A stretch of DNA of 64,000 nt from Corallochytrium limacisporum Hawaii (lineage: Eukaryota; Protista; Pluriformea), in the NCBI GenBank assembly GCA_002811645.1, contig PDIP01000064.1:129188-193187 (forward strand). Direction: 5' to 3'. Below the pieces are notes generated by a model that did no database searches, was not told where the DNA came from, and worked only from the letters and a program-made list of their open reading frames with translations. Below are positions 1 through 64,000 of the stretch, piece after piece (position 1 is the stretch's first letter; each line of letters starts with the position of its first letter). The position numbers and the translations under genes are program-made.

Positions 1-906
1 AATAATCATATAAATCACGATCCGGTATATATTTTCGAACGAAAATTTTGGTTGGATACGGAGTATACATTCAACTCAGAGGATAGTACGATTTTTTTTT
101 TTCGGTCCTTACATTGTTTCCTTGGGTATGTGTTTTCTTGGCCGAGGTTTGCTCACAGACCCGCTGGTGCCCACGGCACTGCTAAATCTAATTTGGGGGA
201 GAAGTATTACGAGGTAGAGAGGGTAATACGGTCAAGAAATGAGCGCAACAATCGACATGCAACCGCACGCAAGTGACCCATATGGTAAACGCTTTGATGA
301 CTGCAAGTTTCAGTAAACTGCGCCACCAACCCTCGGCGGAGCATGTTGGAAATACGCACATTCCGATCTACTTGTGCGAAATGCTGTGGAATAACGTTGC
401 GAGGGGCACCCGCATAGGATATATTGTGAAATTCGAAAGCTTCGCGGACTGTTCAACCTCCATATGGAAAGAGCATACAGAGGAATTATACAGAGCTGAC
501 AAGCGATTGAAATTGAATGACCAACACATTACATCATGTTCAGCAAAAACACCGCTCTTGGCAGTGTGTCTCTACGGTTTCACTGTAGACGACAATTCCT
601 GGTTTGGCTCTAATGACTCCTTGCAATGACGACAAGTGGACTTTTGGAATCCCGAGGGAGGGTCGCGCACCCCCAGTGCGTGCGTTATCGTGATCGATTC
701 AGAAAATATTATACGAAGGCCGGGGTTGGTGGTCAGCAGCGAGAGGGGCTGCGACTCTCTGCAGGAAGGGGCTGACACACGCCGACAGAGGAAAATCGGG
801 TTCCGTGATGACATTGGGGGTATTTGAAGGCACGCCGCACTAAACATTAGGGGGTTTAGAATTATTTAGGGGACACTTGAACGACGTAGTGAGATAGCCA
901 ATCACC

Positions 907-1296
907 ATGCTGGCGAAACTGACCATATTCTCAAGGTGTTCCTGGCAGATGCAGGAAGGACTGGCTCAGTGTAGCAGAACGCGGCCTGTTGTTGGCGATC
1001 ACCTGCTGCAAATGGCCCGCTGTTTTCACGCTTCGCGGTTCGTCGCTTCCAAAGACAAAACCGATGAATTGAAAAAGGCCACTTCTGAGGGTACCAGTAC
1101 TGGTTGTGGTGCGGAAGATGAAAGTGATGATGAAGAGTACATTGGCTGGGAGACCAAAGCTAAGCGCTTCGAGCCTGGATTGGAGGCTTTCCCAGATGAC
1201 ATCAACCCCAAGACTAAGGAAGAAGGTGGTCCTCGTGGACCGGAACCCACTCGTTTCGGAGACTGGGAACGTAAGGGTCGCGTAACTGACTTCTAA
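907..1296 (+). CDS. SDHAF4: Succinate dehydrogenase assembly factor 4 (Sdh8/DUF1674), mitochondrial
   Basis: C-terminal signature NPKTKEEGGPRGPEPTRFGDWERKGRVTDF; Arg-rich N-terminus resembling a mitochondrial presequence; ATG in ACCATG context. Confidence 0.95.
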   Translation: MLAKLTIFSRCSWQMQEGLAQCSRTRPVVGDHLLQMARCFHASRFVASKDKTDELKKATSEGTSTGCGAEDESDDEEYIGWETKAKRFEPGLEAFPDDINPKTKEEGGPRGPEPTRFGDWERKGRVTDF

Positions 1297-1334
1297 TTGC
1301 GGAATTTCTGGGGCTCGTAGTTTTATTGACATAC

Positions 1335-4313
1335 TTATACTGGAGACTGTCCGTGCATCCAGCGACCACCGCATAGGCAGAAGCGGATGTGTCGACGTTC
1401 CCACGCATATTCATTCGCATTGACATCCATAACATATGCGGTAACTTGATGACACCTGCCACATTTTAAAGTTAAAGAACAAAATAAACCACAGTTAGCA
1501 TTTCCACTCAGAACCAATCCATTCACGATGCATTTGATAACCTACCTTGTACACTTCTTGAGAGGGGTGTCTGGACTCAGATAAATTTGTCTGATAACAT
1601 CCCGAATGCTTTCAACCTTGCTTTCCACCATACTATCCAAAACCATGCTCGTGGACGATATGGTGGATACCATGGGCAGCTTGAAGATCTGGGGGACGCC
1701 ATCCTCTGCCGCATCGACTACCATGTGCAGACTTCTGTGTGGATCACCTTGGTAACCCCTGCCATCAGACACATCGTCAGCAGGATCATCTGCCAATGGA
1801 TCACATCCATTCATTGCGACCGCATACAGAAGTCCTGAACGGGGAACACAGAGACACACTTGAGATGGGGGCAATAATAGGCTGTTCTTCTGGAAGGCAT
1901 CTTCAGGGTCCACCTCCCGAATGAGCTCTCCCACTTCGCTCAAAAGCTTTGCGGGTTTCAGATTGCCTTCCTGTGCCGATTTACAACGAACAAGCAGCGA
2001 GGACAGAATCTTGAAGGAGCTGTCCATCAGAGTCTGCAGTGACTCGAGTTTGCCTTTATCCTTACTGTTGCATCCGTGCGTAATGATGGCATAGTAGACA
2101 ACAGCTTCGAGCAGGTCTTGCAACATGCCAATCCGTGTCAGCCAGCTGGCACAGGGGAACGACGCATTGTGAAGCAGTTGCACATCGCCGCTGAAGTTTC
2201 GGCTGAACTCGCTCACATTTCGCAGGAACCAACCGAGAATATGTATCGACCACACAGCAAGCGAATACAAGGAACGGCACTGATTCTGTCCTAAGCTCTT
2301 TGCTAACTTCTTCAGATCCTCTCCCATGACTTTGCTTAGATCATCGATCTTCTCCTTGATGGCTTTCTCGACAGCTGTAGCCACAAGGTCCTCTGTATCA
2401 CCACCGACAGCGTTCGACATATTTGTCTCCTGGACGCTACTCCTAAAGGTAGTTAGATGTTCAACTAGGGTGACCTCTGCATACGTAGTTTCATACGAGC
2501 TTCTTTCGTACCTTACTGCAGTGGAGATCTGCAGGCTTGTTCCGAGAAACTTTGTGAGGCTTTGGTAATTGTTCAAAGCAGACGGCTTTTCCTGTCGCCC
2601 GGGAAGGACGTCAAATGTTGCCAACATCTTTTCCTGGATTGTCTTGAAATCGCCAGCCTTTTCGACACCAGTAACCTTCGCTATTGATGTGTGTGAACCG
2701 GACACAGAGCCTCCAGCACCATTGTACAGAATGCCAAGGCAAGCTGCGACTTCCCACGCGTCCGCCTGAGCCATGATGCAGTAGTTGATGAGTGAAGTGT
2801 AGTATTGGGGTACATCGAGCTCGGCATGGCTCACAATAGGTAGGGCCACAAGCTGAATGCTATCTGTACCCAAGAGACAGATCACCAAGCCCAAGGGTGA
2901 ATTCACGGCCCGGAAGCCGACGGAGCTGACCTTTGCCCGTTTTGGCGCAGGTTCTGTTTCCTCGTCCTGAATTTCCATTTCATCGCCCTCGAACTTCAGT
3001 TCTGTTATGGTGTCTCTCACTTCCAAAGTGGACAATTTGATTCGTCGAATGGTGCCATCCACAGATGCAATAATAAGGGAATCTTGGGGCATGGACGCTT
3101 CTACAGAAGAAATTTCGGTGACATTCTCTTCAATCACGAAACGATTTTTCTCCTGGAGCTGCGTTCGTATCCATCCCTGTTGGGCCGAGTGGAGAACCAA
3201 CGAAGGTCCGTGGTTCTCTTTATCACGGGTTGCAAACTCCTGATTCGACAAAATCATCGATGCGGAGCCAGCCTTCTCCCGCATTGCTACAACGAGGAGT
3301 CGCACATCACCAACGGCCAAGGACTTCTTTGCCAAGGGTAGAACACTCTTGATCTTAATACCGGACTGCAAGGTCAAAGACTCCGTTTTTGAGGGCTTGT
3401 CGATGGTCTCCGTCGTGTAGAAAAGAAGCTGTACTTGGCGGAGTGATTCGCTGCTGTCTGCACCAAGCAGCTGTGCAGTAGGGATTCTAGTATGAAGGAT
3501 GATGTTCATAGATGGAGCATCATCTGAGCTTCCAGTCGAACGCACTAGGATGTGGTGGATCATTACGGTCGAAGCTATACCCGAAGAAGACCGCCCACCA
3601 GTGACGCTTGCCACCAGGAAAGAGCCGGGCCCGACGTGGAAAACATTTGCAGACTCCAGAGGTCCTAGTACCCCAGGCAGCTGATGTTCAGTGATGATAT
3701 ACTCCCTTGTCACCCGATCAGTACTGTGTAATGTCAGCACTCCAGTGCTAAACACGCTGATCCAAGTGTCGCGACCAGGCAGATTCAGTTTGCCTTTTCC
3801 GAGCATCGGTAGGCTACGGCTTTGTCGCTGGGCAATGCTTGGTGCAACGATATCCTGGTCAGTCCCACCCGTCTGATACCATACGGCAGGCTCGATCACA
3901 ATACCTGGCTGTGCTACCCATGACATGGTAAGCAGAGGACCTCTCTGGTGATCGCTCGTTGGAGGACCATCGCAGATCCATTCGTTCAGGCAACTGCTTG
4001 CCCCAGCCCGCCACAAATAAAAGAGGCCCCTTTCATTGACACAGAGGAGGACGTTGCCATCAGGAGACCACTGCAAGTCCAATATTTTACATCCACTTCT
4101 GGGGATGGACAGCCAAGTAACACGATGAGGTTTATCGGCATAAAACACACCGATTTCTCCGTCTACGCTGCCAGCCGAAGCTGTTGTGAAGGCAATAAGA
4201 TTATGTTTGCTCCATGAAACTTTCGAATATTGAAGACCTTGTGATCGCTGGAAATCCGATACACTTTGGCCTCTATGAGGCAAATTGCATTGCACTAATT
4301 GTATTGCACTCAT
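1335..4313 (-). CDS. MED16: Mediator subunit 16; two exons, join(1546..4313,1335..1455), ~962 aa
   Basis: N-terminal WD40-like segment (VSWSKHNLIAFT, LQWSPDGNVLL, LNEW). Splicing joins KKCT-R to CHQVT...AWERRHIRFCLCGGRW and restores the MED16 C-terminal CxxC...CxCGG.W motif, which the ORF track splits into two ORFs. Confidence 0.9.
1456..1545 (-). other. Spliceosomal intron of MED16 (90 nt, phase 2)
   Basis: AAG|GTAGGT donor, TGCTAAC branch site at 1500-1494, T-rich tract, GCAG|G acceptor; its removal restores the conserved C-terminus. Confidence 0.9.
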
Positions 4314-4487
4314 TATTTGTTACGTACTTCCTTCTACAGTATCCATGTTACGTACGGGATCTAGGCTTCTGATCTCTTTATTGCCCGCTTACTTATTTCT
4401 TTGCTTTGACACGATCGATAAGGTTGAAAACGAATTTGAATATAATATAAATGTACTTCTCGTACCTGTCCTGTCGGCTTCCACTGT

Positions 4488-4497
4488 GCGCGCCAAA
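4488..4497. promoter_or_regulatory. E2F-like site (GCGCGCCAAA) in the divergent MED16/DNMT2 promoter
   Basis: Reverse complement is TTTGGCGCGC. The 12-mer GTGCGCGCCAAA also occurs upstream of kinesin-14. TTTGAA at 4435-4440. Confidence 0.45.
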
Positions 4498-4785
4498 ACA
4501 GCAAGTGGCACACAGCCCTTGGACCCCCATGGACGGGGGAAGGGGGGGTTCACTTTACGAAAACACTGCGAACCTCCCCCCCCTCCTCCCCGAGGGAGGA
4601 GGGAGCCCACCGACCGTTGTTGAGGATCGCCGCCCGGGGGGGGGGTGGAGGGGTACTAATTGACCCGCCAGGGGAGGACCGTAACCACACGTGATACTCG
4701 TTTCTTCTCTGCACAGCCATCGCTGCTTCTTTGTAGACGACCAACGACATGTCCGAACCGTAAACAACCCTCGCAACGCACACAG

Positions 4786-6042
4786 ATGATGTCTCAGGAA
4801 CGGAAGCGGCAGAAGATCAATGCGCCTTGGCGCGTGGTCGAGTTCTACGCTGGGATCGGTGGCATGCGATATGCGATTGAGGCTTGCGCAAAGAAATTGC
4901 ACCATGACGTGAAAACGGTTGCAAGTTATGAGATATCGGGTGTGTGCAATGATGTGTACATCCATAACTTTGGATCAGAAGCGCACTACAACAAATCTAT
5001 AGAGAAGGTTTCTATGAAGGAGCTTAACGGTCACAATGGTGATATCTGGCTGATGAGTCCACCGTGCCAGCCGTATACTCGGCAGGGGCTACAGAAGGGT
5101 TCTGAAGATCCTCGAGCAGCCTCATTCTTGCACCTTCTCGAAATTATAAAGGAGATGGAGAATCCTCCTACACTTCTGCTCATGGAGAATGTGAAGGGTT
5201 TCGATGAAAGCGAAAGCTATGTCTTGTTCAAAGAAGCTCTGTATTCTCGAGGATACAAAGTGTTTGCTACCCTCATGAGCCCCGTAGATCTTGGGATTTC
5301 GAATACCAGGTTGCGTTTCTTTGTAGTCGCAAGACGCGATGTTGACAAGCCCTTTCCCGTGGAGTCGGAGATCTCAATGGAGCCGATGATTCACAACGGC
5401 ATTCCCGGTAGAGCAGAGGATTTGAGATTCAACTGGGACAAGCACAGTATGGCCGAGTGTCGGCTTCGAGGTGTTTGGAGTGGAAAGGTAGATGCGGCCA
5501 ACACGTCGTCAGAAGATCAGAATTCTATTCAGAGTGATGACAAGAGCACCTACTCAAAGAACAGTACCACCGAAATTGCCGTCCGACACTACATGGAGGA
5601 CAAGGTCGACTTTGAGACCTTCAAAGTTTCGTCAAAGACCATCTGCAAAAGAGGAGCACAGGCTGATATTGTCAAAGCTGGATATTGTAGATCCAATTGT
5701 TTCACAAGAGCCTATGGACACTACCTCCAAGGGACCGGATCTCTCCTGCAGACGGCCGATGACATCAACACAGTCGAAAGCTTCAGGAACCATCGAGACA
5801 TGAGTGAGCACGACCTAGATAATTGCCCACTCACGGACTTGAAAATCCGCTACTTCACTCCCCGTGAGATTGCCAACTTGCACTGCTTTCCTCCGGAGTT
5901 CAGCTTTCCCAAATCGATCACTAATATTCAAGCCAACCGCATGCTTGGCAACAGTCTGAATGTCAGTGTCGTGGAGACCCTTCTTTTGTACACATTGCAG
6001 CATCAGCCAATGGAAAGTGCCTTGGCAGCAAGTTCATTATAG
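4786..6042 (+). CDS. TRDMT1: tRNA(Asp) C38 methyltransferase DNMT2
   Basis: C5-MTase motifs EFYAGIGG, SPPCQPYTR, MENV, NTRLR and LGNSL, plus the DNMT2-specific CFTRAY and RYFTPREIA. First in-frame ATG is at 4786; the frame is open from a TTG at 4660. Confidence 0.95.
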   Translation: MMSQERKRQKINAPWRVVEFYAGIGGMRYAIEACAKKLHHDVKTVASYEISGVCNDVYIHNFGSEAHYNKSIEKVSMKELNGHNGDIWLMSPPCQPYTRQGLQKGSEDPRAASFLHLLEIIKEMENPPTLLLMENVKGFDESESYVLFKEALYSRGYKVFATLMSPVDLGISNTRLRFFVVARRDVDKPFPVESEISMEPMIHNGIPGRAEDLRFNWDKHSMAECRLRGVWSGKVDAANTSSEDQNSIQSDDKSTYSKNSTTEIAVRHYMEDKVDFETFKVSSKTICKRGAQADIVKAGYCRSNCFTRAYGHYLQGTGSLLQTADDINTVESFRNHRDMSEHDLDNCPLTDLKIRYFTPREIANLHCFPPEFSFPKSITNIQANRMLGNSLNVSVVETLLLYTLQHQPMESALAASSL

Positions 6043-6135
6043 TAGTATGTCACACATGAAACAGATCCAGAATATCCGGGGTCAAATTTACGCCGTCCTA
6101 GGGGGTGCTCGGTACTTCCCCACCCTTTTGGAAAA

Positions 6136-6244
6136 TTTCGCGCCCGAAAAACTCGGTGGAAACCTCTTTCTGCGCACCGGTAGGTGCTTAGATTCGATGT
6201 TCAACGTTTGACACCGGGTGAGCTACTTCAAATTAAGTTTTGAA
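6136..6244 (+). promoter_or_regulatory. E2F site (TTTCGCGCCC, 6136-6145) plus an inverted pair of CHR-like elements (TTCAAA 6227-6232, TTTGAA 6239-6244) upstream of ATAD5
   Basis: Matches the E2F TTTSSCGC and CHR TTTGAA consensus, upstream of an S-phase gene. Confidence 0.5.
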
Positions 6245-6380
6245 TCCGTGTTGTTTGATTCTATGAGACACACATACCGTGGACTACCTGCATATGTGAG
6301 GAACACATGAGATCGGTTAAATACAATGGTCCCTTGAGAAATACCTGTTGGCGCCGCGGAGGCGCCTGAATAGATCAACC

Positions 6381-9137
6381 ATGCAAACCGGAGTCAACAC
6401 ACTGCAGGCTTTCTTTCAGAAGCAAAAGAAGTCTGAACAGAATGATCCACAGAACCAATGCGTCGATAAGAATTCGGATGTGCCTCCTGTCCAGACCAGA
6501 TCGGAGCCAAATTTAAAGAACTCTGAAGCAAAATCTAGTGGTGACGAACAGGAATGTCAGTCTCTTTGGAATTCAGAAAAGCCAAAGTTCTTGGCACCCA
6601 AAGAAGCGGTCACTGTGGTGGGATGCCTACCTTTTATAGAAGATCATCAACATGTTGGAGCCATTCCACCGCGCACAAGCGCTGAGAAATATGATACCAA
6701 GCGGTGGCTTCGTAACCTCCGCTACAGAACGGGAACGGGCTTTTTGTCGGCATCAGAGGAGCCTATAGGGCTCCACACAGGAGGATATGTGGATTTTGTC
6801 CGACGCATAGCTAGCGAGGAGACGTTGCAGAACACCCAGACCAAAGCCAAAGAGCGGGCTCAAGCGTGCGACCTTCCAGCTTGTTACGAGTCCTCCGAAC
6901 TTACCGCGGGTGTCGGTCCGGATATTGCGACATGGACAGAGAAGTATAAACCAAAGCGAGTTGAGGACTTTATCGGCCAGTCCGCGTTGCACCGAAGTCT
7001 TAGGACATGGCTAAAGTCCTGGATTTCTTTGGCAAAGAATCAGGGTTCTCAGGCCGATGACGACACCATTGAACATGTAGTGAATCGCTACATGATGGCC
7101 GCGGATACAGAGGCCGAAGTCCTGGGGTTCTACTCGGAAGAATCACAGGAGGAAGCTGACGAGGACATGCTTGCTAAGGGATCGCCTGCCTTTTGCATCG
7201 AAGGTCCTGTAGGATCTGGGAAAACGGCATTAGTCTACGCATGTGCTTCGGAGTTGAATATGAATGTAGTGGAAGTACACCCTGGACAGGAGAGGAATGG
7301 TCGGGTCCTGATGGAACTGTTCAAGGAAGCAACTCAGAGTCACAATGTACGCCATGGTGAGCGAAAGAGGATGACAGCGGAAAAGGCTGCTGAATTGGAT
7401 GCGGCCAAGGAGGAAGAGATCCGTGTGAAAAGGCAGAAGCTGACAGAGGCAGCAAAGAAGCCCAAAAATCCGATGATGGCTGCATTCCTCAAGAAGAGCA
7501 AGCCTACCGACGACAAGGAAATTGGACCCAGAAATGCTGAGCCCAAGCCTACTACTAAACCGGATCGCAGATCTGAGCAACTGGCTCAAGAAACAGACAT
7601 GAAAATCGAGTCATCTCTTGATGAGAGCATAACTTCTGAGAAGCAAAATGACATTCTGGGTATTGGATCCCCTGCAGGCCCTGCCGCAAGGTCTCACAGC
7701 CCAACTGCTCAGATGGACACAGGAGCACACCGGGGGACCATCATACTCCTAGAAGAAGTAGACCTTCTGTTTGAACAGGATCGAGGATTCTGGTCTGCAG
7801 TAAACACGCTCTTGGAGACAACCAAGCGGCCAATCGTAATGACCTCGAATGAGACCTTTCCTGGCGATATGCTGAAACGCCCGTGTTTAAAGGGAGAGCT
7901 GGCTCCTCCCTTCCCGGACGCAGTTCAGTGCATGATTCAAAATGTTATGGCGGCACGGAGAATGCGGACGTGTGCGCACGACATTGCGATGGCCTCCAAT
8001 CTCCTGCGTAGTCAAATTCGGCCGTTGCTTCTCACTGCTCAGTTCTGGGCGAACACGGGTGAACAGAACGACTCTCATCTTGGGCTGACAGAAAGAATGT
8101 CGGGCTTGACCAACGTGGGCTTGAGGTTAGACACTCTCTGTAGCCAAATCACAGAAGATACTATGATTCAAGCCTACAAACTTTTTGATGACTGTCAACT
8201 CTGCATGCATGATTTTCTCCTGGAAATACTCGCTGAGCCATACCAAGGAGCGTTGACTGAGGACACAGAAAAGCTGGGTGAGGTCACTCAAACGTTGATA
8301 GACCCATTGTTGGAAGAGCACTATGTCTGCATGACGAACCTTCCTGTTCGCTGGCCTGGACCTACAAAGGTGATTGAAGATGGCCCCACTGGTCCGATAA
8401 CTAGCAGCCCAGAGCAAGATTGCCTGTTTGAGGCAATGACGGAGATGTTGACTAGTCGAGCAGAAATGTGCAGGGACAGTCTTACAGGTGACCAGGCTGG
8501 TGATATATGGCAGGAGATGTATTGCGAAATTCCTCTTACCATTACAGCCATGGCTGGCGCACGAGCAATGCGCACTGCTGCCAATATGGAGCAGTACTCG
8601 GAGTGCAAACATCCTGAGATATACCTAGGGGCGACTCAAAATGTCGCCAAACTGGAAGCCTTGAAAGGATTCAATCACAGCATGCTTCGATCAGCCAGTG
8701 CTGCTGCCAGCCCGGTGAATTTTGGATACGATCTATCGCCTTGTACTGCTGCCCTTGGATCGGATTGTGGTGCCATGATGAGGGTCATGCAGACCTTTGA
8801 CCGAGAAATGCGATTGGTTGATGGAGCAGCTCACAAGAAATCATTGGAAATGGTCATGAGACGTAAACGTCGCCGTGGGCGGAAGAGAGTTGGCGGCCCT
8901 CAAGACCTGGATCCTCCGCAGACCTACCTTGAAGCCGTTGAGCAAGGTAGTGCAATCAACCTTGGCTACCCTATGCCAGTAGATCAGGGACGATTGCCGC
9001 TCGAAACGAGCCTGCTGTCCTGCAGGTCCTTCACAAGCATAGCATCCCTACCACCGGCCTCAGATGACGCATGTCCCTTCACAATTGCCAATGACGCAGA
9101 ATCTGCAAGCAGGACGGAAATAAGTGCCTTTGAATAG
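6381..9137 (+). CDS. ATAD5: ATAD5/Elg1, large subunit of the RFC-like PCNA unloader (AAA+)
   Basis: RFC box WTEKYKPK, Walker A GPVGSGKT, EATQSH, Walker B IILLEEVD followed by LLFEQDRGFW and TTKRPIVMTSN; N-terminal PIP-like TLQAFF. First ATG at 6381. Confidence 0.93.
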   Translation: MQTGVNTLQAFFQKQKKSEQNDPQNQCVDKNSDVPPVQTRSEPNLKNSEAKSSGDEQECQSLWNSEKPKFLAPKEAVTVVGCLPFIEDHQHVGAIPPRTSAEKYDTKRWLRNLRYRTGTGFLSASEEPIGLHTGGYVDFVRRIASEETLQNTQTKAKERAQACDLPACYESSELTAGVGPDIATWTEKYKPKRVEDFIGQSALHRSLRTWLKSWISLAKNQGSQADDDTIEHVVNRYMMAADTEAEVLGFYSEESQEEADEDMLAKGSPAFCIEGPVGSGKTALVYACASELNMNVVEVHPGQERNGRVLMELFKEATQSHNVRHGERKRMTAEKAAELDAAKEEEIRVKRQKLTEAAKKPKNPMMAAFLKKSKPTDDKEIGPRNAEPKPTTKPDRRSEQLAQETDMKIESSLDESITSEKQNDILGIGSPAGPAARSHSPTAQMDTGAHRGTIILLEEVDLLFEQDRGFWSAVNTLLETTKRPIVMTSNETFPGDMLKRPCLKGELAPPFPDAVQCMIQNVMAARRMRTCAHDIAMASNLLRSQIRPLLLTAQFWANTGEQNDSHLGLTERMSGLTNVGLRLDTLCSQITEDTMIQAYKLFDDCQLCMHDFLLEILAEPYQGALTEDTEKLGEVTQTLIDPLLEEHYVCMTNLPVRWPGPTKVIEDGPTGPITSSPEQDCLFEAMTEMLTSRAEMCRDSLTGDQAGDIWQEMYCEIPLTITAMAGARAMRTAANMEQYSECKHPEIYLGATQNVAKLEALKGFNHSMLRSASAAASPVNFGYDLSPCTAALGSDCGAMMRVMQTFDREMRLVDGAAHKKSLEMVMRRKRRRGRKRVGGPQDLDPPQTYLEAVEQGSAINLGYPMPVDQGRLPLETSLLSCRSFTSIASLPPASDDACPFTIANDAESASRTEISAFE

Positions 9138-10872
9138 AGAACCACACTGTCGCAGTTGACTCCTTTCCTCTCCGTGCCTATTTGAATCGCCAGTTGTCCT
9201 CGGGAATCCATAAAGGACTCATTGCATAACTTCCCATCGCTACTCTTCCGCAACGGTCCCCTAGTCTCTCCCCCCACTTTTTTCTCTTCCCGCCAAAACT
9301 ACTGGTACCGCAGAGTGGGACAGACGGAGAGCTGTCCTTGGAGACACGCGCGTCCCTGCAGGGGGCGGGTTTGTCGCGACTGCGTAGACCCAGTGCGGTA
9401 CATTTACTACGAAGCACAGGCTTCGGAAAAGAAAATTTCCCCAGCCCCACGGCGGTCCTGGCAACCGCAGTACAGGTGGAAGTTGGGGAGTTGGTACTAA
9501 ACGTATGGGAAGTTGAGGACCTAAGACTGGAAGCCGCGGTCACGCAGTATCTGGCTATCCCTGCCTATTCCCCTTAAGTACTCGAGAATTGCTGCGGTTT
9601 GTCTCAGGGGGGGGACCCCCCCTCGGGGGCCCGGGTTAGGTTGGTGGGAGAGCCCGCTTGCCGTTGCCAAAAAAAATGGACATTAATGATACGGCCATAT
9701 TTAAAAGATGAAATAATAACCAGCGGCTGTCCATTCTGTGTGGTGTAATTATTACTTATATTGTTAACTCATCAGAAATTATTTACATACGGTATTTTCT
9801 AGGTATCCACAGCAAATAGTGGAATGCGAGGGGCGCTGGATAAGGTTGGACCCTTAATTTTTTCATGTGTTCTCTCGTAGGTCCAGATCCCCCCAGAGAA
9901 ATTCCCTCCATAGCTACAGAATGGGAGAAATAAGACAACAAAACGATAGCCCGCTAGTAAGGGAGCGAAAGACAGACTCTGGGCTCGAACAAACGTGATC
10001 TTCGTACTGTGCCGGGATACCAACACAGCAACTGAAGGAACTGTACCGCAGAGGCAGCAACCTCTCGGTAGCAGATTGACCAGAGCGAGCCGCGGACGAA
10101 CAAAATGGTTTCGGGAAGGGAGAGCGCAACACTGACCCGCCACAGCTGGGAGCAGGGCGTCGCTGGAAAGTTTGGGGACTAGCCCCTTCAGCATACTGAG
10201 GCTATGGTAGACTCACGCATTGTGAGACTCGCCAAACGAATTCTTCGTGCCCACGATAAGATCGAAATGAGAGTCTGCTTTTCGTGTGTGCGGAAATTTC
10301 GAAGCAAGGGCTCTGCGGAGTTTCGGAGATCTGGGGGAATTATCATTAGGGAATAAGGCGGGAAAATGCCCGGCGAAATTTCGGCGTGTTGTTGGAAACC
10401 GACACGTAGGATTTTTTTCTTTTGCGACCCTCGTTCGGTTCTGTGCAAGCGAAGGAGAGGCGGGGATACGGCCACCGGGCAGGTGCGGCATTTTGCCTTG
10501 TAATAACAGCGAACCATTCATTGCGCCTGCGCTTCTTCCTCCGTCTTCCGTTACGGTCCCGCGAGCAGAAGAACTCTGGTGGCAACAAAGACGAGCTTGG
10601 CTTGTTGTCTTGGCCATCGATGAGTTACATTTGGTTTATACCATTATGGGCGTGTAAAACAAGGCAGGTGTTTATTTATGCTTAACTGGAGTGTCTACTT
10701 GAGAACCATTGCTGTAATCTGCATTATATCAGGAGGGTGCCTCAATGATTCATTGGTACGGAATTTGGGGACAAAGATTGCGTACAGAACAACCGAATGA
10801 CCAAGTGAAAGCAACAATGCTCAAGTAACACAAGAACGCCAAACCTGCACTTGTTGCAGCATACAATACAAT

Positions 10873-13323
10873 ATGAACAGTAATCTTGGGTCAGGGTGTG
10901 CTGATCCCAGCATTGACAAAGACACTGCTTCCAAGGCACTTCAGGCTAAGCTAGAGAACCGTCCAGCCAAGGACGTTCTTTTGCAACATAACGTGCTCAA
11001 GGATGCTAGTGTCTCACCAGCATTGCAGGAGCGGAAGATTCAGCTCGAGAAACAGCAGGTGAAGGATTTACTGAACCGGGCCATTGTGGACCGTCCTGGA
11101 CCCATGGACTTGGTGAAGGAGTCTATTATGAAACCAGTTTTCGATGAGTCCATATCACAATTAAGCGAAAACAATGCAATGGATGTGGACAACAGTGAGA
11201 GTAATTCCAAAATGGCTGTCGATGATGACAAATCGCCTGGTAAAAAGAAAGCGAAGCAACCTACAGAGAGCACCTATCGGGAGACAGAGACCGAGGCTAA
11301 GGCAATGACAATCGAAGAAAAGACCAAGACTAGTGGTATCGAATCAAAGGCTATTCCACAGCCTCCGCCGCCACCCCCGCCGCCTCAGAAGCAGGGCCGA
11401 GACCGCAAGTTGCGCATACGGTACCATGAGTATAAGGCACCCAGTCCGCATCCCCGTAGCGCCCAGGCGGCTGCCGCCAATAGTGCAAACAGCCGGAGGT
11501 TCAGTCCATTTGAGCACTATTCTCTGCTGCTTCAACAGCAACAGCAATACCTTCAATTCCAGCAGTACATGTTTGCCCAGGCCATGAAGATGCAGCAAGC
11601 ACAACAGGGACAGTCACAACAGCAGGTACGACCACAGCAACAGGGACGAGCTGAAGGTATTTCCAGCAAGGGAACAGCTCCAAAGACGAATCGAAAGTCT
11701 TCTGGAGCAGCATCAGTGTCAAATGTATGTAAAAAGGCCAGCAGCAAGAATTCATCAGACACTGAGTCAGGAAAGGAGAGCTCACCTATAGACGAAAAGG
11801 CCATGGCTGCGGCTCAGAACTTTTACCGGTCAATGATGCCCGTTATGATGGCACCACCGAGACCTCCTCCTCCGCCGCCGCCGCCTGTACCTCCGGGCCG
11901 CCTGCCAATCAGCCGGAACCCAAAGTCGACAGTTCCTTTCGTACCCATGCCTCAGCAATTTGCTGCAGCGGTGGCTCAGCAGTACCAAGAATGGCATATG
12001 CGACACATGGCAAGCATGAGCGCCGCAGCAGCCCACCATCAAGCACAGCTTGCTGCACAACAGAAGGGAAACAAGTCTAAGGCCTCAGATGATTCCGACA
12101 GTGCGGAGAGCAGTGGTCGTAAAGCAAATGGTGAAAGTACCGCACGCAGAATTCCGACTCCGCCTCCTATGCCTCCGATCAAGGACAACACAAAGAAGAG
12201 CACAGCAAAGGCACGCGCCAAGACACGCAAGAGTAGCGTTTCAGCTGAAAAGGTACTGGACGACGACGAAGGACAGACCTCATCTAGCAGCAGCCCGAAA
12301 ACTCTTCCCCAGGACGTCGCCCAAGCAGCAGCAGAGGCTGCTGCGCAGGCATTGCAACAGCGTGGGAAGCATGTCAGGCGACCGGTGCCTCAGCTTACCA
12401 AAGAACAGTGTGAGCAAATGCGATTGAGTGACATTAGGGAGATTCTGAAGCAGCGGAACTTGACTGTAAGTGGTAATAAGGATGTCCTCATTCAGAGGCT
12501 GCTGCAAGACTTAGAATCAGACACCCCCTCCAACGGTGCCAATGGTCCCAAAGTTGGCAGGCGTGCCCGCAGTCGCTCCGTCGGTCGTGCAAACCCTCGG
12601 CTTTTAGCCAAGGTACAAAGTGGTACAACTGCGTTACCTCGTCGGAATACCACACGACCGAGGATCAACAGCTTGCAGAACAAGCCTACCAAAACGCGGG
12701 ATAGCGACAGTAGCATCTCGGATCCTCCAGATGAGGCCATGCGGCAGGTTATCTCCGCTCTATTGCAGGACGGTCCACTTCCCGAGGTTCTTGAGCGCAA
12801 CGTTTCTCGGGACAGCACTCAGAGCAACCCCGAAGTACTAAATCATGACCTGCCATTGACCCCAGACTTTCTGCGCTTCACGCCAAAGTCCACCGCGAAT
12901 GCGCATGATGCAGATGGAACAACGCTCATGACCCCTATGACAAAGGAGTTGCAGGATCTTATGATGGGCGGCTCCATTGATGAGAAGGAGCTGAGTAACC
13001 TGTTTCAAGGTTTCGATGACTTTGGCACTGGTCTGACTCCTTCAACTCCAACCACCCTCAAGCGTGTGTATTCGGACGTTGTCCTAACCCCGCAGTGCAA
13101 CATGCACAACCGGGACCCGTTGAAGATCGTCACCAACAACACCGTTACCGTGCAGCAGTCTCTGGATCCGGACATCTTCAGCCCCTTAGTAGATGAATAT
13201 GCGGATATGGAGAGTGCCATGGACCCCCTCGGTCTTAGCTCTGCGGATTTCTTCAGCGGGCTCAAGATCATGGAAGGTACCAATGGCAATTTGGACGGCA
13301 CCGACTGGATGACGACCAGTTAA
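10873..13323 (+). CDS. Myocardin/MRTF-like transcriptional coactivator (2 RPEL, B1 basic box, Q-rich, SAP, acidic C-terminus)
   Basis: RPEL motifs KLENRPAKDVLLQHNVLK and AIVDRPGPMDLVKESIMK; B1-like RKLRIRYHEYKAP; Q box YSLLLQQQQQYLQFQ; SAP domain MRLSDIREILKQRNLTVSGNKDVLIQRL; acidic/hydrophobic tail. Confidence 0.88.
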   Translation: MNSNLGSGCADPSIDKDTASKALQAKLENRPAKDVLLQHNVLKDASVSPALQERKIQLEKQQVKDLLNRAIVDRPGPMDLVKESIMKPVFDESISQLSENNAMDVDNSESNSKMAVDDDKSPGKKKAKQPTESTYRETETEAKAMTIEEKTKTSGIESKAIPQPPPPPPPPQKQGRDRKLRIRYHEYKAPSPHPRSAQAAAANSANSRRFSPFEHYSLLLQQQQQYLQFQQYMFAQAMKMQQAQQGQSQQQVRPQQQGRAEGISSKGTAPKTNRKSSGAASVSNVCKKASSKNSSDTESGKESSPIDEKAMAAAQNFYRSMMPVMMAPPRPPPPPPPPVPPGRLPISRNPKSTVPFVPMPQQFAAAVAQQYQEWHMRHMASMSAAAAHHQAQLAAQQKGNKSKASDDSDSAESSGRKANGESTARRIPTPPPMPPIKDNTKKSTAKARAKTRKSSVSAEKVLDDDEGQTSSSSSPKTLPQDVAQAAAEAAAQALQQRGKHVRRPVPQLTKEQCEQMRLSDIREILKQRNLTVSGNKDVLIQRLLQDLESDTPSNGANGPKVGRRARSRSVGRANPRLLAKVQSGTTALPRRNTTRPRINSLQNKPTKTRDSDSSISDPPDEAMRQVISALLQDGPLPEVLERNVSRDSTQSNPEVLNHDLPLTPDFLRFTPKSTANAHDADGTTLMTPMTKELQDLMMGGSIDEKELSNLFQGFDDFGTGLTPSTPTTLKRVYSDVVLTPQCNMHNRDPLKIVTNNTVTVQQSLDPDIFSPLVDEYADMESAMDPLGLSSADFFSGLKIMEGTNGNLDGTDWMTTS

Positions 13324-13521
13324 ATCCGTGCTTCCTTGTCATAACCCAAGCACCATTGATCATCAACACCTAGAGTGTCTTGGTTAAAAGTTTCAAGTTG
13401 TACGTTGGTACTATGTATAATAGAACTATTTGACGTTTTATTTCCATTTGATAATTGTGAAACTATTGAGGCATTGAGCAATGAGGAACTCTACTGAAAC
13501 AAATTAGGCCCCCTCCCGTCT

Positions 13522-13531
13522 GGGCGCGAAA
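13522..13531. promoter_or_regulatory. E2F site (GGGCGCGAAA) upstream of NASP
   Basis: Exact reverse complement of the 10-mer TTTCGCGCCC found upstream of ATAD5. Confidence 0.5.
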
Positions 13532-13851
13532 ACATGGGGAAAACCGGGAGGGAACGAGATAGGGGGCTTCATGAGCACTTTGGAAGTTGGGCGCCGGGGG
13601 AAGCCTCGAGCACCAGTATGACAGTTCACTGTGCCAATGGCTTGATTTTACTTCTCCTTTGCGTGGACTCTATGTGTGTGACATTTGTGCCTTCTGTGCT
13701 GTGCCGTGTCGTGCCTGGAATTAGATAAATATTCAGGTATCAAGGTACGAGATTAAGGTTACAGTGTAAGAGTTAGAGAGATTGCTCAGGCGGTCGAATC
13801 ACATTGCTCAGCAAGCAGTTCGATTTGTAGGTAGTCACTCTCAAGAAAGCA

Positions 13852-15174
13852 ATGCCAGGCGAAACAGTCGTGAACAACAGCCAGCTGGAAAATCAACCGC
13901 AAGAAAAAAAGCCGGTCGTGAAGAACGAGGAAAATAAGATGGACGACGAACTAGCAAAATTAGCGCAATGGAGCGAGGATCCTCCGGAGGAACAGAACGG
14001 CACGAACGCCGACGTCGCTGCCGCTCCCGCCATGAACCCTGAAGAGGCCAAGAAAACCGGAAACGAAAAGATTCAGCTCGGTCAGAAATTGTACGCTCTT
14101 CGTGACTTCAGTCGGGCAGCCGATTCCTTTGAAGCGGCTCTGGAAATTCTGGTGCCCGTCCATGGTGACATGGCTTTGGAACTGGCCAACGTATACTACA
14201 TGTATGGTACCTCGATCCTGGAACAGAACCGGGCAGAAGGCAATATTTTTGGGGGTGGTGGTAGTGGTGCTGACAAGGACGCAGAAGAAGCCGAAGACGA
14301 TGACGACGCAGACATTTTGGGCGTTGAGGGTGACCGAACCAAGGCTCTGGGTGCCTCTGGCCACGAGGAAGAGATTGACCAGGCCAAACCCACAGAAGAG
14401 GCAGAAGTCGATCTGGTGGAGGCCAAGAGTAAGGGCAAAGATGCGGCTGACGGCGATGGTGGTGCCCAAGCTGCCGACGAAGAGGCTATTGAGAATCTAC
14501 AAATTGCGTTTGAGTGTCTAGAGACAGCCCGTGTGATTTGGGAGAAGGCGAGTGGGGAGGATACATCATCCACCGAACACTTGCCGATGCTCATCAAGTG
14601 TCATGAGCGTCTGGCTGAGTGTGCGGCAGAAAGCAATGCCTATCCTCAGGCCATCGCAGACTATGCTGAGGGCATTAAACTGCACATTAAACTACATGGA
14701 GACAAAGACGGGCGAGGTCGGGCCCACCTCCACTTCCAAAAGGCTCTGATGCACGAAAATGTCAAGGAGCACAAGGAAGCCATCTCGAACCTGGAAAAGG
14801 CGATTGAAATCTTGGAGAGTCGCAAGCTAACAATGAAAGCTCAGGCCACAACAGGAGGTGACAAGGCTGCACAGGAACTAAAAGATCTCGACGCCATTAT
14901 TGGCGACGTTAATCGACGCTTGCAGGAAGTGCGCGTGGATGAGAAGGAGTTCGCCAAGCTCACCAGCAACCTGAAGGACAGCGTAAAGGAAGCTTTCGGT
15001 GGACTGGTCAGTGCAGCCGTAGGAAGTTCCGCAGGCGGCAGTAGTAGTGCCGGTGCGTCAGCTGGCAACGCACCCGCTGCGCCCGCCAACGACCTAACCT
15101 CACTCGTCCGGAAGCGTAAGAAGGAGGCAGTGAAGGAAGATGAGGAACCCCAAAAGGCTCCCAAGACAGAGTAA
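13852..15174 (+). CDS. NASP: NASP/Sim3/Hif1 histone chaperone (SHNi-TPR)
   Basis: TPR helices interrupted by an acidic stretch (ANVYYMYGTSILE...ENLQIAFECLETARVI), ESNAYPQAIADY, C-terminal NDLTSLVRKRK NLS. Confidence 0.92.
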   Translation: MPGETVVNNSQLENQPQEKKPVVKNEENKMDDELAKLAQWSEDPPEEQNGTNADVAAAPAMNPEEAKKTGNEKIQLGQKLYALRDFSRAADSFEAALEILVPVHGDMALELANVYYMYGTSILEQNRAEGNIFGGGGSGADKDAEEAEDDDDADILGVEGDRTKALGASGHEEEIDQAKPTEEAEVDLVEAKSKGKDAADGDGGAQAADEEAIENLQIAFECLETARVIWEKASGEDTSSTEHLPMLIKCHERLAECAAESNAYPQAIADYAEGIKLHIKLHGDKDGRGRAHLHFQKALMHENVKEHKEAISNLEKAIEILESRKLTMKAQATTGGDKAAQELKDLDAIIGDVNRRLQEVRVDEKEFAKLTSNLKDSVKEAFGGLVSAAVGSSAGGSSSAGASAGNAPAAPANDLTSLVRKRKKEAVKEDEEPQKAPKTE

Positions 15175-15236
15175 ATCATGATCATATGCAAAACGTATCA
15201 AAGAAGACTTCTGTGAATGTTTCTTCGGTGTATTAT

Positions 15237-16662
15237 TCAGAGACGCCTGAACTTAATCGCGATCGAACCCGATGCGCCTGGACCTAGTTCTCCTGTGCGA
15301 ATTTCCTTGTTCCGCGGGTCGCTGCCCTTGGGGTTGACTTTGCCCCGCAGGGAGGGGGGCGGCACAATGACGCCCGTGTCGTAGTCAAGCTGTGGCTTCT
15401 GATGCTCAAGCCACTCCTCCGATTCAACGGTTTTGCTACTGCTGCGTTCTACTCGAAAGTTGACGGGAAAGCCACCATGGTTGAAGAGAGTAATGGTCTT
15501 CTCTGCGAGGGCCTGTTTGCCTTGTAGTTCAGATTCGTCAGTAGTGCCGCCTCTGATACACTTTAGAGACTGTACCTCAGTCACTTCGTCGTCAATTGGT
15601 AACATGACGTCGCCAAAGTCCAGTACAGGCACCTCTGGTTTGTACTCTAAGATAGGACGAATGCTGCTGCCCTTGAGGACCAAGTTCATGTTCTGTTGAT
15701 TTCCGAAAGAAAGGCCCATTCCTGATGGTAATTGGCTTCCTCGCTGGGTTCAAAAGCCAGGAACAGTGGGATACTCCCCCCAGGTGGAATATCTCGCAGC
15801 GAGGCCTTCAGGAAGAACGGACCGTGGGGGTCTAAGCAGTAGCCCGAGGTCTCCAAATACTCAGTCTGCGAGTGGTTGTGCAGGAGTACAACCTTGGTGG
15901 TGCACTCTCCAAGAGGTAAATGTCCAAAATCAATGCACTCATGGCTTGAAGACAGTCCGTCCTTTGTAGCATATGAATGGCTGCCATTGCCACTGATTGT
16001 TATGAAAGGCCGAGTAGCATACCCTTCACTAAGAGACGTACATGAATGCGCTCCGCCGCAGGCTTTCGTAGATTCATGTATCTCTTTCGTGTCTCAGCTG
16101 TGGTTAAGGAAGGATCACGATGCAGATCATCGCTCAGCTCGGCTGCAGGACTCCAGAAAAATTGAATCTCTTGAGCAATGGATCGAATCCTTTGTTCTTC
16201 CCTCATGGCCCCTGTCTTTGAAGCAGGCGTTTGCCGATTAGACAGATCTTGGGCAACACGCTTCGTGTTCTCACTCTCTTTGGCTGTCAATTGTACGCTA
16301 CCGCTGTTCTGTTTGCCTGAGCCGACACGCTTACCGCTGGCGGAACGGGCTCCTTTCTTGCCTCCACTCTTGCCGTGTCATGTTCCGCAGTCAGTGCGTC
16401 TTCTTGTCTACCTACCAGAGGCTGTCCCTGACCATTAGCAGTATTGCAATGTGCAACGCCAGGAACAATCCCTGAGGACGGCGTCGTCTTGGCCCTAACT
16501 CTATTCGATCTTTTTCGTCGTACCATGCCAAAATATGTGCTACCTGCAGTTCGTTGTGGTGATCACCCTCAGCCACATTCTCCACCGCTCCCGAGGCAGC
16601 CATTGCTGACTGTGAGTTGTGCTCAGTTGAATGGTGCGGTGCAATCGGGTTCCAGATCCCAT
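15237..16662 (-). pseudogene. Truncated, multiply frameshifted ASH (ASPM-SPD2-Hydin) Ig-domain gene, CFAP74-like
   Basis: Stitched frames give TTPSSGIVPG...YATRPFITISG...IDFGHLPLGECTTKVVLLHN...CLDPHGPFFLKASLRDIPPGGSIPLFLAFEP...NLVLKG...VLDFGDV...KTITLFNHGGFPVNF...GELGPGASGSIAIKF. The frame 15686-16093 is missing from the ORF track. The similarity to CFAP74 is from my recollection of that family, not from a search. Confidence 0.7.
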
Positions 16663-17322
16663 TTTAAGTTTCCAAAATTATCGTATAATTTTAATATGTT
16701 CAAACATCCATATTGTTGTGTTCGTGAGAAATAGCCCATGAACATGGTTGATGGCGTATTGAGGTCCGCTGGGCTTCAGTGTTGTCTGCGTGTCCCATTT
16801 CTGGCACTTGTGTCCCTTGAAAACCCCTTCCCCCCCTCTCCTCCGCGGCCCGTTCGGTCGCACGAAGGGTCTGTCGGGCCGGCCATAGGTCTCCAGAGCC
16901 ACCGATTCGAGAATATATTTCGCCAAAAAAAAAATGAGACCTTAATTTCGCATTTTCCGTACCCAATGTGGGGGCGATCGGGTAGTGCAATACTGAAGGT
17001 ACCGAAAGCCAATGGGTGAACGGGTCGTGCCAGCCGCCTTCCGGCTAAGCGACGACATTACGCAACTTGATGGGTCCTAATACCACACGTCCACACCTTT
17101 TGCCCGCACCTTGGGTATTCGCGGTCGACCGGCTTTTACGATTCGCGCACAACAATTACTAAGCGGTGAGGGAGGGTCTCCCGCACAACATCCGCACACC
17201 CATGATGACGGTCAGGGGCATGGGTGTTCGTACGAGTATTTCAGCCGGGAGGCGCCAGAGAAGTTTGAATATTGCAATCAGGTCAGTTCAATACGGGTTA
17301 TTGACAGGACCACATATACGCT

Positions 17323-18180
17323 ATGTTCAATTATTGGATTGACCGTGAAAACCAGGGCTATCAGCCAGCGATTTTGATAACCGGCGGTGCTTCTGGAATT
17401 GGGGCACAAACCGCTCGGCGTTTCCATCGGGCAGGTTGGTTTGTGGGTGTTGTGGATCTCAATGTCGACGGACTCAGCAATCTTGCAGATGAGCTAGGAA
17501 ATAAGAATGTATTCAAGAGAGGTTGCGATGTCACCAGTGTGGAAGATGTCGAAGCGACTTTGAAGGAGTTCACTGACGCGTCTAAAGGAAGGCTTGACAT
17601 AATGTTCAACTGTGCCGGTGTCCTTAGCACCGGCCCTTTCATTAATCTTGACATCAAGCGCCACATTCTACACTGTGATGTAAACTCCAAGGGGGTTGTC
17701 ATATGCACAAAGTTAGCCATCCCGTACCTGACTAGGACCGGTACAAACACTGGTCTCATCAACATGGCCAGCGCGAGCAGTTTCTTTGGCGTGCCAGAGT
17801 TTGCCTCATACTCGGCCAGCAAGCATTTTGTGAAAGGCTTGACGGAAGCTCTTAACATCGAATTGTATGACCAAGGCATTAATGTGTTTGCTATCAGTCC
17901 TGGATTCGTGGACACTCCGATGGTGCACGGGACCAACGAATTGAATACGACTTGCCAGCGTATGAACCCGGATTTAATATCTGTAGACGATGTCGTTGAT
18001 GATGTCTGGGACGCTGCACACCGCTACGGTACCATTGGGTACCACTACAAGCCGGGCTTGAAGACAAAACTCCTTGCCAGTGTCGTCAGTTTCGGGAACG
18101 TGTTCTTCACGCAGAGCTTTTCACGTTTCATCATTCTTACCTTGAACTGGACCACCCAGGCGCGTGAGATCACCAAATGA
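17323..18180 (+). CDS. Classical short-chain dehydrogenase/reductase
   Basis: ILITGGASGIG Rossmann motif, FNCAG, catalytic YSASK, ISPGFVDTPM. Confidence 0.93.
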   Translation: MFNYWIDRENQGYQPAILITGGASGIGAQTARRFHRAGWFVGVVDLNVDGLSNLADELGNKNVFKRGCDVTSVEDVEATLKEFTDASKGRLDIMFNCAGVLSTGPFINLDIKRHILHCDVNSKGVVICTKLAIPYLTRTGTNTGLINMASASSFFGVPEFASYSASKHFVKGLTEALNIELYDQGINVFAISPGFVDTPMVHGTNELNTTCQRMNPDLISVDDVVDDVWDAAHRYGTIGYHYKPGLKTKLLASVVSFGNVFFTQSFSRFIILTLNWTTQAREITK

Positions 18181-18252
18181 GACTTGCATTACAGTCTATT
18201 GTGTGCCAAAAAGCAAGCTTCTTTATTGCTATATTTTTATTAGTGCCTTGAC

Positions 18253-19953
18253 TTAGAACTTGAAAGAGTATTTATGGCGACGATGGCCGCCGCCGCCGCC
18301 GCCGCCGCCGCCTCCTCCGCGTCTATGACCGCCGAATCCGGAACCACCGAATCCACCAGATCCGCCAAAGCCTCCAAAACCACCAAAACCTCCGAAACCT
18401 CCGAAGCCTCCGAAGCCGCCGGGTCCGCCACCGCCACCGCGACCTCCTCCAGCTTCGTCGTCGAAGGGATCAATACCACGGTCAAATTGTTTGCGTTTCT
18501 CTGGGTCACCAAGTACTTCCTTGGCCAACTGGATATCGTGGTACTTCTTCTCTGCAAGATCTTTGTCATCTCCTTCAAATTTGTCGGGATGCCATTCAAG
18601 ACTCAGTTTACGGTAAGCCTTATTGATCTCCTTCTTGGTAGCACTACGGGAGACGCCTAGAATCTTGTAGTAGTCTCGCTTGCCCGCTTGCTTCTTGAGT
18701 TTCTCTGCTTCTCGTAACTTGCTCTCAACAAACTGGTCATTACCACGTTTTTCCAGGACGGCCTTATAATCCAAAATAGCTTCATCGTACATTTCATTAG
18801 CAACCCGGGCCTGTGCACGGTTGAGACGCGAGTCAATGTCTTCTTCGTCCTGTTCAAAAGCAGTGCTGCACCACTTGCCTGCGGCCGCTGCCCGATCGCT
18901 CTTGACAAGGAGGTCACACCATTGGGCAGCAACTCTGCCCATAACCTTTGCGCTATATTTGGAACCCAAAGATTCTTGTAACTTGTCAATTTGTGTCAGT
19001 TCTTCTTCTGCAACCTTCCACTTTTTTGCCTCCGCGGCCTTTACACTCTTCTTGAGTAGTTTTTGCAATTTCTTGAGGTCCTTGAATTTCGGATGACACT
19101 CAGGATGTTCGGGATCATGTGTTAGACACACCCTCAGATGACGCAATGCTTCGTCAATGTCGCCAGTCATTTCGTAGTGCAGGGCGTACATCTGAAGTGC
19201 CTGACTCACCGGATCCGCCTTACCAACTACGGTAGCGGTTTCCATCTGGCGGATGGCATCCTGGACACGACCAAGCTTCAGGTAAATAGAAGCCAGAGTG
19301 TTACGTACCTTTTCGTTACTTGGGCTCATATCCTTCAGCTTCTCATAGACTTCGAGTGCACCTTGGTAGTTTCCCTTATCAAACTTAGCCTTTCCTGAGG
19401 TTTCCAGTTGCTTTGCCTTGTTCAATTTCTTCATCAGGGTCTGAACCTCGTCAAGAGTCTGTTCAATGATCTTCAACTCCTCCTGATCGGCATCTGGCTT
19501 GTCTGCTTCAAGCAAGTCCTTTGTTGCAATCAAATATTCACGACTTTTTGCCCAATGGCCTAGACCCAGAGTCGTCTCTGCGGCCCGAAGGTACGCCGGC
19601 ATGAAGGCAGGGTCTGCATCCATGGCAATTTCAAAGTCAGAGAGGGCGTCACTGTAACGATTTAGAACCATTTTACACAGTCCTCGACGAAAGAACGAAC
19701 GACAATTCTGTTGATCTTGCAGAGTCACACCGTCTTCTTCTTCCTCGTCATCCTTTTGCATTATCATGACATCTATGCCGTCCAGAGCCACGTTGTACGA
19801 CTCCAGGGCAACCTTGAAATTTCGGGCATTGAACTCGCGCTCCGCTGTTTCCAGTGCCTCCTTACGCTCTTCGGGCGTAATATTTTGCCCGAAGGTCAAC
19901 TGGACCAGCACTAGGAGCGCAACCCATACCCATAATGAAACCTGTTTGGCCAT
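18253..19953 (-). CDS. DNAJC3: DNAJC3/P58IPK ER-lumenal TPR co-chaperone
   Basis: Signal peptide, tandem TPRs, CLTHDPEHPEC, J-domain RDYYKILGV...WHPDK, Gly/Phe-rich tail. Confidence 0.93.
   Translation of the reverse strand: MAKQVSLWVWVALLVLVQLTFGQNITPEERKEALETAEREFNARNFKVALESYNVALDGIDVMIMQKDDEEEEDGVTLQDQQNCRSFFRRGLCKMVLNRYSDALSDFEIAMDADPAFMPAYLRAAETTLGLGHWAKSREYLIATKDLLEADKPDADQEELKIIEQTLDEVQTLMKKLNKAKQLETSGKAKFDKGNYQGALEVYEKLKDMSPSNEKVRNTLASIYLKLGRVQDAIRQMETATVVGKADPVSQALQMYALHYEMTGDIDEALRHLRVCLTHDPEHPECHPKFKDLKKLQKLLKKSVKAAEAKKWKVAEEELTQIDKLQESLGSKYSAKVMGRVAAQWCDLLVKSDRAAAAGKWCSTAFEQDEEDIDSRLNRAQARVANEMYDEAILDYKAVLEKRGNDQFVESKLREAEKLKKQAGKRDYYKILGVSRSATKKEINKAYRKLSLEWHPDKFEGDDKDLAEKKYHDIQLAKEVLGDPEKRKQFDRGIDPFDDEAGGGRGGGGGPGGFGGFGGFGGFGGFGGFGGSGGFGGSGFGGHRRGGGGGGGGGGGHRRHKYSFKF
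18286..18440 (-). repeat. Coding (GGF)n / poly-Gly low-complexity repeat in the DNAJC3 tail
   Basis: 9-nt period (ccaaagcct/ccgaaacct) and a (gcc)n run; encodes GGFGGFGGF...GGGGGGGGGGG. Confidence 0.9.
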
Positions 19954-20719
19954 AGTTTCGAGGCATCGAGCTGTGGATCCACGGTACCATACTCTTGCTA
20001 TCGTGGACTATTTAGAGTCGTTCAGTTGATGACATCGCTTATTGTCAAGTACCTTTATCTGTTCCTCGTATCGCGGGCGCACAAGTAGCATCCGTCAAAA
20101 TGTAAAGCCTCACTTATGCTGTCTCAAAACGAGGATCAGATGGCTCGATCGAGTCAAGCGGCGGCCAGTACACAAGCCAGTGTTTTCCCTCCCAGAAGAA
20201 CAAAACAAAATCAGCCCCGGTACAATACCCATGCAATTCACTGCCTCCAACGGGCGGAGCGCTGTTGAGACCTTTGCCCTTGTGAGCTAAATATCAGATA
20301 GAGGCATACCCCCACGAAAGGCAAGGCCAGCTGCTGGCTTCGCAGGACGGTGATGGCCGCTGGCAGTAGTGAAACTACCAAAGGGGCGGGACAGCCAATC
20401 GCTGGCCTTTGCGTGGCAGAAACGGGAATTAATCTAATCGATAAATCAGCTTTGTCCCCTGCACCATTGTGTAGTATGTTATGTATGGAACTGGGCCACA
20501 ATCGAAGATTCGTGCCTATTTTTGTGCCGGCCAGGCGGGGACCGTATTCGGTCGCGAGACTCATGCGCAGTCGAAATAGGGAAGGGCGTGTTCATGCAAC
20601 CTGTCACGGAATCAGGGGAAGGTATGGAAACCTAGATATGGAGAAGGTATAGACAGAGTGATGATTCTGTTCTACGCATTTTATGACGAAGTTTACCCAG
20701 TAATACATCATTTTAGCGC

Positions 20720-22144
20720 ATGGCCCATAAAGTGGACACTAGGATGGTGCTACCTTGCTTTTCGGTGACTCCGCGGGAGACTTACATTGACGAAGACGTC
20801 GACATCACTGTACAAAACCTGACAGTGGGCAAGAAAGTTCTTTTGATCGCACGGATTAGCGGAAAGAGAAACGACAACTATGCTGGTTGCGGTGTCTTTA
20901 CTGTGCCGCTTGCAGGTGAGATCGGCACAGCATACGCGTCGTCGGAGCCTGACGTGAGCTTTGACAAGAATGCCTGTAGCCTCTACAAGAACACCGCGAC
21001 CTATAGTGGTGTCGAACCCATGGGCGTTTTCTGGAGCATGGAAGCAGATCGTGTCGGGAATCGCTACCACAAAGAAGATTGTGAGAATCCAGATGTCTAC
21101 AATCTTGAGGTCAGATACCTGGACCGCATTGACACTGTGGTTTGCAGCACAGCGGTGAAGCGTCACTATATCTCACCCGGTATCAAGAAGGAATTCGTGC
21201 GCACGTCCAATGGCCTACGTGGATCGATGTACATTCCCCCTGGTCCCGGTCCTTTCCCTGCACTCATCGATCTGAAGGGCTCCGTTGGTGGTTTGAATGA
21301 TCGGCAAGCTGCCATCATGTCCACCTTCGGTTTCATGGTGTTTCACCTTGCATTCTTCCGCTACGATGATCTTCCCGAAATCATGAACGACGTGAGCGTA
21401 GAGTACTTTGACAAGGCTGTACAGTGGATGTACAAGCATCCCATGACCTCGCCGAAGCAGTTTGGTGGCGGCATTGGCATTGTTGGCCTTTCCAGAGGTG
21501 CTAGCCACGCGCTGTGGATGGCGACCCGCAACCCAGACCTCGTGTCGACCGTTGTGCTCTTGAGTGGTTCCAACGTGAATGTCACGCCGCCAAGCTTGCT
21601 GAACGGAAAGCCCTTCCCTTGTGCAGAGTATGACTACACCAAAGCAGAGATGCGTGATGGCGACGTCATGATCTTCACACCTGCGTTAGCCGACTCTGTC
21701 TCGCCTAAGAATCCGGAATTTGAGAAGATTGCATTTCCGATTGAAAATTTAAAGGCTGCCGTCCTCCTGTGTGCCGCTGAAGACGATGAGTGCTGGGACA
21801 GTGCCAAGATGAATGATTATCTTGTCACCCGCGCCCGCCAGCACAACTACAAGTTCCCTCTGCGTTCCATTACCTACCCAGAAGCCGGCCACATCATCGA
21901 TATCCCGAACTACCCTGGACACGGGTGTACGAATAGCTACCATTCGGTCGCGAAGGCGATGATGGGCTTTGGCGGCACTGCCAAGGCAAATCAAGTCGCG
22001 GCTACCCATAGCTTCCAAACTTATATGCGCTGGGTCCAGGACCACATGCACTGGCACCGCGCACGTACGCCACTGACCCCCGCGAACGTGCAGAGTACCC
22101 ACAGGGGCAGCAGTGGGCAAGGCACAGGGCACTCGAGGCTGTGA
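20720..22144 (+). CDS. Type I acyl-CoA thioesterase (ACOT/BAAT family), peroxisomal
   Basis: YSGVEPMGVFWSM, PPGPGPFPALID, nucleophile motif GLSRG (Ser), EDDECWDS, YPEAGH; C-terminal SRL is a canonical PTS1. Confidence 0.93.
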   Translation: MAHKVDTRMVLPCFSVTPRETYIDEDVDITVQNLTVGKKVLLIARISGKRNDNYAGCGVFTVPLAGEIGTAYASSEPDVSFDKNACSLYKNTATYSGVEPMGVFWSMEADRVGNRYHKEDCENPDVYNLEVRYLDRIDTVVCSTAVKRHYISPGIKKEFVRTSNGLRGSMYIPPGPGPFPALIDLKGSVGGLNDRQAAIMSTFGFMVFHLAFFRYDDLPEIMNDVSVEYFDKAVQWMYKHPMTSPKQFGGGIGIVGLSRGASHALWMATRNPDLVSTVVLLSGSNVNVTPPSLLNGKPFPCAEYDYTKAEMRDGDVMIFTPALADSVSPKNPEFEKIAFPIENLKAAVLLCAAEDDECWDSAKMNDYLVTRARQHNYKFPLRSITYPEAGHIIDIPNYPGHGCTNSYHSVAKAMMGFGGTAKANQVAATHSFQTYMRWVQDHMHWHRARTPLTPANVQSTHRGSSGQGTGHSRL

Positions 22145-23039
22145 AGAAGCTGCTGACATGGTGTGTGGGCGTCAGACAAACATGGTCTTCTGTTCATCAC
22201 AACAATAGAGTACGTTGCCTAACAATGCATCATCTACGCTATTTGTATTCCACTCCGTGCGCCTTCTTCCGCTTGAAACAGTAGTTCATAATGAGCGACT
22301 GAATAGGACCCGCACGTAGGGGGAGGTTGCCCCCTCCAAGGGGCGGAGGGGGTTACATCTGGCGTCTCCGGGAAGGGGGGGGGCGGTACTGCTGGCGTCA
22401 CCTGGGGGAGAGCCAAAAATGTGTGCCCCCCTCGCCAGCGGTTTTCACCCGTAAAGAAAATCTTGCGATAGCAAGAGATAGAGAGTGGCACACAGCACCC
22501 GAAACGGTGAAAATCGAATGGTGTGAATACATTCAGTCCAGACGGTGGCTGGCAGCTGTGGGTATAGTGTTCCTTTGGAACACACCTTCCCCGCGATGAC
22601 GGGGATGTAGATGGACCATAGTCAGATGGGCCTTTGTGGTCCAGCAATGTCGCGTGTGGGTGGGCACAGATTGGTCTGCACGGATCCTTGTGCTGAAATC
22701 ACTACCTTTTCAGTCCGCTCTCGAGCCGGTAGAGGAATCAACGAGGAAATACGAGCGTAAAGGTTCGCAAGAAAAAGTACTGGGCGAAGTTTCATCCCCC
22801 ATTCCAGACCCTCATTCTGTCCATACAATTTCGTGCGTACACCGTGGAGTTTAATCCAACTCGCTGGAGTTCACTCCTAAAGAGATAGAACTTACTATGA
22901 ACCCCACATAAACCAAATTCCAACCCTTGTTCTTAGTTTCTCATGCCAGCAACTATCAGAAGTAGCATCAGGCACCGGGCCTACGCCGGACACAATCACA
23001 CAACAACGTCAACTTTGACGTTTGGCTTTGGAGATTTAC

Positions 23040-23167
23040 AATATTTTCTTCATCACCGTCCGGCGGTGTTGTCACCAAAGTCGTCTCCATTTCTACACTC
23101 AATATTTTATAGTCTTCATCATCGTTCGCGGGTACAGGTCACAGAAGTCGTCTCTTTCTCTACACTC
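23040..23167. repeat. Diverged tandem duplication (61-nt and 67-nt units)
   Basis: aatattttcttcatcaccgt...aagtcgtctccatttctacactc versus aatattttatagtcttcatcatcgt...aagtcgtctctttctctacactc. Confidence 0.8.
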
Positions 23168-25456
23168 AATAATTGCATCATATGCCAAGGGTACCAGGAT
23201 CTGTACTTGGGACCATAAAGGAGAAAGTATTCTCACCATCGGAGTTCGTCGCGTACGTGTGTCTTGCTGCCGCCCCTACTATACTCCGTTCTGGATAATA
23301 TGCCCATGACAGTGGAACGAAAGAGCAAATGGTTTATCTATGGCGCTTTGTTACATGCAATAGCGCGAACATGTGAATATAGATCTGCCTGGAATTCTGA
23401 GCACACAGATGCAGCAGCAGCGTACCTCGTACGCGTGCTGGCACAGAGGAGGTAATTGGTGCACTGGCACGGGAGAAAACTTGCGTGAACCGGGTGATCA
23501 TGCCTCTGACCGTTCTGATGGTTTTTTTTACGTCCCAGCGTTCTCCCAAAGTATGCGTGCGCCCAACAACAACCTTTCGTCCTTACCCGGTTGAGCCTGA
23601 CTCTGACTTTTTGCGGACTGGAGGACATATCCGTGTGTCCCGTGTGTTCATGAACGCGTTCAAGAGTGTCCTGGGAAATAAAATAGTCGGCTATTGGCTA
23701 TTGCCCGGCGGTCCCTTTCGAACGGCCGAGCACCGCGGATCTATACGCCAAGATACATTTTCTACGATCTGGTAGGTCATCAGCACCTACCAATCCCGTC
23801 GCCACCTGTTCCCCATTTGGAGTGCCATAGTGAAAGTATAACATTTGTCGCGGCGGGCAGAGGAAAAGGGCCCCGGAGGGAGTGTCCATGTCCCGTCGGT
23901 TGCTCAGCTATGAACTATTTTTTTCTTCATAGCCCCCATAGTGTGAGAGTCGCTGGGCCGAACCATCTTCGTTCAATATATTTTTTCCCCTAAGGCTTCG
24001 GAGTTCAAATTCCTTTTCCGAACCAGCCCAGTGTGGGGTGTTTTGGCCGCCTATGCCCCAGAGGCGGACCTTCTATTGTTTTATTCAGTAAGGACAGTTG
24101 TCCAAAGCAAAAAAAAAAAAGAAGAAAAAATGGGGCAAACGTAGTAAAAGGTATGATGAGGACATGGTCCAATGCCCTAAGGCTGTCACTCGCTAGTCAG
24201 TTCGGTTCGAACACCTGATGGTCATCGCTATGGTCTCCGTTTTTTTTTACCTACGTTGCTCTCTGACTTCGCTCCGCAACTGTGTAGAACATGTAAGGAA
24301 CTGTAGGGCGTTAGGGGACATTTTAATGTGAACGCACACCTCTTCTATTTTGTAAATTTCACCTGACATCGACCTCAAAACTCACGCTTACTCCGCCCAC
24401 TCCTCTCACACCACAATAGAGGAAAAAAAAGTTGGCGGGAGAGTCAGTCCAACAACGTGCCTACTGGTCATTCATTCAATATGAGAAGAGGTCAATTTTA
24501 TTTTCGGCTACCTCCCACCTAAACCATTATTGGTCTCGTCGGCACAATTTACATGGGGCGCCACTGTCGCTAGCATCCTCCATGTGCGGAAAGTGAATAA
24601 ACCGACCCCGCTTGCACCTATATGGAAAGTACGAGTGGGTGTCTCGCTATACTTTTTTTTAGATCGACAAATACGATATCGATGATTTAAAGACCCGGTG
24701 CATTACGATGATAACACCGACGGCGGCCCCGGGACTTGGGGTCCAAGACAGCGAGTGCCAAGGGGGAAGACGGGGAGATGGGGGGGGAGGTCCAGTGCCG
24801 TGCGTTGTGTGTCCGTGCGGTGGCGTTTTGGTTCGGAAAGCATGACGGAAAAACAAGATGACGGAAGGGCAAAAATGGACCAAATGCTGGGGGTTCCGGA
24901 CTACATAGTGAAAGCACCGAAGAATTGGGGAACCCGGACGGCGAGGGTAAACGGTGACAACGCTGTCCAAAAGGCCGAACGAGAAGGAGAGGGGACAGAA
25001 GGGGGGGGAAGGGGGGAGTGGGAATAGTCACGGTAACGAAGCAATGACGGGAAAAACTTGGTAGACGGGCATCGAACGGTACTGCTGTGTCCCGTTTGAA
25101 CATTTTTCAGAGATGGAAGGAAGGGGGGGTGAGGAGATGAAGAAGAAGAAGAATAAGTGAAATCGTCACTTTCTGGTCGCGTGTTCTCTGCCGGTCGGAC
25201 CATATGGTCACCCGCCCACCCCCTTTTCAATTCTGCCACCTACCGAAGGGACCAAGGTATACACTGAGAAGGAAAAAAAAAAGAATGACCCAATCTGGAG
25301 AGACCAACCCAACGTCGAAATGCTTCTCTTCACTATTCTCTCCCCGGGCGTTAGAGGGAAGGGGCAACTGGGGTGTAGGGAAGGAACCGAAGGAGAAAGG
25401 GGGGAGGAGAGAAGAGGAGGGCGGGGGGGAGCGGGCGACGAGTGCCAGTGTCCCGC

Positions 25457-25463
25457 TGTGTGT

Positions 25464-25518
<55 letters not shown>
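25457..25518. repeat. Compound microsatellite (TG)5(TC)26
   Basis: Read directly from the sequence. Confidence 0.97.
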
Positions 25519-25522
<4 letters not shown>

Positions 25523-26405
25523 GTTCTGCTCCTCCGTCATCTCGCAAACTTCCAATTTGAGACAGGTGGGACACAAATGAAGCACGCACCCCTTAAGTAT
25601 TTATCTTCCACATAAACACCCCCTCCCACCCCCCTCCTTGCCTTTTCTTTACCTCTCTAAATTGCGATGCCATGTGTACTGAACCCCCACCCCCTCCCTC
25701 CTCCCCTTTTTATCCAATCCCCCAATATTTTTTTGCTTAGATTGCAAGAATTATTTTGCGGAACGAAGAAAGAAATTGAAACTTAATTGATACTCAGAGG
25801 GGCACGCCTCTCCCGTACCTCTCCCCTTCCCTTTCTTGGACAGCCCGTCGTGCCCTCCCCTCCCCTCTGTCTGTCTTTCCTCAAGGCACACAATTCCCGA
25901 CCTTCCTCGCGTTCTGTCCAGTTCGGTACGTTCGTAATGAATGTATTGAAAATTCGATTGAGCACGGGAGGTATCGCGGATTCTCGGTCTTGAGGATCAG
26001 CGAAGAGGCCCCGTGTGTCCCGGAGGGAGGAATGAACGAACGCTTCCCTTGCGAACTCCGACCTTTCCCGATCAAACGATGCGAACGTGACAAAACTAGT
26101 CCAATTTAATTCATATATTTATTATCAGTATTTGTTTGTCGACATCGAAGACCAAGTGTCTATGGTACCCTGCCAACAGAGTGAGCCTGGGGCTCGATTT
26201 ACCATGTTTCATCCCTTGGTCATTGTCTCCGGCCGCTTGAACGGAATGGCTACAGGACGGACCTTGGGCAGATCTCCTGGTATGGCTTTTTGCTCCGTTC
26301 GAATGTGAATAAATGGAATTCTTTTGAAGATTTTCTTCAAAGAACCTTACTTGCCTTGCGTATGGGCCACTTGGCGGATGATGGGGGAGGGAAGGGCGTG
26401 AGGGG

Positions 26406-26730
26406 NNNNNNNNNNNNNNNNNNNNNNNNNNNNNNNNNNNNNNNNNNNNNNNNNNNNNNNNNNNNNNNNNNNNNNNNNNNNNNNNNNNNNNNNNNNNNNN
26501 NNNNNNNNNNNNNNNNNNNNNNNNNNNNNNNNNNNNNNNNNNNNNNNNNNNNNNNNNNNNNNNNNNNNNNNNNNNNNNNNNNNNNNNNNNNNNNNNNNNN
26601 NNNNNNNNNNNNNNNNNNNNNNNNNNNNNNNNNNNNNNNNNNNNNNNNNNNNNNNNNNNNNNNNNNNNNNNNNNNNNNNNNNNNNNNNNNNNNNNNNNNN
26701 NNNNNNNNNNNNNNNNNNNNNNNNNNNNNN
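26406..26730. other. Assembly gap
   Basis: Run of N flanked by G-rich sequence. Confidence 1.
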
Positions 26731-27222
26731 AGGAGGGGGGAAGGGCCCAGCACCGCCGGTTGGGCCCAGACGGTTTGGGGTATGCGTCTGGGATTTTGCC
26801 CATTTACTATGGACAGCTTTGCCGTTTAAATAATGGGAGTTCCTACCGGTCCAGGGGGGGGGGGGGCGCGGTTCGGTGAACAGTGGGAGAGATTGCCTGT
26901 GCCGAGGGCACAATTGAGACTCTGCTGGCCGGTACACTCGCGTTTGAAACGACTTCATGTTCTCTGCGTTTTGTGGTGACGGATGTAATCATATCTGGTG
27001 TTTCCAATATTTTGTTACTGCTCGTCTGGATGGGTTATGTCTGCGAGCAAAGGGACTCTCAGTGTTAAGTCACCATGGTCTTGGGCAAAGATTCAATCCA
27101 CAGGTTGGTACTTATTGCACATACACTTACCAAGGTATAAATACGAGCAAATAATCAGTATTCTTCGCCGGTCAGGACTCCATAGAGTAAACAGTGACCA
27201 ATAACAGACAATAATAATCAGT

Positions 27223-28653
27223 ATGAAGAACGCACTCAAACATCTCGCCTTCGGAGGCCTGGTTGTGGCTGCCGCTGCTAACACAGACCTCGACGGTAAG
27301 GAATTGACAGCTCCCATCAGGAATGCTGCGGGCCGCACCCCGGTTTATCAACCAGGAGAATTTCTGGTAAACTTCAAGAACCTGTCTGATGCTCTGGGCT
27401 CAGATGGCTTCATCATGCCGGATGTTGTAGCCGCAAAGATCGACGCTTTCCTGAGTGAGCATGACATCTCTTACAGCGACGTGAACCGGTTTTTGACTAT
27501 GGGAAGTATGCTGCTGAAGGGTATCAGTGAAGCAGACAAAGAGAAGATCGAGGGGCTTCTTGACAGTCTCGGCATTGAAATGGAACAGAACTTCTATCTG
27601 GATAATTGGCTGGCTCAGGACAGTAGTAGTACCACTAGTAGCACCGCTGCAACGCAGACCGACACCGGTGTTACCACGCGGGAGGTCTTCATTCAGGATC
27701 CGGCCCCTACCCACTGTGACCGTCATGACCAGACTACTGGTTACAACCAACAGTACGCATACACCAGCGCTGGAGAAAATGCGTTTGTCTACGTGATTGA
27801 CACGGGCATCAACTTTGATCAGGAAGAGTTCTCTGGTCGTCTTGAAGACGGAGTAACTACCGTTAGCGGCCTTACCAACACGGCTCCGACGGATTCCGAG
27901 GGGCACGGAACCCACGTTGCAGGTCTCGTCGGCTCTACCACCTACGGTATGGCTAAGAAAACGACCATCATTCCCGTCAAGGCCCTGGACAACAGCGGTG
28001 CCGGTGCCGTGTCAGACATTATTTCTGCTTTGAATTGGGTCATTTCGGACGTAAATAGTAAGGGTCGCCAAAACAAGTGTGTTATCAATATGTCCCTTGG
28101 TGGTAGCGCCTCCACTATTTTGGACAACAATGTCATCAACGCCATCAACAACGGCTGCGTCGTTGTGGTGGCTGCAGGAAACGATGCCCAAGATGCCTGC
28201 AATACCTCCCCGGCCAGGGTCGAGGCGGCGATCACCGTAGGAGCCGTTGATGACACCGACGTTCAAGCTTCCTTCTCTAACTTCGGTTCCTGCGTCGACA
28301 TTTGGGCCCAAGGTGTGCGAGTTACTTCTACATTTATCGGCTCCAGCACCGCCACCGGTGTACTGTCCGGTACCTCCATGGCTAGCCCCATTACTGCCGG
28401 TGTGGTTGCCACTCTAGTTTCAGATGAGGACCTGAGCCCGAGTGAAGTCAAGACCCGCATGATCGATGGTGCAAACAATGTGCTCACCCTCTTCCAGAGT
28501 AGCAGCCCTAACAGGATGATGTTTAGTCAGGTACTCTCAAGCGGCAACAATGCCGATCAAAACGGTGGCCCGGGCCCTAACAGTGCCGGCGCCGCTGGCG
28601 CATCATTCCTCTTCACTTTGGTGGCTTCTGCGGTTGCCATCCTGCTACTGTAA
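27223..28653 (+). CDS. Subtilisin-like serine protease (S8, proteinase K-like), secreted and probably GPI-anchored
   Basis: Signal peptide, I9-like propeptide, catalytic triad motifs VIDTG / HGTHVAG / SGTSMASP, AAGN; C-terminal small-residue site followed by the hydrophobic tail FLFTLVASAVAILLL. Confidence 0.95.
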   Translation: MKNALKHLAFGGLVVAAAANTDLDGKELTAPIRNAAGRTPVYQPGEFLVNFKNLSDALGSDGFIMPDVVAAKIDAFLSEHDISYSDVNRFLTMGSMLLKGISEADKEKIEGLLDSLGIEMEQNFYLDNWLAQDSSSTTSSTAATQTDTGVTTREVFIQDPAPTHCDRHDQTTGYNQQYAYTSAGENAFVYVIDTGINFDQEEFSGRLEDGVTTVSGLTNTAPTDSEGHGTHVAGLVGSTTYGMAKKTTIIPVKALDNSGAGAVSDIISALNWVISDVNSKGRQNKCVINMSLGGSASTILDNNVINAINNGCVVVVAAGNDAQDACNTSPARVEAAITVGAVDDTDVQASFSNFGSCVDIWAQGVRVTSTFIGSSTATGVLSGTSMASPITAGVVATLVSDEDLSPSEVKTRMIDGANNVLTLFQSSSPNRMMFSQVLSSGNNADQNGGPGPNSAGAAGASFLFTLVASAVAILLL

Positions 28654-28732
28654 AGAAAGGTAGTCCCTTGCCACTTAGTTTCTAGAGACTCCTCATTTCA
28701 TTTCCGCACATTTACCATAGTTCCATTCATGA

Positions 28733-28766
28733 CATACATATATATATATATACATATATACATATA
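28733..28766. repeat. Imperfect (TA)n microsatellite
   Basis: catacatatatatatatatacatatatacatata. Confidence 0.85.
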
Positions 28767-28954
28767 GAACCTTCCAAATCACTGTGTCAAAAGCTAACCA
28801 TACCACAGACCAGGATATCAACTCGCTTGCGGAAATTTGCGATAGTTGCGGAGAATGTATTGATAGTTCATGGGGGCCAAGTTGGGTAACTTGTGCCCTA
28901 ATTTGCTGTTTACTTCAGACACGCTTGCGGATGCAATGACTCATGTTCTCGTTA

Positions 28955-30934
28955 CTACTCAGACTGGCGCTTTGCTGTTCCAATTACGCAATTGTTGACC
29001 TTAGTTGCAAAGCGCAAGCTGCAGGTAGTCTCCTGGGCATTGCTCTCCACGGGGCTGACATTCACAAACATGAGAGTCTTTGAGTTACCACCCAGGCACG
29101 GCTGTAGGTAGTGGGTCAATTTGGATGACCGGAAAGGCACGTGCTTGTCTCCCTTGGACAAAGCAGTGATGACGATACCAAGCTGACTTAAGCTCTTATT
29201 GATACTCTGAGTCTCCTTCAAACGGTCTCCCTCGCTGCCGCTCTTACTCAGACGTTCAGAACCAGCAAGATCGACCAGGTTGAGGTAGGCCTTGCAGTTC
29301 TCTCCGGTGTGTTCATTCTTACCAGTAATGGTCAAACGGAACACACTGTGCGAGCGAGAAGAACGCTCGTTCATTTGAGTCTCACCCACGGCACGGTTCT
29401 TGGAAGCCAGCACCAACAGTTCCTGCAAAGCCTGTTCAGTCTCAACAGGCACATGGGTAAGATCTTCAACATAGGACTCGCCGGTGTCCTTGTTCATTCG
29501 GATCTCCAGCTTGCGATTCGCATTGGATTCGGAGGCGTTTCCGAGCAGATCGCGGACAGTCTCATTGTAAATTTCCACAAAGCTGGCGGACAGTCCGTAT
29601 TTCCAGCCCTTCTGCTGCAAAGTTGAAGCAGTCTCAAAAATCTGCTGGACACTCCTTGGGATGATACCCTGGTTCTCACTTTGATCACCCTCCATGGTAA
29701 AAGTCTTGCCGGATCCGGTCTGACCGTATGCGAATATGCATACATTGTATCCGTCCAGAGCACTCTGCACTAGCTGACTAACCTCAGCGAAGACATCCTC
29801 TTGAGTAGATGTTGGTCCAAAGACCCGATCGAAGGTGAAGTCGAGCTGGCGCGCCACGCTCTTTCCAGTCACATTGTGCTCTCGGGAAGCGTGGATGGAA
29901 ATTTCCCCGTTGTCTGTCTTATTGGGCATGCTAACGCACATCTCAGACTCCTGTTCTTTCTCCAGAATCGGACGGACTCGGCAGAACACGCGAATGTTTC
30001 CCTTAAGCTCCTGAATTGTGTTGTGGAGCGAGCGACGCAGGGCCTCATCGGCACGAATCTTATTCTCCTTTTCCTCCAGTTGCTTTTTCAGCTGAGCAAG
30101 TTCCTCTGAGAGCTGATTGTTTCGCTCTTCTGCAGCCTTCTTGTCACTGGATTCACCGTCCAACTGAGTCTTCACAGCAGTTAGCTGGGCCTCCCGGCTT
30201 ACCAGGGACGCGTTTAGGGTTGCCACAGAATCGTGCAGAGCCTTGCATTCTGTACGGCTACGTTGTAGCTTGTCCTCTGTGTCCTGTAGATCTCCGGTGA
30301 GGCGCTTCACCTTGCTTTCAAGCTCCTCAACCTTTTGGTCAAGCTCCTTCTGGGCCTTCTGTAAGGCTTCCACGTGCTCTTTGTCGGCGTCGGAGATCTT
30401 CGACTGCAGTTCAGCGATTTGTTTCTGGTACTCCTCTGATTTATTCTCCTTCTCCGCAACTTTCTCCTCCAACTGGGCCTTTAACTCCTGAAGCTCAGTG
30501 CAGCGCTGGTTGTTCTGAGTGATCTGTTCCGTTAGAGACTCTATCAGAGTTTGGGAGTCCCGCTGACTCTGACGGAGCTCAGTGGTCATGGATTCCATGT
30601 CTTCAAGACGCCCTTTGTAGTCCCACGCCTGACGCTTAGGTTTCTTGGCCACGGGAGCCTTGGTGGCAGTACTGTCCCCGGTATCTTTACGTTTCACACC
30701 AGTACTTGCCTTGCGAGTGGTGGCAGTGGATCCGACTGGGCGAGTCGCAGTGCGTGTGGTTGGCACCCGTGGCTTGGAAGCGGCGGCCGCTGGAGCAGAT
30801 GCGGTTGACACAGACTTCGCTTCAGCCCGCAACCGCTGTGTCTTGGTCATGGCAACATGGGGCACCTTGGTGGGCTGCTTCAACTTACTTCGGCTGTTCT
30901 CGACCGCCTTCAGAGGCGCGCGTGAGTCTGCCAT
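28955..30934 (-). CDS. KIFC1: Kinesin-14 (KIFC1/Ncd/Kar3-like), C-terminal motor
   Basis: Basic tail, KRQAWDYKGRL, coiled coil, neck ELKGNIRVFCRVRP, P-loop GQTGSGKT, SSRSH, DLAGSE. First ATG at 30934. Confidence 0.95.
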   Translation of the reverse strand: MADSRAPLKAVENSRSKLKQPTKVPHVAMTKTQRLRAEAKSVSTASAPAAAASKPRVPTTRTATRPVGSTATTRKASTGVKRKDTGDSTATKAPVAKKPKRQAWDYKGRLEDMESMTTELRQSQRDSQTLIESLTEQITQNNQRCTELQELKAQLEEKVAEKENKSEEYQKQIAELQSKISDADKEHVEALQKAQKELDQKVEELESKVKRLTGDLQDTEDKLQRSRTECKALHDSVATLNASLVSREAQLTAVKTQLDGESSDKKAAEERNNQLSEELAQLKKQLEEKENKIRADEALRRSLHNTIQELKGNIRVFCRVRPILEKEQESEMCVSMPNKTDNGEISIHASREHNVTGKSVARQLDFTFDRVFGPTSTQEDVFAEVSQLVQSALDGYNVCIFAYGQTGSGKTFTMEGDQSENQGIIPRSVQQIFETASTLQQKGWKYGLSASFVEIYNETVRDLLGNASESNANRKLEIRMNKDTGESYVEDLTHVPVETEQALQELLVLASKNRAVGETQMNERSSRSHSVFRLTITGKNEHTGENCKAYLNLVDLAGSERLSKSGSEGDRLKETQSINKSLSQLGIVITALSKGDKHVPFRSSKLTHYLQPCLGGNSKTLMFVNVSPVESNAQETTCSLRFATKVNNCVIGTAKRQSE

Positions 30935-31400
30935 CTTTCGTAATCCGTTCTGTTTCAGTCTCAATTGATGATCCGGATGGGAATACTGCCTCCATTCACT
31001 AGACCACTTTACCTAACCTCTGAATTACTCTAAATAGGTGGTCCTTGTGATGGTCACAATCGTATTCTTTAGAGCACAAGGAATGTTGAAACGCCTGCGG
31101 GTCTCCCCCCACTGCGTTCGGTCGGTCGCTGTTGGGTGCAAATCATTACCGCCGCCTCGCCGACTTCTTCCCTTCACTACCGGAAAAGACTGACGTTTAT
31201 TTGCGCGCTAAGACCTCCTCCCCAAGGTGTCACTTGCGGCACTTTGAGACCGCACGAACGGGTTGGGTTCTCTCGAGCCCGGGGTTACTACACTCGTCCG
31301 TGCCCTGTTTTCCAGAGTAGGGCCGGCCGCACGGCAGTCAAAACTTCCTCTAGTGCAGCCCATCTCCTTGCCCGGGTTTTGTGAGACCCACTAAACTTTC

Positions 31401-31430
31401 TTCAAAGAATTTCGAAGAGTGCGCGCCAAA
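31401..31430 (-). promoter_or_regulatory. E2F site (TTTGGCGCGC) followed 14 nt later by a CHR-like TTTGAA, upstream of kinesin-14
   Basis: The plus strand reads ttcaaa at 31401-31406 and gcgcgccaaa at 31421-31430. Confidence 0.5.
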
Positions 31431-32318
31431 GTTTCGTCTGCAGTGATGGGGTCGCCTTGGCCCCTCCCCCTTTTTACCCCCTTCTAGTTTCAAAGTTCCG
31501 GCGCTCCAAAATACGCCCTGGTAGTATTCCGATAGTGAGCAGCCCGAGGTGGCGGCGACCCGAGGAGGCCCTCTTCATGGTTGTGGGTAAACCGCCCTGA
31601 GGGGCTCTTGCAATATTATAATATACTTCATTACAGATCCATGAAAATTGGGGACAAGGGGTACCCCCCCCCCGGGGGTTGTCGTCGGGAAAAAAACACA
31701 CACAATTGCTACACACATGGGGACATGTTTTTCCCAAAAAAAATTGGAGTTTTGGATCGAAAACGAGGCAACATAAGTATTCCTGTGATTAAACCCTGGC
31801 TCGCTGTTCAACACTACCAAGTACATTATGTACTGAAAACTCGTGTTGTGTCCTGGTGGACCTCTTCAGTGTTTAAGGGTCTGAAGCTAGTCGTCCCAGT
31901 ACATTTACTATGTAGCGATCAGCGGATGGTCTCAAAAGAACTGGACCGATCTCACTCGCGGAGAGGCTCACCTGGCCGGAGACTCATTTCACAAGGGGCG
32001 CATACACTTCCCAGATCAAGGCCTTCGTGGCCGCCATAACAAAGCAATGCAAAGAGTCCTCACGTCGAACGAGTCACCTCTGGGCCAGTCTTTCGCTATC
32101 CAATGCTCTCACTTCACTATAGGCTCAGTACCTTTCAATACAAACCCCTAGATTACGACAACCATGAACCTTATACAGACTTGCTCCGGCAATATTATAT
32201 ATTTCCGAGGGGTATGTAAAGCATTCTACTAGTAAATCATCGCCAAAGTAAACAGAAAAAAAATATTGCATATAAACGGGAGACCGGGATTGTGTATAAT
32301 TTCATCTAAATTTTCAAA

Positions 32319-33266
32319 ATGGCAGAGCAGCTTGTTCTCCGCGGTAAGCTTACCGGCCACGAGGGTTGGGTCACCCAGATCGCCACCACCCCTGAGCGCC
32401 CTGACATGATCCTGTCCGCTTCTCGGGATAAGTCTGTTATTGTGTGGAGCCTGAGCCCTGGTGATGGCGATGGTGAGTATGGCTACCCCAAGCGCTCCCT
32501 GAAGGGACACGGACACTTCGTCTCTGATGTTGTCATCTCCCACGACGGTCAGTTCGCTTTGTCCGGTTCTTGGGATCACACCCTGCGTCTGTGGGACCTG
32601 TCTACGGGACAGACCACCCGCCGCTTCGTCGGCCACACTGGTGATGTGCTCTCCGTTGCCTTCTCCAGTGACAACCGTCAGATCGTGTCCGGCTCTCGGG
32701 ACAAGTCCATCAAGCTGTGGAACACTCTGGGTGAGTGCAAGTACACTATCACCGAGGACTGCCACAGCGAGTGGGTCAGCTGCGTGCGCTTCTCTCCCTC
32801 TACCGACACCCCCACCATCGTTAGCTGCGGCTGGGACAAGCTCGTCAAGGTGTGGAACCTCACCACCTGCAAGCTGCAGACCAACCACATTGGCCACGGT
32901 GGTTACCTCAACACTGTCACCGTATCCCCCGATGGTTCTCTGTGCGCCTCCGGTGGCAAGGACGGCCAAGCTATGCTCTGGGATCTGAACGAGGGCAAGC
33001 ATCTGTACACCCTTGATGCCGGCGAGACCATCAATGCCCTGGCCTTCTCTCCCAACCGCTACTGGCTGTGCGCCGCTGCTGGCCCTACCATCCGCATCTG
33101 GGATCTGGAGAACAAGGGCCTTGTCGACGAACTCAAGCTGGAGTCTGCCTCTAACCAGAACAACTTCGAATGCCTGTGCCTGGCTTGGTCCGCTGATGGC
33201 CAGACTCTGTTCTCTGGTTACACTGACAACATCATCCGCATCTGGCAGGTGTCCCGCACCATGTAA
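32319..33266 (+). CDS. RACK1: RACK1 (40S ribosomal WD40 protein)
   Basis: [35 protein letters not shown]; strongly biased codon usage; intronless. Confidence 0.98.
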
Positions 33267-33754
33267 GTTTGTTATCAACCTTACAAAACTGACATGTCTT
33301 TTAGTTTTTGCAACATCTCTTTTTTAAGCTTATCACATTTTTCCGTGTGGTGGTATGATTGTTGACCATAGTTGCAGGCAACGACTCATCCATCATCACA
33401 TGACGTAGAGACACTTCCATGTCCATGGCATTATATAAATAAACATTCTTTCATCCAGTAGAAGTATCTACCAACCAAGAATTCTCTGCCTGATGCTGTT
33501 GTGAATAGTGTGTTCCAACTCGGCGCGGAGTGCAAGACTTTGCCAGCGGGCATGTCGAGGAGCATCATTATTAGCAAGACATGATCACGCTGAAGTTGGA
33601 TACAAAAGAGAAAGTCTGTTGGTGCTTTGTGCATGCTATACGATATGTATTTGGATACTAAAAGGGCTCCAAAGTAAAGATGAGTTATACAAAGTGCAAC
33701 ATGGAGTTATATGGACATGTGAATTGACATGAGTAAGTTGTGAGCGCAACAAAC

Positions 33755-34574
33755 TTAGTCGAACAGGCCTGTATAAAAGAAATGCGATGGAAAAAATCCA
33801 GAAAAAAAATGTTAGTCATGACCATTCAAAAAAGAGAAGAACCAAATAAAACACCAGCTGGGCATCACACTAAAACAAGGGGCAACTCATGCGGCGAAAC
33901 CTGCACTTGAATCCGCAAAAACCTGACAGAATAGGCAAGGGAACATGAATATTCTCGAATGTGTGCTCACCAAACATCAGTTTGTCAGAGGTAAGAATGT
34001 CAACACGAAAATGTCAGACAAACTGTGAAAGCGCCGTTAGGCGAATTCATCCTTTGAATGATTAGCACAATCCCAGACTATTCATTTGCTTACAAAAACA
34101 TCAATACGCAAAGGCGTTGCAATGCCCAATAGCATCCACCCATGTAAGCGTTCCCATATATTCGTGTCGGCAAACAGACCAGTACAGCTTCTCGTCGTAG
34201 AGCTTCAATGCCATCCTCACCGATGCGATCCCTGCCTCATATAAAAGTGAATACCTACCGAAACCCATATCGTCATCTTCCTCTTCTTCTTCTTCCTCCT
34301 TAGCAGCCTCCTCAGCGGGGGCACCGGCATCACCACCAGCACCACCAGCAGCAGCACCACCAGCAGCAGCGGGACCAGCAGCACCAACGTTGGTCAGCAT
34401 ATCCTTAATATCCTTACCCTCCAGGGCGCGGGCGAACATGCGGGGCCAGAAAGACTCAACATCAGAGATACCGGCAGCAGCAATGATCTTGGACATCTTG
34501 TCAGCAGTGATCTCGACCTCGTCATCGGCCAGGATGAGAGCGGAGTAAACGCAAGCAAGCTCAGACTTGGACAT
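33755..34574 (-). CDS. RPLP1: 60S acidic ribosomal protein P1; join(34259..34574,33755..33768), 109 aa
   Basis: [29 protein letters not shown], Ala/Gly hinge. EEDDDMGF-G|LFD* is completed by a 14-nt terminal exon, GCCTGTTCGACTAA. Confidence 0.96.
33769..34258 (-). other. Spliceosomal intron of RPLP1 (490 nt, phase 1)
   Basis: G|GTAGGT donor, TGACTAAC branch site at 33818-33811, long T-rich tract, TACAG acceptor. Confidence 0.95.
33957..34105 (-). ncRNA. Candidate intronic box H/ACA snoRNA
   Basis: H box AAAGGA (34055-34050) directly precedes a long hairpin with lower stem TTCGCC/GGTGAG and a 9-bp upper stem CAGTTTGTC/GACAAACTG. ACA (33962-33960) lies 15 nt after the upper stem. A weaker 5' hairpin is also present. 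Total ~150 nt, folded by eye. Confidence 0.6.
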
Positions 34575-36561
34575 TTTTATCGTGTGATGGTAAGTCAATA
34601 TTTAACCCGATGGGAACTAACCAACTTAATTTTTCAGTTCGATTCGAACAGTCCTAAACACCTTTGTGATCTTATAGCTTTGCGATGGTCAATCATACAG
34701 TACTATTATAATGTCCAATAATTGTTATATTAGTGGTTTGGTTTCGATCCTATAGACATGCGCTGAGGGCTGCCAATAGCAATATTGAACCTACTACGTT
34801 GACCTTGTCAAGCCTTAGCTCTCCTGTGCTTGACCATAGACTGACTACCGCCTCGGCTAGGCCAGCCTGCGGACACAAGTCACCGGCGACCAATAGTTTC
34901 ACTATGAGACGGGATTTCAAGGATTCCAAATGTCACTTATTCACTACTCAGTTAGAAACGAGACCTTGTCAGTTCATTGACTATGGGGAAGGGACTTCTA
35001 CCTACTGAGAAATTCACCATTTTCCCCGACACCACCCGGTTGGACTTTGTGTGTGAAATTTTTTTCTCCTTGGATCCCCTTCCCCTCCACCCCAAATTTG
35101 TGTGTGCTTTTGCTTGGGGTTGGTGGAGGCACTTCTCTTCATTGACTAATTAGGTTATCAGTTATTAAGGCCTGAGAAATTCTTGGTCCCTGGCTGGGAA
35201 CAACAGCGCCAGTGTAACCAAACAAAAAAAAAAGAAAGGTGAATTAAATTGGGTGGGGTGCGCAAAAGCACAGGAGGACCAAGAAAAACAAAAACAAAAT
35301 TTGCCAAGGGGAAACAAAGGGGCCAAAAAAAACAGAAAGGAAAAAGAAAAAGGAAAAAGCAACACTGGCCCCAAGGGAAACGGGAACCAACCACACAGCC
35401 GCCTTCCCTCCCTTCAGCCCCCCCCCCCTCCAAACCCTTGAAAGACCCCCCTCCCGGTTTTTTCTTGTTGGTGTTGCACTGACTCATGCACTGACTCTTG
35501 TGTGCTTAAGGTAGGTTGGTGTACAGGCGGCACCGCTCGGCACCGAAGCACAAGCGACGGAGAGCAGCCAAGAGGGAAGGGGGGAGGGGAAGATCACAAC
35601 GGAAACAAAAAGGAGAAGAAAGAATGGGGAACATGGCCCTTTTGTCCTCGGTTAGAAATCGGAGACCCGCACCGACAATTTCCCTCCCCCCCCCTTCGGG
35701 GGGAGTGCCAAGGCAGGGAAGGAGAAGAAGGGGGGGGGGAGCGCAGCTGAAAGGCAAAACAAAAAAATTAAAAGAGGGTAGTCGTGCCTGGGTATCGAGG
35801 AACCCCAAATCTCAAAGAAATTTACATATATACAAAAACAATGGAGGCCTAAGCTGGTGTGGACTATCCGCAAAGCCCCATTCATTCAGTACCACAGGGT
35901 TCTGGCTTTTTGCATTGGCTATTGTCCTGCTTTTGCTTTTTCTCTCCGGTCCGTTGAGATCCGGTTATGCTGGGGTGGCCTTAAAAGACCGGTGCGCGGA
36001 GAACCCTGCTGTGTACTGTTGGCCTTAGTTGCTTTGGTCCTGGTTGCTTGTTGTTATTGAGCCAAGTAAAGTAAAGGCAATTGACCGCCGCCATGGGCAT
36101 GGCAGTGGACTAGGAGTTAGCCCAAGATCGAATGTTGGGACTGAAACCTGGGTGTCAAATCAGTAAATAGTTTGATGATGACACACACTCCTTCAGGCCA
36201 CAACGGCACGACAGACTCGACAGTACTTTGTATACTGCGTGCGGTTCGGCATAAAAAGGAAACAGTGCGCTTGTGTTGGTGTTGCCTTTAGATGCGGTGT
36301 CGTTGCAACCCGTGACCCTGCAGACCCGCGGCAGGATACATGGCCAACCCAAGGCAAAGGACAGCGTAGGGTATTACCAAATTCATCAAGGTTTGTTTAT
36401 GACAAATACAGGTATTCGAGGATCTCATAATTGTAACGAACACACATAAACACGTCTCGCTAAGGTGAAAACGAAGGTATTTGTTTCTGTTGGGAGACAG
36501 CGGGATCAATATCACAAAGAACGGCCTTCTTACACTCTTGATCATTAGAAATATATAAAAG

Positions 36562-38022
36562 ATGGCTGAAGTTGCAGAAAAATTCAGTGCTATGAGCACT
36601 GACTACCAGGTCAACCCCAAGTTGGTGTATCGCACAGTCAACGCCGTCAACGGTCCCTTGGTCATCTTGCACAACGTTAAGTTTGCGCGTTTCTCAGAGA
36701 TTGTTACGCTCAATCTTCCAGACGGCACTCGCCGTCAGGGTCAAGTGCTGGAAATCCAGGGCGATAAGTGTATTGTGCAGGTTTTCGAGGGCACTTCCGG
36801 TATTGATGCGAAGGTAACCAATGTGGAATTCAGTGGTGATGTGCTACGTATGCCCGTCTCTACCGACATGCTTGGTCGTATTTTTAACGGTTCCGGTAAG
36901 CCCATCGATGATGGCCCCGCTGTGGTTGCTGAGGACTACATTGACATTAACGGTATGCCCATGAACCCCTACCGTCGTGACTATCCGAAGCAGATGATTC
37001 AGACCGGTATCTCCACCATTGATGTCATGAACAGTGTCGCCCGTGGCCAGAAGATTCCTCTCTTCTCTGGTTCGGGTCTGCCCCACAACGACATTGCTGC
37101 CCAGATCTGCCGCCAAGCCGGTCTGGTCGACCTTTCGAAGGTGGAGGGTGCTGATTCTAGCTCTCAGATTCAAGAGTCCTTTGCCCTGGTCTTCGGTGCT
37201 ATGGGTGTGAACATGGAGACTGCCCGCTTTTTCAAGCAGGACTTCGAAGAGAATGGTAGTATGGAGCGCACAACCCTGTTCTTGAACATGGCCAATGATC
37301 CTACCATTGAGCGTGTCGTCACTCCTCGCATGACCCTCACTCTGGCTGAGTTCCTGGCCTACCAGTGCAACAAGCACGTCCTGGTCCTGCTGACCGATAT
37401 GACCTCATACGCCATGGCCTTGCGTGAGATTTCTGCTGCTCGTGAGGAGGTGCCCGGTCGTCGTGGTTTCCCCGGTTATATGTACACCGATTTGGCCACT
37501 CTGTACGAGCGTGCTGGACGTGTGGTCGGTCGCAAGGGTTCCATTACGCAGATTCCCATTGTGTCCATGCCCAACGATGATCTCACTCATCCCATTCCAG
37601 ATTTGACCGGATACATTACCGAGGGTCAGATTTACGTTGACCGCCAGCTCCACAACAAGCAGATCTACCCTCCCATCAATGTGCTGCCTTCCCTGTCTCG
37701 TCTTATGAAGTCCGCCATTGGTAAGGGCATGACTCGTGATGACCACTCTGCTGTGTCCAACCAGCTGTACGCCAACTACGCCATCGGAAAGGATGTGGCT
37801 GCAATGAAGTCCGTTGTCGGTGAGGAGGCTCTTAGCGAGGAGGACCATCTGTACTTGGAATTCATGGAGAAGTTTGAAAAGACCTTCGTGCAGCAGGGAT
37901 ACTACGAGAACCGCACGGTCTTTGATTCCATCGACCTTGCATGGACACTGCTGCGAATCTTCCCCCGCGAGCTGCTTAAGAAGATTCCCAAGAAGACCTT
38001 GGATGTATACTACAACAGGTAA
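36562..38022 (+). CDS. ATP6V1B: V-type H+-ATPase subunit B
   Basis: [69 protein letters not shown]. Confidence 0.98.
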
Positions 38023-38388
38023 TTCAATTTCTGTCAGAAAAGAAAACATAGTACGTGTCGGGCAACCACAGCTTGCACAACGGACACAATGCACGAACAT
38101 AGTCTCAATCCTCGAATGATAGTATCTGCATGTTCTGGAAATGCTTGTTTCATTCAAGTCAACATCACTATACGCGAGACCTCTGTACAATCGCAGAGAA
38201 ATCGGAAGACCAAAAATACATCACACTTCATTGTACAATTGAAAACGATGCGACACATCGGCATGGTCACAGACATTCTTGATAATGGCAATTATGAGTC
38301 TATTTCCTTACCTTAATAATGGCACATTGCTACAAGTTTCTTGTTTGTTAGTCAAAGGAATCATTTGCAGAATGGAGTCAAGGGTGTC

Positions 38389-39147
38389 TTAATCGCGGCG
38401 CAGCTTCAGGGTCTCGCTGGTAATACCATCCTTGTCAATGATCTTCAGCTCGACAGCGTCACCGGTGTAAATGTCACGCTCCGCGGCACTAGCGAACACA
38501 TCTTTGACAAGTTTGACGGCCTTTTCCCGGGTGAGAGGCTCCTTCTTTGCACCTTCCATGTTCTTGTAGCCGAGTTGGTTGTCAAGCAGTGGCTGGATCA
38601 GAGCGCTAGCACTGCCTCCACTGCGATAGAACTCACGCTCGTAGCTACCGACAGGGTCATACGAGTAAACAGCTCCCTTGCCTTCCTCGTCCAGACCAGC
38701 CAGAATGTTGTAGACATAATATGGGAAGAAACGGCGGTAGTACAGGGTGTTCGAAAGCATCTGTGCCAGTGCCTGTGTGCTCATTTCCCGGTAGTGATCG
38801 TTGCGGTACATTTCAAGGCGGGTGCGGAGTGTCTTTGTAAGTGTCAGAATGTCTCCGTGGAATCCTGCACATCCCAGAACGCTTTTGGGGCCCATAATGT
38901 GCGTCTTGGGCTGGTCTCTGCTCATGATTTCGTATCCGACACTGAGGCGAGTGTCACCAGCTACAACAGCAAAATCTTCACCGGCAACAGCCAATACGGT
39001 ACCACCGTTCATGGCATAAGGGTTGAACTGACGCTGCACGGGTCCATAGCCGTCTTCAGATATAGGCGCAGGATGATCGCGAGCGGCAGAATGCTGCATG
39101 TGCGCTCCGCCGAAAGCGTACTGCATATTTGCTGGCAATGAAGTCAT
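38389..39147 (-). CDS. PSMB1: 20S proteasome subunit beta-6 (PSMB1/Pre7)
   Basis: [41 protein letters not shown]-terminal LRRD. First ATG at 39147. Confidence 0.97.
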
Positions 39148-41266
39148 GGTCACTTAGTTTTCTGTGCTAACCACTAGATTTGGTTCTCAAGTGATGGCTC
39201 TCGCTTGACCTAACTGAACCCGGGAGAAGGACGCAAAGGTAGTTATTCAAATTCCCGACAGATTCTTGTGCATTGTGTTCCATAACAACCCGAATGTTAG
39301 TTCGCTTGAAACACCTTCATAGCTTTACGGCTTTATTATACTCCCCCGAAGAATGACTAAAAAAACATTTGTTCCAGATGCGTCGTCGGCCATGCATCAA
39401 GCGCAGTCAGGTTTGGAAGATGGAAGCGGAGGAATCGCAAAGCCAACGGCAGAAGCCGAAATGAGCCATCAACTGGAAAATGACTCCACACTGGCTGCCG
39501 TTTGGGCGCGCGGAGGTCCAGCCAGTTCCAGGGGAGGGGCCATAAAAGCAAAGAGAAGCGCCTCACTGCGGGAAGACGGAACCACAGTGAGAAGGCGGAA
39601 AAGAGTCCGAACACTTTCCCCTTCGCCGGTCTCTCTCCCCGTGGCGTTCTCGGGGTTTACTACTCATTTAGTACCGTCGAGTTTGGCTGTTTTGCCTTTT
39701 TGCCTGACACCTTCTGGACTTTACTTTCTGCTCCTCCAGGGGAAGTCTTTGATTGTTTCGCGACTCCACAACACCCCCCCCCCCTTTTCTTTTTCCCTGG
39801 GGAGTGTATAGTACGGTACTTTCACTACTGAAGGTATTTTAAACAATTACCGTATATCTTAAACCGTGACGTGTATGGAGCGATTCTTCATATGTATTAA
39901 ATTTATAGATTTGTGTCGATTGTGATTGGATTTATATTGAAGAGGGGGCCTGGAAAACATGGCCCTGCTAAAGGTCCCCCCCCCCCTTGGGTTCGAAGTG
40001 CGCTTCCTTCTCATTTCCCACATTTTTACATACCGGAGAAGGTGCGGAGACATACTTGTCATTAAAGAAAGCTACGCCGCTTGCCGATGTCGTGTTTTGT
40101 CTTTGCACAGATCGCAATACCTGTAGGAAGACAGTGCGATAACCAAAAGGAGGAGTCTAACAACGTAGCACGGTTGTGCGATGTCCCCAAAAAAAGACAT
40201 TTGGAGCAAGAAACAGCACACAGACGACGGGGGCGATTGCGAAGACCCATGCCACAAGTACCATGGCAGGGTTAATGTTTGCAAGGCGTGTATGTGCCCT
40301 TGAGTATTCTTCAGTGTATGTTGACGAGTGCGTGCTGTTGTACACTCCCAACTGTCCTCCCATCCTTTGTCGTAGCGCTCCCTGTCGAGTTGCCCGTTCC
40401 TTATCTCAATGACAGAGAGGAGACACTGGAAGTCACAGCCCGAAAAACAGGGAAGGAAACTTTCGTTGTTCTCCGTGTTCAACCGTGGCGGTCCATGCTA
40501 GAACTGCCACGGGTAGGAGCGAAACGAGCGTTTGTAAATTACGACAGAGCGCCAGCCCTAGGAAGCAAAAGTCGCAATATCTGATTACTCAGCACAATGT
40601 CCAGCACTGGTAATCAATCTTGGGAGAAGGTTGGTGGGGAGGCGCCCCCCCCCGGGGGGGGGGAGCTGTTGGTTACTGTTGGCACAACGCTTACCACCGA
40701 AGAACGTTCCAAATGATTCCCTACATGAGGCGTCATGTGCGACATGCGACTAGGAAGGCCCCTTTCATCGCAACGAAATATCCTCTCGCTGCCAGGGCAG
40801 TGGACACACTATGGTGTCTCGGTCTTCTCTGTCCGATCACTTTCGTGAAGAGCAGGCATTCACATGTCTGTTCCCGTGGCTTTGAATGTGTAGCCACAGA
40901 CCTGTGTCGACGCTCACTTGTAGCCGCCAACAATGATTGCGCACTCAACATCAATACATTCAATACGGTTTTCATGACATTAAAAAGTCTGTTTATAGTG
41001 GTAATCGATAAATTTTTCGGACAACCAACAGTTTTGAAAGTTAAATGAGAGAAGGGGAGGGGGGGAAATATGTCAATGTCTATCGGGGGCTCTTAGTTCA
41101 AAAATGACCCTGTGGGTAGTGGGGCACTAGCCACAACTGGTTGTGATTGAATGAAAGTTCCACAGGGCCAACCCAGGATGGCTTTGGCATGCTTGAAAAA
41201 AAATGTGTGTGTGTGCGTTTCGTTTGGACTAGTGCGCATCGAAACGTTGTGTGTGTGTGTGTGAAA

Positions 41267-42535
41267 TTAGAAATGGTCGCCCTCGCTCAGGAAGCGCTTG
41301 CGACCTCTCAGATGAGCTCTGAAGTGCTGAGGAAGATATTCGTTTTGGATGCCAGTTTCGACCAGGCGATCCAGATCAGTTTTCGCGTTGGGAAGATCCA
41401 AAGTCAAGTCTGACAGGTCATGCTTCACGCGCTCGAAACCAGTTCGCATCTGGGTCGCAGTGACAAGACCAGATTGATAGAAGCAAGAGAAGAGCCTCAG
41501 CATGCGAGAGGCAGTCTCGTTGCCGTTGTCTTGGTTGGAGCCACCCAGGGCCTCCAAGGCAATCACAATGCCCTCATACACCACTTCGTGATGGAAATGA
41601 GGCACATCGAGATCACGCAAGCAGTTCTCAGCCTCCTTGAGATCTTCGGAAATCAGGAACTCCTTGAGCATCATGATCACCTGGCGTGTCAGCTTCTTTA
41701 CACTGCTGCGGCCACCACCATCACCCCAGATGTGCTCCAGACGGCTTAGGGAGTGACGCATATTCAGCAGAGCGCAAGCTTGACGCAGGACTTCCTTGGC
41801 GAGATCACTGTCTTCAGACTTATGCTTCTTCACGTAGCGAGGAGGCAGACAGTCGTCACCGACAGCACGGGCCATGAACTTGGCGACCAGAGAAGGGGCC
41901 TGAGGAGCATCAATGGTGATGTCGTCAATGCAGTTGAGAAGCTGGTCAAATGCTGCCTCAATGTGGCCTTGGGAAACAGCCACATCCAACATGTCGCTGA
42001 GCAAGCGTGAAATTAATTCTCGCTCGGCATTGTGGCGATCAATCGCCATGATGATTGCATGCACCAAGACAGCGCTCTTGGCGTGTTCGTTGTTCAGGTT
42101 GCGCACGAAATGTGCAACCTCTTGAGTATCAGAGTTCTCAAAATACTCGGCGATGTAAGGTTCAGACGCTTCGACCATGTCATCGAGGGAAATCTCCGGC
42201 TCAGTGACCTGATATTCGACGCTGTCGTCATCTTCATCCTCGTAGTTGGGATCCTTGATGTCGACAATGTCCTCGAATTCCAGTTCAGTGCCAGGTTGAC
42301 CCCATACCGTCTTGCCACCAGCACCGCCCTTTTTGGGGCCACCGGGCATTTCTCCGACATGCTTCATGGGCTTCACCACCTTCATTGGCAGAGAGGCCCT
42401 CTTCCTGGGTGAACCAACGCTGACGTTGGACCCGTAGGAACCGACGATGGAACCATTGTTCGTGCTACTTTGGCTACCAGACCGATAAAGAGGGGCTGGC
42501 ATAGCCATGGGTTCGGATTGGTTCACTTGGTACAT
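41267..42535 (-). CDS. PDCD4: Programmed cell death 4 (tandem MA3 eIF4A inhibitor)
   Basis: PKKGGAGGKTVWG, DPNYED, two MA3 domains (FMARAVGDDCLPP; LDVPHFHHEVVYE), C-terminal RGRKRFLSEGD. Confidence 0.96.
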   Translation of the reverse strand: MYQVNQSEPMAMPAPLYRSGSQSSTNNGSIVGSYGSNVSVGSPRKRASLPMKVVKPMKHVGEMPGGPKKGGAGGKTVWGQPGTELEFEDIVDIKDPNYEDEDDDSVEYQVTEPEISLDDMVEASEPYIAEYFENSDTQEVAHFVRNLNNEHAKSAVLVHAIIMAIDRHNAERELISRLLSDMLDVAVSQGHIEAAFDQLLNCIDDITIDAPQAPSLVAKFMARAVGDDCLPPRYVKKHKSEDSDLAKEVLRQACALLNMRHSLSRLEHIWGDGGGRSSVKKLTRQVIMMLKEFLISEDLKEAENCLRDLDVPHFHHEVVYEGIVIALEALGGSNQDNGNETASRMLRLFSCFYQSGLVTATQMRTGFERVKHDLSDLTLDLPNAKTDLDRLVETGIQNEYLPQHFRAHLRGRKRFLSEGDHF

Positions 42536-43250
42536 TGCGATTGAGGTCGGGTGAAATACCGGGGCTTGTTAACGGGATTATGTTTGCTAGAATATGGTTG
42601 TGGTGTTTGCTTACAAAGTGAAGGCCGGCTTCAGTGTAGAGAAGCAAGGTTGAGTGTGGTTATGTTTTTTTGGTTTTTGGGAATGTAAAGGTTTTTGATA
42701 GTTCGCCAGGGACAAATAGAGTTCGTCTATTCGTCACTGCCAAACGATTGGTTGTCTTATGCTATAGCAAAAAGGGGAATTGGTTGGAAGAATGCTAAAA
42801 CTTCGCGGACACGAGAGGGCTTGTTAAAGCACAAGAGGACTTGAACAAGCTCGCTTGATTCCTTGAATGAGCTTACTGTAAGTACTATTTCTTGACGACT
42901 CAAACACGGAAACGCGAAACTAACATAAGAGAAGAATATCTCCATGGGATTCTTCAGTGCACAGGGGTTGGTTGAACCTTACAGCGGCTCCATAAATACC
43001 CTGATCGCCAAGCCAATGGAAAGAAGAGCGTCCAACACCAAGGTCTATCGTTTGGCACGAAACATGAAGACTCCAGAGAAAAATTCTCAGACTTTCGAAA
43101 GCAGCAACAAAAACGCTGGTTCGTGTGATGTGCGATCAAAATGACCCTTTCGCGCTCTGTGCACTCAAGACCGCTTATGCGATCTTGGAAGCAAAGGTAA
43201 ACGGACAGGTCAGCGAGAAAGGCAGTAGCCTCTCCCTCCCTACCTCCCCC

Positions 43251-43444
43251 NNNNNNNNNNNNNNNNNNNNNNNNNNNNNNNNNNNNNNNNNNNNNNNNNN
43301 NNNNNNNNNNNNNNNNNNNNNNNNNNNNNNNNNNNNNNNNNNNNNNNNNNNNNNNNNNNNNNNNNNNNNNNNNNNNNNNNNNNNNNNNNNNNNNNNNNNN
43401 NNNNNNNNNNNNNNNNNNNNNNNNNNNNNNNNNNNNNNNNNNNN
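43251..43444. other. Assembly gap
   Basis: Run of N between C-rich and G-rich flanks. Confidence 1.
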
Positions 43445-45491
43445 GGGGGGGGCGGGCCAAGGAGAGCCAAAGAAAAAAAAAAGGAATGAGCCGTGAGCAG
43501 AGAGGCCCCTCCCTTCCCTCCTCGCCCTCTGCTGACCGCGGAGACCTTTCTTTTTCTCTAGCAGCGTAAACGTTCGGATGAATATGAGGAATTTGAGCGG
43601 TACATTCAATACTGACCAAGGATGGATGAAATGATAGCGCAGACGACCCTTGGAACAAAAGGGACTCGGGTAAGTCGAGAAAGCGAGAGACCTACGCTGC
43701 AATCCAAATGACCCCCCCCCCTCTCCTCTCTCGCCCCTTCTCCTCCTGCTCCTTTCTCCCCCCTTCCCTCCAAAGTAACCCTCCCTCCCCGCCTTCCGCC
43801 GCCCCTCCCTGGCTTGTGAGCCTGACTATACTACGCAGCACCCAAAAAACTTCATGGGCAGGGCCCACAAAGGAGGGGAGTGGCACGGCCCGGAAGTGTC
43901 TAAGGAAACACCAAGAAATTTCGACATTTGATGAGTACTGACGGTGCAGGTAAGAGAAAAAGTCACACATCACCCTCTCTCCAACTCATTTTCTCTCTTC
44001 CTCCCTACGGGCTCTGCTGGTGTTTCTCGTCTTATTCTTCTTTTCGGAGTTCAGAGCCTGGTCTCGATTGGCATACTAGCTCTACCTAAGAGAACAGAAC
44101 TCAGCGGCCTCATTTAAAAAGGAAAAAAAAAAGAGGGTGATGGCTGTCTGACTCAGCCGTTTGGCGAGCTGCCGGCACTTGACGGAAAGCAGTGCCTAAA
44201 GGTTAGAAAGAAAAGCCCCTTTGCAATAAAAGAAGGAGTGACAGAGTGAGAATGCAAAAAAAAAAAAGAGGGGAAGTTGAGAGCACCGAATAAATTCCGA
44301 CCAATCTGCGTCCGCCGCCGTGGCAGTAGAAAGAGTGAACAATCCAACCACTGAACACCCTCTTCACTCCCCATCTATTTACCTCCTTATCTGAGCGATG
44401 TATGTGGGTTGCGATTGCGTAATACTGAATGAATTGCTAAATCTTCCTACATTTTGGCAGGTTTTACAATTTCCCTGTGCCTCTGGAAGAATGGAGACGG
44501 AAACACCAAACAGGCGGAGAGAAAATTCTTTTTGTAGCTGACACGGTCACATTTTTCTGGGGCAAAAGCAAAAAGGTAAACAATGGAAAGGTCAGTAAAG
44601 CGCCATCACCTGACTATACGTTTCTCGCCATACGCAATTACCTACCTTTGAACCCCAATTGTTCCCATAGTATACAATTTCTCCTCCTTCTTGGGGCCGG
44701 GAGCCCCAAACGGCTGCAAAAAAAGTAGTGGCCACACTCCCGGAAGCGAGTCAACAAAGGAGAGCCACAGGTCTCGCAAGTTTCAGTACTGGAGATCGGG
44801 GTTCTCACTGGAGGTCCCATTATTGATTCACGGCTCTCGCATCCACAGACGAATGGTTTTGGGGAAGGCTTGCAATTTCTCCGCACGCTAGGCATAATCA
44901 ATGTACTATACTTCTTTTGGAGTTGCGAATGAACCCCCCCCAGTTCTAGAACGAAGTGTGTGTAGAATTAAGAGATGGGGCCCGATATACAGGCCCAGTG
45001 TGGGGGGGGGAGAGAGAGAGAAGGAAAAGGGGCGGCACGCCTCAGCTGATTCCATCACGCACAAATTCTCAAGAGCTGCTACGCCTACCGCACCTTTCCT
45101 GACGGTTAGGAATCCGCGAGATTCAGGTAGGTATACTGAATACATTTACGTTCTCGTGCATCCTTGCACGTTTGTCTTTGCTGATGGTTTTGATTTTTTT
45201 TCTTTGTCTCCTTTTTTTTTTGCTACTTTTGTGGTCTGTCAGCGGGAGACGGAAACCCGCTCACCTACGTCTTCAGAGGGGTGTCCCTCCCCCCCCGTCA
45301 AACCTCCCTGCCAGGGCTGCGAATAACTCCATATTGAATACGTTATTCACGGACATTTTTTTGTACTTTGCTGACAGGGCCGAGCTGGGGTGGGGGTGGG
45401 CATTCGTGAAAGTTCGAAATCTCCGTCGGCTCGGGGCTAGTGGGGGAGGTGCCCCCGGAGGGGGGGGGGGGGTTTGGGGGGGGGAAACCAA

Positions 45492-45539
45492 NNNNNNNNN
45501 NNNNNNNNNNNNNNNNNNNNNNNNNNNNNNNNNNNNNNN
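45492..45539. other. Assembly gap
   Basis: Run of N flanked by poly-G. Confidence 1.
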
Positions 45540-48500
45540 GGGGGGGGGGGGGGTTTGGGGTTGGTAAACCAATCACATAAGTGAGTAGTAGTGAACGTAG
45601 GTAGAAGCCATGTTTGTCTTTCTCCGCTCCCGTAAGCCCGACCCCCAGAGAAGAACTTCCGCACGGTGGCCAAAACTGTCAGTTGCCGTTTCGGTATCAG
45701 AAACTCTTAGCGGAAGGTCTGCTCATTGCCAGATCACAAATGCAGCCGGGAGTACATTCACTATATCAGAACTGACCTCTCAGAATGATCTCGAAAAAAG
45801 AAGCTGGGTTCGGAATCAGGTGAAGACATAAGCCCATCCCTTCCCCCGCACCCTTTAGCCCCACTGCTTCGTGCTCATGTTTTGGCTTGCTCTTCATGTG
45901 TATTCATTATAGAAACAAACCCACTACTCAAAAGGAAAGAAAACATTACCATGCCCCGGCCAAAAACCTCGTCATCCGTGTCCACAAGCCGAAGTGAGTC
46001 AGCTCTGTAGGGAATGTATGGGCAATGGAGAGGAGGTGGCTGGCTGCCTGAAGCTGAGCTCACAAAAACCCGAGGGGGGGGGGGTTGGGGAGGGGGAGCT
46101 GGTCCTTTGTAAACCTTTAGGGTCGAAGTTTGACTCGTACCCTAGCAATACTTTAAGTATTGAATTTGAAGCAACCGCCCGATGCTGCCAAGTTTCTTTG
46201 GCATCTGAATCCGGGGATATGCTTTGTTCCGTCCGAACGGCTTCGTCGGCGAGATGGGCGTTGTCGTGTTTTTTTTAAAAAAAAATAGAAAAACAGTAAT
46301 ATTATTATTGACTGAGGCAAAGGGGGCAGGTGCGGAGACAGACAATAACACGGAGGCAGTGTTAGTGTGGTCATTCCCGTTGAATGCGACACAGCCATCC
46401 TCTGTGTGCCCACACTGTTGCTCGGTTTGGGGCTCATTAAGTCAATGATAAAGTACAATGTGAAGTCTCCTTCTTTTCCTGGAGCATGACCTGGACATGC
46501 TTTGCTTTCATCCTTCTCACACCGGTCGTAGCTCCCACACACCATTCTTACATGGCCGTCACGACTACAAATTTCTCCACAGAAACCCACCTACATCCAC
46601 CCGCGAGCTCAAGAACTGCGCAAAAACTTTTTCTTTGCACTTCCTGGTTCATCACATGTCAATTCTTTATGAATTGAGTAACCATCACTCCTCTCGCGGC
46701 CTTCTATTGCATTCCTTTTCTTGATTGGCAGCGTTGATTTCCTTCAGCGTTTCATACCAGCTCTGCCCACAATGGGGTCACTAAAAACCCTCTCCGCAAA
46801 AGAAATCTCTGAAAATTGAGTTCCCGTCGTTGTGTAGCCGTTTGGTATCCCTTTGTTTTTTTTTTCCTCGTTGACCCATAGTGACACTATTAAATCATCC
46901 TACTCGCGCTAAAACCACTCATCAACACCAGGCACGATCCCCCATGACCGCAATTTATGCACATCAGCTTCCATTTTTACCCTTCTTTCAGTATAGGAAA
47001 TGACTACTCCGGAAGTGCCATACCCCTACCTTCCTGGGGCCCGACACCCGGATCAATATTGAGCACGAATGCAGCAGCATACTTTCACTATGGAAGTGCC
47101 TGGTTACCCTACCCAACCCTGCCTGGCAGGGGAGGGCCGCGATAGTGAGACCACAATTTCGTGAGCGCTGAACAAATCGCTGCTGTGGCCCTGCTGTGCA
47201 ATGTGAAGGCGAAAAGAGAAACAGCAGAACTATTTCAGTAGTACTGTTCTAGAAACACAAATTTGGTCAGCACCAAACCTTCCTTCGGCGTCGGTTGTGC
47301 TTCCGGTTGATTTTTTTTCGCCACCGCATTAAAGGTGGCTTGCGGGTAGCTGGGGGAGGGGATATTCTGTGCCAAGGATCGGGTGCATAGCTAAGGAACT
47401 GAAATTGGCACACTCCCCACAAATAAATGTATGGCCCAAACATGGAGGAGACACAGGAACTGGTGCCAAAGAAGAAGATTATATCGGAAACAAAACACGG
47501 ATTCGCCGAAAGTCTTCCGGATATCTGCATATATTCATTATGAAAGAGGGTCTTTCCTCCTCACAGTATGTGACCATTGTGCACGGTGGGGCTCAATCCG
47601 CGCTGCCTGTCTCCTGCGAATTGACTCTGGACGCGGCCGTGAACGGAGTCACGGTCCATGTGCACGACACGTTAAAGTTGACGGGTGCCCTGGGAACCGA
47701 GCTGGAAAGGCCGGTACTTAATGAACCGTGGATTCGGGGAAGAAAGTGTCCCGCCTGAAACACACGGTCACAGTGGACCAAAGATTAGTAGTACCTGATA
47801 GTGCGAACCTATCCCATTTGCTGACCGTAAAAGTGCGGTACTTTGAGTTCCGCAGTGGGCACCCGTGCCCGAGAGGGGTCCCCTTTCTCTTCCCCCCCCT
47901 CCCCCTTCTCCCCCCCCCCCAAAAATTACCACTCAAAAGGAGCAAGGCCACTCCAAAAATGTCAATTAAGAAAAGCGGCCCCCGCTTCCCCCGTCCGGCT
48001 GCACAGGCAAGGTAGTGAACATACTGAAAATGCGGCGAAAGCCCACGCAAACGCACCGCAACCTGAAAAGAGCACACCAGCTAGGGGGCGCACGGGACTT
48101 TGTACCGGATCTCTGGGGTTTGATTGCATATCAGTTCCACTTGGCAAGCCTATTCTGTTCGTCCTTGATGTTGATTGTGACGGTGACGGCGGTGTATGAC
48201 CAGACTCATGGTAGCAGAGACCCAGGAAGCATCCAAGAATGATTTGGCACACTCTCAAGTTATGCATGGTGTTGATCATGTTCAGATCATCATCATTGCC
48301 TCCCTGCGCAGCAGCCAACGGCACCCGCTGCCGTTCTGCAATCATTTTGAAGTGAGGGGGCGAGTCCGTTGGGTTAGTAGTACTGCTATGCCCTTTTCTT
48401 TCCCCTCTGAATGCTCTTTGATGTCGTCATCATTCCATTTTTTTAGGTTTCGGCAGCGTCTAGTACTTGGGTTCCTCGTTACACTTTAACCGGTGGATGG

Positions 48501-51060
48501 ATCTCAGGGAACGGCTGCCCTTTGATTGCGTGTGGCTCCAACATGTGTACATGCTTGTCGTTGTTCTTACGGCAGCCTCCCATCGCCGCGTTGTAGATGC
48601 ATGCACTCCTTTGCATGAGCGCCGATGTCTCTCTCCGTCGGCGATGCTGATCGATGTGATGCATGGGCACTGACACCCGAACACGGACTTCCTCGGCGGC
48701 ACAAAATCCCTGGATTTTCCGGGCTGCAGAACTTCCGCTCCCGATCAGTACTTTGACGCCCTGTGGCCTGAATGTAAACAATAAGGGTGCCACGAAAAGT
48801 CTTTCTCCCGTCTTCACCACCGCTCCCTTTCTTCAGCAAGCACACCAAATCACGGGGTTTGATGCCATTGACCGACAGAAGATCAGTCCGCCGTAGTGAA
48901 TGACTCGAGTGATTTTTCATGTGGTTGTGGTCAGGCTGTTTTTGGGAGATAAGAGGGAAAGAAGAACTCGTCATTGGAATCCCACCAAGTCCGCACCCAC
49001 TGTCGCTCTGTGCCATAGGTTTACTATTACTTTGTGGGGCTGTCGTCATTTCTCCTTTTCTGGGGGGGGGGGGGGGGTGTAAGAAACTTTAAAAATATCT
49101 CTCGCTGTGTGGTGTGCCCTCCCCCTCCCCCACACACACACTCTCTCTCTTTGCTGCCCTCTGCACAAAAAAGAGTTTTCCTTCCTTTTTCAGACAGAAC
49201 CACGGTGGGGAGAGGGTGGTGAACCCTTTGGTGTATGTTTTCTAAAGTCATAGTCAACGGCAGAAGTGAAAAGTGAGAAACTACGGGAGAGGAAGGACAG
49301 AAGGAAAAAAAAAAGAGGGGAGGAGGAGGAGAGGGTAGTTGGCCCCCGAAAAAAAAAGTGTAGAAAAATAGAAAATAGAAAATAAAAAAAGAAGGAGACT
49401 TTGCCTCCAAAGCGCGGGGCGGGCCGTCCGTACGGGGTTAGCTCTGCACATCCGGGGAAAGCCAGAGGTGTACCGGTTGAGGAAGAAAACAAGAGAAACA
49501 GGCTAGAAAGGAAGATTGGGGTGGGCGGCCCCCCCTGGTTTCCCTCGTCTTTGCATTTTTGCTGGCTCGGAGCCGCGCCGCTTGCGATTTTCGCACAAGA
49601 AAAAAAACTGCTGCCACTCGCGAGAGAGAGCGTCCCGGGAACTGCCCCCCCCCGGGGGTGGGGAGGGAGGGGGGCTAAGGGGGGTTTTACCGACCGGCTG
49701 CAACCCCCCCCCCTCTATCGGTCGCCACAGGTCCGTCCGAACCCGAGCGGCCTCCGGTTTTCGAGGCGACGCATAAACGAGAGAACAGCAGATCAGAAGG
49801 AAAAAAAATAGCCGTTCCTCGCAGAAGTACCGCAACAGACTTGTTCCGTAGCCCACGCCGTGGCAGCGGTACACCTCCATTGCGAGCAAGAAAGTCTAAC
49901 GGGAACACAGTTCACTGGACATGTCCACCTGGATGCGTGTCATCGCTTTGTTTGAGCAGAGAGCCGTAGGTTTGAGGTGGTTTGAGCACACTGCCATGGT
50001 CCCCGATGATCAGGTAAATGCCACAGGGTACACCTTGGGACCTGATGTTCTCCTTGTGTGAACGGCCGTCAACGTAGCAGCGCTCTTTGCTTGCGGAAGG
50101 AAAACGAGGCTATGAAACCAGCTCCAGCTCCTTTGTTACGTAAAATACTACTCGGAAAAAACTTTTTGCGATCCATTCCACTTGGATCTCACCCGGACCT
50201 CAAGTCAGCAATCATCATGGTGGCAGCTCATTCGCTGGAACCTCCGCTGTCTACTTCCACGTTTCCTAGTTTGCGAGTGATTGGGCAGGATGGTTCGAAA
50301 CTATGGCCCACCCACCTTACTACTGCTCATCATCCGGTCCCTTACCTTCCTGCGCTTGCATGTCGAGGAGAATCTTTTTTTAGGTGAAACGAAACAGGTG
50401 CACTCGCCATAGGTCAAGTGCCGTGGTTTGGGTGGGGGCCCAGTATCTCTACTACCCGCCCCCGGGCGGGGTGTTTTTTGGAGCTTTTGAATTCTCCTTT
50501 CCGCAGTTCCTGTAGATACCGAAATGCGGTTTCATTAAGATCTTGATTTAGATAATGATTTATGATTCAAAAGGAGACAATCTATTCATTGAACGAGTCT
50601 GGATGCTTCATAAAAAGTATATTAAATTCGGACAGACATCCACTGACTTCTTGGAGATGTGACGCTTGTCCTTTTGAGAGACTGTGGAGCGAGTACCTAG
50701 CCTATACATGATTTCGCCATGCTGTTCAAGGTCAGAAGGTGTCGTGTTCGCTGCCGTTATTGGTCTGATGCGCTTGACCATGCAGTTGATACACACGAGG
50801 AGATGTCCATTGCACCAGACAATGTCTGCAAACATTTGTGGTATGTAGACCATTAGAGTCCACATGCTCTCAGATATCTATTTCTAAAAATGTTTGTTTT
50901 ATTATGATTACGGGCCGCCTGCAGCCACGTACTTGTGTGATGATGGTATGATTGTTGGTGTCTGTGTTCAAGCTTGGGGAAGCCGGGCAGGATTCGATTC
51001 ATCCACGTCGTGTAGACATAGCCTTCACGGTTGTGGCCGTTAGAGACAGTTCATAAATCC

Positions 51061-51465
51061 TCAGGCACTTCCGCCAGAATTCATTCTCTGCGGACCATGA
51101 CTGATGTGCGATGTCCGGGAGGGTCGGCTTGGCGATGACAAGGCAGTTATACGTCTCGAATGCTCAACCTGATTTGTAAGCGCATCCTGTCCCGGATCAT
51201 AGTTCATGACCAGGACTTGAACCTGGTCTTCTTCATTCATTAAATGAGCCTGTCGCCATGCCCGCTGAGATCGGCGCCGACTATTTGATAAGTGGATGAG
51301 CGCAATCACCAAGATAACGGCAGTCAGTGATCCAAGCAGTGCGCCGGTCACATACATCAGCTTCTGCCCCTGTGTCTCTCCCCCACTGAAATTTCCATCA
51401 AATGCTGTAGTACTGACGCTTGGCGTCGTGCCAGTGGCTGTAGGGTTACTATCTTCGCTCGACAT
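51061..51465 (-). CDS. Hypothetical small single-pass (type III-like) membrane protein, 134 aa
   Basis: ATG in A-rich context; S/T-rich N-terminus with an NFS sequon; one transmembrane segment (LMYVTGALLGSLTAVILVIALIHL) followed by a basic RRRSQR stop-transfer. Confidence 0.6.
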   Translation of the reverse strand: MSSEDSNPTATGTTPSVSTTAFDGNFSGGETQGQKLMYVTGALLGSLTAVILVIALIHLSNSRRRSQRAWRQAHLMNEEDQVQVLVMNYDPGQDALTNQVEHSRRITALSSPSRPSRTSHISHGPQRMNSGGSA

Positions 51466-54400
51466 TATTGGCTAGAGAAATTATGTGATCTTACATACTA
51501 GTGTCCGTTTCAGTACTTGTGGTGTCCGTTTACAGTACGGCCGCAGAGGTTCTGAACTTTCTAAAGCCGGTGTTTTTTCCCTTCGATTTCCATCCAATGT
51601 ATGTTTTCTTTGTTACCACCAATCTTCAGCTAAGTATCTTGCTGTGTGCTTGGCAATTGCGTGTCAATCCGCAGCGCTACGGGGAGTCTCCAAAATATGT
51701 GTGCATAGGTACTTTGCCGTACTATTCTCAGCGTACGGTAGGTTGCCAAGTTCCTCTGGTGATCTCGTATCAAATAGCCTTTCTATCTCATCCCTGGTAT
51801 CCAGTTCTCTGTGGTTCGGTGCATAAATCCTTGAACTGCTCGCATCATTTTACATCAAGCAGGCAAAGCGATGAAAAGGAGTGACGCACCCGTACCGGCG
51901 CCCGGTGGAGGGTGGGGTGAGAAAGTCCCAGTGACCGCCCATAGTTTCCCGGGCTCGAGTCAAAAAATCGGCAGCTGGGTCCGACCGCCCCGGGGAGGAC
52001 GAGAACATCCTCCGACTTAGCATGAAATGTGACAAAAATGTATCATATATTGAGTACTTAATTGGAGGTTAGGTACGAATGAGGACCTACCGGACGGGTA
52101 GTTCCAGGAATGCCGGTCGTTTCGCTCCTTCCCCACCAAGTTTCATGGTCTGCTAGATTTAAGCTATAGTGATAATACTGCCAAAGGGACACACATCGTA
52201 GTGATTGGGGGGGGGGTATTAGGTTTCGTTCTCCCGTGTTCCCCTGGCCCGCCCCCAAGCTGTGGGTACTCGCCGATTGGTTCCCCCCCTTCCCCACCAC
52301 CCCCCCCACTTGGCTGTGTTTTGGACGTGTGTCTAGCCCCCCTATTATCTATCTGCCTGAGATACCTCCCGTTTGAGAGATGGTCTTGATACCTCCATCC
52401 CCCCGCTGTTGAGCAGTAGTCTGCTTATAAGCTCAACGAGTTTCTGTTTGTCCTTGGTTGGGGCACTGCGGTCGGCCCGTGACAGCGCATTTTGCTCGCG
52501 TACAACACAACCCCAACCCCGTTTATACCCTGTTTGTGTGGTGCGCGCTTGTATTTCTGTGCGCTCTTTGGACTATATAGATTCGCACACACAAGAATCC
52601 GTCATCCTCCCGTCCCCTCTTTCCCCTCACCCCCCCGGTCCCTCCGTCCCGCTTTGTTAATACGCAGGATCGATCAGTTTGATATACTCTTGTCAGGAGA
52701 CTGGACTGTGTGCGCCTCTGTACCACTCAGTATGCGGCCCGCATGACGATGCTTTCACTCATTTTGAGAGACTGTCGCAAACACCTGTGCTAGGGCCACA
52801 ATGAAATCAAAAATGTGATTCTTTATTGATTATCATCATATATGAGTTGATTATGTTGCCAACATCCTTAGGAACTAATACTCAATATTTGTGTATCTCC
52901 TAGCATTGGACCTGGCTGGTAGCTAACGGTGGTTCCAAATCTAAATACAAAGTGTAGATATCTGACTTGGTGATTTGGAATGATGCTTACAGTTCTATTG
53001 GCGGGTTGAATCATACGAAACTCTACTCACTCACTCGCCAGTCCTTCCTTTCTTTCCAATTTCTTTTTTACTAACCCGCATCCGCACGCCCGAACCCCTA
53101 AAATTCCTATTAGGTGTGGAGGGCCACCATAATTGAATCTATCATGGGTACTGGCTCCTGTGATGATCGAAGCACGTCTTTCGTTCACCCTGTTTTAACG
53201 CACCCCATTCCGGATTCATATCTTCCATTACAGGCACCATAGGAAAAGCATACAGCATTCAACAAATTGATCCAGGGCTATGGGATGTGACAACTACTAA
53301 GAAAGTGCTGTGTGCACAGAATTTAGGGTGACAGGTCCGGAGATCGAGGGGGCGGGTTTCTCTTCGTTTCTTGTCTCCTTCTCCTCCTGCATTTTTCCTA
53401 CTTCTTTGACATTTTCCATCGTAAACCTACCGTAGTCTGCGTGGATCACTCGGAGCAGATGCGGCGGTGTCGCTGCTGTCAAGTGTTTCCCCGCTTTCAG
53501 AGTCTCGGCAGTTGGAAAAAAGTTAGAAACCCTCAGAGGACGAGCTAAGGGGTATGGTAAATGTTAGGAAAAAATACAGACTTGAAGTTTTCTAACTTTA
53601 GCATCCTTACATCATCCAACTATTAAATCGGGCACTGACCGGGGACTAATAAACTCTGGCCCGCTGTCCGATAGCAGATTCGAATTTCGCAGATTTACTG
53701 AATGCCATAGCCAACGTATGATACGCATTTCTTTATGCCCCCCTTTGCTTGCAATCGTCAGGGAGTTCGGACGATATGGAGCGCTTGCGATTCTGGCCGA
53801 CCGCTTGCTTTCCATCGTCAACATTCGCATTTCCATACCCGATGGAGTAAAAGATTACAAGCACACTCGATCATTGATCTCACCAAACGCCACTGGGTAT
53901 GATCATAACAGTGAAAGTGGATCCGTCCTTATGTATATGCTGAATGTATGGACATTGTATTCCAAGCTGCATACGACTGGATGTTTCCATGGGATCAAAT
54001 TTACTGTGTCTGTGTGAAAGGAAACGGTTGCATCGAAAGCCTATGGTGGGCGACCCAACCTTAAGATAGATAAATTCTCTGAGGGCCAAAGAGGGTGTTC
54101 CATGTCCAAGTAGAGATCGAATGAACCCAGTATCACGATTTCACACGGCGGATAACAGTCGGGCAGGATACGTGCAGAAATTTTGCTTCTAGGCAAGGGG
54201 TAAAAGGAGCAAGGAAAAGCCTGAGAAAGCGCCGTTCGTCTTATTCAATTAATCGCTAGACCAAACGCGCCTCATATAGGAGAATTCTTGAACCAAACGT
54301 AGAGAGCTCTTGTCAACGTCTAATCTCGTTGGGACCGTGTACCCACACACGTCAAAGAGCATTTGCTGAACAGCCATACTCAAAAACCTTACCATTCTGT

Positions 54401-57400
54401 GAGAAAATGCGAGACTGCAACGGACTCTTTACCCACGGGCTCGAGCGAGACCAAACCCAGAGACTGGAGGGAAAGTTTACCATCGCATCTGCCTTCAATG
54501 CAGCCAGAGTTGTATGTAAAGAGACACCAAAAAAAAAAGGAAGGGGGTAGCAAACTAATACTTTTCGCAAGATACAGGAAACGCTGGAGCGAGAGAGAGA
54601 CAAAATGAAACCTCGATTGCAGTGATCTAGAGGTCATTTACTTTCGCTTTTGGAGAGGGGGGGGGGGCTAGGGGGTCCGCTGCTGCCTGGAACTGTTCTT
54701 CTCAAGGCTCGAAACAGATCTATGAATTCCCCTGAAACTTCAAGCCTGCGGTTACCCCCAACTATAGAGAACACTTAGAATATGATTGATAATAGAGTTG
54801 CAGAATATGCTGGGCCGCTGCAGGGTGTAGTGTAGCGGGAGCTGCCGGGGTTGATGGTGTGATCAATGTCTCGAGGGCAGACCCCGTACCGGTTTTGCAG
54901 CGCCACAGCCGACGGAGGATACCTTCCGCTAGGGCAAATGAATACATAAATAATGGGCCGAAGCCGCTCGGTCTCTTTCAAGTAAATCAAAGTTCCCGGC
55001 TGGCCGGTTGCCAAAGTTGTGTTTGTGGTTCTCTGCGTTTTCTTGGGGTGGTCCTTTCTCGTTTGCTCACCTCCCAACTCTTCACTCATTGGTCTCCTTC
55101 AAGTTGGTTCCCGCCATTACTATTCCGCCGACACAACTAGCTCCATGTTTGTTTGTTTGACCTTTCCCTAATACTGTTTCCTCTCCGGTCGTTGAAACTG
55201 AAATATCCACTGTGTAGCACTTGACTGTCCTTCCGTCTCAGCGAACAAGTGTATGCGCGTGCGGCCCTCGCAGACCTCCGAAGCGTGCTTGGATTTTGTA
55301 TGTGGCAATAAAACTCCACGTTCCTTTTTAGGTGCTCCTTCATCGTTTTCAACATTAATGTCAGATGTGAAATGAATAGAGGTCCTGCTTTAGTTATCCT
55401 CAGATGGGAGGCGTTGAGTTGAGACAACAGTACAGGTCATCGCCAGTATTAGACAATAACGCAGACACACAAAGTGACGAGGATGATTGGTAGCTTCATC
55501 AGTCGTAATACTTCTATTCACGGTTCTACGCTATGAGTTGCCTCCACCACCACCACCTTTTTAAAACCGAATGTGCCATAAGACCACGCTGTATCGGATT
55601 CCATTGCTGTCACTTTCAACAGAATTGAGAGAATGTTTGAATCATCAACCGTTGACATACTTTTATTATTGAGTGTATGCACTCTTTCCGTGAGATCAGA
55701 TGCTACTGTCCATCATATGGCACCTACACGGGAGGCTCATTACGGCCTCGACGTTTGTGATAGAATTGTTGAGGTATATTAAGTATAACAATGTAGTAAG
55801 GGATTATGCAAGAAGTTATCTTGCTGCATTGTCCACTGTGCAGCGAAGTCTTACACGTATAGCAACGAACGTCTTATCCTCGCACCGGGGAACATTTTAT
55901 ATAAACGTTGTGAACTTTGCACCGACAAGGCTCCCCAGAGGTGTGCATTAGATTGCCCGGTGAAGAGGGCTTAGTATGATTCTTCAGCCATTTCTGGAGC
56001 CCTCGCTACGCAGCGGCCTAGAGGATTGGCTGACAGTTCTTTCGTTTCGTGTGCAGGGGCGGGCCCTCGGCTCATTTGCTGCCCTGCGGCCTCTCCCTGC
56101 CCGGCTGCTGAAACATAGCAATTTACCACGGAGACCGAGTGAGGGGTGGTCAGCTTAGTCACACATACACACTGGTCGCTGAGTGGAACGGAAACAAAGT
56201 GTGGTCCTCGCACTGTGAGGCTGTACTTTTGCTGCCTACTGGCGCAGAGCCAGAGGGCTAAATGGCCTGCAACCCCGATATCACGTTTTCGTTCGGCTGC
56301 TAAAATAATACTAACAACCCCCAAACGCCCAGCGGTACTGGCGTGGATGAAAACCTGATGAGACAGGGAAGGTCATTGGCCACTACTGTCCTTCCTGCAG
56401 CTCAGCTGTGTTTAGTGATCTGGTCGTTGCCACTGTACATGACGACTGAAGATTCCTCACCCGGAGCCCTTCTCCATTCAAGATAGTACTGGCTATATGG
56501 AGCAAGCAATTGGTCTCCACCATTGCTATATGTACCTACGGGCATGTGCCTGTGCTGGAACAGTTCGAAAATTAAAGTACAGGAATGAATATGACACTTC
56601 AAATACATACTGATAGGGGAAAACAAGGTCCGTATTTCACTACTGAGGCATCTTTGCAACTGTCCAGTTCGGGTCCGATAGAACGAAAGGCAGGGAGATC
56701 GGATGAATGGCATTTGAGCGAGCATGTGCGTGTTGTTGCAGCGAGCACTCTTACATGATAGAATCCTGCGATATTTGCATACATTCTGTAAAGCATGTGC
56801 TGGAACTGTGCTCTCTTGGTAGCTAGAGATCTCGCCCGTCCATTTTCTCGGTCATATTGGCCAACTACCCATCACTGAAGATAACAGATTGGTCCGGAAT
56901 GATGTGATCAGTGATGGAAACCGTAAGAGAAGGACGGAGTACTCTAACGAGGAGAGAAAATATTCTTGGGGCTCCTGTGATTTTATAGTAAATCCTATGC
57001 TGTGGTCAAGTCTTCCGTATGGCAGCGATGTCAAAATGTCTAGAGAGATGGCGACGAGCATTATTTTGGAGAGGGTATGATTACAGGCCGACCTCTATTT
57101 GGTTGAGGCTTGTGGATATTTGCGTGTTCACGCGGCTGGGGAAGTTGACGATGAATGCAAAGGATGTTAGTGGCGAACGTGAAAGCAATACGATTAGTGG
57201 ATGACCCGTACCTCAGGCGTGAAACATTTGAAACACTCTTGTCGGGCTCCTCCGGCCGACGTAAGAAAGAAAGAGCGAGAGCGAATAAGAGATAAAGGAG
57301 ACCCGAAGACACAGATCATCAGCGGCTGCAGAACACGGAAGGCGTGATTATACTTATCCCCTGCAAAAAACTAATTGTTCAGCTTTTACTTTACCTCCCA

Positions 57401-59276
57401 AAGGCTAAAGTGGCTTTCAGCAACGACCCGGGAGTTGCTGATGGGTTGCATTTTTTTTACGAGAGACGTCTCAATTATCCTCCTCCATCCTAGCCGATAT
57501 CCCGAAAAAGAAACTGCGGATAGGATAAGGTGAAGTTTCAAGTGTCAACGATTTCATTTTTATATACAATAACACCCTATATCTGCTGATGACCACACGC
57601 CGTAGGTCGCAGAGGCACCGGTGCGGTGGATGTGTTCGGGTGTGTGACTTGGTCCGTGAAAAAAAGTCTTCAAAGTTGACTTTTTCGGCTGTCCTCCCAT
57701 CAATTCCGAATCTCTTCGCCGTTCCGCCTGTACACGCCCAGACAGAGGTTGCAAACATCCCACAGTCTCGAGCCTGCATTCGGCTGAACTGTGAGAATGA
57801 GTCAACAGTCACACGGGCATTGAGGCAATATAGAAAAGAGTAGGTGTATAGTAAATTTCCTGTGAAGAGCGGCCGCTTTTGCAGCCGTACAGGCGCAAAA
57901 TTTCCTGCGCTTTGTTTTGCCTTCGAGGGCCCCTCCGTGGAATTGCTGGTATATTATTCTAGAGCCCGTGTTTTTCTCATATATACTCTGCTAGCGCCTG
58001 CCTATTGTGTAAAGAAATCCCTCTGTTTCTTGTTCAAAATTTTGAAGAGCCGGACAGCGCACATGCATGCACAGACACACACCTATCTTGTACAAAGCGA
58101 ATGGTTTCTGAGACGCATCGATCGCAAAAGTGCGCTAGACTCCCCCCTCCTCCCACCCGAATTTTTTTATTTGCTCCGTTCAACAACCCCCACCCGCCCC
58201 TCTTCTAAACCCGCTATAATTCCCTTACAAGTTTTCTGCCCCTTTCAGGTGAACAAAACCACTGACTATGAGACACGTGTGGAGGGCAAGTGTTGTACAA
58301 TAAATTTCGTACACCGCTATTAGCCAACAGTCACCACCAACCCCACAGCGGCCCTGTCGATAGAGTTGCGGTGCTTGACGTTTTAATTGGACACTTATGT
58401 AGTTTTAGTAGGGACCATTGATAGAGGGAACGTAGGTCTATCACGCCCGATATCGTTGTTTATTTTGGTTGGCTGTGATAATATTTTTCCTCTCCTGTCT
58501 TTTCGTTGCTGCGCCCGCCCCCCCGGTCCCTCCCCGGCGGCCCCTGAAGCAGGTCGACGGGGCTTCACCATAAGAAAAATCGAGAGATTAGGGGGAGGAC
58601 GAGTTGTTTGATCCAAGAGCCTTGTGTGATCACATCTGTTGCAGCTATGCATAGTCCTCTGTCGTTTGTAGCGAAAACCTCGATTTGCTCAGGTATATTT
58701 ATTATAGAAAACGGAAACTCTACGGTTTACAGTGCAGCTCAATTAGTTCCTCTTCCTTTGAACAGGATCGGAGAGTTTGAGTGTAGCCGTCGATGGTAGT
58801 CGTTCCAGCGGATGTTCAGCAGCCGATCCCTCCCGTGCTTTTACTGTAAATGGTACTCACCACATCACATGCAAATCCAATGTTGTAGTTGCGGTCATCT
58901 ACTATTCACAGGGTGAGGCTGATTTGCCATGGACCAATCCTCCGACATCTCAACCCCTTCGCTCTGGGGGACGATTTGAGAAATTTCTTTGGCGCTCGTT
59001 CTGCAACAGTTTCGATTTTCTGGAACACGCTTCGATGCAACTCTACCGAATGGCCCCAAGTTGCTGTTTCTGTCCATGCTTGAAAGATTAGTAGAGAGAA
59101 ATATGGAATCAAGTGAAATTGGACGGCTGCCCTCTGTTACCGGCACAAAATTCTCCCTAAGGCACTGCAGCTACTTGTTTCCACTTTGTTGTCCTGTGAA
59201 TTTGTGCAGATTTGCAATTGTCCAAGATCTGAGCTTTTCTGTAGAGCCGGCATTTTAGTGCTTTGTCGTTCATCTT

Positions 59277-59281
<5 letters not shown>

Positions 59282-59323
<42 letters not shown>
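59282..59323. repeat. (CT)21 microsatellite
   Basis: Read directly from the sequence. Confidence 0.97.
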
Positions 59324-59327
<4 letters not shown>

Positions 59328-60478
59328 CTCTCTGTCCCTATGTTTCAGATTAGTTTCCGCTTTGTAGATGAGGAGCCTCCTGCAAATGTTACGAAGAGGA
59401 AACAGGGAGGTGCGGAGTCGAGCCTTTTCCCTTCTCTGTCTGAAACGGCACGGCCCGGAATTTCAGGTCATATTTGCCGTGTAAACGGTACTATAAGGGA
59501 AGTTTTCGTTCATACAATACATTTTAGGAGAGACATTTCAAAGTCCGATGAGACGGTGTCTGTCGCGATGACCGTGCAACCAACCGCGGGCCTCCCACCC
59601 CGCGGAGAAGGGGGAGGTCCTTGCCCAAGAGAGAGGGGAGGTCGCGAGGACTGGCGATGCATTCACGTTTGGAACACCTTGCAACGAGAGTGGTTTTTGT
59701 TTCTTCGGAGCACAAGTGGGCGAGTTAGAGAATGCAGAATCGGATTTCTATGGCACACTGCAGCAGCGAACTGTTTCATTTCCCCTTCCCCTCCCGCTGC
59801 CCCGGGGGAGAGGGGCGGGAGGGGAGGGGAGGGGAGGGGGGAGGGAGCGGCGAGGGGCACACCTTTCCCCCTTTCCATCCGCTCCCATAGAAGTTTCGGT
59901 TTGTGTCGGGAGCCGAAAATACACAAAAACAGTCCCACAGAGAGGGTTGAGAATGGGTCGGGACTCCCTTTTCTATTGCCCTCCCCCCCCCCAGGGGCTT
60001 TCTATGGGGCATTAAATGCATGTGTGCAACGCGGAGAACACACACGAAGGACCAACCAAACGCGCCAAAACACGGAAAAATGATCCATCGCCGCTGTTCT
60101 GTTGGTGCTTCCGTTCGTCTTGGACACTTCGTATCTGTGTGTCTTTCCCCTCTTTCGATCGACCCGTCTCTGGGGTCCGGTGTTTACTGAAACTGGTAAC
60201 ACAAGAGTTGGCTCTTAAACCCGCCGGTATGCGAGTCATAATTAGAAATTACCGCGCTTCCGACAGGTATTCGAGGTTTGTTGCTCTAGAAGTAATCTAT
60301 TTCAGAAAGAGATCGTTAGTATCCAGTATTTTATCCAACTCTCCTCCAATAGTTTCCAATTAGTTGTAAGGGTCGCCAAAATGCATCTTTAAATTCGGTG
60401 CAACTTCTGAACGTGTTAGAGTAAGTTACGGTATCCAGTGCGAACCTCTTGCGACTCCGTCTAGACATACATAAATTC

Positions 60479-61288
60479 ATGATGGGAAACAAAACGACAA
60501 AAGAATCAGTACAACCCCGGCAGATGGGTTCAGTCGACAGCCGGACCAGCTGTAGCAGTACCAAAGACTATACTGGCAAGCAGCGAGTAACAATTGTCAT
60601 TCAGACAGGTGTCGATGAAGACTTCAGATATGAGTGCGCCGGCGAAAAGCACATCTTTGACATCTTTGTGATGGTATGCACAGAGCTCCGCCTGGACTTC
60701 CAGCGGTATCAGCTCTGGGACAACAGCAAGTCTGTCCGCGTTGAACTTAACGAACCCTGCAGCAAGCTGGATATGATCCCCTTGCGACTAGAAGTCATTG
60801 ACACTGGCAAACTGGCCGAACAGCTTCGCACACACACCAAGGATTACGAATGTCTGTGCAAGGCCTTTGACGAGTGGAAGAAACAGTATGAACACAAGCA
60901 GCGCCTAAGTGACTCTGTGGAGAATGACCTTGCTCTTATCCGCAAGTTCATGAAGCGCATTGATGCTTCGAGACGTCATGCCTCGGAGAATATTTACTAT
61001 CTTCGTCTTCTTGGCAAGATGCAGGAATGTCGCGTCCGTGCTGAAGACAGCGATGCGATCCTCTGCTCTGACGACGAGACCCCTGTTGTTGAACATCAGC
61101 TTGCCTCCGAGTACCGCTATCGCGACCGTTCTCGCTCTTACCACTCTTCGACAAGCAGCGAGTGCAGCTTATTGTCGTCGTGCATCTCAAACATTGTTCC
61201 GCCTTCTGGTCCTCCATGCAAGGTGAACGACCCGATGCACATTTCTGACATGTTTGCACCTGCACCCCGCTTTGTTGATACCTACTGA
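60479..61288 (+). CDS. Hypothetical protein: possible N-myristoylation, ubiquitin-like/RBD-type domain and coiled coil; may continue to 61535
   Basis: Long frame with coding-like codon usage; MGNKTTK start; beta-grasp-like pattern RVTIVIQTG...HIFDIFVMVCTELRLDFQRYQLWD...LRLE. Confidence 0.65.
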   Translation: MMGNKTTKESVQPRQMGSVDSRTSCSSTKDYTGKQRVTIVIQTGVDEDFRYECAGEKHIFDIFVMVCTELRLDFQRYQLWDNSKSVRVELNEPCSKLDMIPLRLEVIDTGKLAEQLRTHTKDYECLCKAFDEWKKQYEHKQRLSDSVENDLALIRKFMKRIDASRRHASENIYYLRLLGKMQECRVRAEDSDAILCSDDETPVVEHQLASEYRYRDRSRSYHSSTSSECSLLSSCISNIVPPSGPPCKVNDPMHISDMFAPAPRFVDTY

Positions 61289-64000
61289 GGAAATCAGTGT
61301 CTCCCTTGAAACATTGCAAGACACCAGCACAGAGCTGGTCAGGAAGTTCTGCAAATGTCAGACACTGCAAAGAAATATCAACTGCCTTGATCCCCTGTTC
61401 TCTAATGTGAGTATTCTCCAAGAGAGAGCTCTGTTATCATGCACCTCGCAGATCGATGTGACATGCATCATCATGCTTGAGGATTTGATGATGGCCGCTG
61501 GCTGTGCCGGGCCTATGACAGAACAGAGATTATGATCGGCGTTACCTACATAACATATATCCATCGTCCACATATTCATATTCACCATACACACCCAACG
61601 TATTTACACAGCCCATCGTCTTGATTCTTATCATTCTTTTCCATGAAGACCGTTAGACCTTCTAATGGCATCAAACTCGGAACTTTAGGATTGAGATTGT
61701 GCCGCAAAACAATATTTCGCTTGATGACTTTGGCAAGAGTCACAGTAGCGCGGAGCGTGATCACACACCCGGGTCCTTCATCAGCCCTTTTTCCCGACTC
61801 TGCACGCCTTCTCGGGGCCTTGATCAGCCCCTTTTCCAACTTGCACGCCTCTGGTTGATTCACATGAGCCCATACTGAATGTACTCAATGGTTGGCGACT
61901 AGTAGTAAAATAGAAAATTGGGCCCCAGACCGCACCTTGCTACACACTGTGTGATTCTCCACTTCGCAGGCCCGCACAGCTAGGAAAAAGCATACTTCCG
62001 TCACACACAGGGTAACATACAGAATAGATCAATAGGGTTCTGGCGTGTATGTGTGTGTGTGTGGGTTCGGAACGAGTGTCCTTTGCGTGCTTGTGCGGTA
62101 GGCAAGTGGGCTAGGTTACCCTTGAACAAGAGGAGGGAGAACGAAAGAGACCGGCAGCGAACGGGGGCGCTGCCAACCGGGTACATACAGCACAAACTAG
62201 AGGCTCGGTCCAGCAAGTCAAAGTGGGCCTCTTGCCCGCCTGATTTCTCCCTCTCGCCTCCATTCAGAATAACCGCCCCCGTTTTGGGTGCATTTGCACC
62301 CAAAGCGCCCCTTGAAACTTACTGCACCAGCACATCGACAGGAACTTTTTCGCTATGTGCAGTGGACCAAGACAAAATACACCAGAAACAGCTGGAGCAA
62401 TAAACCTGCAACCTGGCCAGGTTGGGGGAGGGTGTTGACCCCTTGTCCATTTCCAAGTGTTCGCTGCCGGTCGGCCCCCAATATCTGTTGCAACTGAAGC
62501 AATGCACCAGCTAGATCACGGCAAAACCATACACTCCTAAAACACACGATTGCAACAGTAGGGAGACTACTATCAATACATACTGAATGTATCTATTTTT
62601 AACAACCCCGGGTAGGGTGGGTGCAGGCATGCATTGTGCGGGTGTGCGTGTGTGTGGCACAAGCACGCCACTGGAATATCACCTGAAAATGTTTAGTACT
62701 AGAACTATTGCCGAAAAGAACAATCGCGACAAATCATCCCATTCTTCAGGTCATTCCTTCCTTGCTTCCTTCAAAAGGCCTCCCCATCTATCGCATCTTC
62801 CGTCGGTACGGCTGATGGATGCTGCCGGAATCCATGTCAGTGTGCGGCGGATGGAGAGCAATTTATTCATGCTCTTTCTATGGTACCAAACTTACCAGCA
62901 TGTGCTTTTATCCTCTTTCCTGCCTTTTAGGCCTCGCTTACCTTTCAGGCGACAGAGATACCGGCAAAACTGTAGGCAGCTCATTGAGCTCCAGGCTGCC
63001 AACGGGCCAATAAAAAGGCCGGAATCACACCGATCAATTTTCCCGATAGTTAAAGTATGGGAACAGGAAATGCACCGGGCGAGGCAGAGAGAAGATAACT
63101 CCCTGCCCATGGACGAGATGTAGATGGATTTCTGAAACGTTTAATGAGAACTCAGTGAAGCCTATAGAAACTCTATAACCATTTTTATCCGGCGGCACGA
63201 ATGTGTGCCCCCCCCCCCCCGCGGACGGACGTGCACGCCCGTCGAAGAAACTTTTCATCGATTGTGGAGAACCCGACTCCCATTCTGGGAGACTCTGGTC
63301 TGGAAAGACCCACATATTTCCTCCGCCGATCGAGCACCACCCGCCGCGCCACAACTGTTGGCGCACTTCTTTGCCGGTGAGATAGTGGTAACACGAATAA
63401 AACAACCGGCAGATAATCTCCAACAGGTGGGCTGTAGTGGGCGCAAGCGAGCGCGACGGCAGCTCCACAAAAAGCATTAACGGCAATAGGAGCCGTGGGT
63501 AGTACACGCGCACGTAGCCCCATATCGTAGGGAATCGATGTGTGTTCAAAATTAGTACGCAGGTGGTGCACAGGGAGTGTGACGAAGGTGATGGACACGT
63601 TGTTGACTGGGTAAGAATCAGCATACGGTTGCATGAGTGTATTCGTGGACTCACCCTACTCGCTGTGTCCAGGGTTGATCACAGTTAATAGATGTAATAC
63701 CTAATGTATCGAAGTTTTGGTCGCGAGCTGTTTCTTTGCTGCGTGATCTTCGTCGTCCGCTATCATACGCGAGACGTCATAGGGTGTGTTTTCCTCTGCG
63801 TGAGTACTAACAACAATACCCAACAATACCAAGTGATGGCACCGTGATATACATCCACCAACTCATTGCCGCGAGTGATTCATCCCCTGTGGACGTAATG
63901 GTGTGGAAACACATATTCACCAACGCGTCAAGGAGACGTACGCGACTTTGAACCTCTTCCACATTTCAGTTGTTCTCGTGAAGGTGCCCCCCACCGAGAG

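What the first reader, a model, noticed from the sequence alone, without database searches (positions are those of the whole stretch)
15237..16662. Flagellar central-apparatus gene (CFAP74-like) caught decaying, with up to five frameshifts all in the -1 direction
Seen: six overlapping minus-strand segments (ATG 16662; ORFs at 16603, 16526 and 16290; a hidden frame 16093-15686; ORF 15719) cycle through frames 0-1-2-0-1-2. Every junction needs one added nucleotide, e.g. CAT CAG GA|ATG GGC at ~15720 and AAG GG|TAT GCT at ~16022. No nonsense substitution has to be read through, and the neighbouring genes are intact. The last two junctions are the best anchored; the first three are tentative. Knowledge (recalled): the stitched protein has tandem ASH Ig-folds and the L[DN]PxGPF motif of CFAP74, a ~1,500-aa motile-cilium central-pair protein. 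Only ~470 codons are present here, ending 62 nt from the NASP stop. Inference: a fossil of recent loss of flagellar motility with deletion-biased decay. The one-directional shifts leave open insertional editing, non-canonical micro-introns or recoding; I see no canonical slippery heptamer.
Basis: partly seen in the sequence, partly recalled or inferred. Interest (0 to 1): 0.8.

Follow-up and report, generated by a model that had tools for sequence, protein, structure and literature searches.

The report
Dead CFAP74 flagellar gene relic
This is a transcribed but dead, truncated leftover of CFAP74, a gene for the central shaft of a beating flagellum, in a single-celled relative of animals (almost certainly Corallochytrium limacisporum), which argues against the published idea that this organism hides a swimming stage.

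Summary
On the minus strand, 16663-15240 is tiled by five long open stretches in frames 0-2-1-0-2. That is 4 frame changes, against 11.4 +/- 2.3 in shuffles.

A profile of 17 CFAP74 orthologues matches the last three stretches colinearly (121 bits when read through with X at the breaks). This anchors the break at ~15700 strongly and the break at ~16022 moderately. The two breaks upstream rest only on codon usage. The ATG at 16662 has no support.

The relic is cut at both ends. The first ~2/3 and the last ~170-200 residues of CFAP74 are missing here and from the whole 24.1-Mb assembly.

Independent contigs of the DNA reads are identical, so this is not an assembly error. A same-strain transcript contig (15194-16695) is colinear and unedited, so there is no splicing and no inserted bases.

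A second strain shares all four breaks. It adds a 1-nt insertion inside the last reading frame and differs 4.3 times more here than in the neighbouring genes.

Verdict: a unitary, still-transcribed CFAP74 pseudogene. Editing, micro-introns and recoding are rejected. A bias towards small deletions is not demonstrable (4 against 1).

The scan has noted the same kind of relic at many other loci of this genome, but not at this one.

The parts
15194..16716 (-). Transcribed unit of the relic. The strand is inferred, not shown by the contigs.
   Evidence: X3 transcript contig of 1502 nt covers 15194-16695 with 0 differences and 0 gaps. The X4 contig reaches 16716. Neither run has RNA cover at 16820-17141. 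An AATAAT lies at the stop codon, about 40 nt before the contig end.
15240..15698 (-). Piece C (frame 2): end of one Ig domain plus the first two thirds of the next CFAP74 Ig domain. It ends in a stop three codons after profile position 909 of 1104.
   Evidence: E 1.6e-7 alone, at hmm 813-844 and 847-909. B+X+C scores 113.5 bits against 78.1 for B alone; 0 of 200 shuffles reach it. Codon-usage log-likelihood is +7 to +19.
15689..15749 (-). Window holding frame break 4 (frame 0 to frame 2; net -1 nt). The profile alignments abut at 15698-15701.
   Evidence: hmm 812 ends in frame 0 at 15701 and hmm 813 starts in frame 2 at 15698. No GT..AG and no slippery heptamer in the window. No indel here in any DNA or RNA contig.
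15701..16021 (-). Piece B (frame 0): a complete ASH/Ig domain of CFAP74 with the LDPHGPF motif. The conserved residues visible in the alignment are kept.
   Evidence: Pfam ASH E 1.3e-6, 28.9 bits against a cut-off of 27. FAP74 7n6g_3H residues 1452-1523 at E 2.5e-6, and CFAP74 9ijj_C residues 1244-1308. CFAP74 profile E 2.6e-24 at hmm 727-812. Conserved columns.
16003..16093 (-). Window holding frame break 3 (frame 1 to frame 0; net -1 nt), most likely near 16022.
   Evidence: A+X+B scores 85.8 bits. Shuffled A gives mean 76.6, sd 1.5, max 84.5; 0 of 200 reach it. The profile envelope of frame 0 starts at 16021. Only a 14-nt GT..AG lies here.
16024..16377 (-). Piece A (frame 1): probable remnant of the poorly conserved charged linker and the last strand of the preceding Ig domain. 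Homology is weak.
   Evidence: Alone E 1.4, though at the colinear place hmm 644-663. It adds about 8 bits when joined to B. Codon-usage log-likelihood is +2 to +12.5.
16290..16562 (-). Open stretch in frame 2 (91 codons): possible former coding sequence, with no homology.
   Evidence: open stretch, no profile match. (log-likelihood +5.4 at 16460-16341). (upstream part 16663-16024: 2 switches, 35 of 1000 shuffles do as well).
16415..16663 (-). Open stretch in frame 0 (83 codons): possible former coding sequence, with no homology.
   Evidence: log-likelihood +9.4 and +4.9 at 16640-16461; nothing coding-like upstream of 16640.
15477..15477 (-). Lesion private to the second strain: a substitution plus a 1-nt insertion, which shifts the frame inside piece C.
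   Evidence: tables 3 and 4 (X4: A>T, and T put in behind 15477). (His>Gln). The window's own reading is continuous with the profile here, so the insertion is the derived state.

Best explanation
The locus is a unitary pseudogene, the only copy in the genome, of CFAP74/FAP74. CFAP74 is an Ig/ASH-repeat protein of the C1d projection of the flagellar central apparatus.

What survives is an internal piece, positions ~640-909 of a 1104-position orthologue profile. That is roughly one and two-thirds Ig domains plus a linker.

Large deletions removed the N-terminal ~2/3 and the last ~170-200 residues. The surviving part carries two homology-anchored frame breaks and two more suggested by codon usage, each equal to a net loss of one nucleotide.

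The locus is still transcribed as an unspliced, unedited ~1.5-kb RNA but cannot make CFAP74. It drifts neutrally: a second strain shares the breaks, has one more frameshift, and has mostly amino-acid-changing differences at a 4-fold higher density than in the neighbouring genes.

Shown: homology, breaks, truncation, uniqueness in the assembly, identity of DNA and RNA contigs, the strain differences.

Inferred: the strand of the transcript, that the upstream 600 nt were once CFAP74 coding sequence, and that the cause is loss of the motile flagellum in this lineage.
For: Identity:
- Pfam ASH above cut-off.
- phmmer against solved structures ranks FAP74 (E 2.5e-6) and CFAP74 (1.4e-3) above HYDIN, CFAP65 and FAP47.
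- The best single-domain hits are proteins carrying Ig_CFAP74_1st/3rd/4th, matched at the equivalent domain.
- The CFAP74 profile gives E 2.6e-24 and 1.6e-7 for two pieces in different frames, at abutting profile positions 727-812 and 813-909.
- Read through with X at the breaks, the score is 121.1 bits. Both junctions beat 200 of 200 shuffles.

Truncation:
- Orthologues run 170-200 residues beyond position 909.
- Nothing else in the 64-kb window matches the profile.
- Nothing else in the genome matches a full-length orthologue or the profile, and Ig_CFAP74_1st finds nothing.

Not an artefact, and not corrected in RNA:
- Two DNA contigs at depths 181 and 750 are identical to the assembly.
- The X3 RNA contig 15194-16695 has no differences, gaps or joints.
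- X4 has no indel at any junction.
- The published assembly is Illumina plus SPAdes (PMC5560861).

Neutral drift:
- X4 differs at 14 of 1523 sites here against 5 of 2335 in the flanks (odds ratio 4.3, p 0.0035).
- 7 of 8 differences in the homology-supported frames change the amino acid, and there is a 1-nt insertion at 15477.

Context:
- Only one intact dynein heavy chain with DHC_N2 (4907-aa frame), plus one broken fragment.
- No RSP3.
- The only other ASH locus is ASPM.
Against: - The three upstream segments have no detectable homology, so the number of breaks (2 to 4) is uncertain.
- The runs called RNA are labelled as a guess. Contig limits at gene ends and the empty intergenic gap argue for RNA, but contigs give neither strand nor level, and they drop rare isoforms.
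- The DNA runs may be the assembly's own reads, so they exclude assembler error but not a strain-specific lesion. The second strain's sharing of the breaks covers that point.
- The complete ASH domain (15701-16021) keeps every conserved residue and has no difference between strains (about 2.8 expected, P~0.06). This could hint at residual constraint.
- The assembly is about 83% BUSCO-complete (PMC5560861), so absence elsewhere in the genome is not absolute.
Confidence: 0.9

Rival explanations
1. Assembly or sequencing indels. The gene would be intact and the frame breaks would be errors.
For: All breaks go in the same direction, as homopolymer deletions in long-read assemblies do. Short homopolymers (3-5 nt) lie in every junction window.
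Against: Independent contigs of two DNA runs (depths 181 and 750), one RNA run of the same strain and one of another strain all show the same sequence at all four junctions. The assembly is Illumina-based (PMC5560861). The neighbours have no breaks. Errors would not explain the missing 5' and 3' parts.
Confidence: 0.01
2. A live gene expressed by an unusual route: insertional RNA editing, micro-introns, or repeated programmed -1 ribosomal frameshifting.
For: The locus is transcribed. All breaks need the same -1 correction. No in-frame stop has to be read through.
Against: RNA contigs are colinear with the DNA, with no inserted letters and no joints. No junction window holds an X XXY YYZ heptamer, and the best-anchored window holds no GT..AG. 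The profile alignments abut, leaving no room for an intron. The second strain has a +1 insertion inside the last frame. Even if read through, the product would lack about 70% of CFAP74 and would end inside an Ig domain.
Confidence: 0.02
3. A relic of another ciliary ASH-repeat gene (HYDIN, CFAP65, CFAP47, DLEC1) rather than CFAP74.
For: Single ASH/Ig domains cross-match between these families. The language-model look-up gives generic HYDIN/CFAP65-type Ig clusters.
Against: FAP74 and CFAP74 rank first among solved structures. The best single-domain hits are CFAP74 orthologues at the equivalent domain. Three consecutive pieces follow the CFAP74 profile in order, including the family's LDPxGPF motif.
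Confidence: 0.04
4. A relic co-opted for a new role, for example a non-coding RNA convergent with and overlapping the NASP-like 3' end, or a short Ig-like protein from the 160-codon ORF.
For: A stable transcript is assembled in both strains. The X3 contigs of the two convergent units overlap by 10 nt at 15194-15203. The ASH domain shows no difference between strains.
Against: The 160-codon ORF is frameshifted in the second strain and sits behind about 1 kb of leader with many ATGs. Substitution density is 4-fold above the neighbours. No Rfam family matches. The ORFs are not in the public protein collection.
Confidence: 0.04

Closest known systems
CFAP74 / FAP74 (C1d projection of the flagellar central apparatus; structures 7n6g, 7sqc, 9ijj)
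   Same: ASH/Ig repeat fold. Colinear match to the C-terminal third of the protein. LDPxGPF motif and the other conserved residues of that domain are present. Best hit in both the sequence and the profile searches.
   Different: Only about a quarter of the protein remains. There are 2-4 frame breaks, a stop inside an Ig domain, and none of the family-specific first to fourth Ig domains.
Unitary pseudogenes of ciliary genes left after loss of the flagellum, including the other flagellar relics that this scan noted in the same genome
   Same: Single-copy relic, truncated and frameshifted, beside intact housekeeping neighbours. The genome lacks intact axonemal dynein heavy chains and RSP3.
   Different: Here there is also direct two-strain evidence of neutral drift, and evidence that the relic is still transcribed. 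Transcription would let transcriptome-based surveys count it as present.
HYDIN, CFAP65, CFAP47, DLEC1 (other ciliary ASH/Ig-repeat proteins) and ASPM
   Same: Same domain superfamily. Weak cross-matches.
   Different: Lower scores and no colinear multi-piece match. The genome's only other ASH-family hit is an intact ASPM-type spindle protein with CH and IQ domains.
Programmed -1 ribosomal frameshifting and insertional RNA editing
   Same: Each would correct breaks of this direction.
   Different: No slippery heptamers, RNA equals DNA, and the other strain has an extra break in the opposite direction.

Membership tests
CFAP74/FAP74 | ASH / Ig-like (PapD-like) repeat domain | tested here: met
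   PF15780 ASH: E 1.3e-6, 28.9 bits against a cut-off of 27, on window:15689-16093:-.
CFAP74/FAP74 | Best matches are CFAP74 orthologues, at the equivalent domain | tested here: met
   PDB: FAP74 residues 1452-1523 of 1940 and CFAP74 residues 1244-1308 of 1578 rank first. Best single-domain hits are proteins carrying Ig_CFAP74_1st/3rd/4th.
CFAP74/FAP74 | Colinear match over several consecutive domains of a family profile | tested here: met
   hmm 640-844 and 847-909 across three reading frames, 121.1 bits.
CFAP74/FAP74 | Conserved LDPxGPF...ALRP..PG motif | tested here: met
   The motif is in the consensus of 11 orthologues and is aligned to LDPHGPF...SLRDIPPGG in piece B.
CFAP74/FAP74 | Family-specific first to fourth Ig domains (PF24771, PF24770, PF24778, PF24798) | tested here: not met
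   PF24771 finds nothing in the genome. The full-length orthologue and the profile hit only this locus, and only at the C-terminal part. At the locus itself PF24770 and PF24798 give only weak sub-threshold matches.
CFAP74/FAP74 | Intact reading frame of about 1100-1900 residues | tested here: not met
   Frame breaks at ~15700 and ~16022. Stop three codons after hmm 909. About 265-380 homologous codons remain. It is therefore filed as a pseudogene of the family, not as a working member.
Programmed -1 frameshift site | Slippery X XXY YYZ heptamer in the incoming frame | tested here: not met
   None in any of the four junction windows.
Spliceosomal intron | Sequence absent from the transcript, with GT..AG ends | tested here: not met
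   RNA contigs are colinear, with no joints. No GT..AG in 15689-15749. Minor isoforms cannot be excluded from contigs.

The most novel reading that the evidence does not exclude
The relic is not just debris. Its ~1.5-kb RNA, convergent with and overlapping the 3' end of the NASP-like histone-chaperone gene, or the fully conserved ASH domain within it, may have been kept for a new role. That would explain why transcription and this one domain survive while the rest of the gene is gone.
Probability: 0.04. Interest if true: 0.55.

Novelty: new member of a known kind. Interest (0 to 1): 0.5.

Why it matters
[quoted passage not shown] 2015).

This locus shows that a central-apparatus gene exists there only as a transcribed, truncated, frameshifted relic that drifts neutrally between the two known strains. 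Transcriptome-based presence calls can therefore be misled by expressed pseudogenes.

Two other lines point the same way: I found no intact axonemal dynein heavy chain or RSP3, and the scan noted many other flagellar relics in this genome. Together these support a fairly recent loss of the motile flagellum in this lineage.

The relics also offer a way to date that loss. Lesions shared by the India and Hawaii strains can be counted against lesions private to one strain.

Tried and rejected
- tblastn of 137 homologues against the region found almost nothing outside the ASH domain, so a profile was needed.
- phmmer of the last piece against solved structures found nothing. Pairwise phmmer of pieces A and C against the homologues was not significant.
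- A possible further fragment in the 62-nt gap before the NASP-like stop (15232-15185, frame 0) looked similar by eye. It adds no score (21.7 against 21.9 bits; 91 of 200 shuffles do as well), so I rejected it.
- No paralogue or other CFAP74 part was found in the genome.
- No Rfam family matches at 14800-17400.
- The three ATG-started ORFs are not in the public protein collection. A spliced public gene model cannot be excluded.
- The language-model atlas gave only generic ciliary Ig clusters.
- The organism's name could not be read from any tool. It rests on the genome size (24,109,830 bases against the published 24.1 Mb), the two near-identical strains, and earlier scan notes.
- The joined read-through, with X at each break, was used only inside local scripts against my own profile.
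- No structure was predicted. The profile evidence made it unnecessary.

Full report
**What is there**

The window comes from a 24,109,830-base, 286-contig eukaryotic assembly. It has long intron-free genes and about 50% G+C.

The size matches the published 24.1-Mb Illumina/SPAdes assembly of Corallochytrium limacisporum (PMC5560861). Earlier notes of this scan name the same organism. I treat the name as very likely, though no tool stated it.

The locus lies between a NASP-like SHNi-TPR gene (13852-15174, +) and a short-chain dehydrogenase gene (17323-18180, +). Both are intact.

With frame f defined by codon starts at 17350-f-3k, the open stretches are:

| Frame | Coordinates |
|---|---|
| f0 | 16663-16415 |
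| f2 | 16562-16290 |
| f1 | 16377-16003 |
| f0 | 16093-15689 |
| f2 | 15749-15240 |

Each change of frame equals a net loss of one nucleotide. Crossing 16663-15240 without a stop needs 4 switches. Dinucleotide shuffles need 11.4 +/- 2.3, and 2 of 1000 do as well.

**Identity**

- The frame-0 piece is an ASH domain: PF15780, E 1.3e-6, above the curated cut-off.
- Against all solved structures its best matches are Chlamydomonas FAP74 (residues 1452-1523 of 1940, E 2.5e-6) and mammalian CFAP74 (1244-1308 of 1578). HYDIN, CFAP65 and FAP47 come after them.
- A search of 1.84 billion representatives gave 137 hits.
- Those with the best single-domain scores carry the Pfam domains Ig_CFAP74_1st, 3rd and 4th. 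They match at the equivalent C-terminal domain.

I built a profile of 17 such orthologues with 1104 match states. It gives:

- E 2.6e-24 for the frame-0 piece, at positions 727-812.
- E 1.6e-7 for the frame-2 piece, at positions 813-844 and 847-909.

The two pieces are therefore colinear and abut at 15698-15701. The family's LDPxGPF...ALRP..PG motif is present as LDPHGPF...SLRDIPPGG.

**The breaks**

I read the pieces through with X at each break. This was done only in a local script against my own profile; the database tools received the pieces apart, by reference. Scores:

| Pieces | Bits | Shuffle control |
|---|---|---|
| B alone | 78.1 | - |
| B+X+C | 113.5 | 0 of 200 shuffles reach it |
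| A+X+B | 85.8 | shuffled A: mean 76.6, sd 1.5, max 84.5; 0 of 200 reach it |
| A+X+B+X+C | 121.1 | - |

So the break at ~15700 is firmly anchored and the break at ~16022 moderately.

The two upstream breaks, in windows 16290-16377 and 16415-16562, have no homology behind them. They have partial support from a codon-usage log-likelihood trained on 12 long ORFs of the window. That score is positive in exactly the frames f0, f2, f1, f0, f2 along 16640-15260, and nowhere upstream of 16640. They also have weak open-frame statistics (35 of 1000 shuffles do as well). In orthologues the corresponding region is a poorly conserved charged linker, so missing homology is expected there.

The ATG at 16662 (f1) has no support.

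**Truncation**

Orthologues continue 170-200 residues past profile position 909. Here a stop follows three codons later, and the convergent NASP-like gene ends 62 nt further on. A candidate remnant in that gap adds no score.

Profile positions 1-640, well over 1000 residues in full-length orthologues, are absent from:

- the locus itself;
- the 64-kb window;
- the whole assembly, whether searched with a full-length orthologue, a profile of 11 orthologues or PF24771.

The relic is thus the only CFAP74-derived sequence in the assembly.

**Artefact, editing, splicing and recoding**

- Contigs built independently from two DNA runs (depths 181 and 750) are identical to the window across 13600-18274. 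These runs may be the assembly's own reads.
- A 2015 run that behaves as a transcriptome gives a 1502-nt contig at 15194-16695 with no difference, gap or joint. Its contigs start and stop at gene ends, and there is no cover at 16820-17141.
- So the locus is transcribed, and the RNA carries the same breaks.
- No junction window holds an X XXY YYZ heptamer.
- The window 15689-15749 holds no GT..AG, and 16003-16093 holds only a 14-nt one.
- No Rfam family matches.

**A second strain**

Another 2015 run, from a different sample and study, gives a contig at 13834-16716 with 18 substitutions and one indel. Two nearly identical strains, India and Hawaii, are known (bioRxiv 10.1101/2020.11.12.379420).

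- It has no indel at any of the four junctions, so the breaks predate the strain split.
- It has a 1-nt insertion at 15477, inside piece C, where the window's reading follows the profile. This is a private, derived frameshift in the opposite direction.
- Substitutions number 14 in 1523 nt of the relic against 5 in 2335 nt of the flanking genes (odds ratio 4.3, p 0.0035).
- In the homology-supported frames, 7 of 8 change the amino acid.

This is what neutral drift looks like.

One oddity remains. The complete ASH domain (15701-16021) has no difference between strains, where about 2.8 would be expected (P about 0.06).

**Rough age (inference)**

In this locus the strains differ by 1 indel per 14 substitutions. 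Four shared small indels then suggest a few per cent of neutral divergence since constraint was lost, several times the divergence between strains. This estimate is very uncertain.

'Deletion bias' among small indels (4 against 1) is not significant. The large deletions are evident.

**Genome context**

My own tests:

- PF08393 (DHC_N2) finds one intact dynein heavy chain in a 4907-residue frame, presumably the cytoplasmic one, and one fragment interrupted by a stop.
- RSP3 is not found.
- IFT57 lies in two adjacent pieces in different frames. No plausible intron joins them; a 13-nt GT..AG is the only candidate.
- The only other ASH-family locus is an intact ASPM-type protein with ASH, CH and IQ domains.

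These agree with the scan's earlier notes of many dead flagellar genes in this genome, including PF20/SPAG16, SPAG6, DLEC1, DRC7, RSPH1 and dyneins. I used those notes as leads and checked them only in part.

The literature infers a cryptic flagellate stage from flagellar toolkit genes (PMC7147346, PMC12731214). The life-cycle imaging study does not mention a flagellum at all.

**Verdict**

This is a real, single-copy, still-transcribed, doubly truncated and frameshifted CFAP74 pseudogene. It is a new member of a known kind: a unitary pseudogene left after loss of a trait.

The alternatives of editing, micro-introns and recoding are rejected.

The interest lies mainly in what the relic says about flagellar loss in a close relative of animals, together with the others in this genome. 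It also shows that expressed pseudogenes can inflate presence calls made from transcriptomes.

Noticed in passing
L009 (G000:C143:188300-190400), pieces at 189399-189830 and 188816-189352, minus strand: IFT57 (PF10498) is split into two adjacent open frames in different reading frames. The first ends in a stop inside the acidic linker. The only GT..AG that bridges them is 13 nt long. This is probably another frameshifted ciliary gene.
   Followed up: partly
G000:C261:50910-51308, minus strand (L010): The second and only other DHC_N2 match in the genome covers just positions 17-155 of 403 and has an internal TAG. This is a dynein heavy-chain fragment. The sole intact heavy chain sits in a 4907-residue frame on C184.
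   Followed up: no
L008 (G000:C171:183500-193499), open frame from 5084 to beyond the locus end: An intact ASPM-type spindle protein (ASH, two CH domains, many IQ motifs). It is the only other ASH-family hit in the genome.
   Followed up: partly
G000:C284:25001-25222 and G000:C25:156436-156690: Single HYDIN/CFAP65/VesB-like Ig domains inside long open frames of 881 and 3111 residues. Their identity was not determined. There is one domain each, so neither is HYDIN.
   Followed up: no
window 13874, 13931, 14761: All three differences between strains in the NASP-like gene change the amino acid (N>S, E>G, V>I). Both differences in the dehydrogenase gene are synonymous.
   Followed up: no
window 14800-17400: Five marine metagenome or metatranscriptome runs (2023-2025) hold 5-8% of the sampled words of this stretch. 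The organism or a close relative may therefore be present in environmental samples.
   Followed up: no
window 15194-15203: The transcript contigs of the NASP-like gene and of the relic overlap by 10 nt at their 3' ends. In the second strain they assemble into one contig.
   Followed up: no
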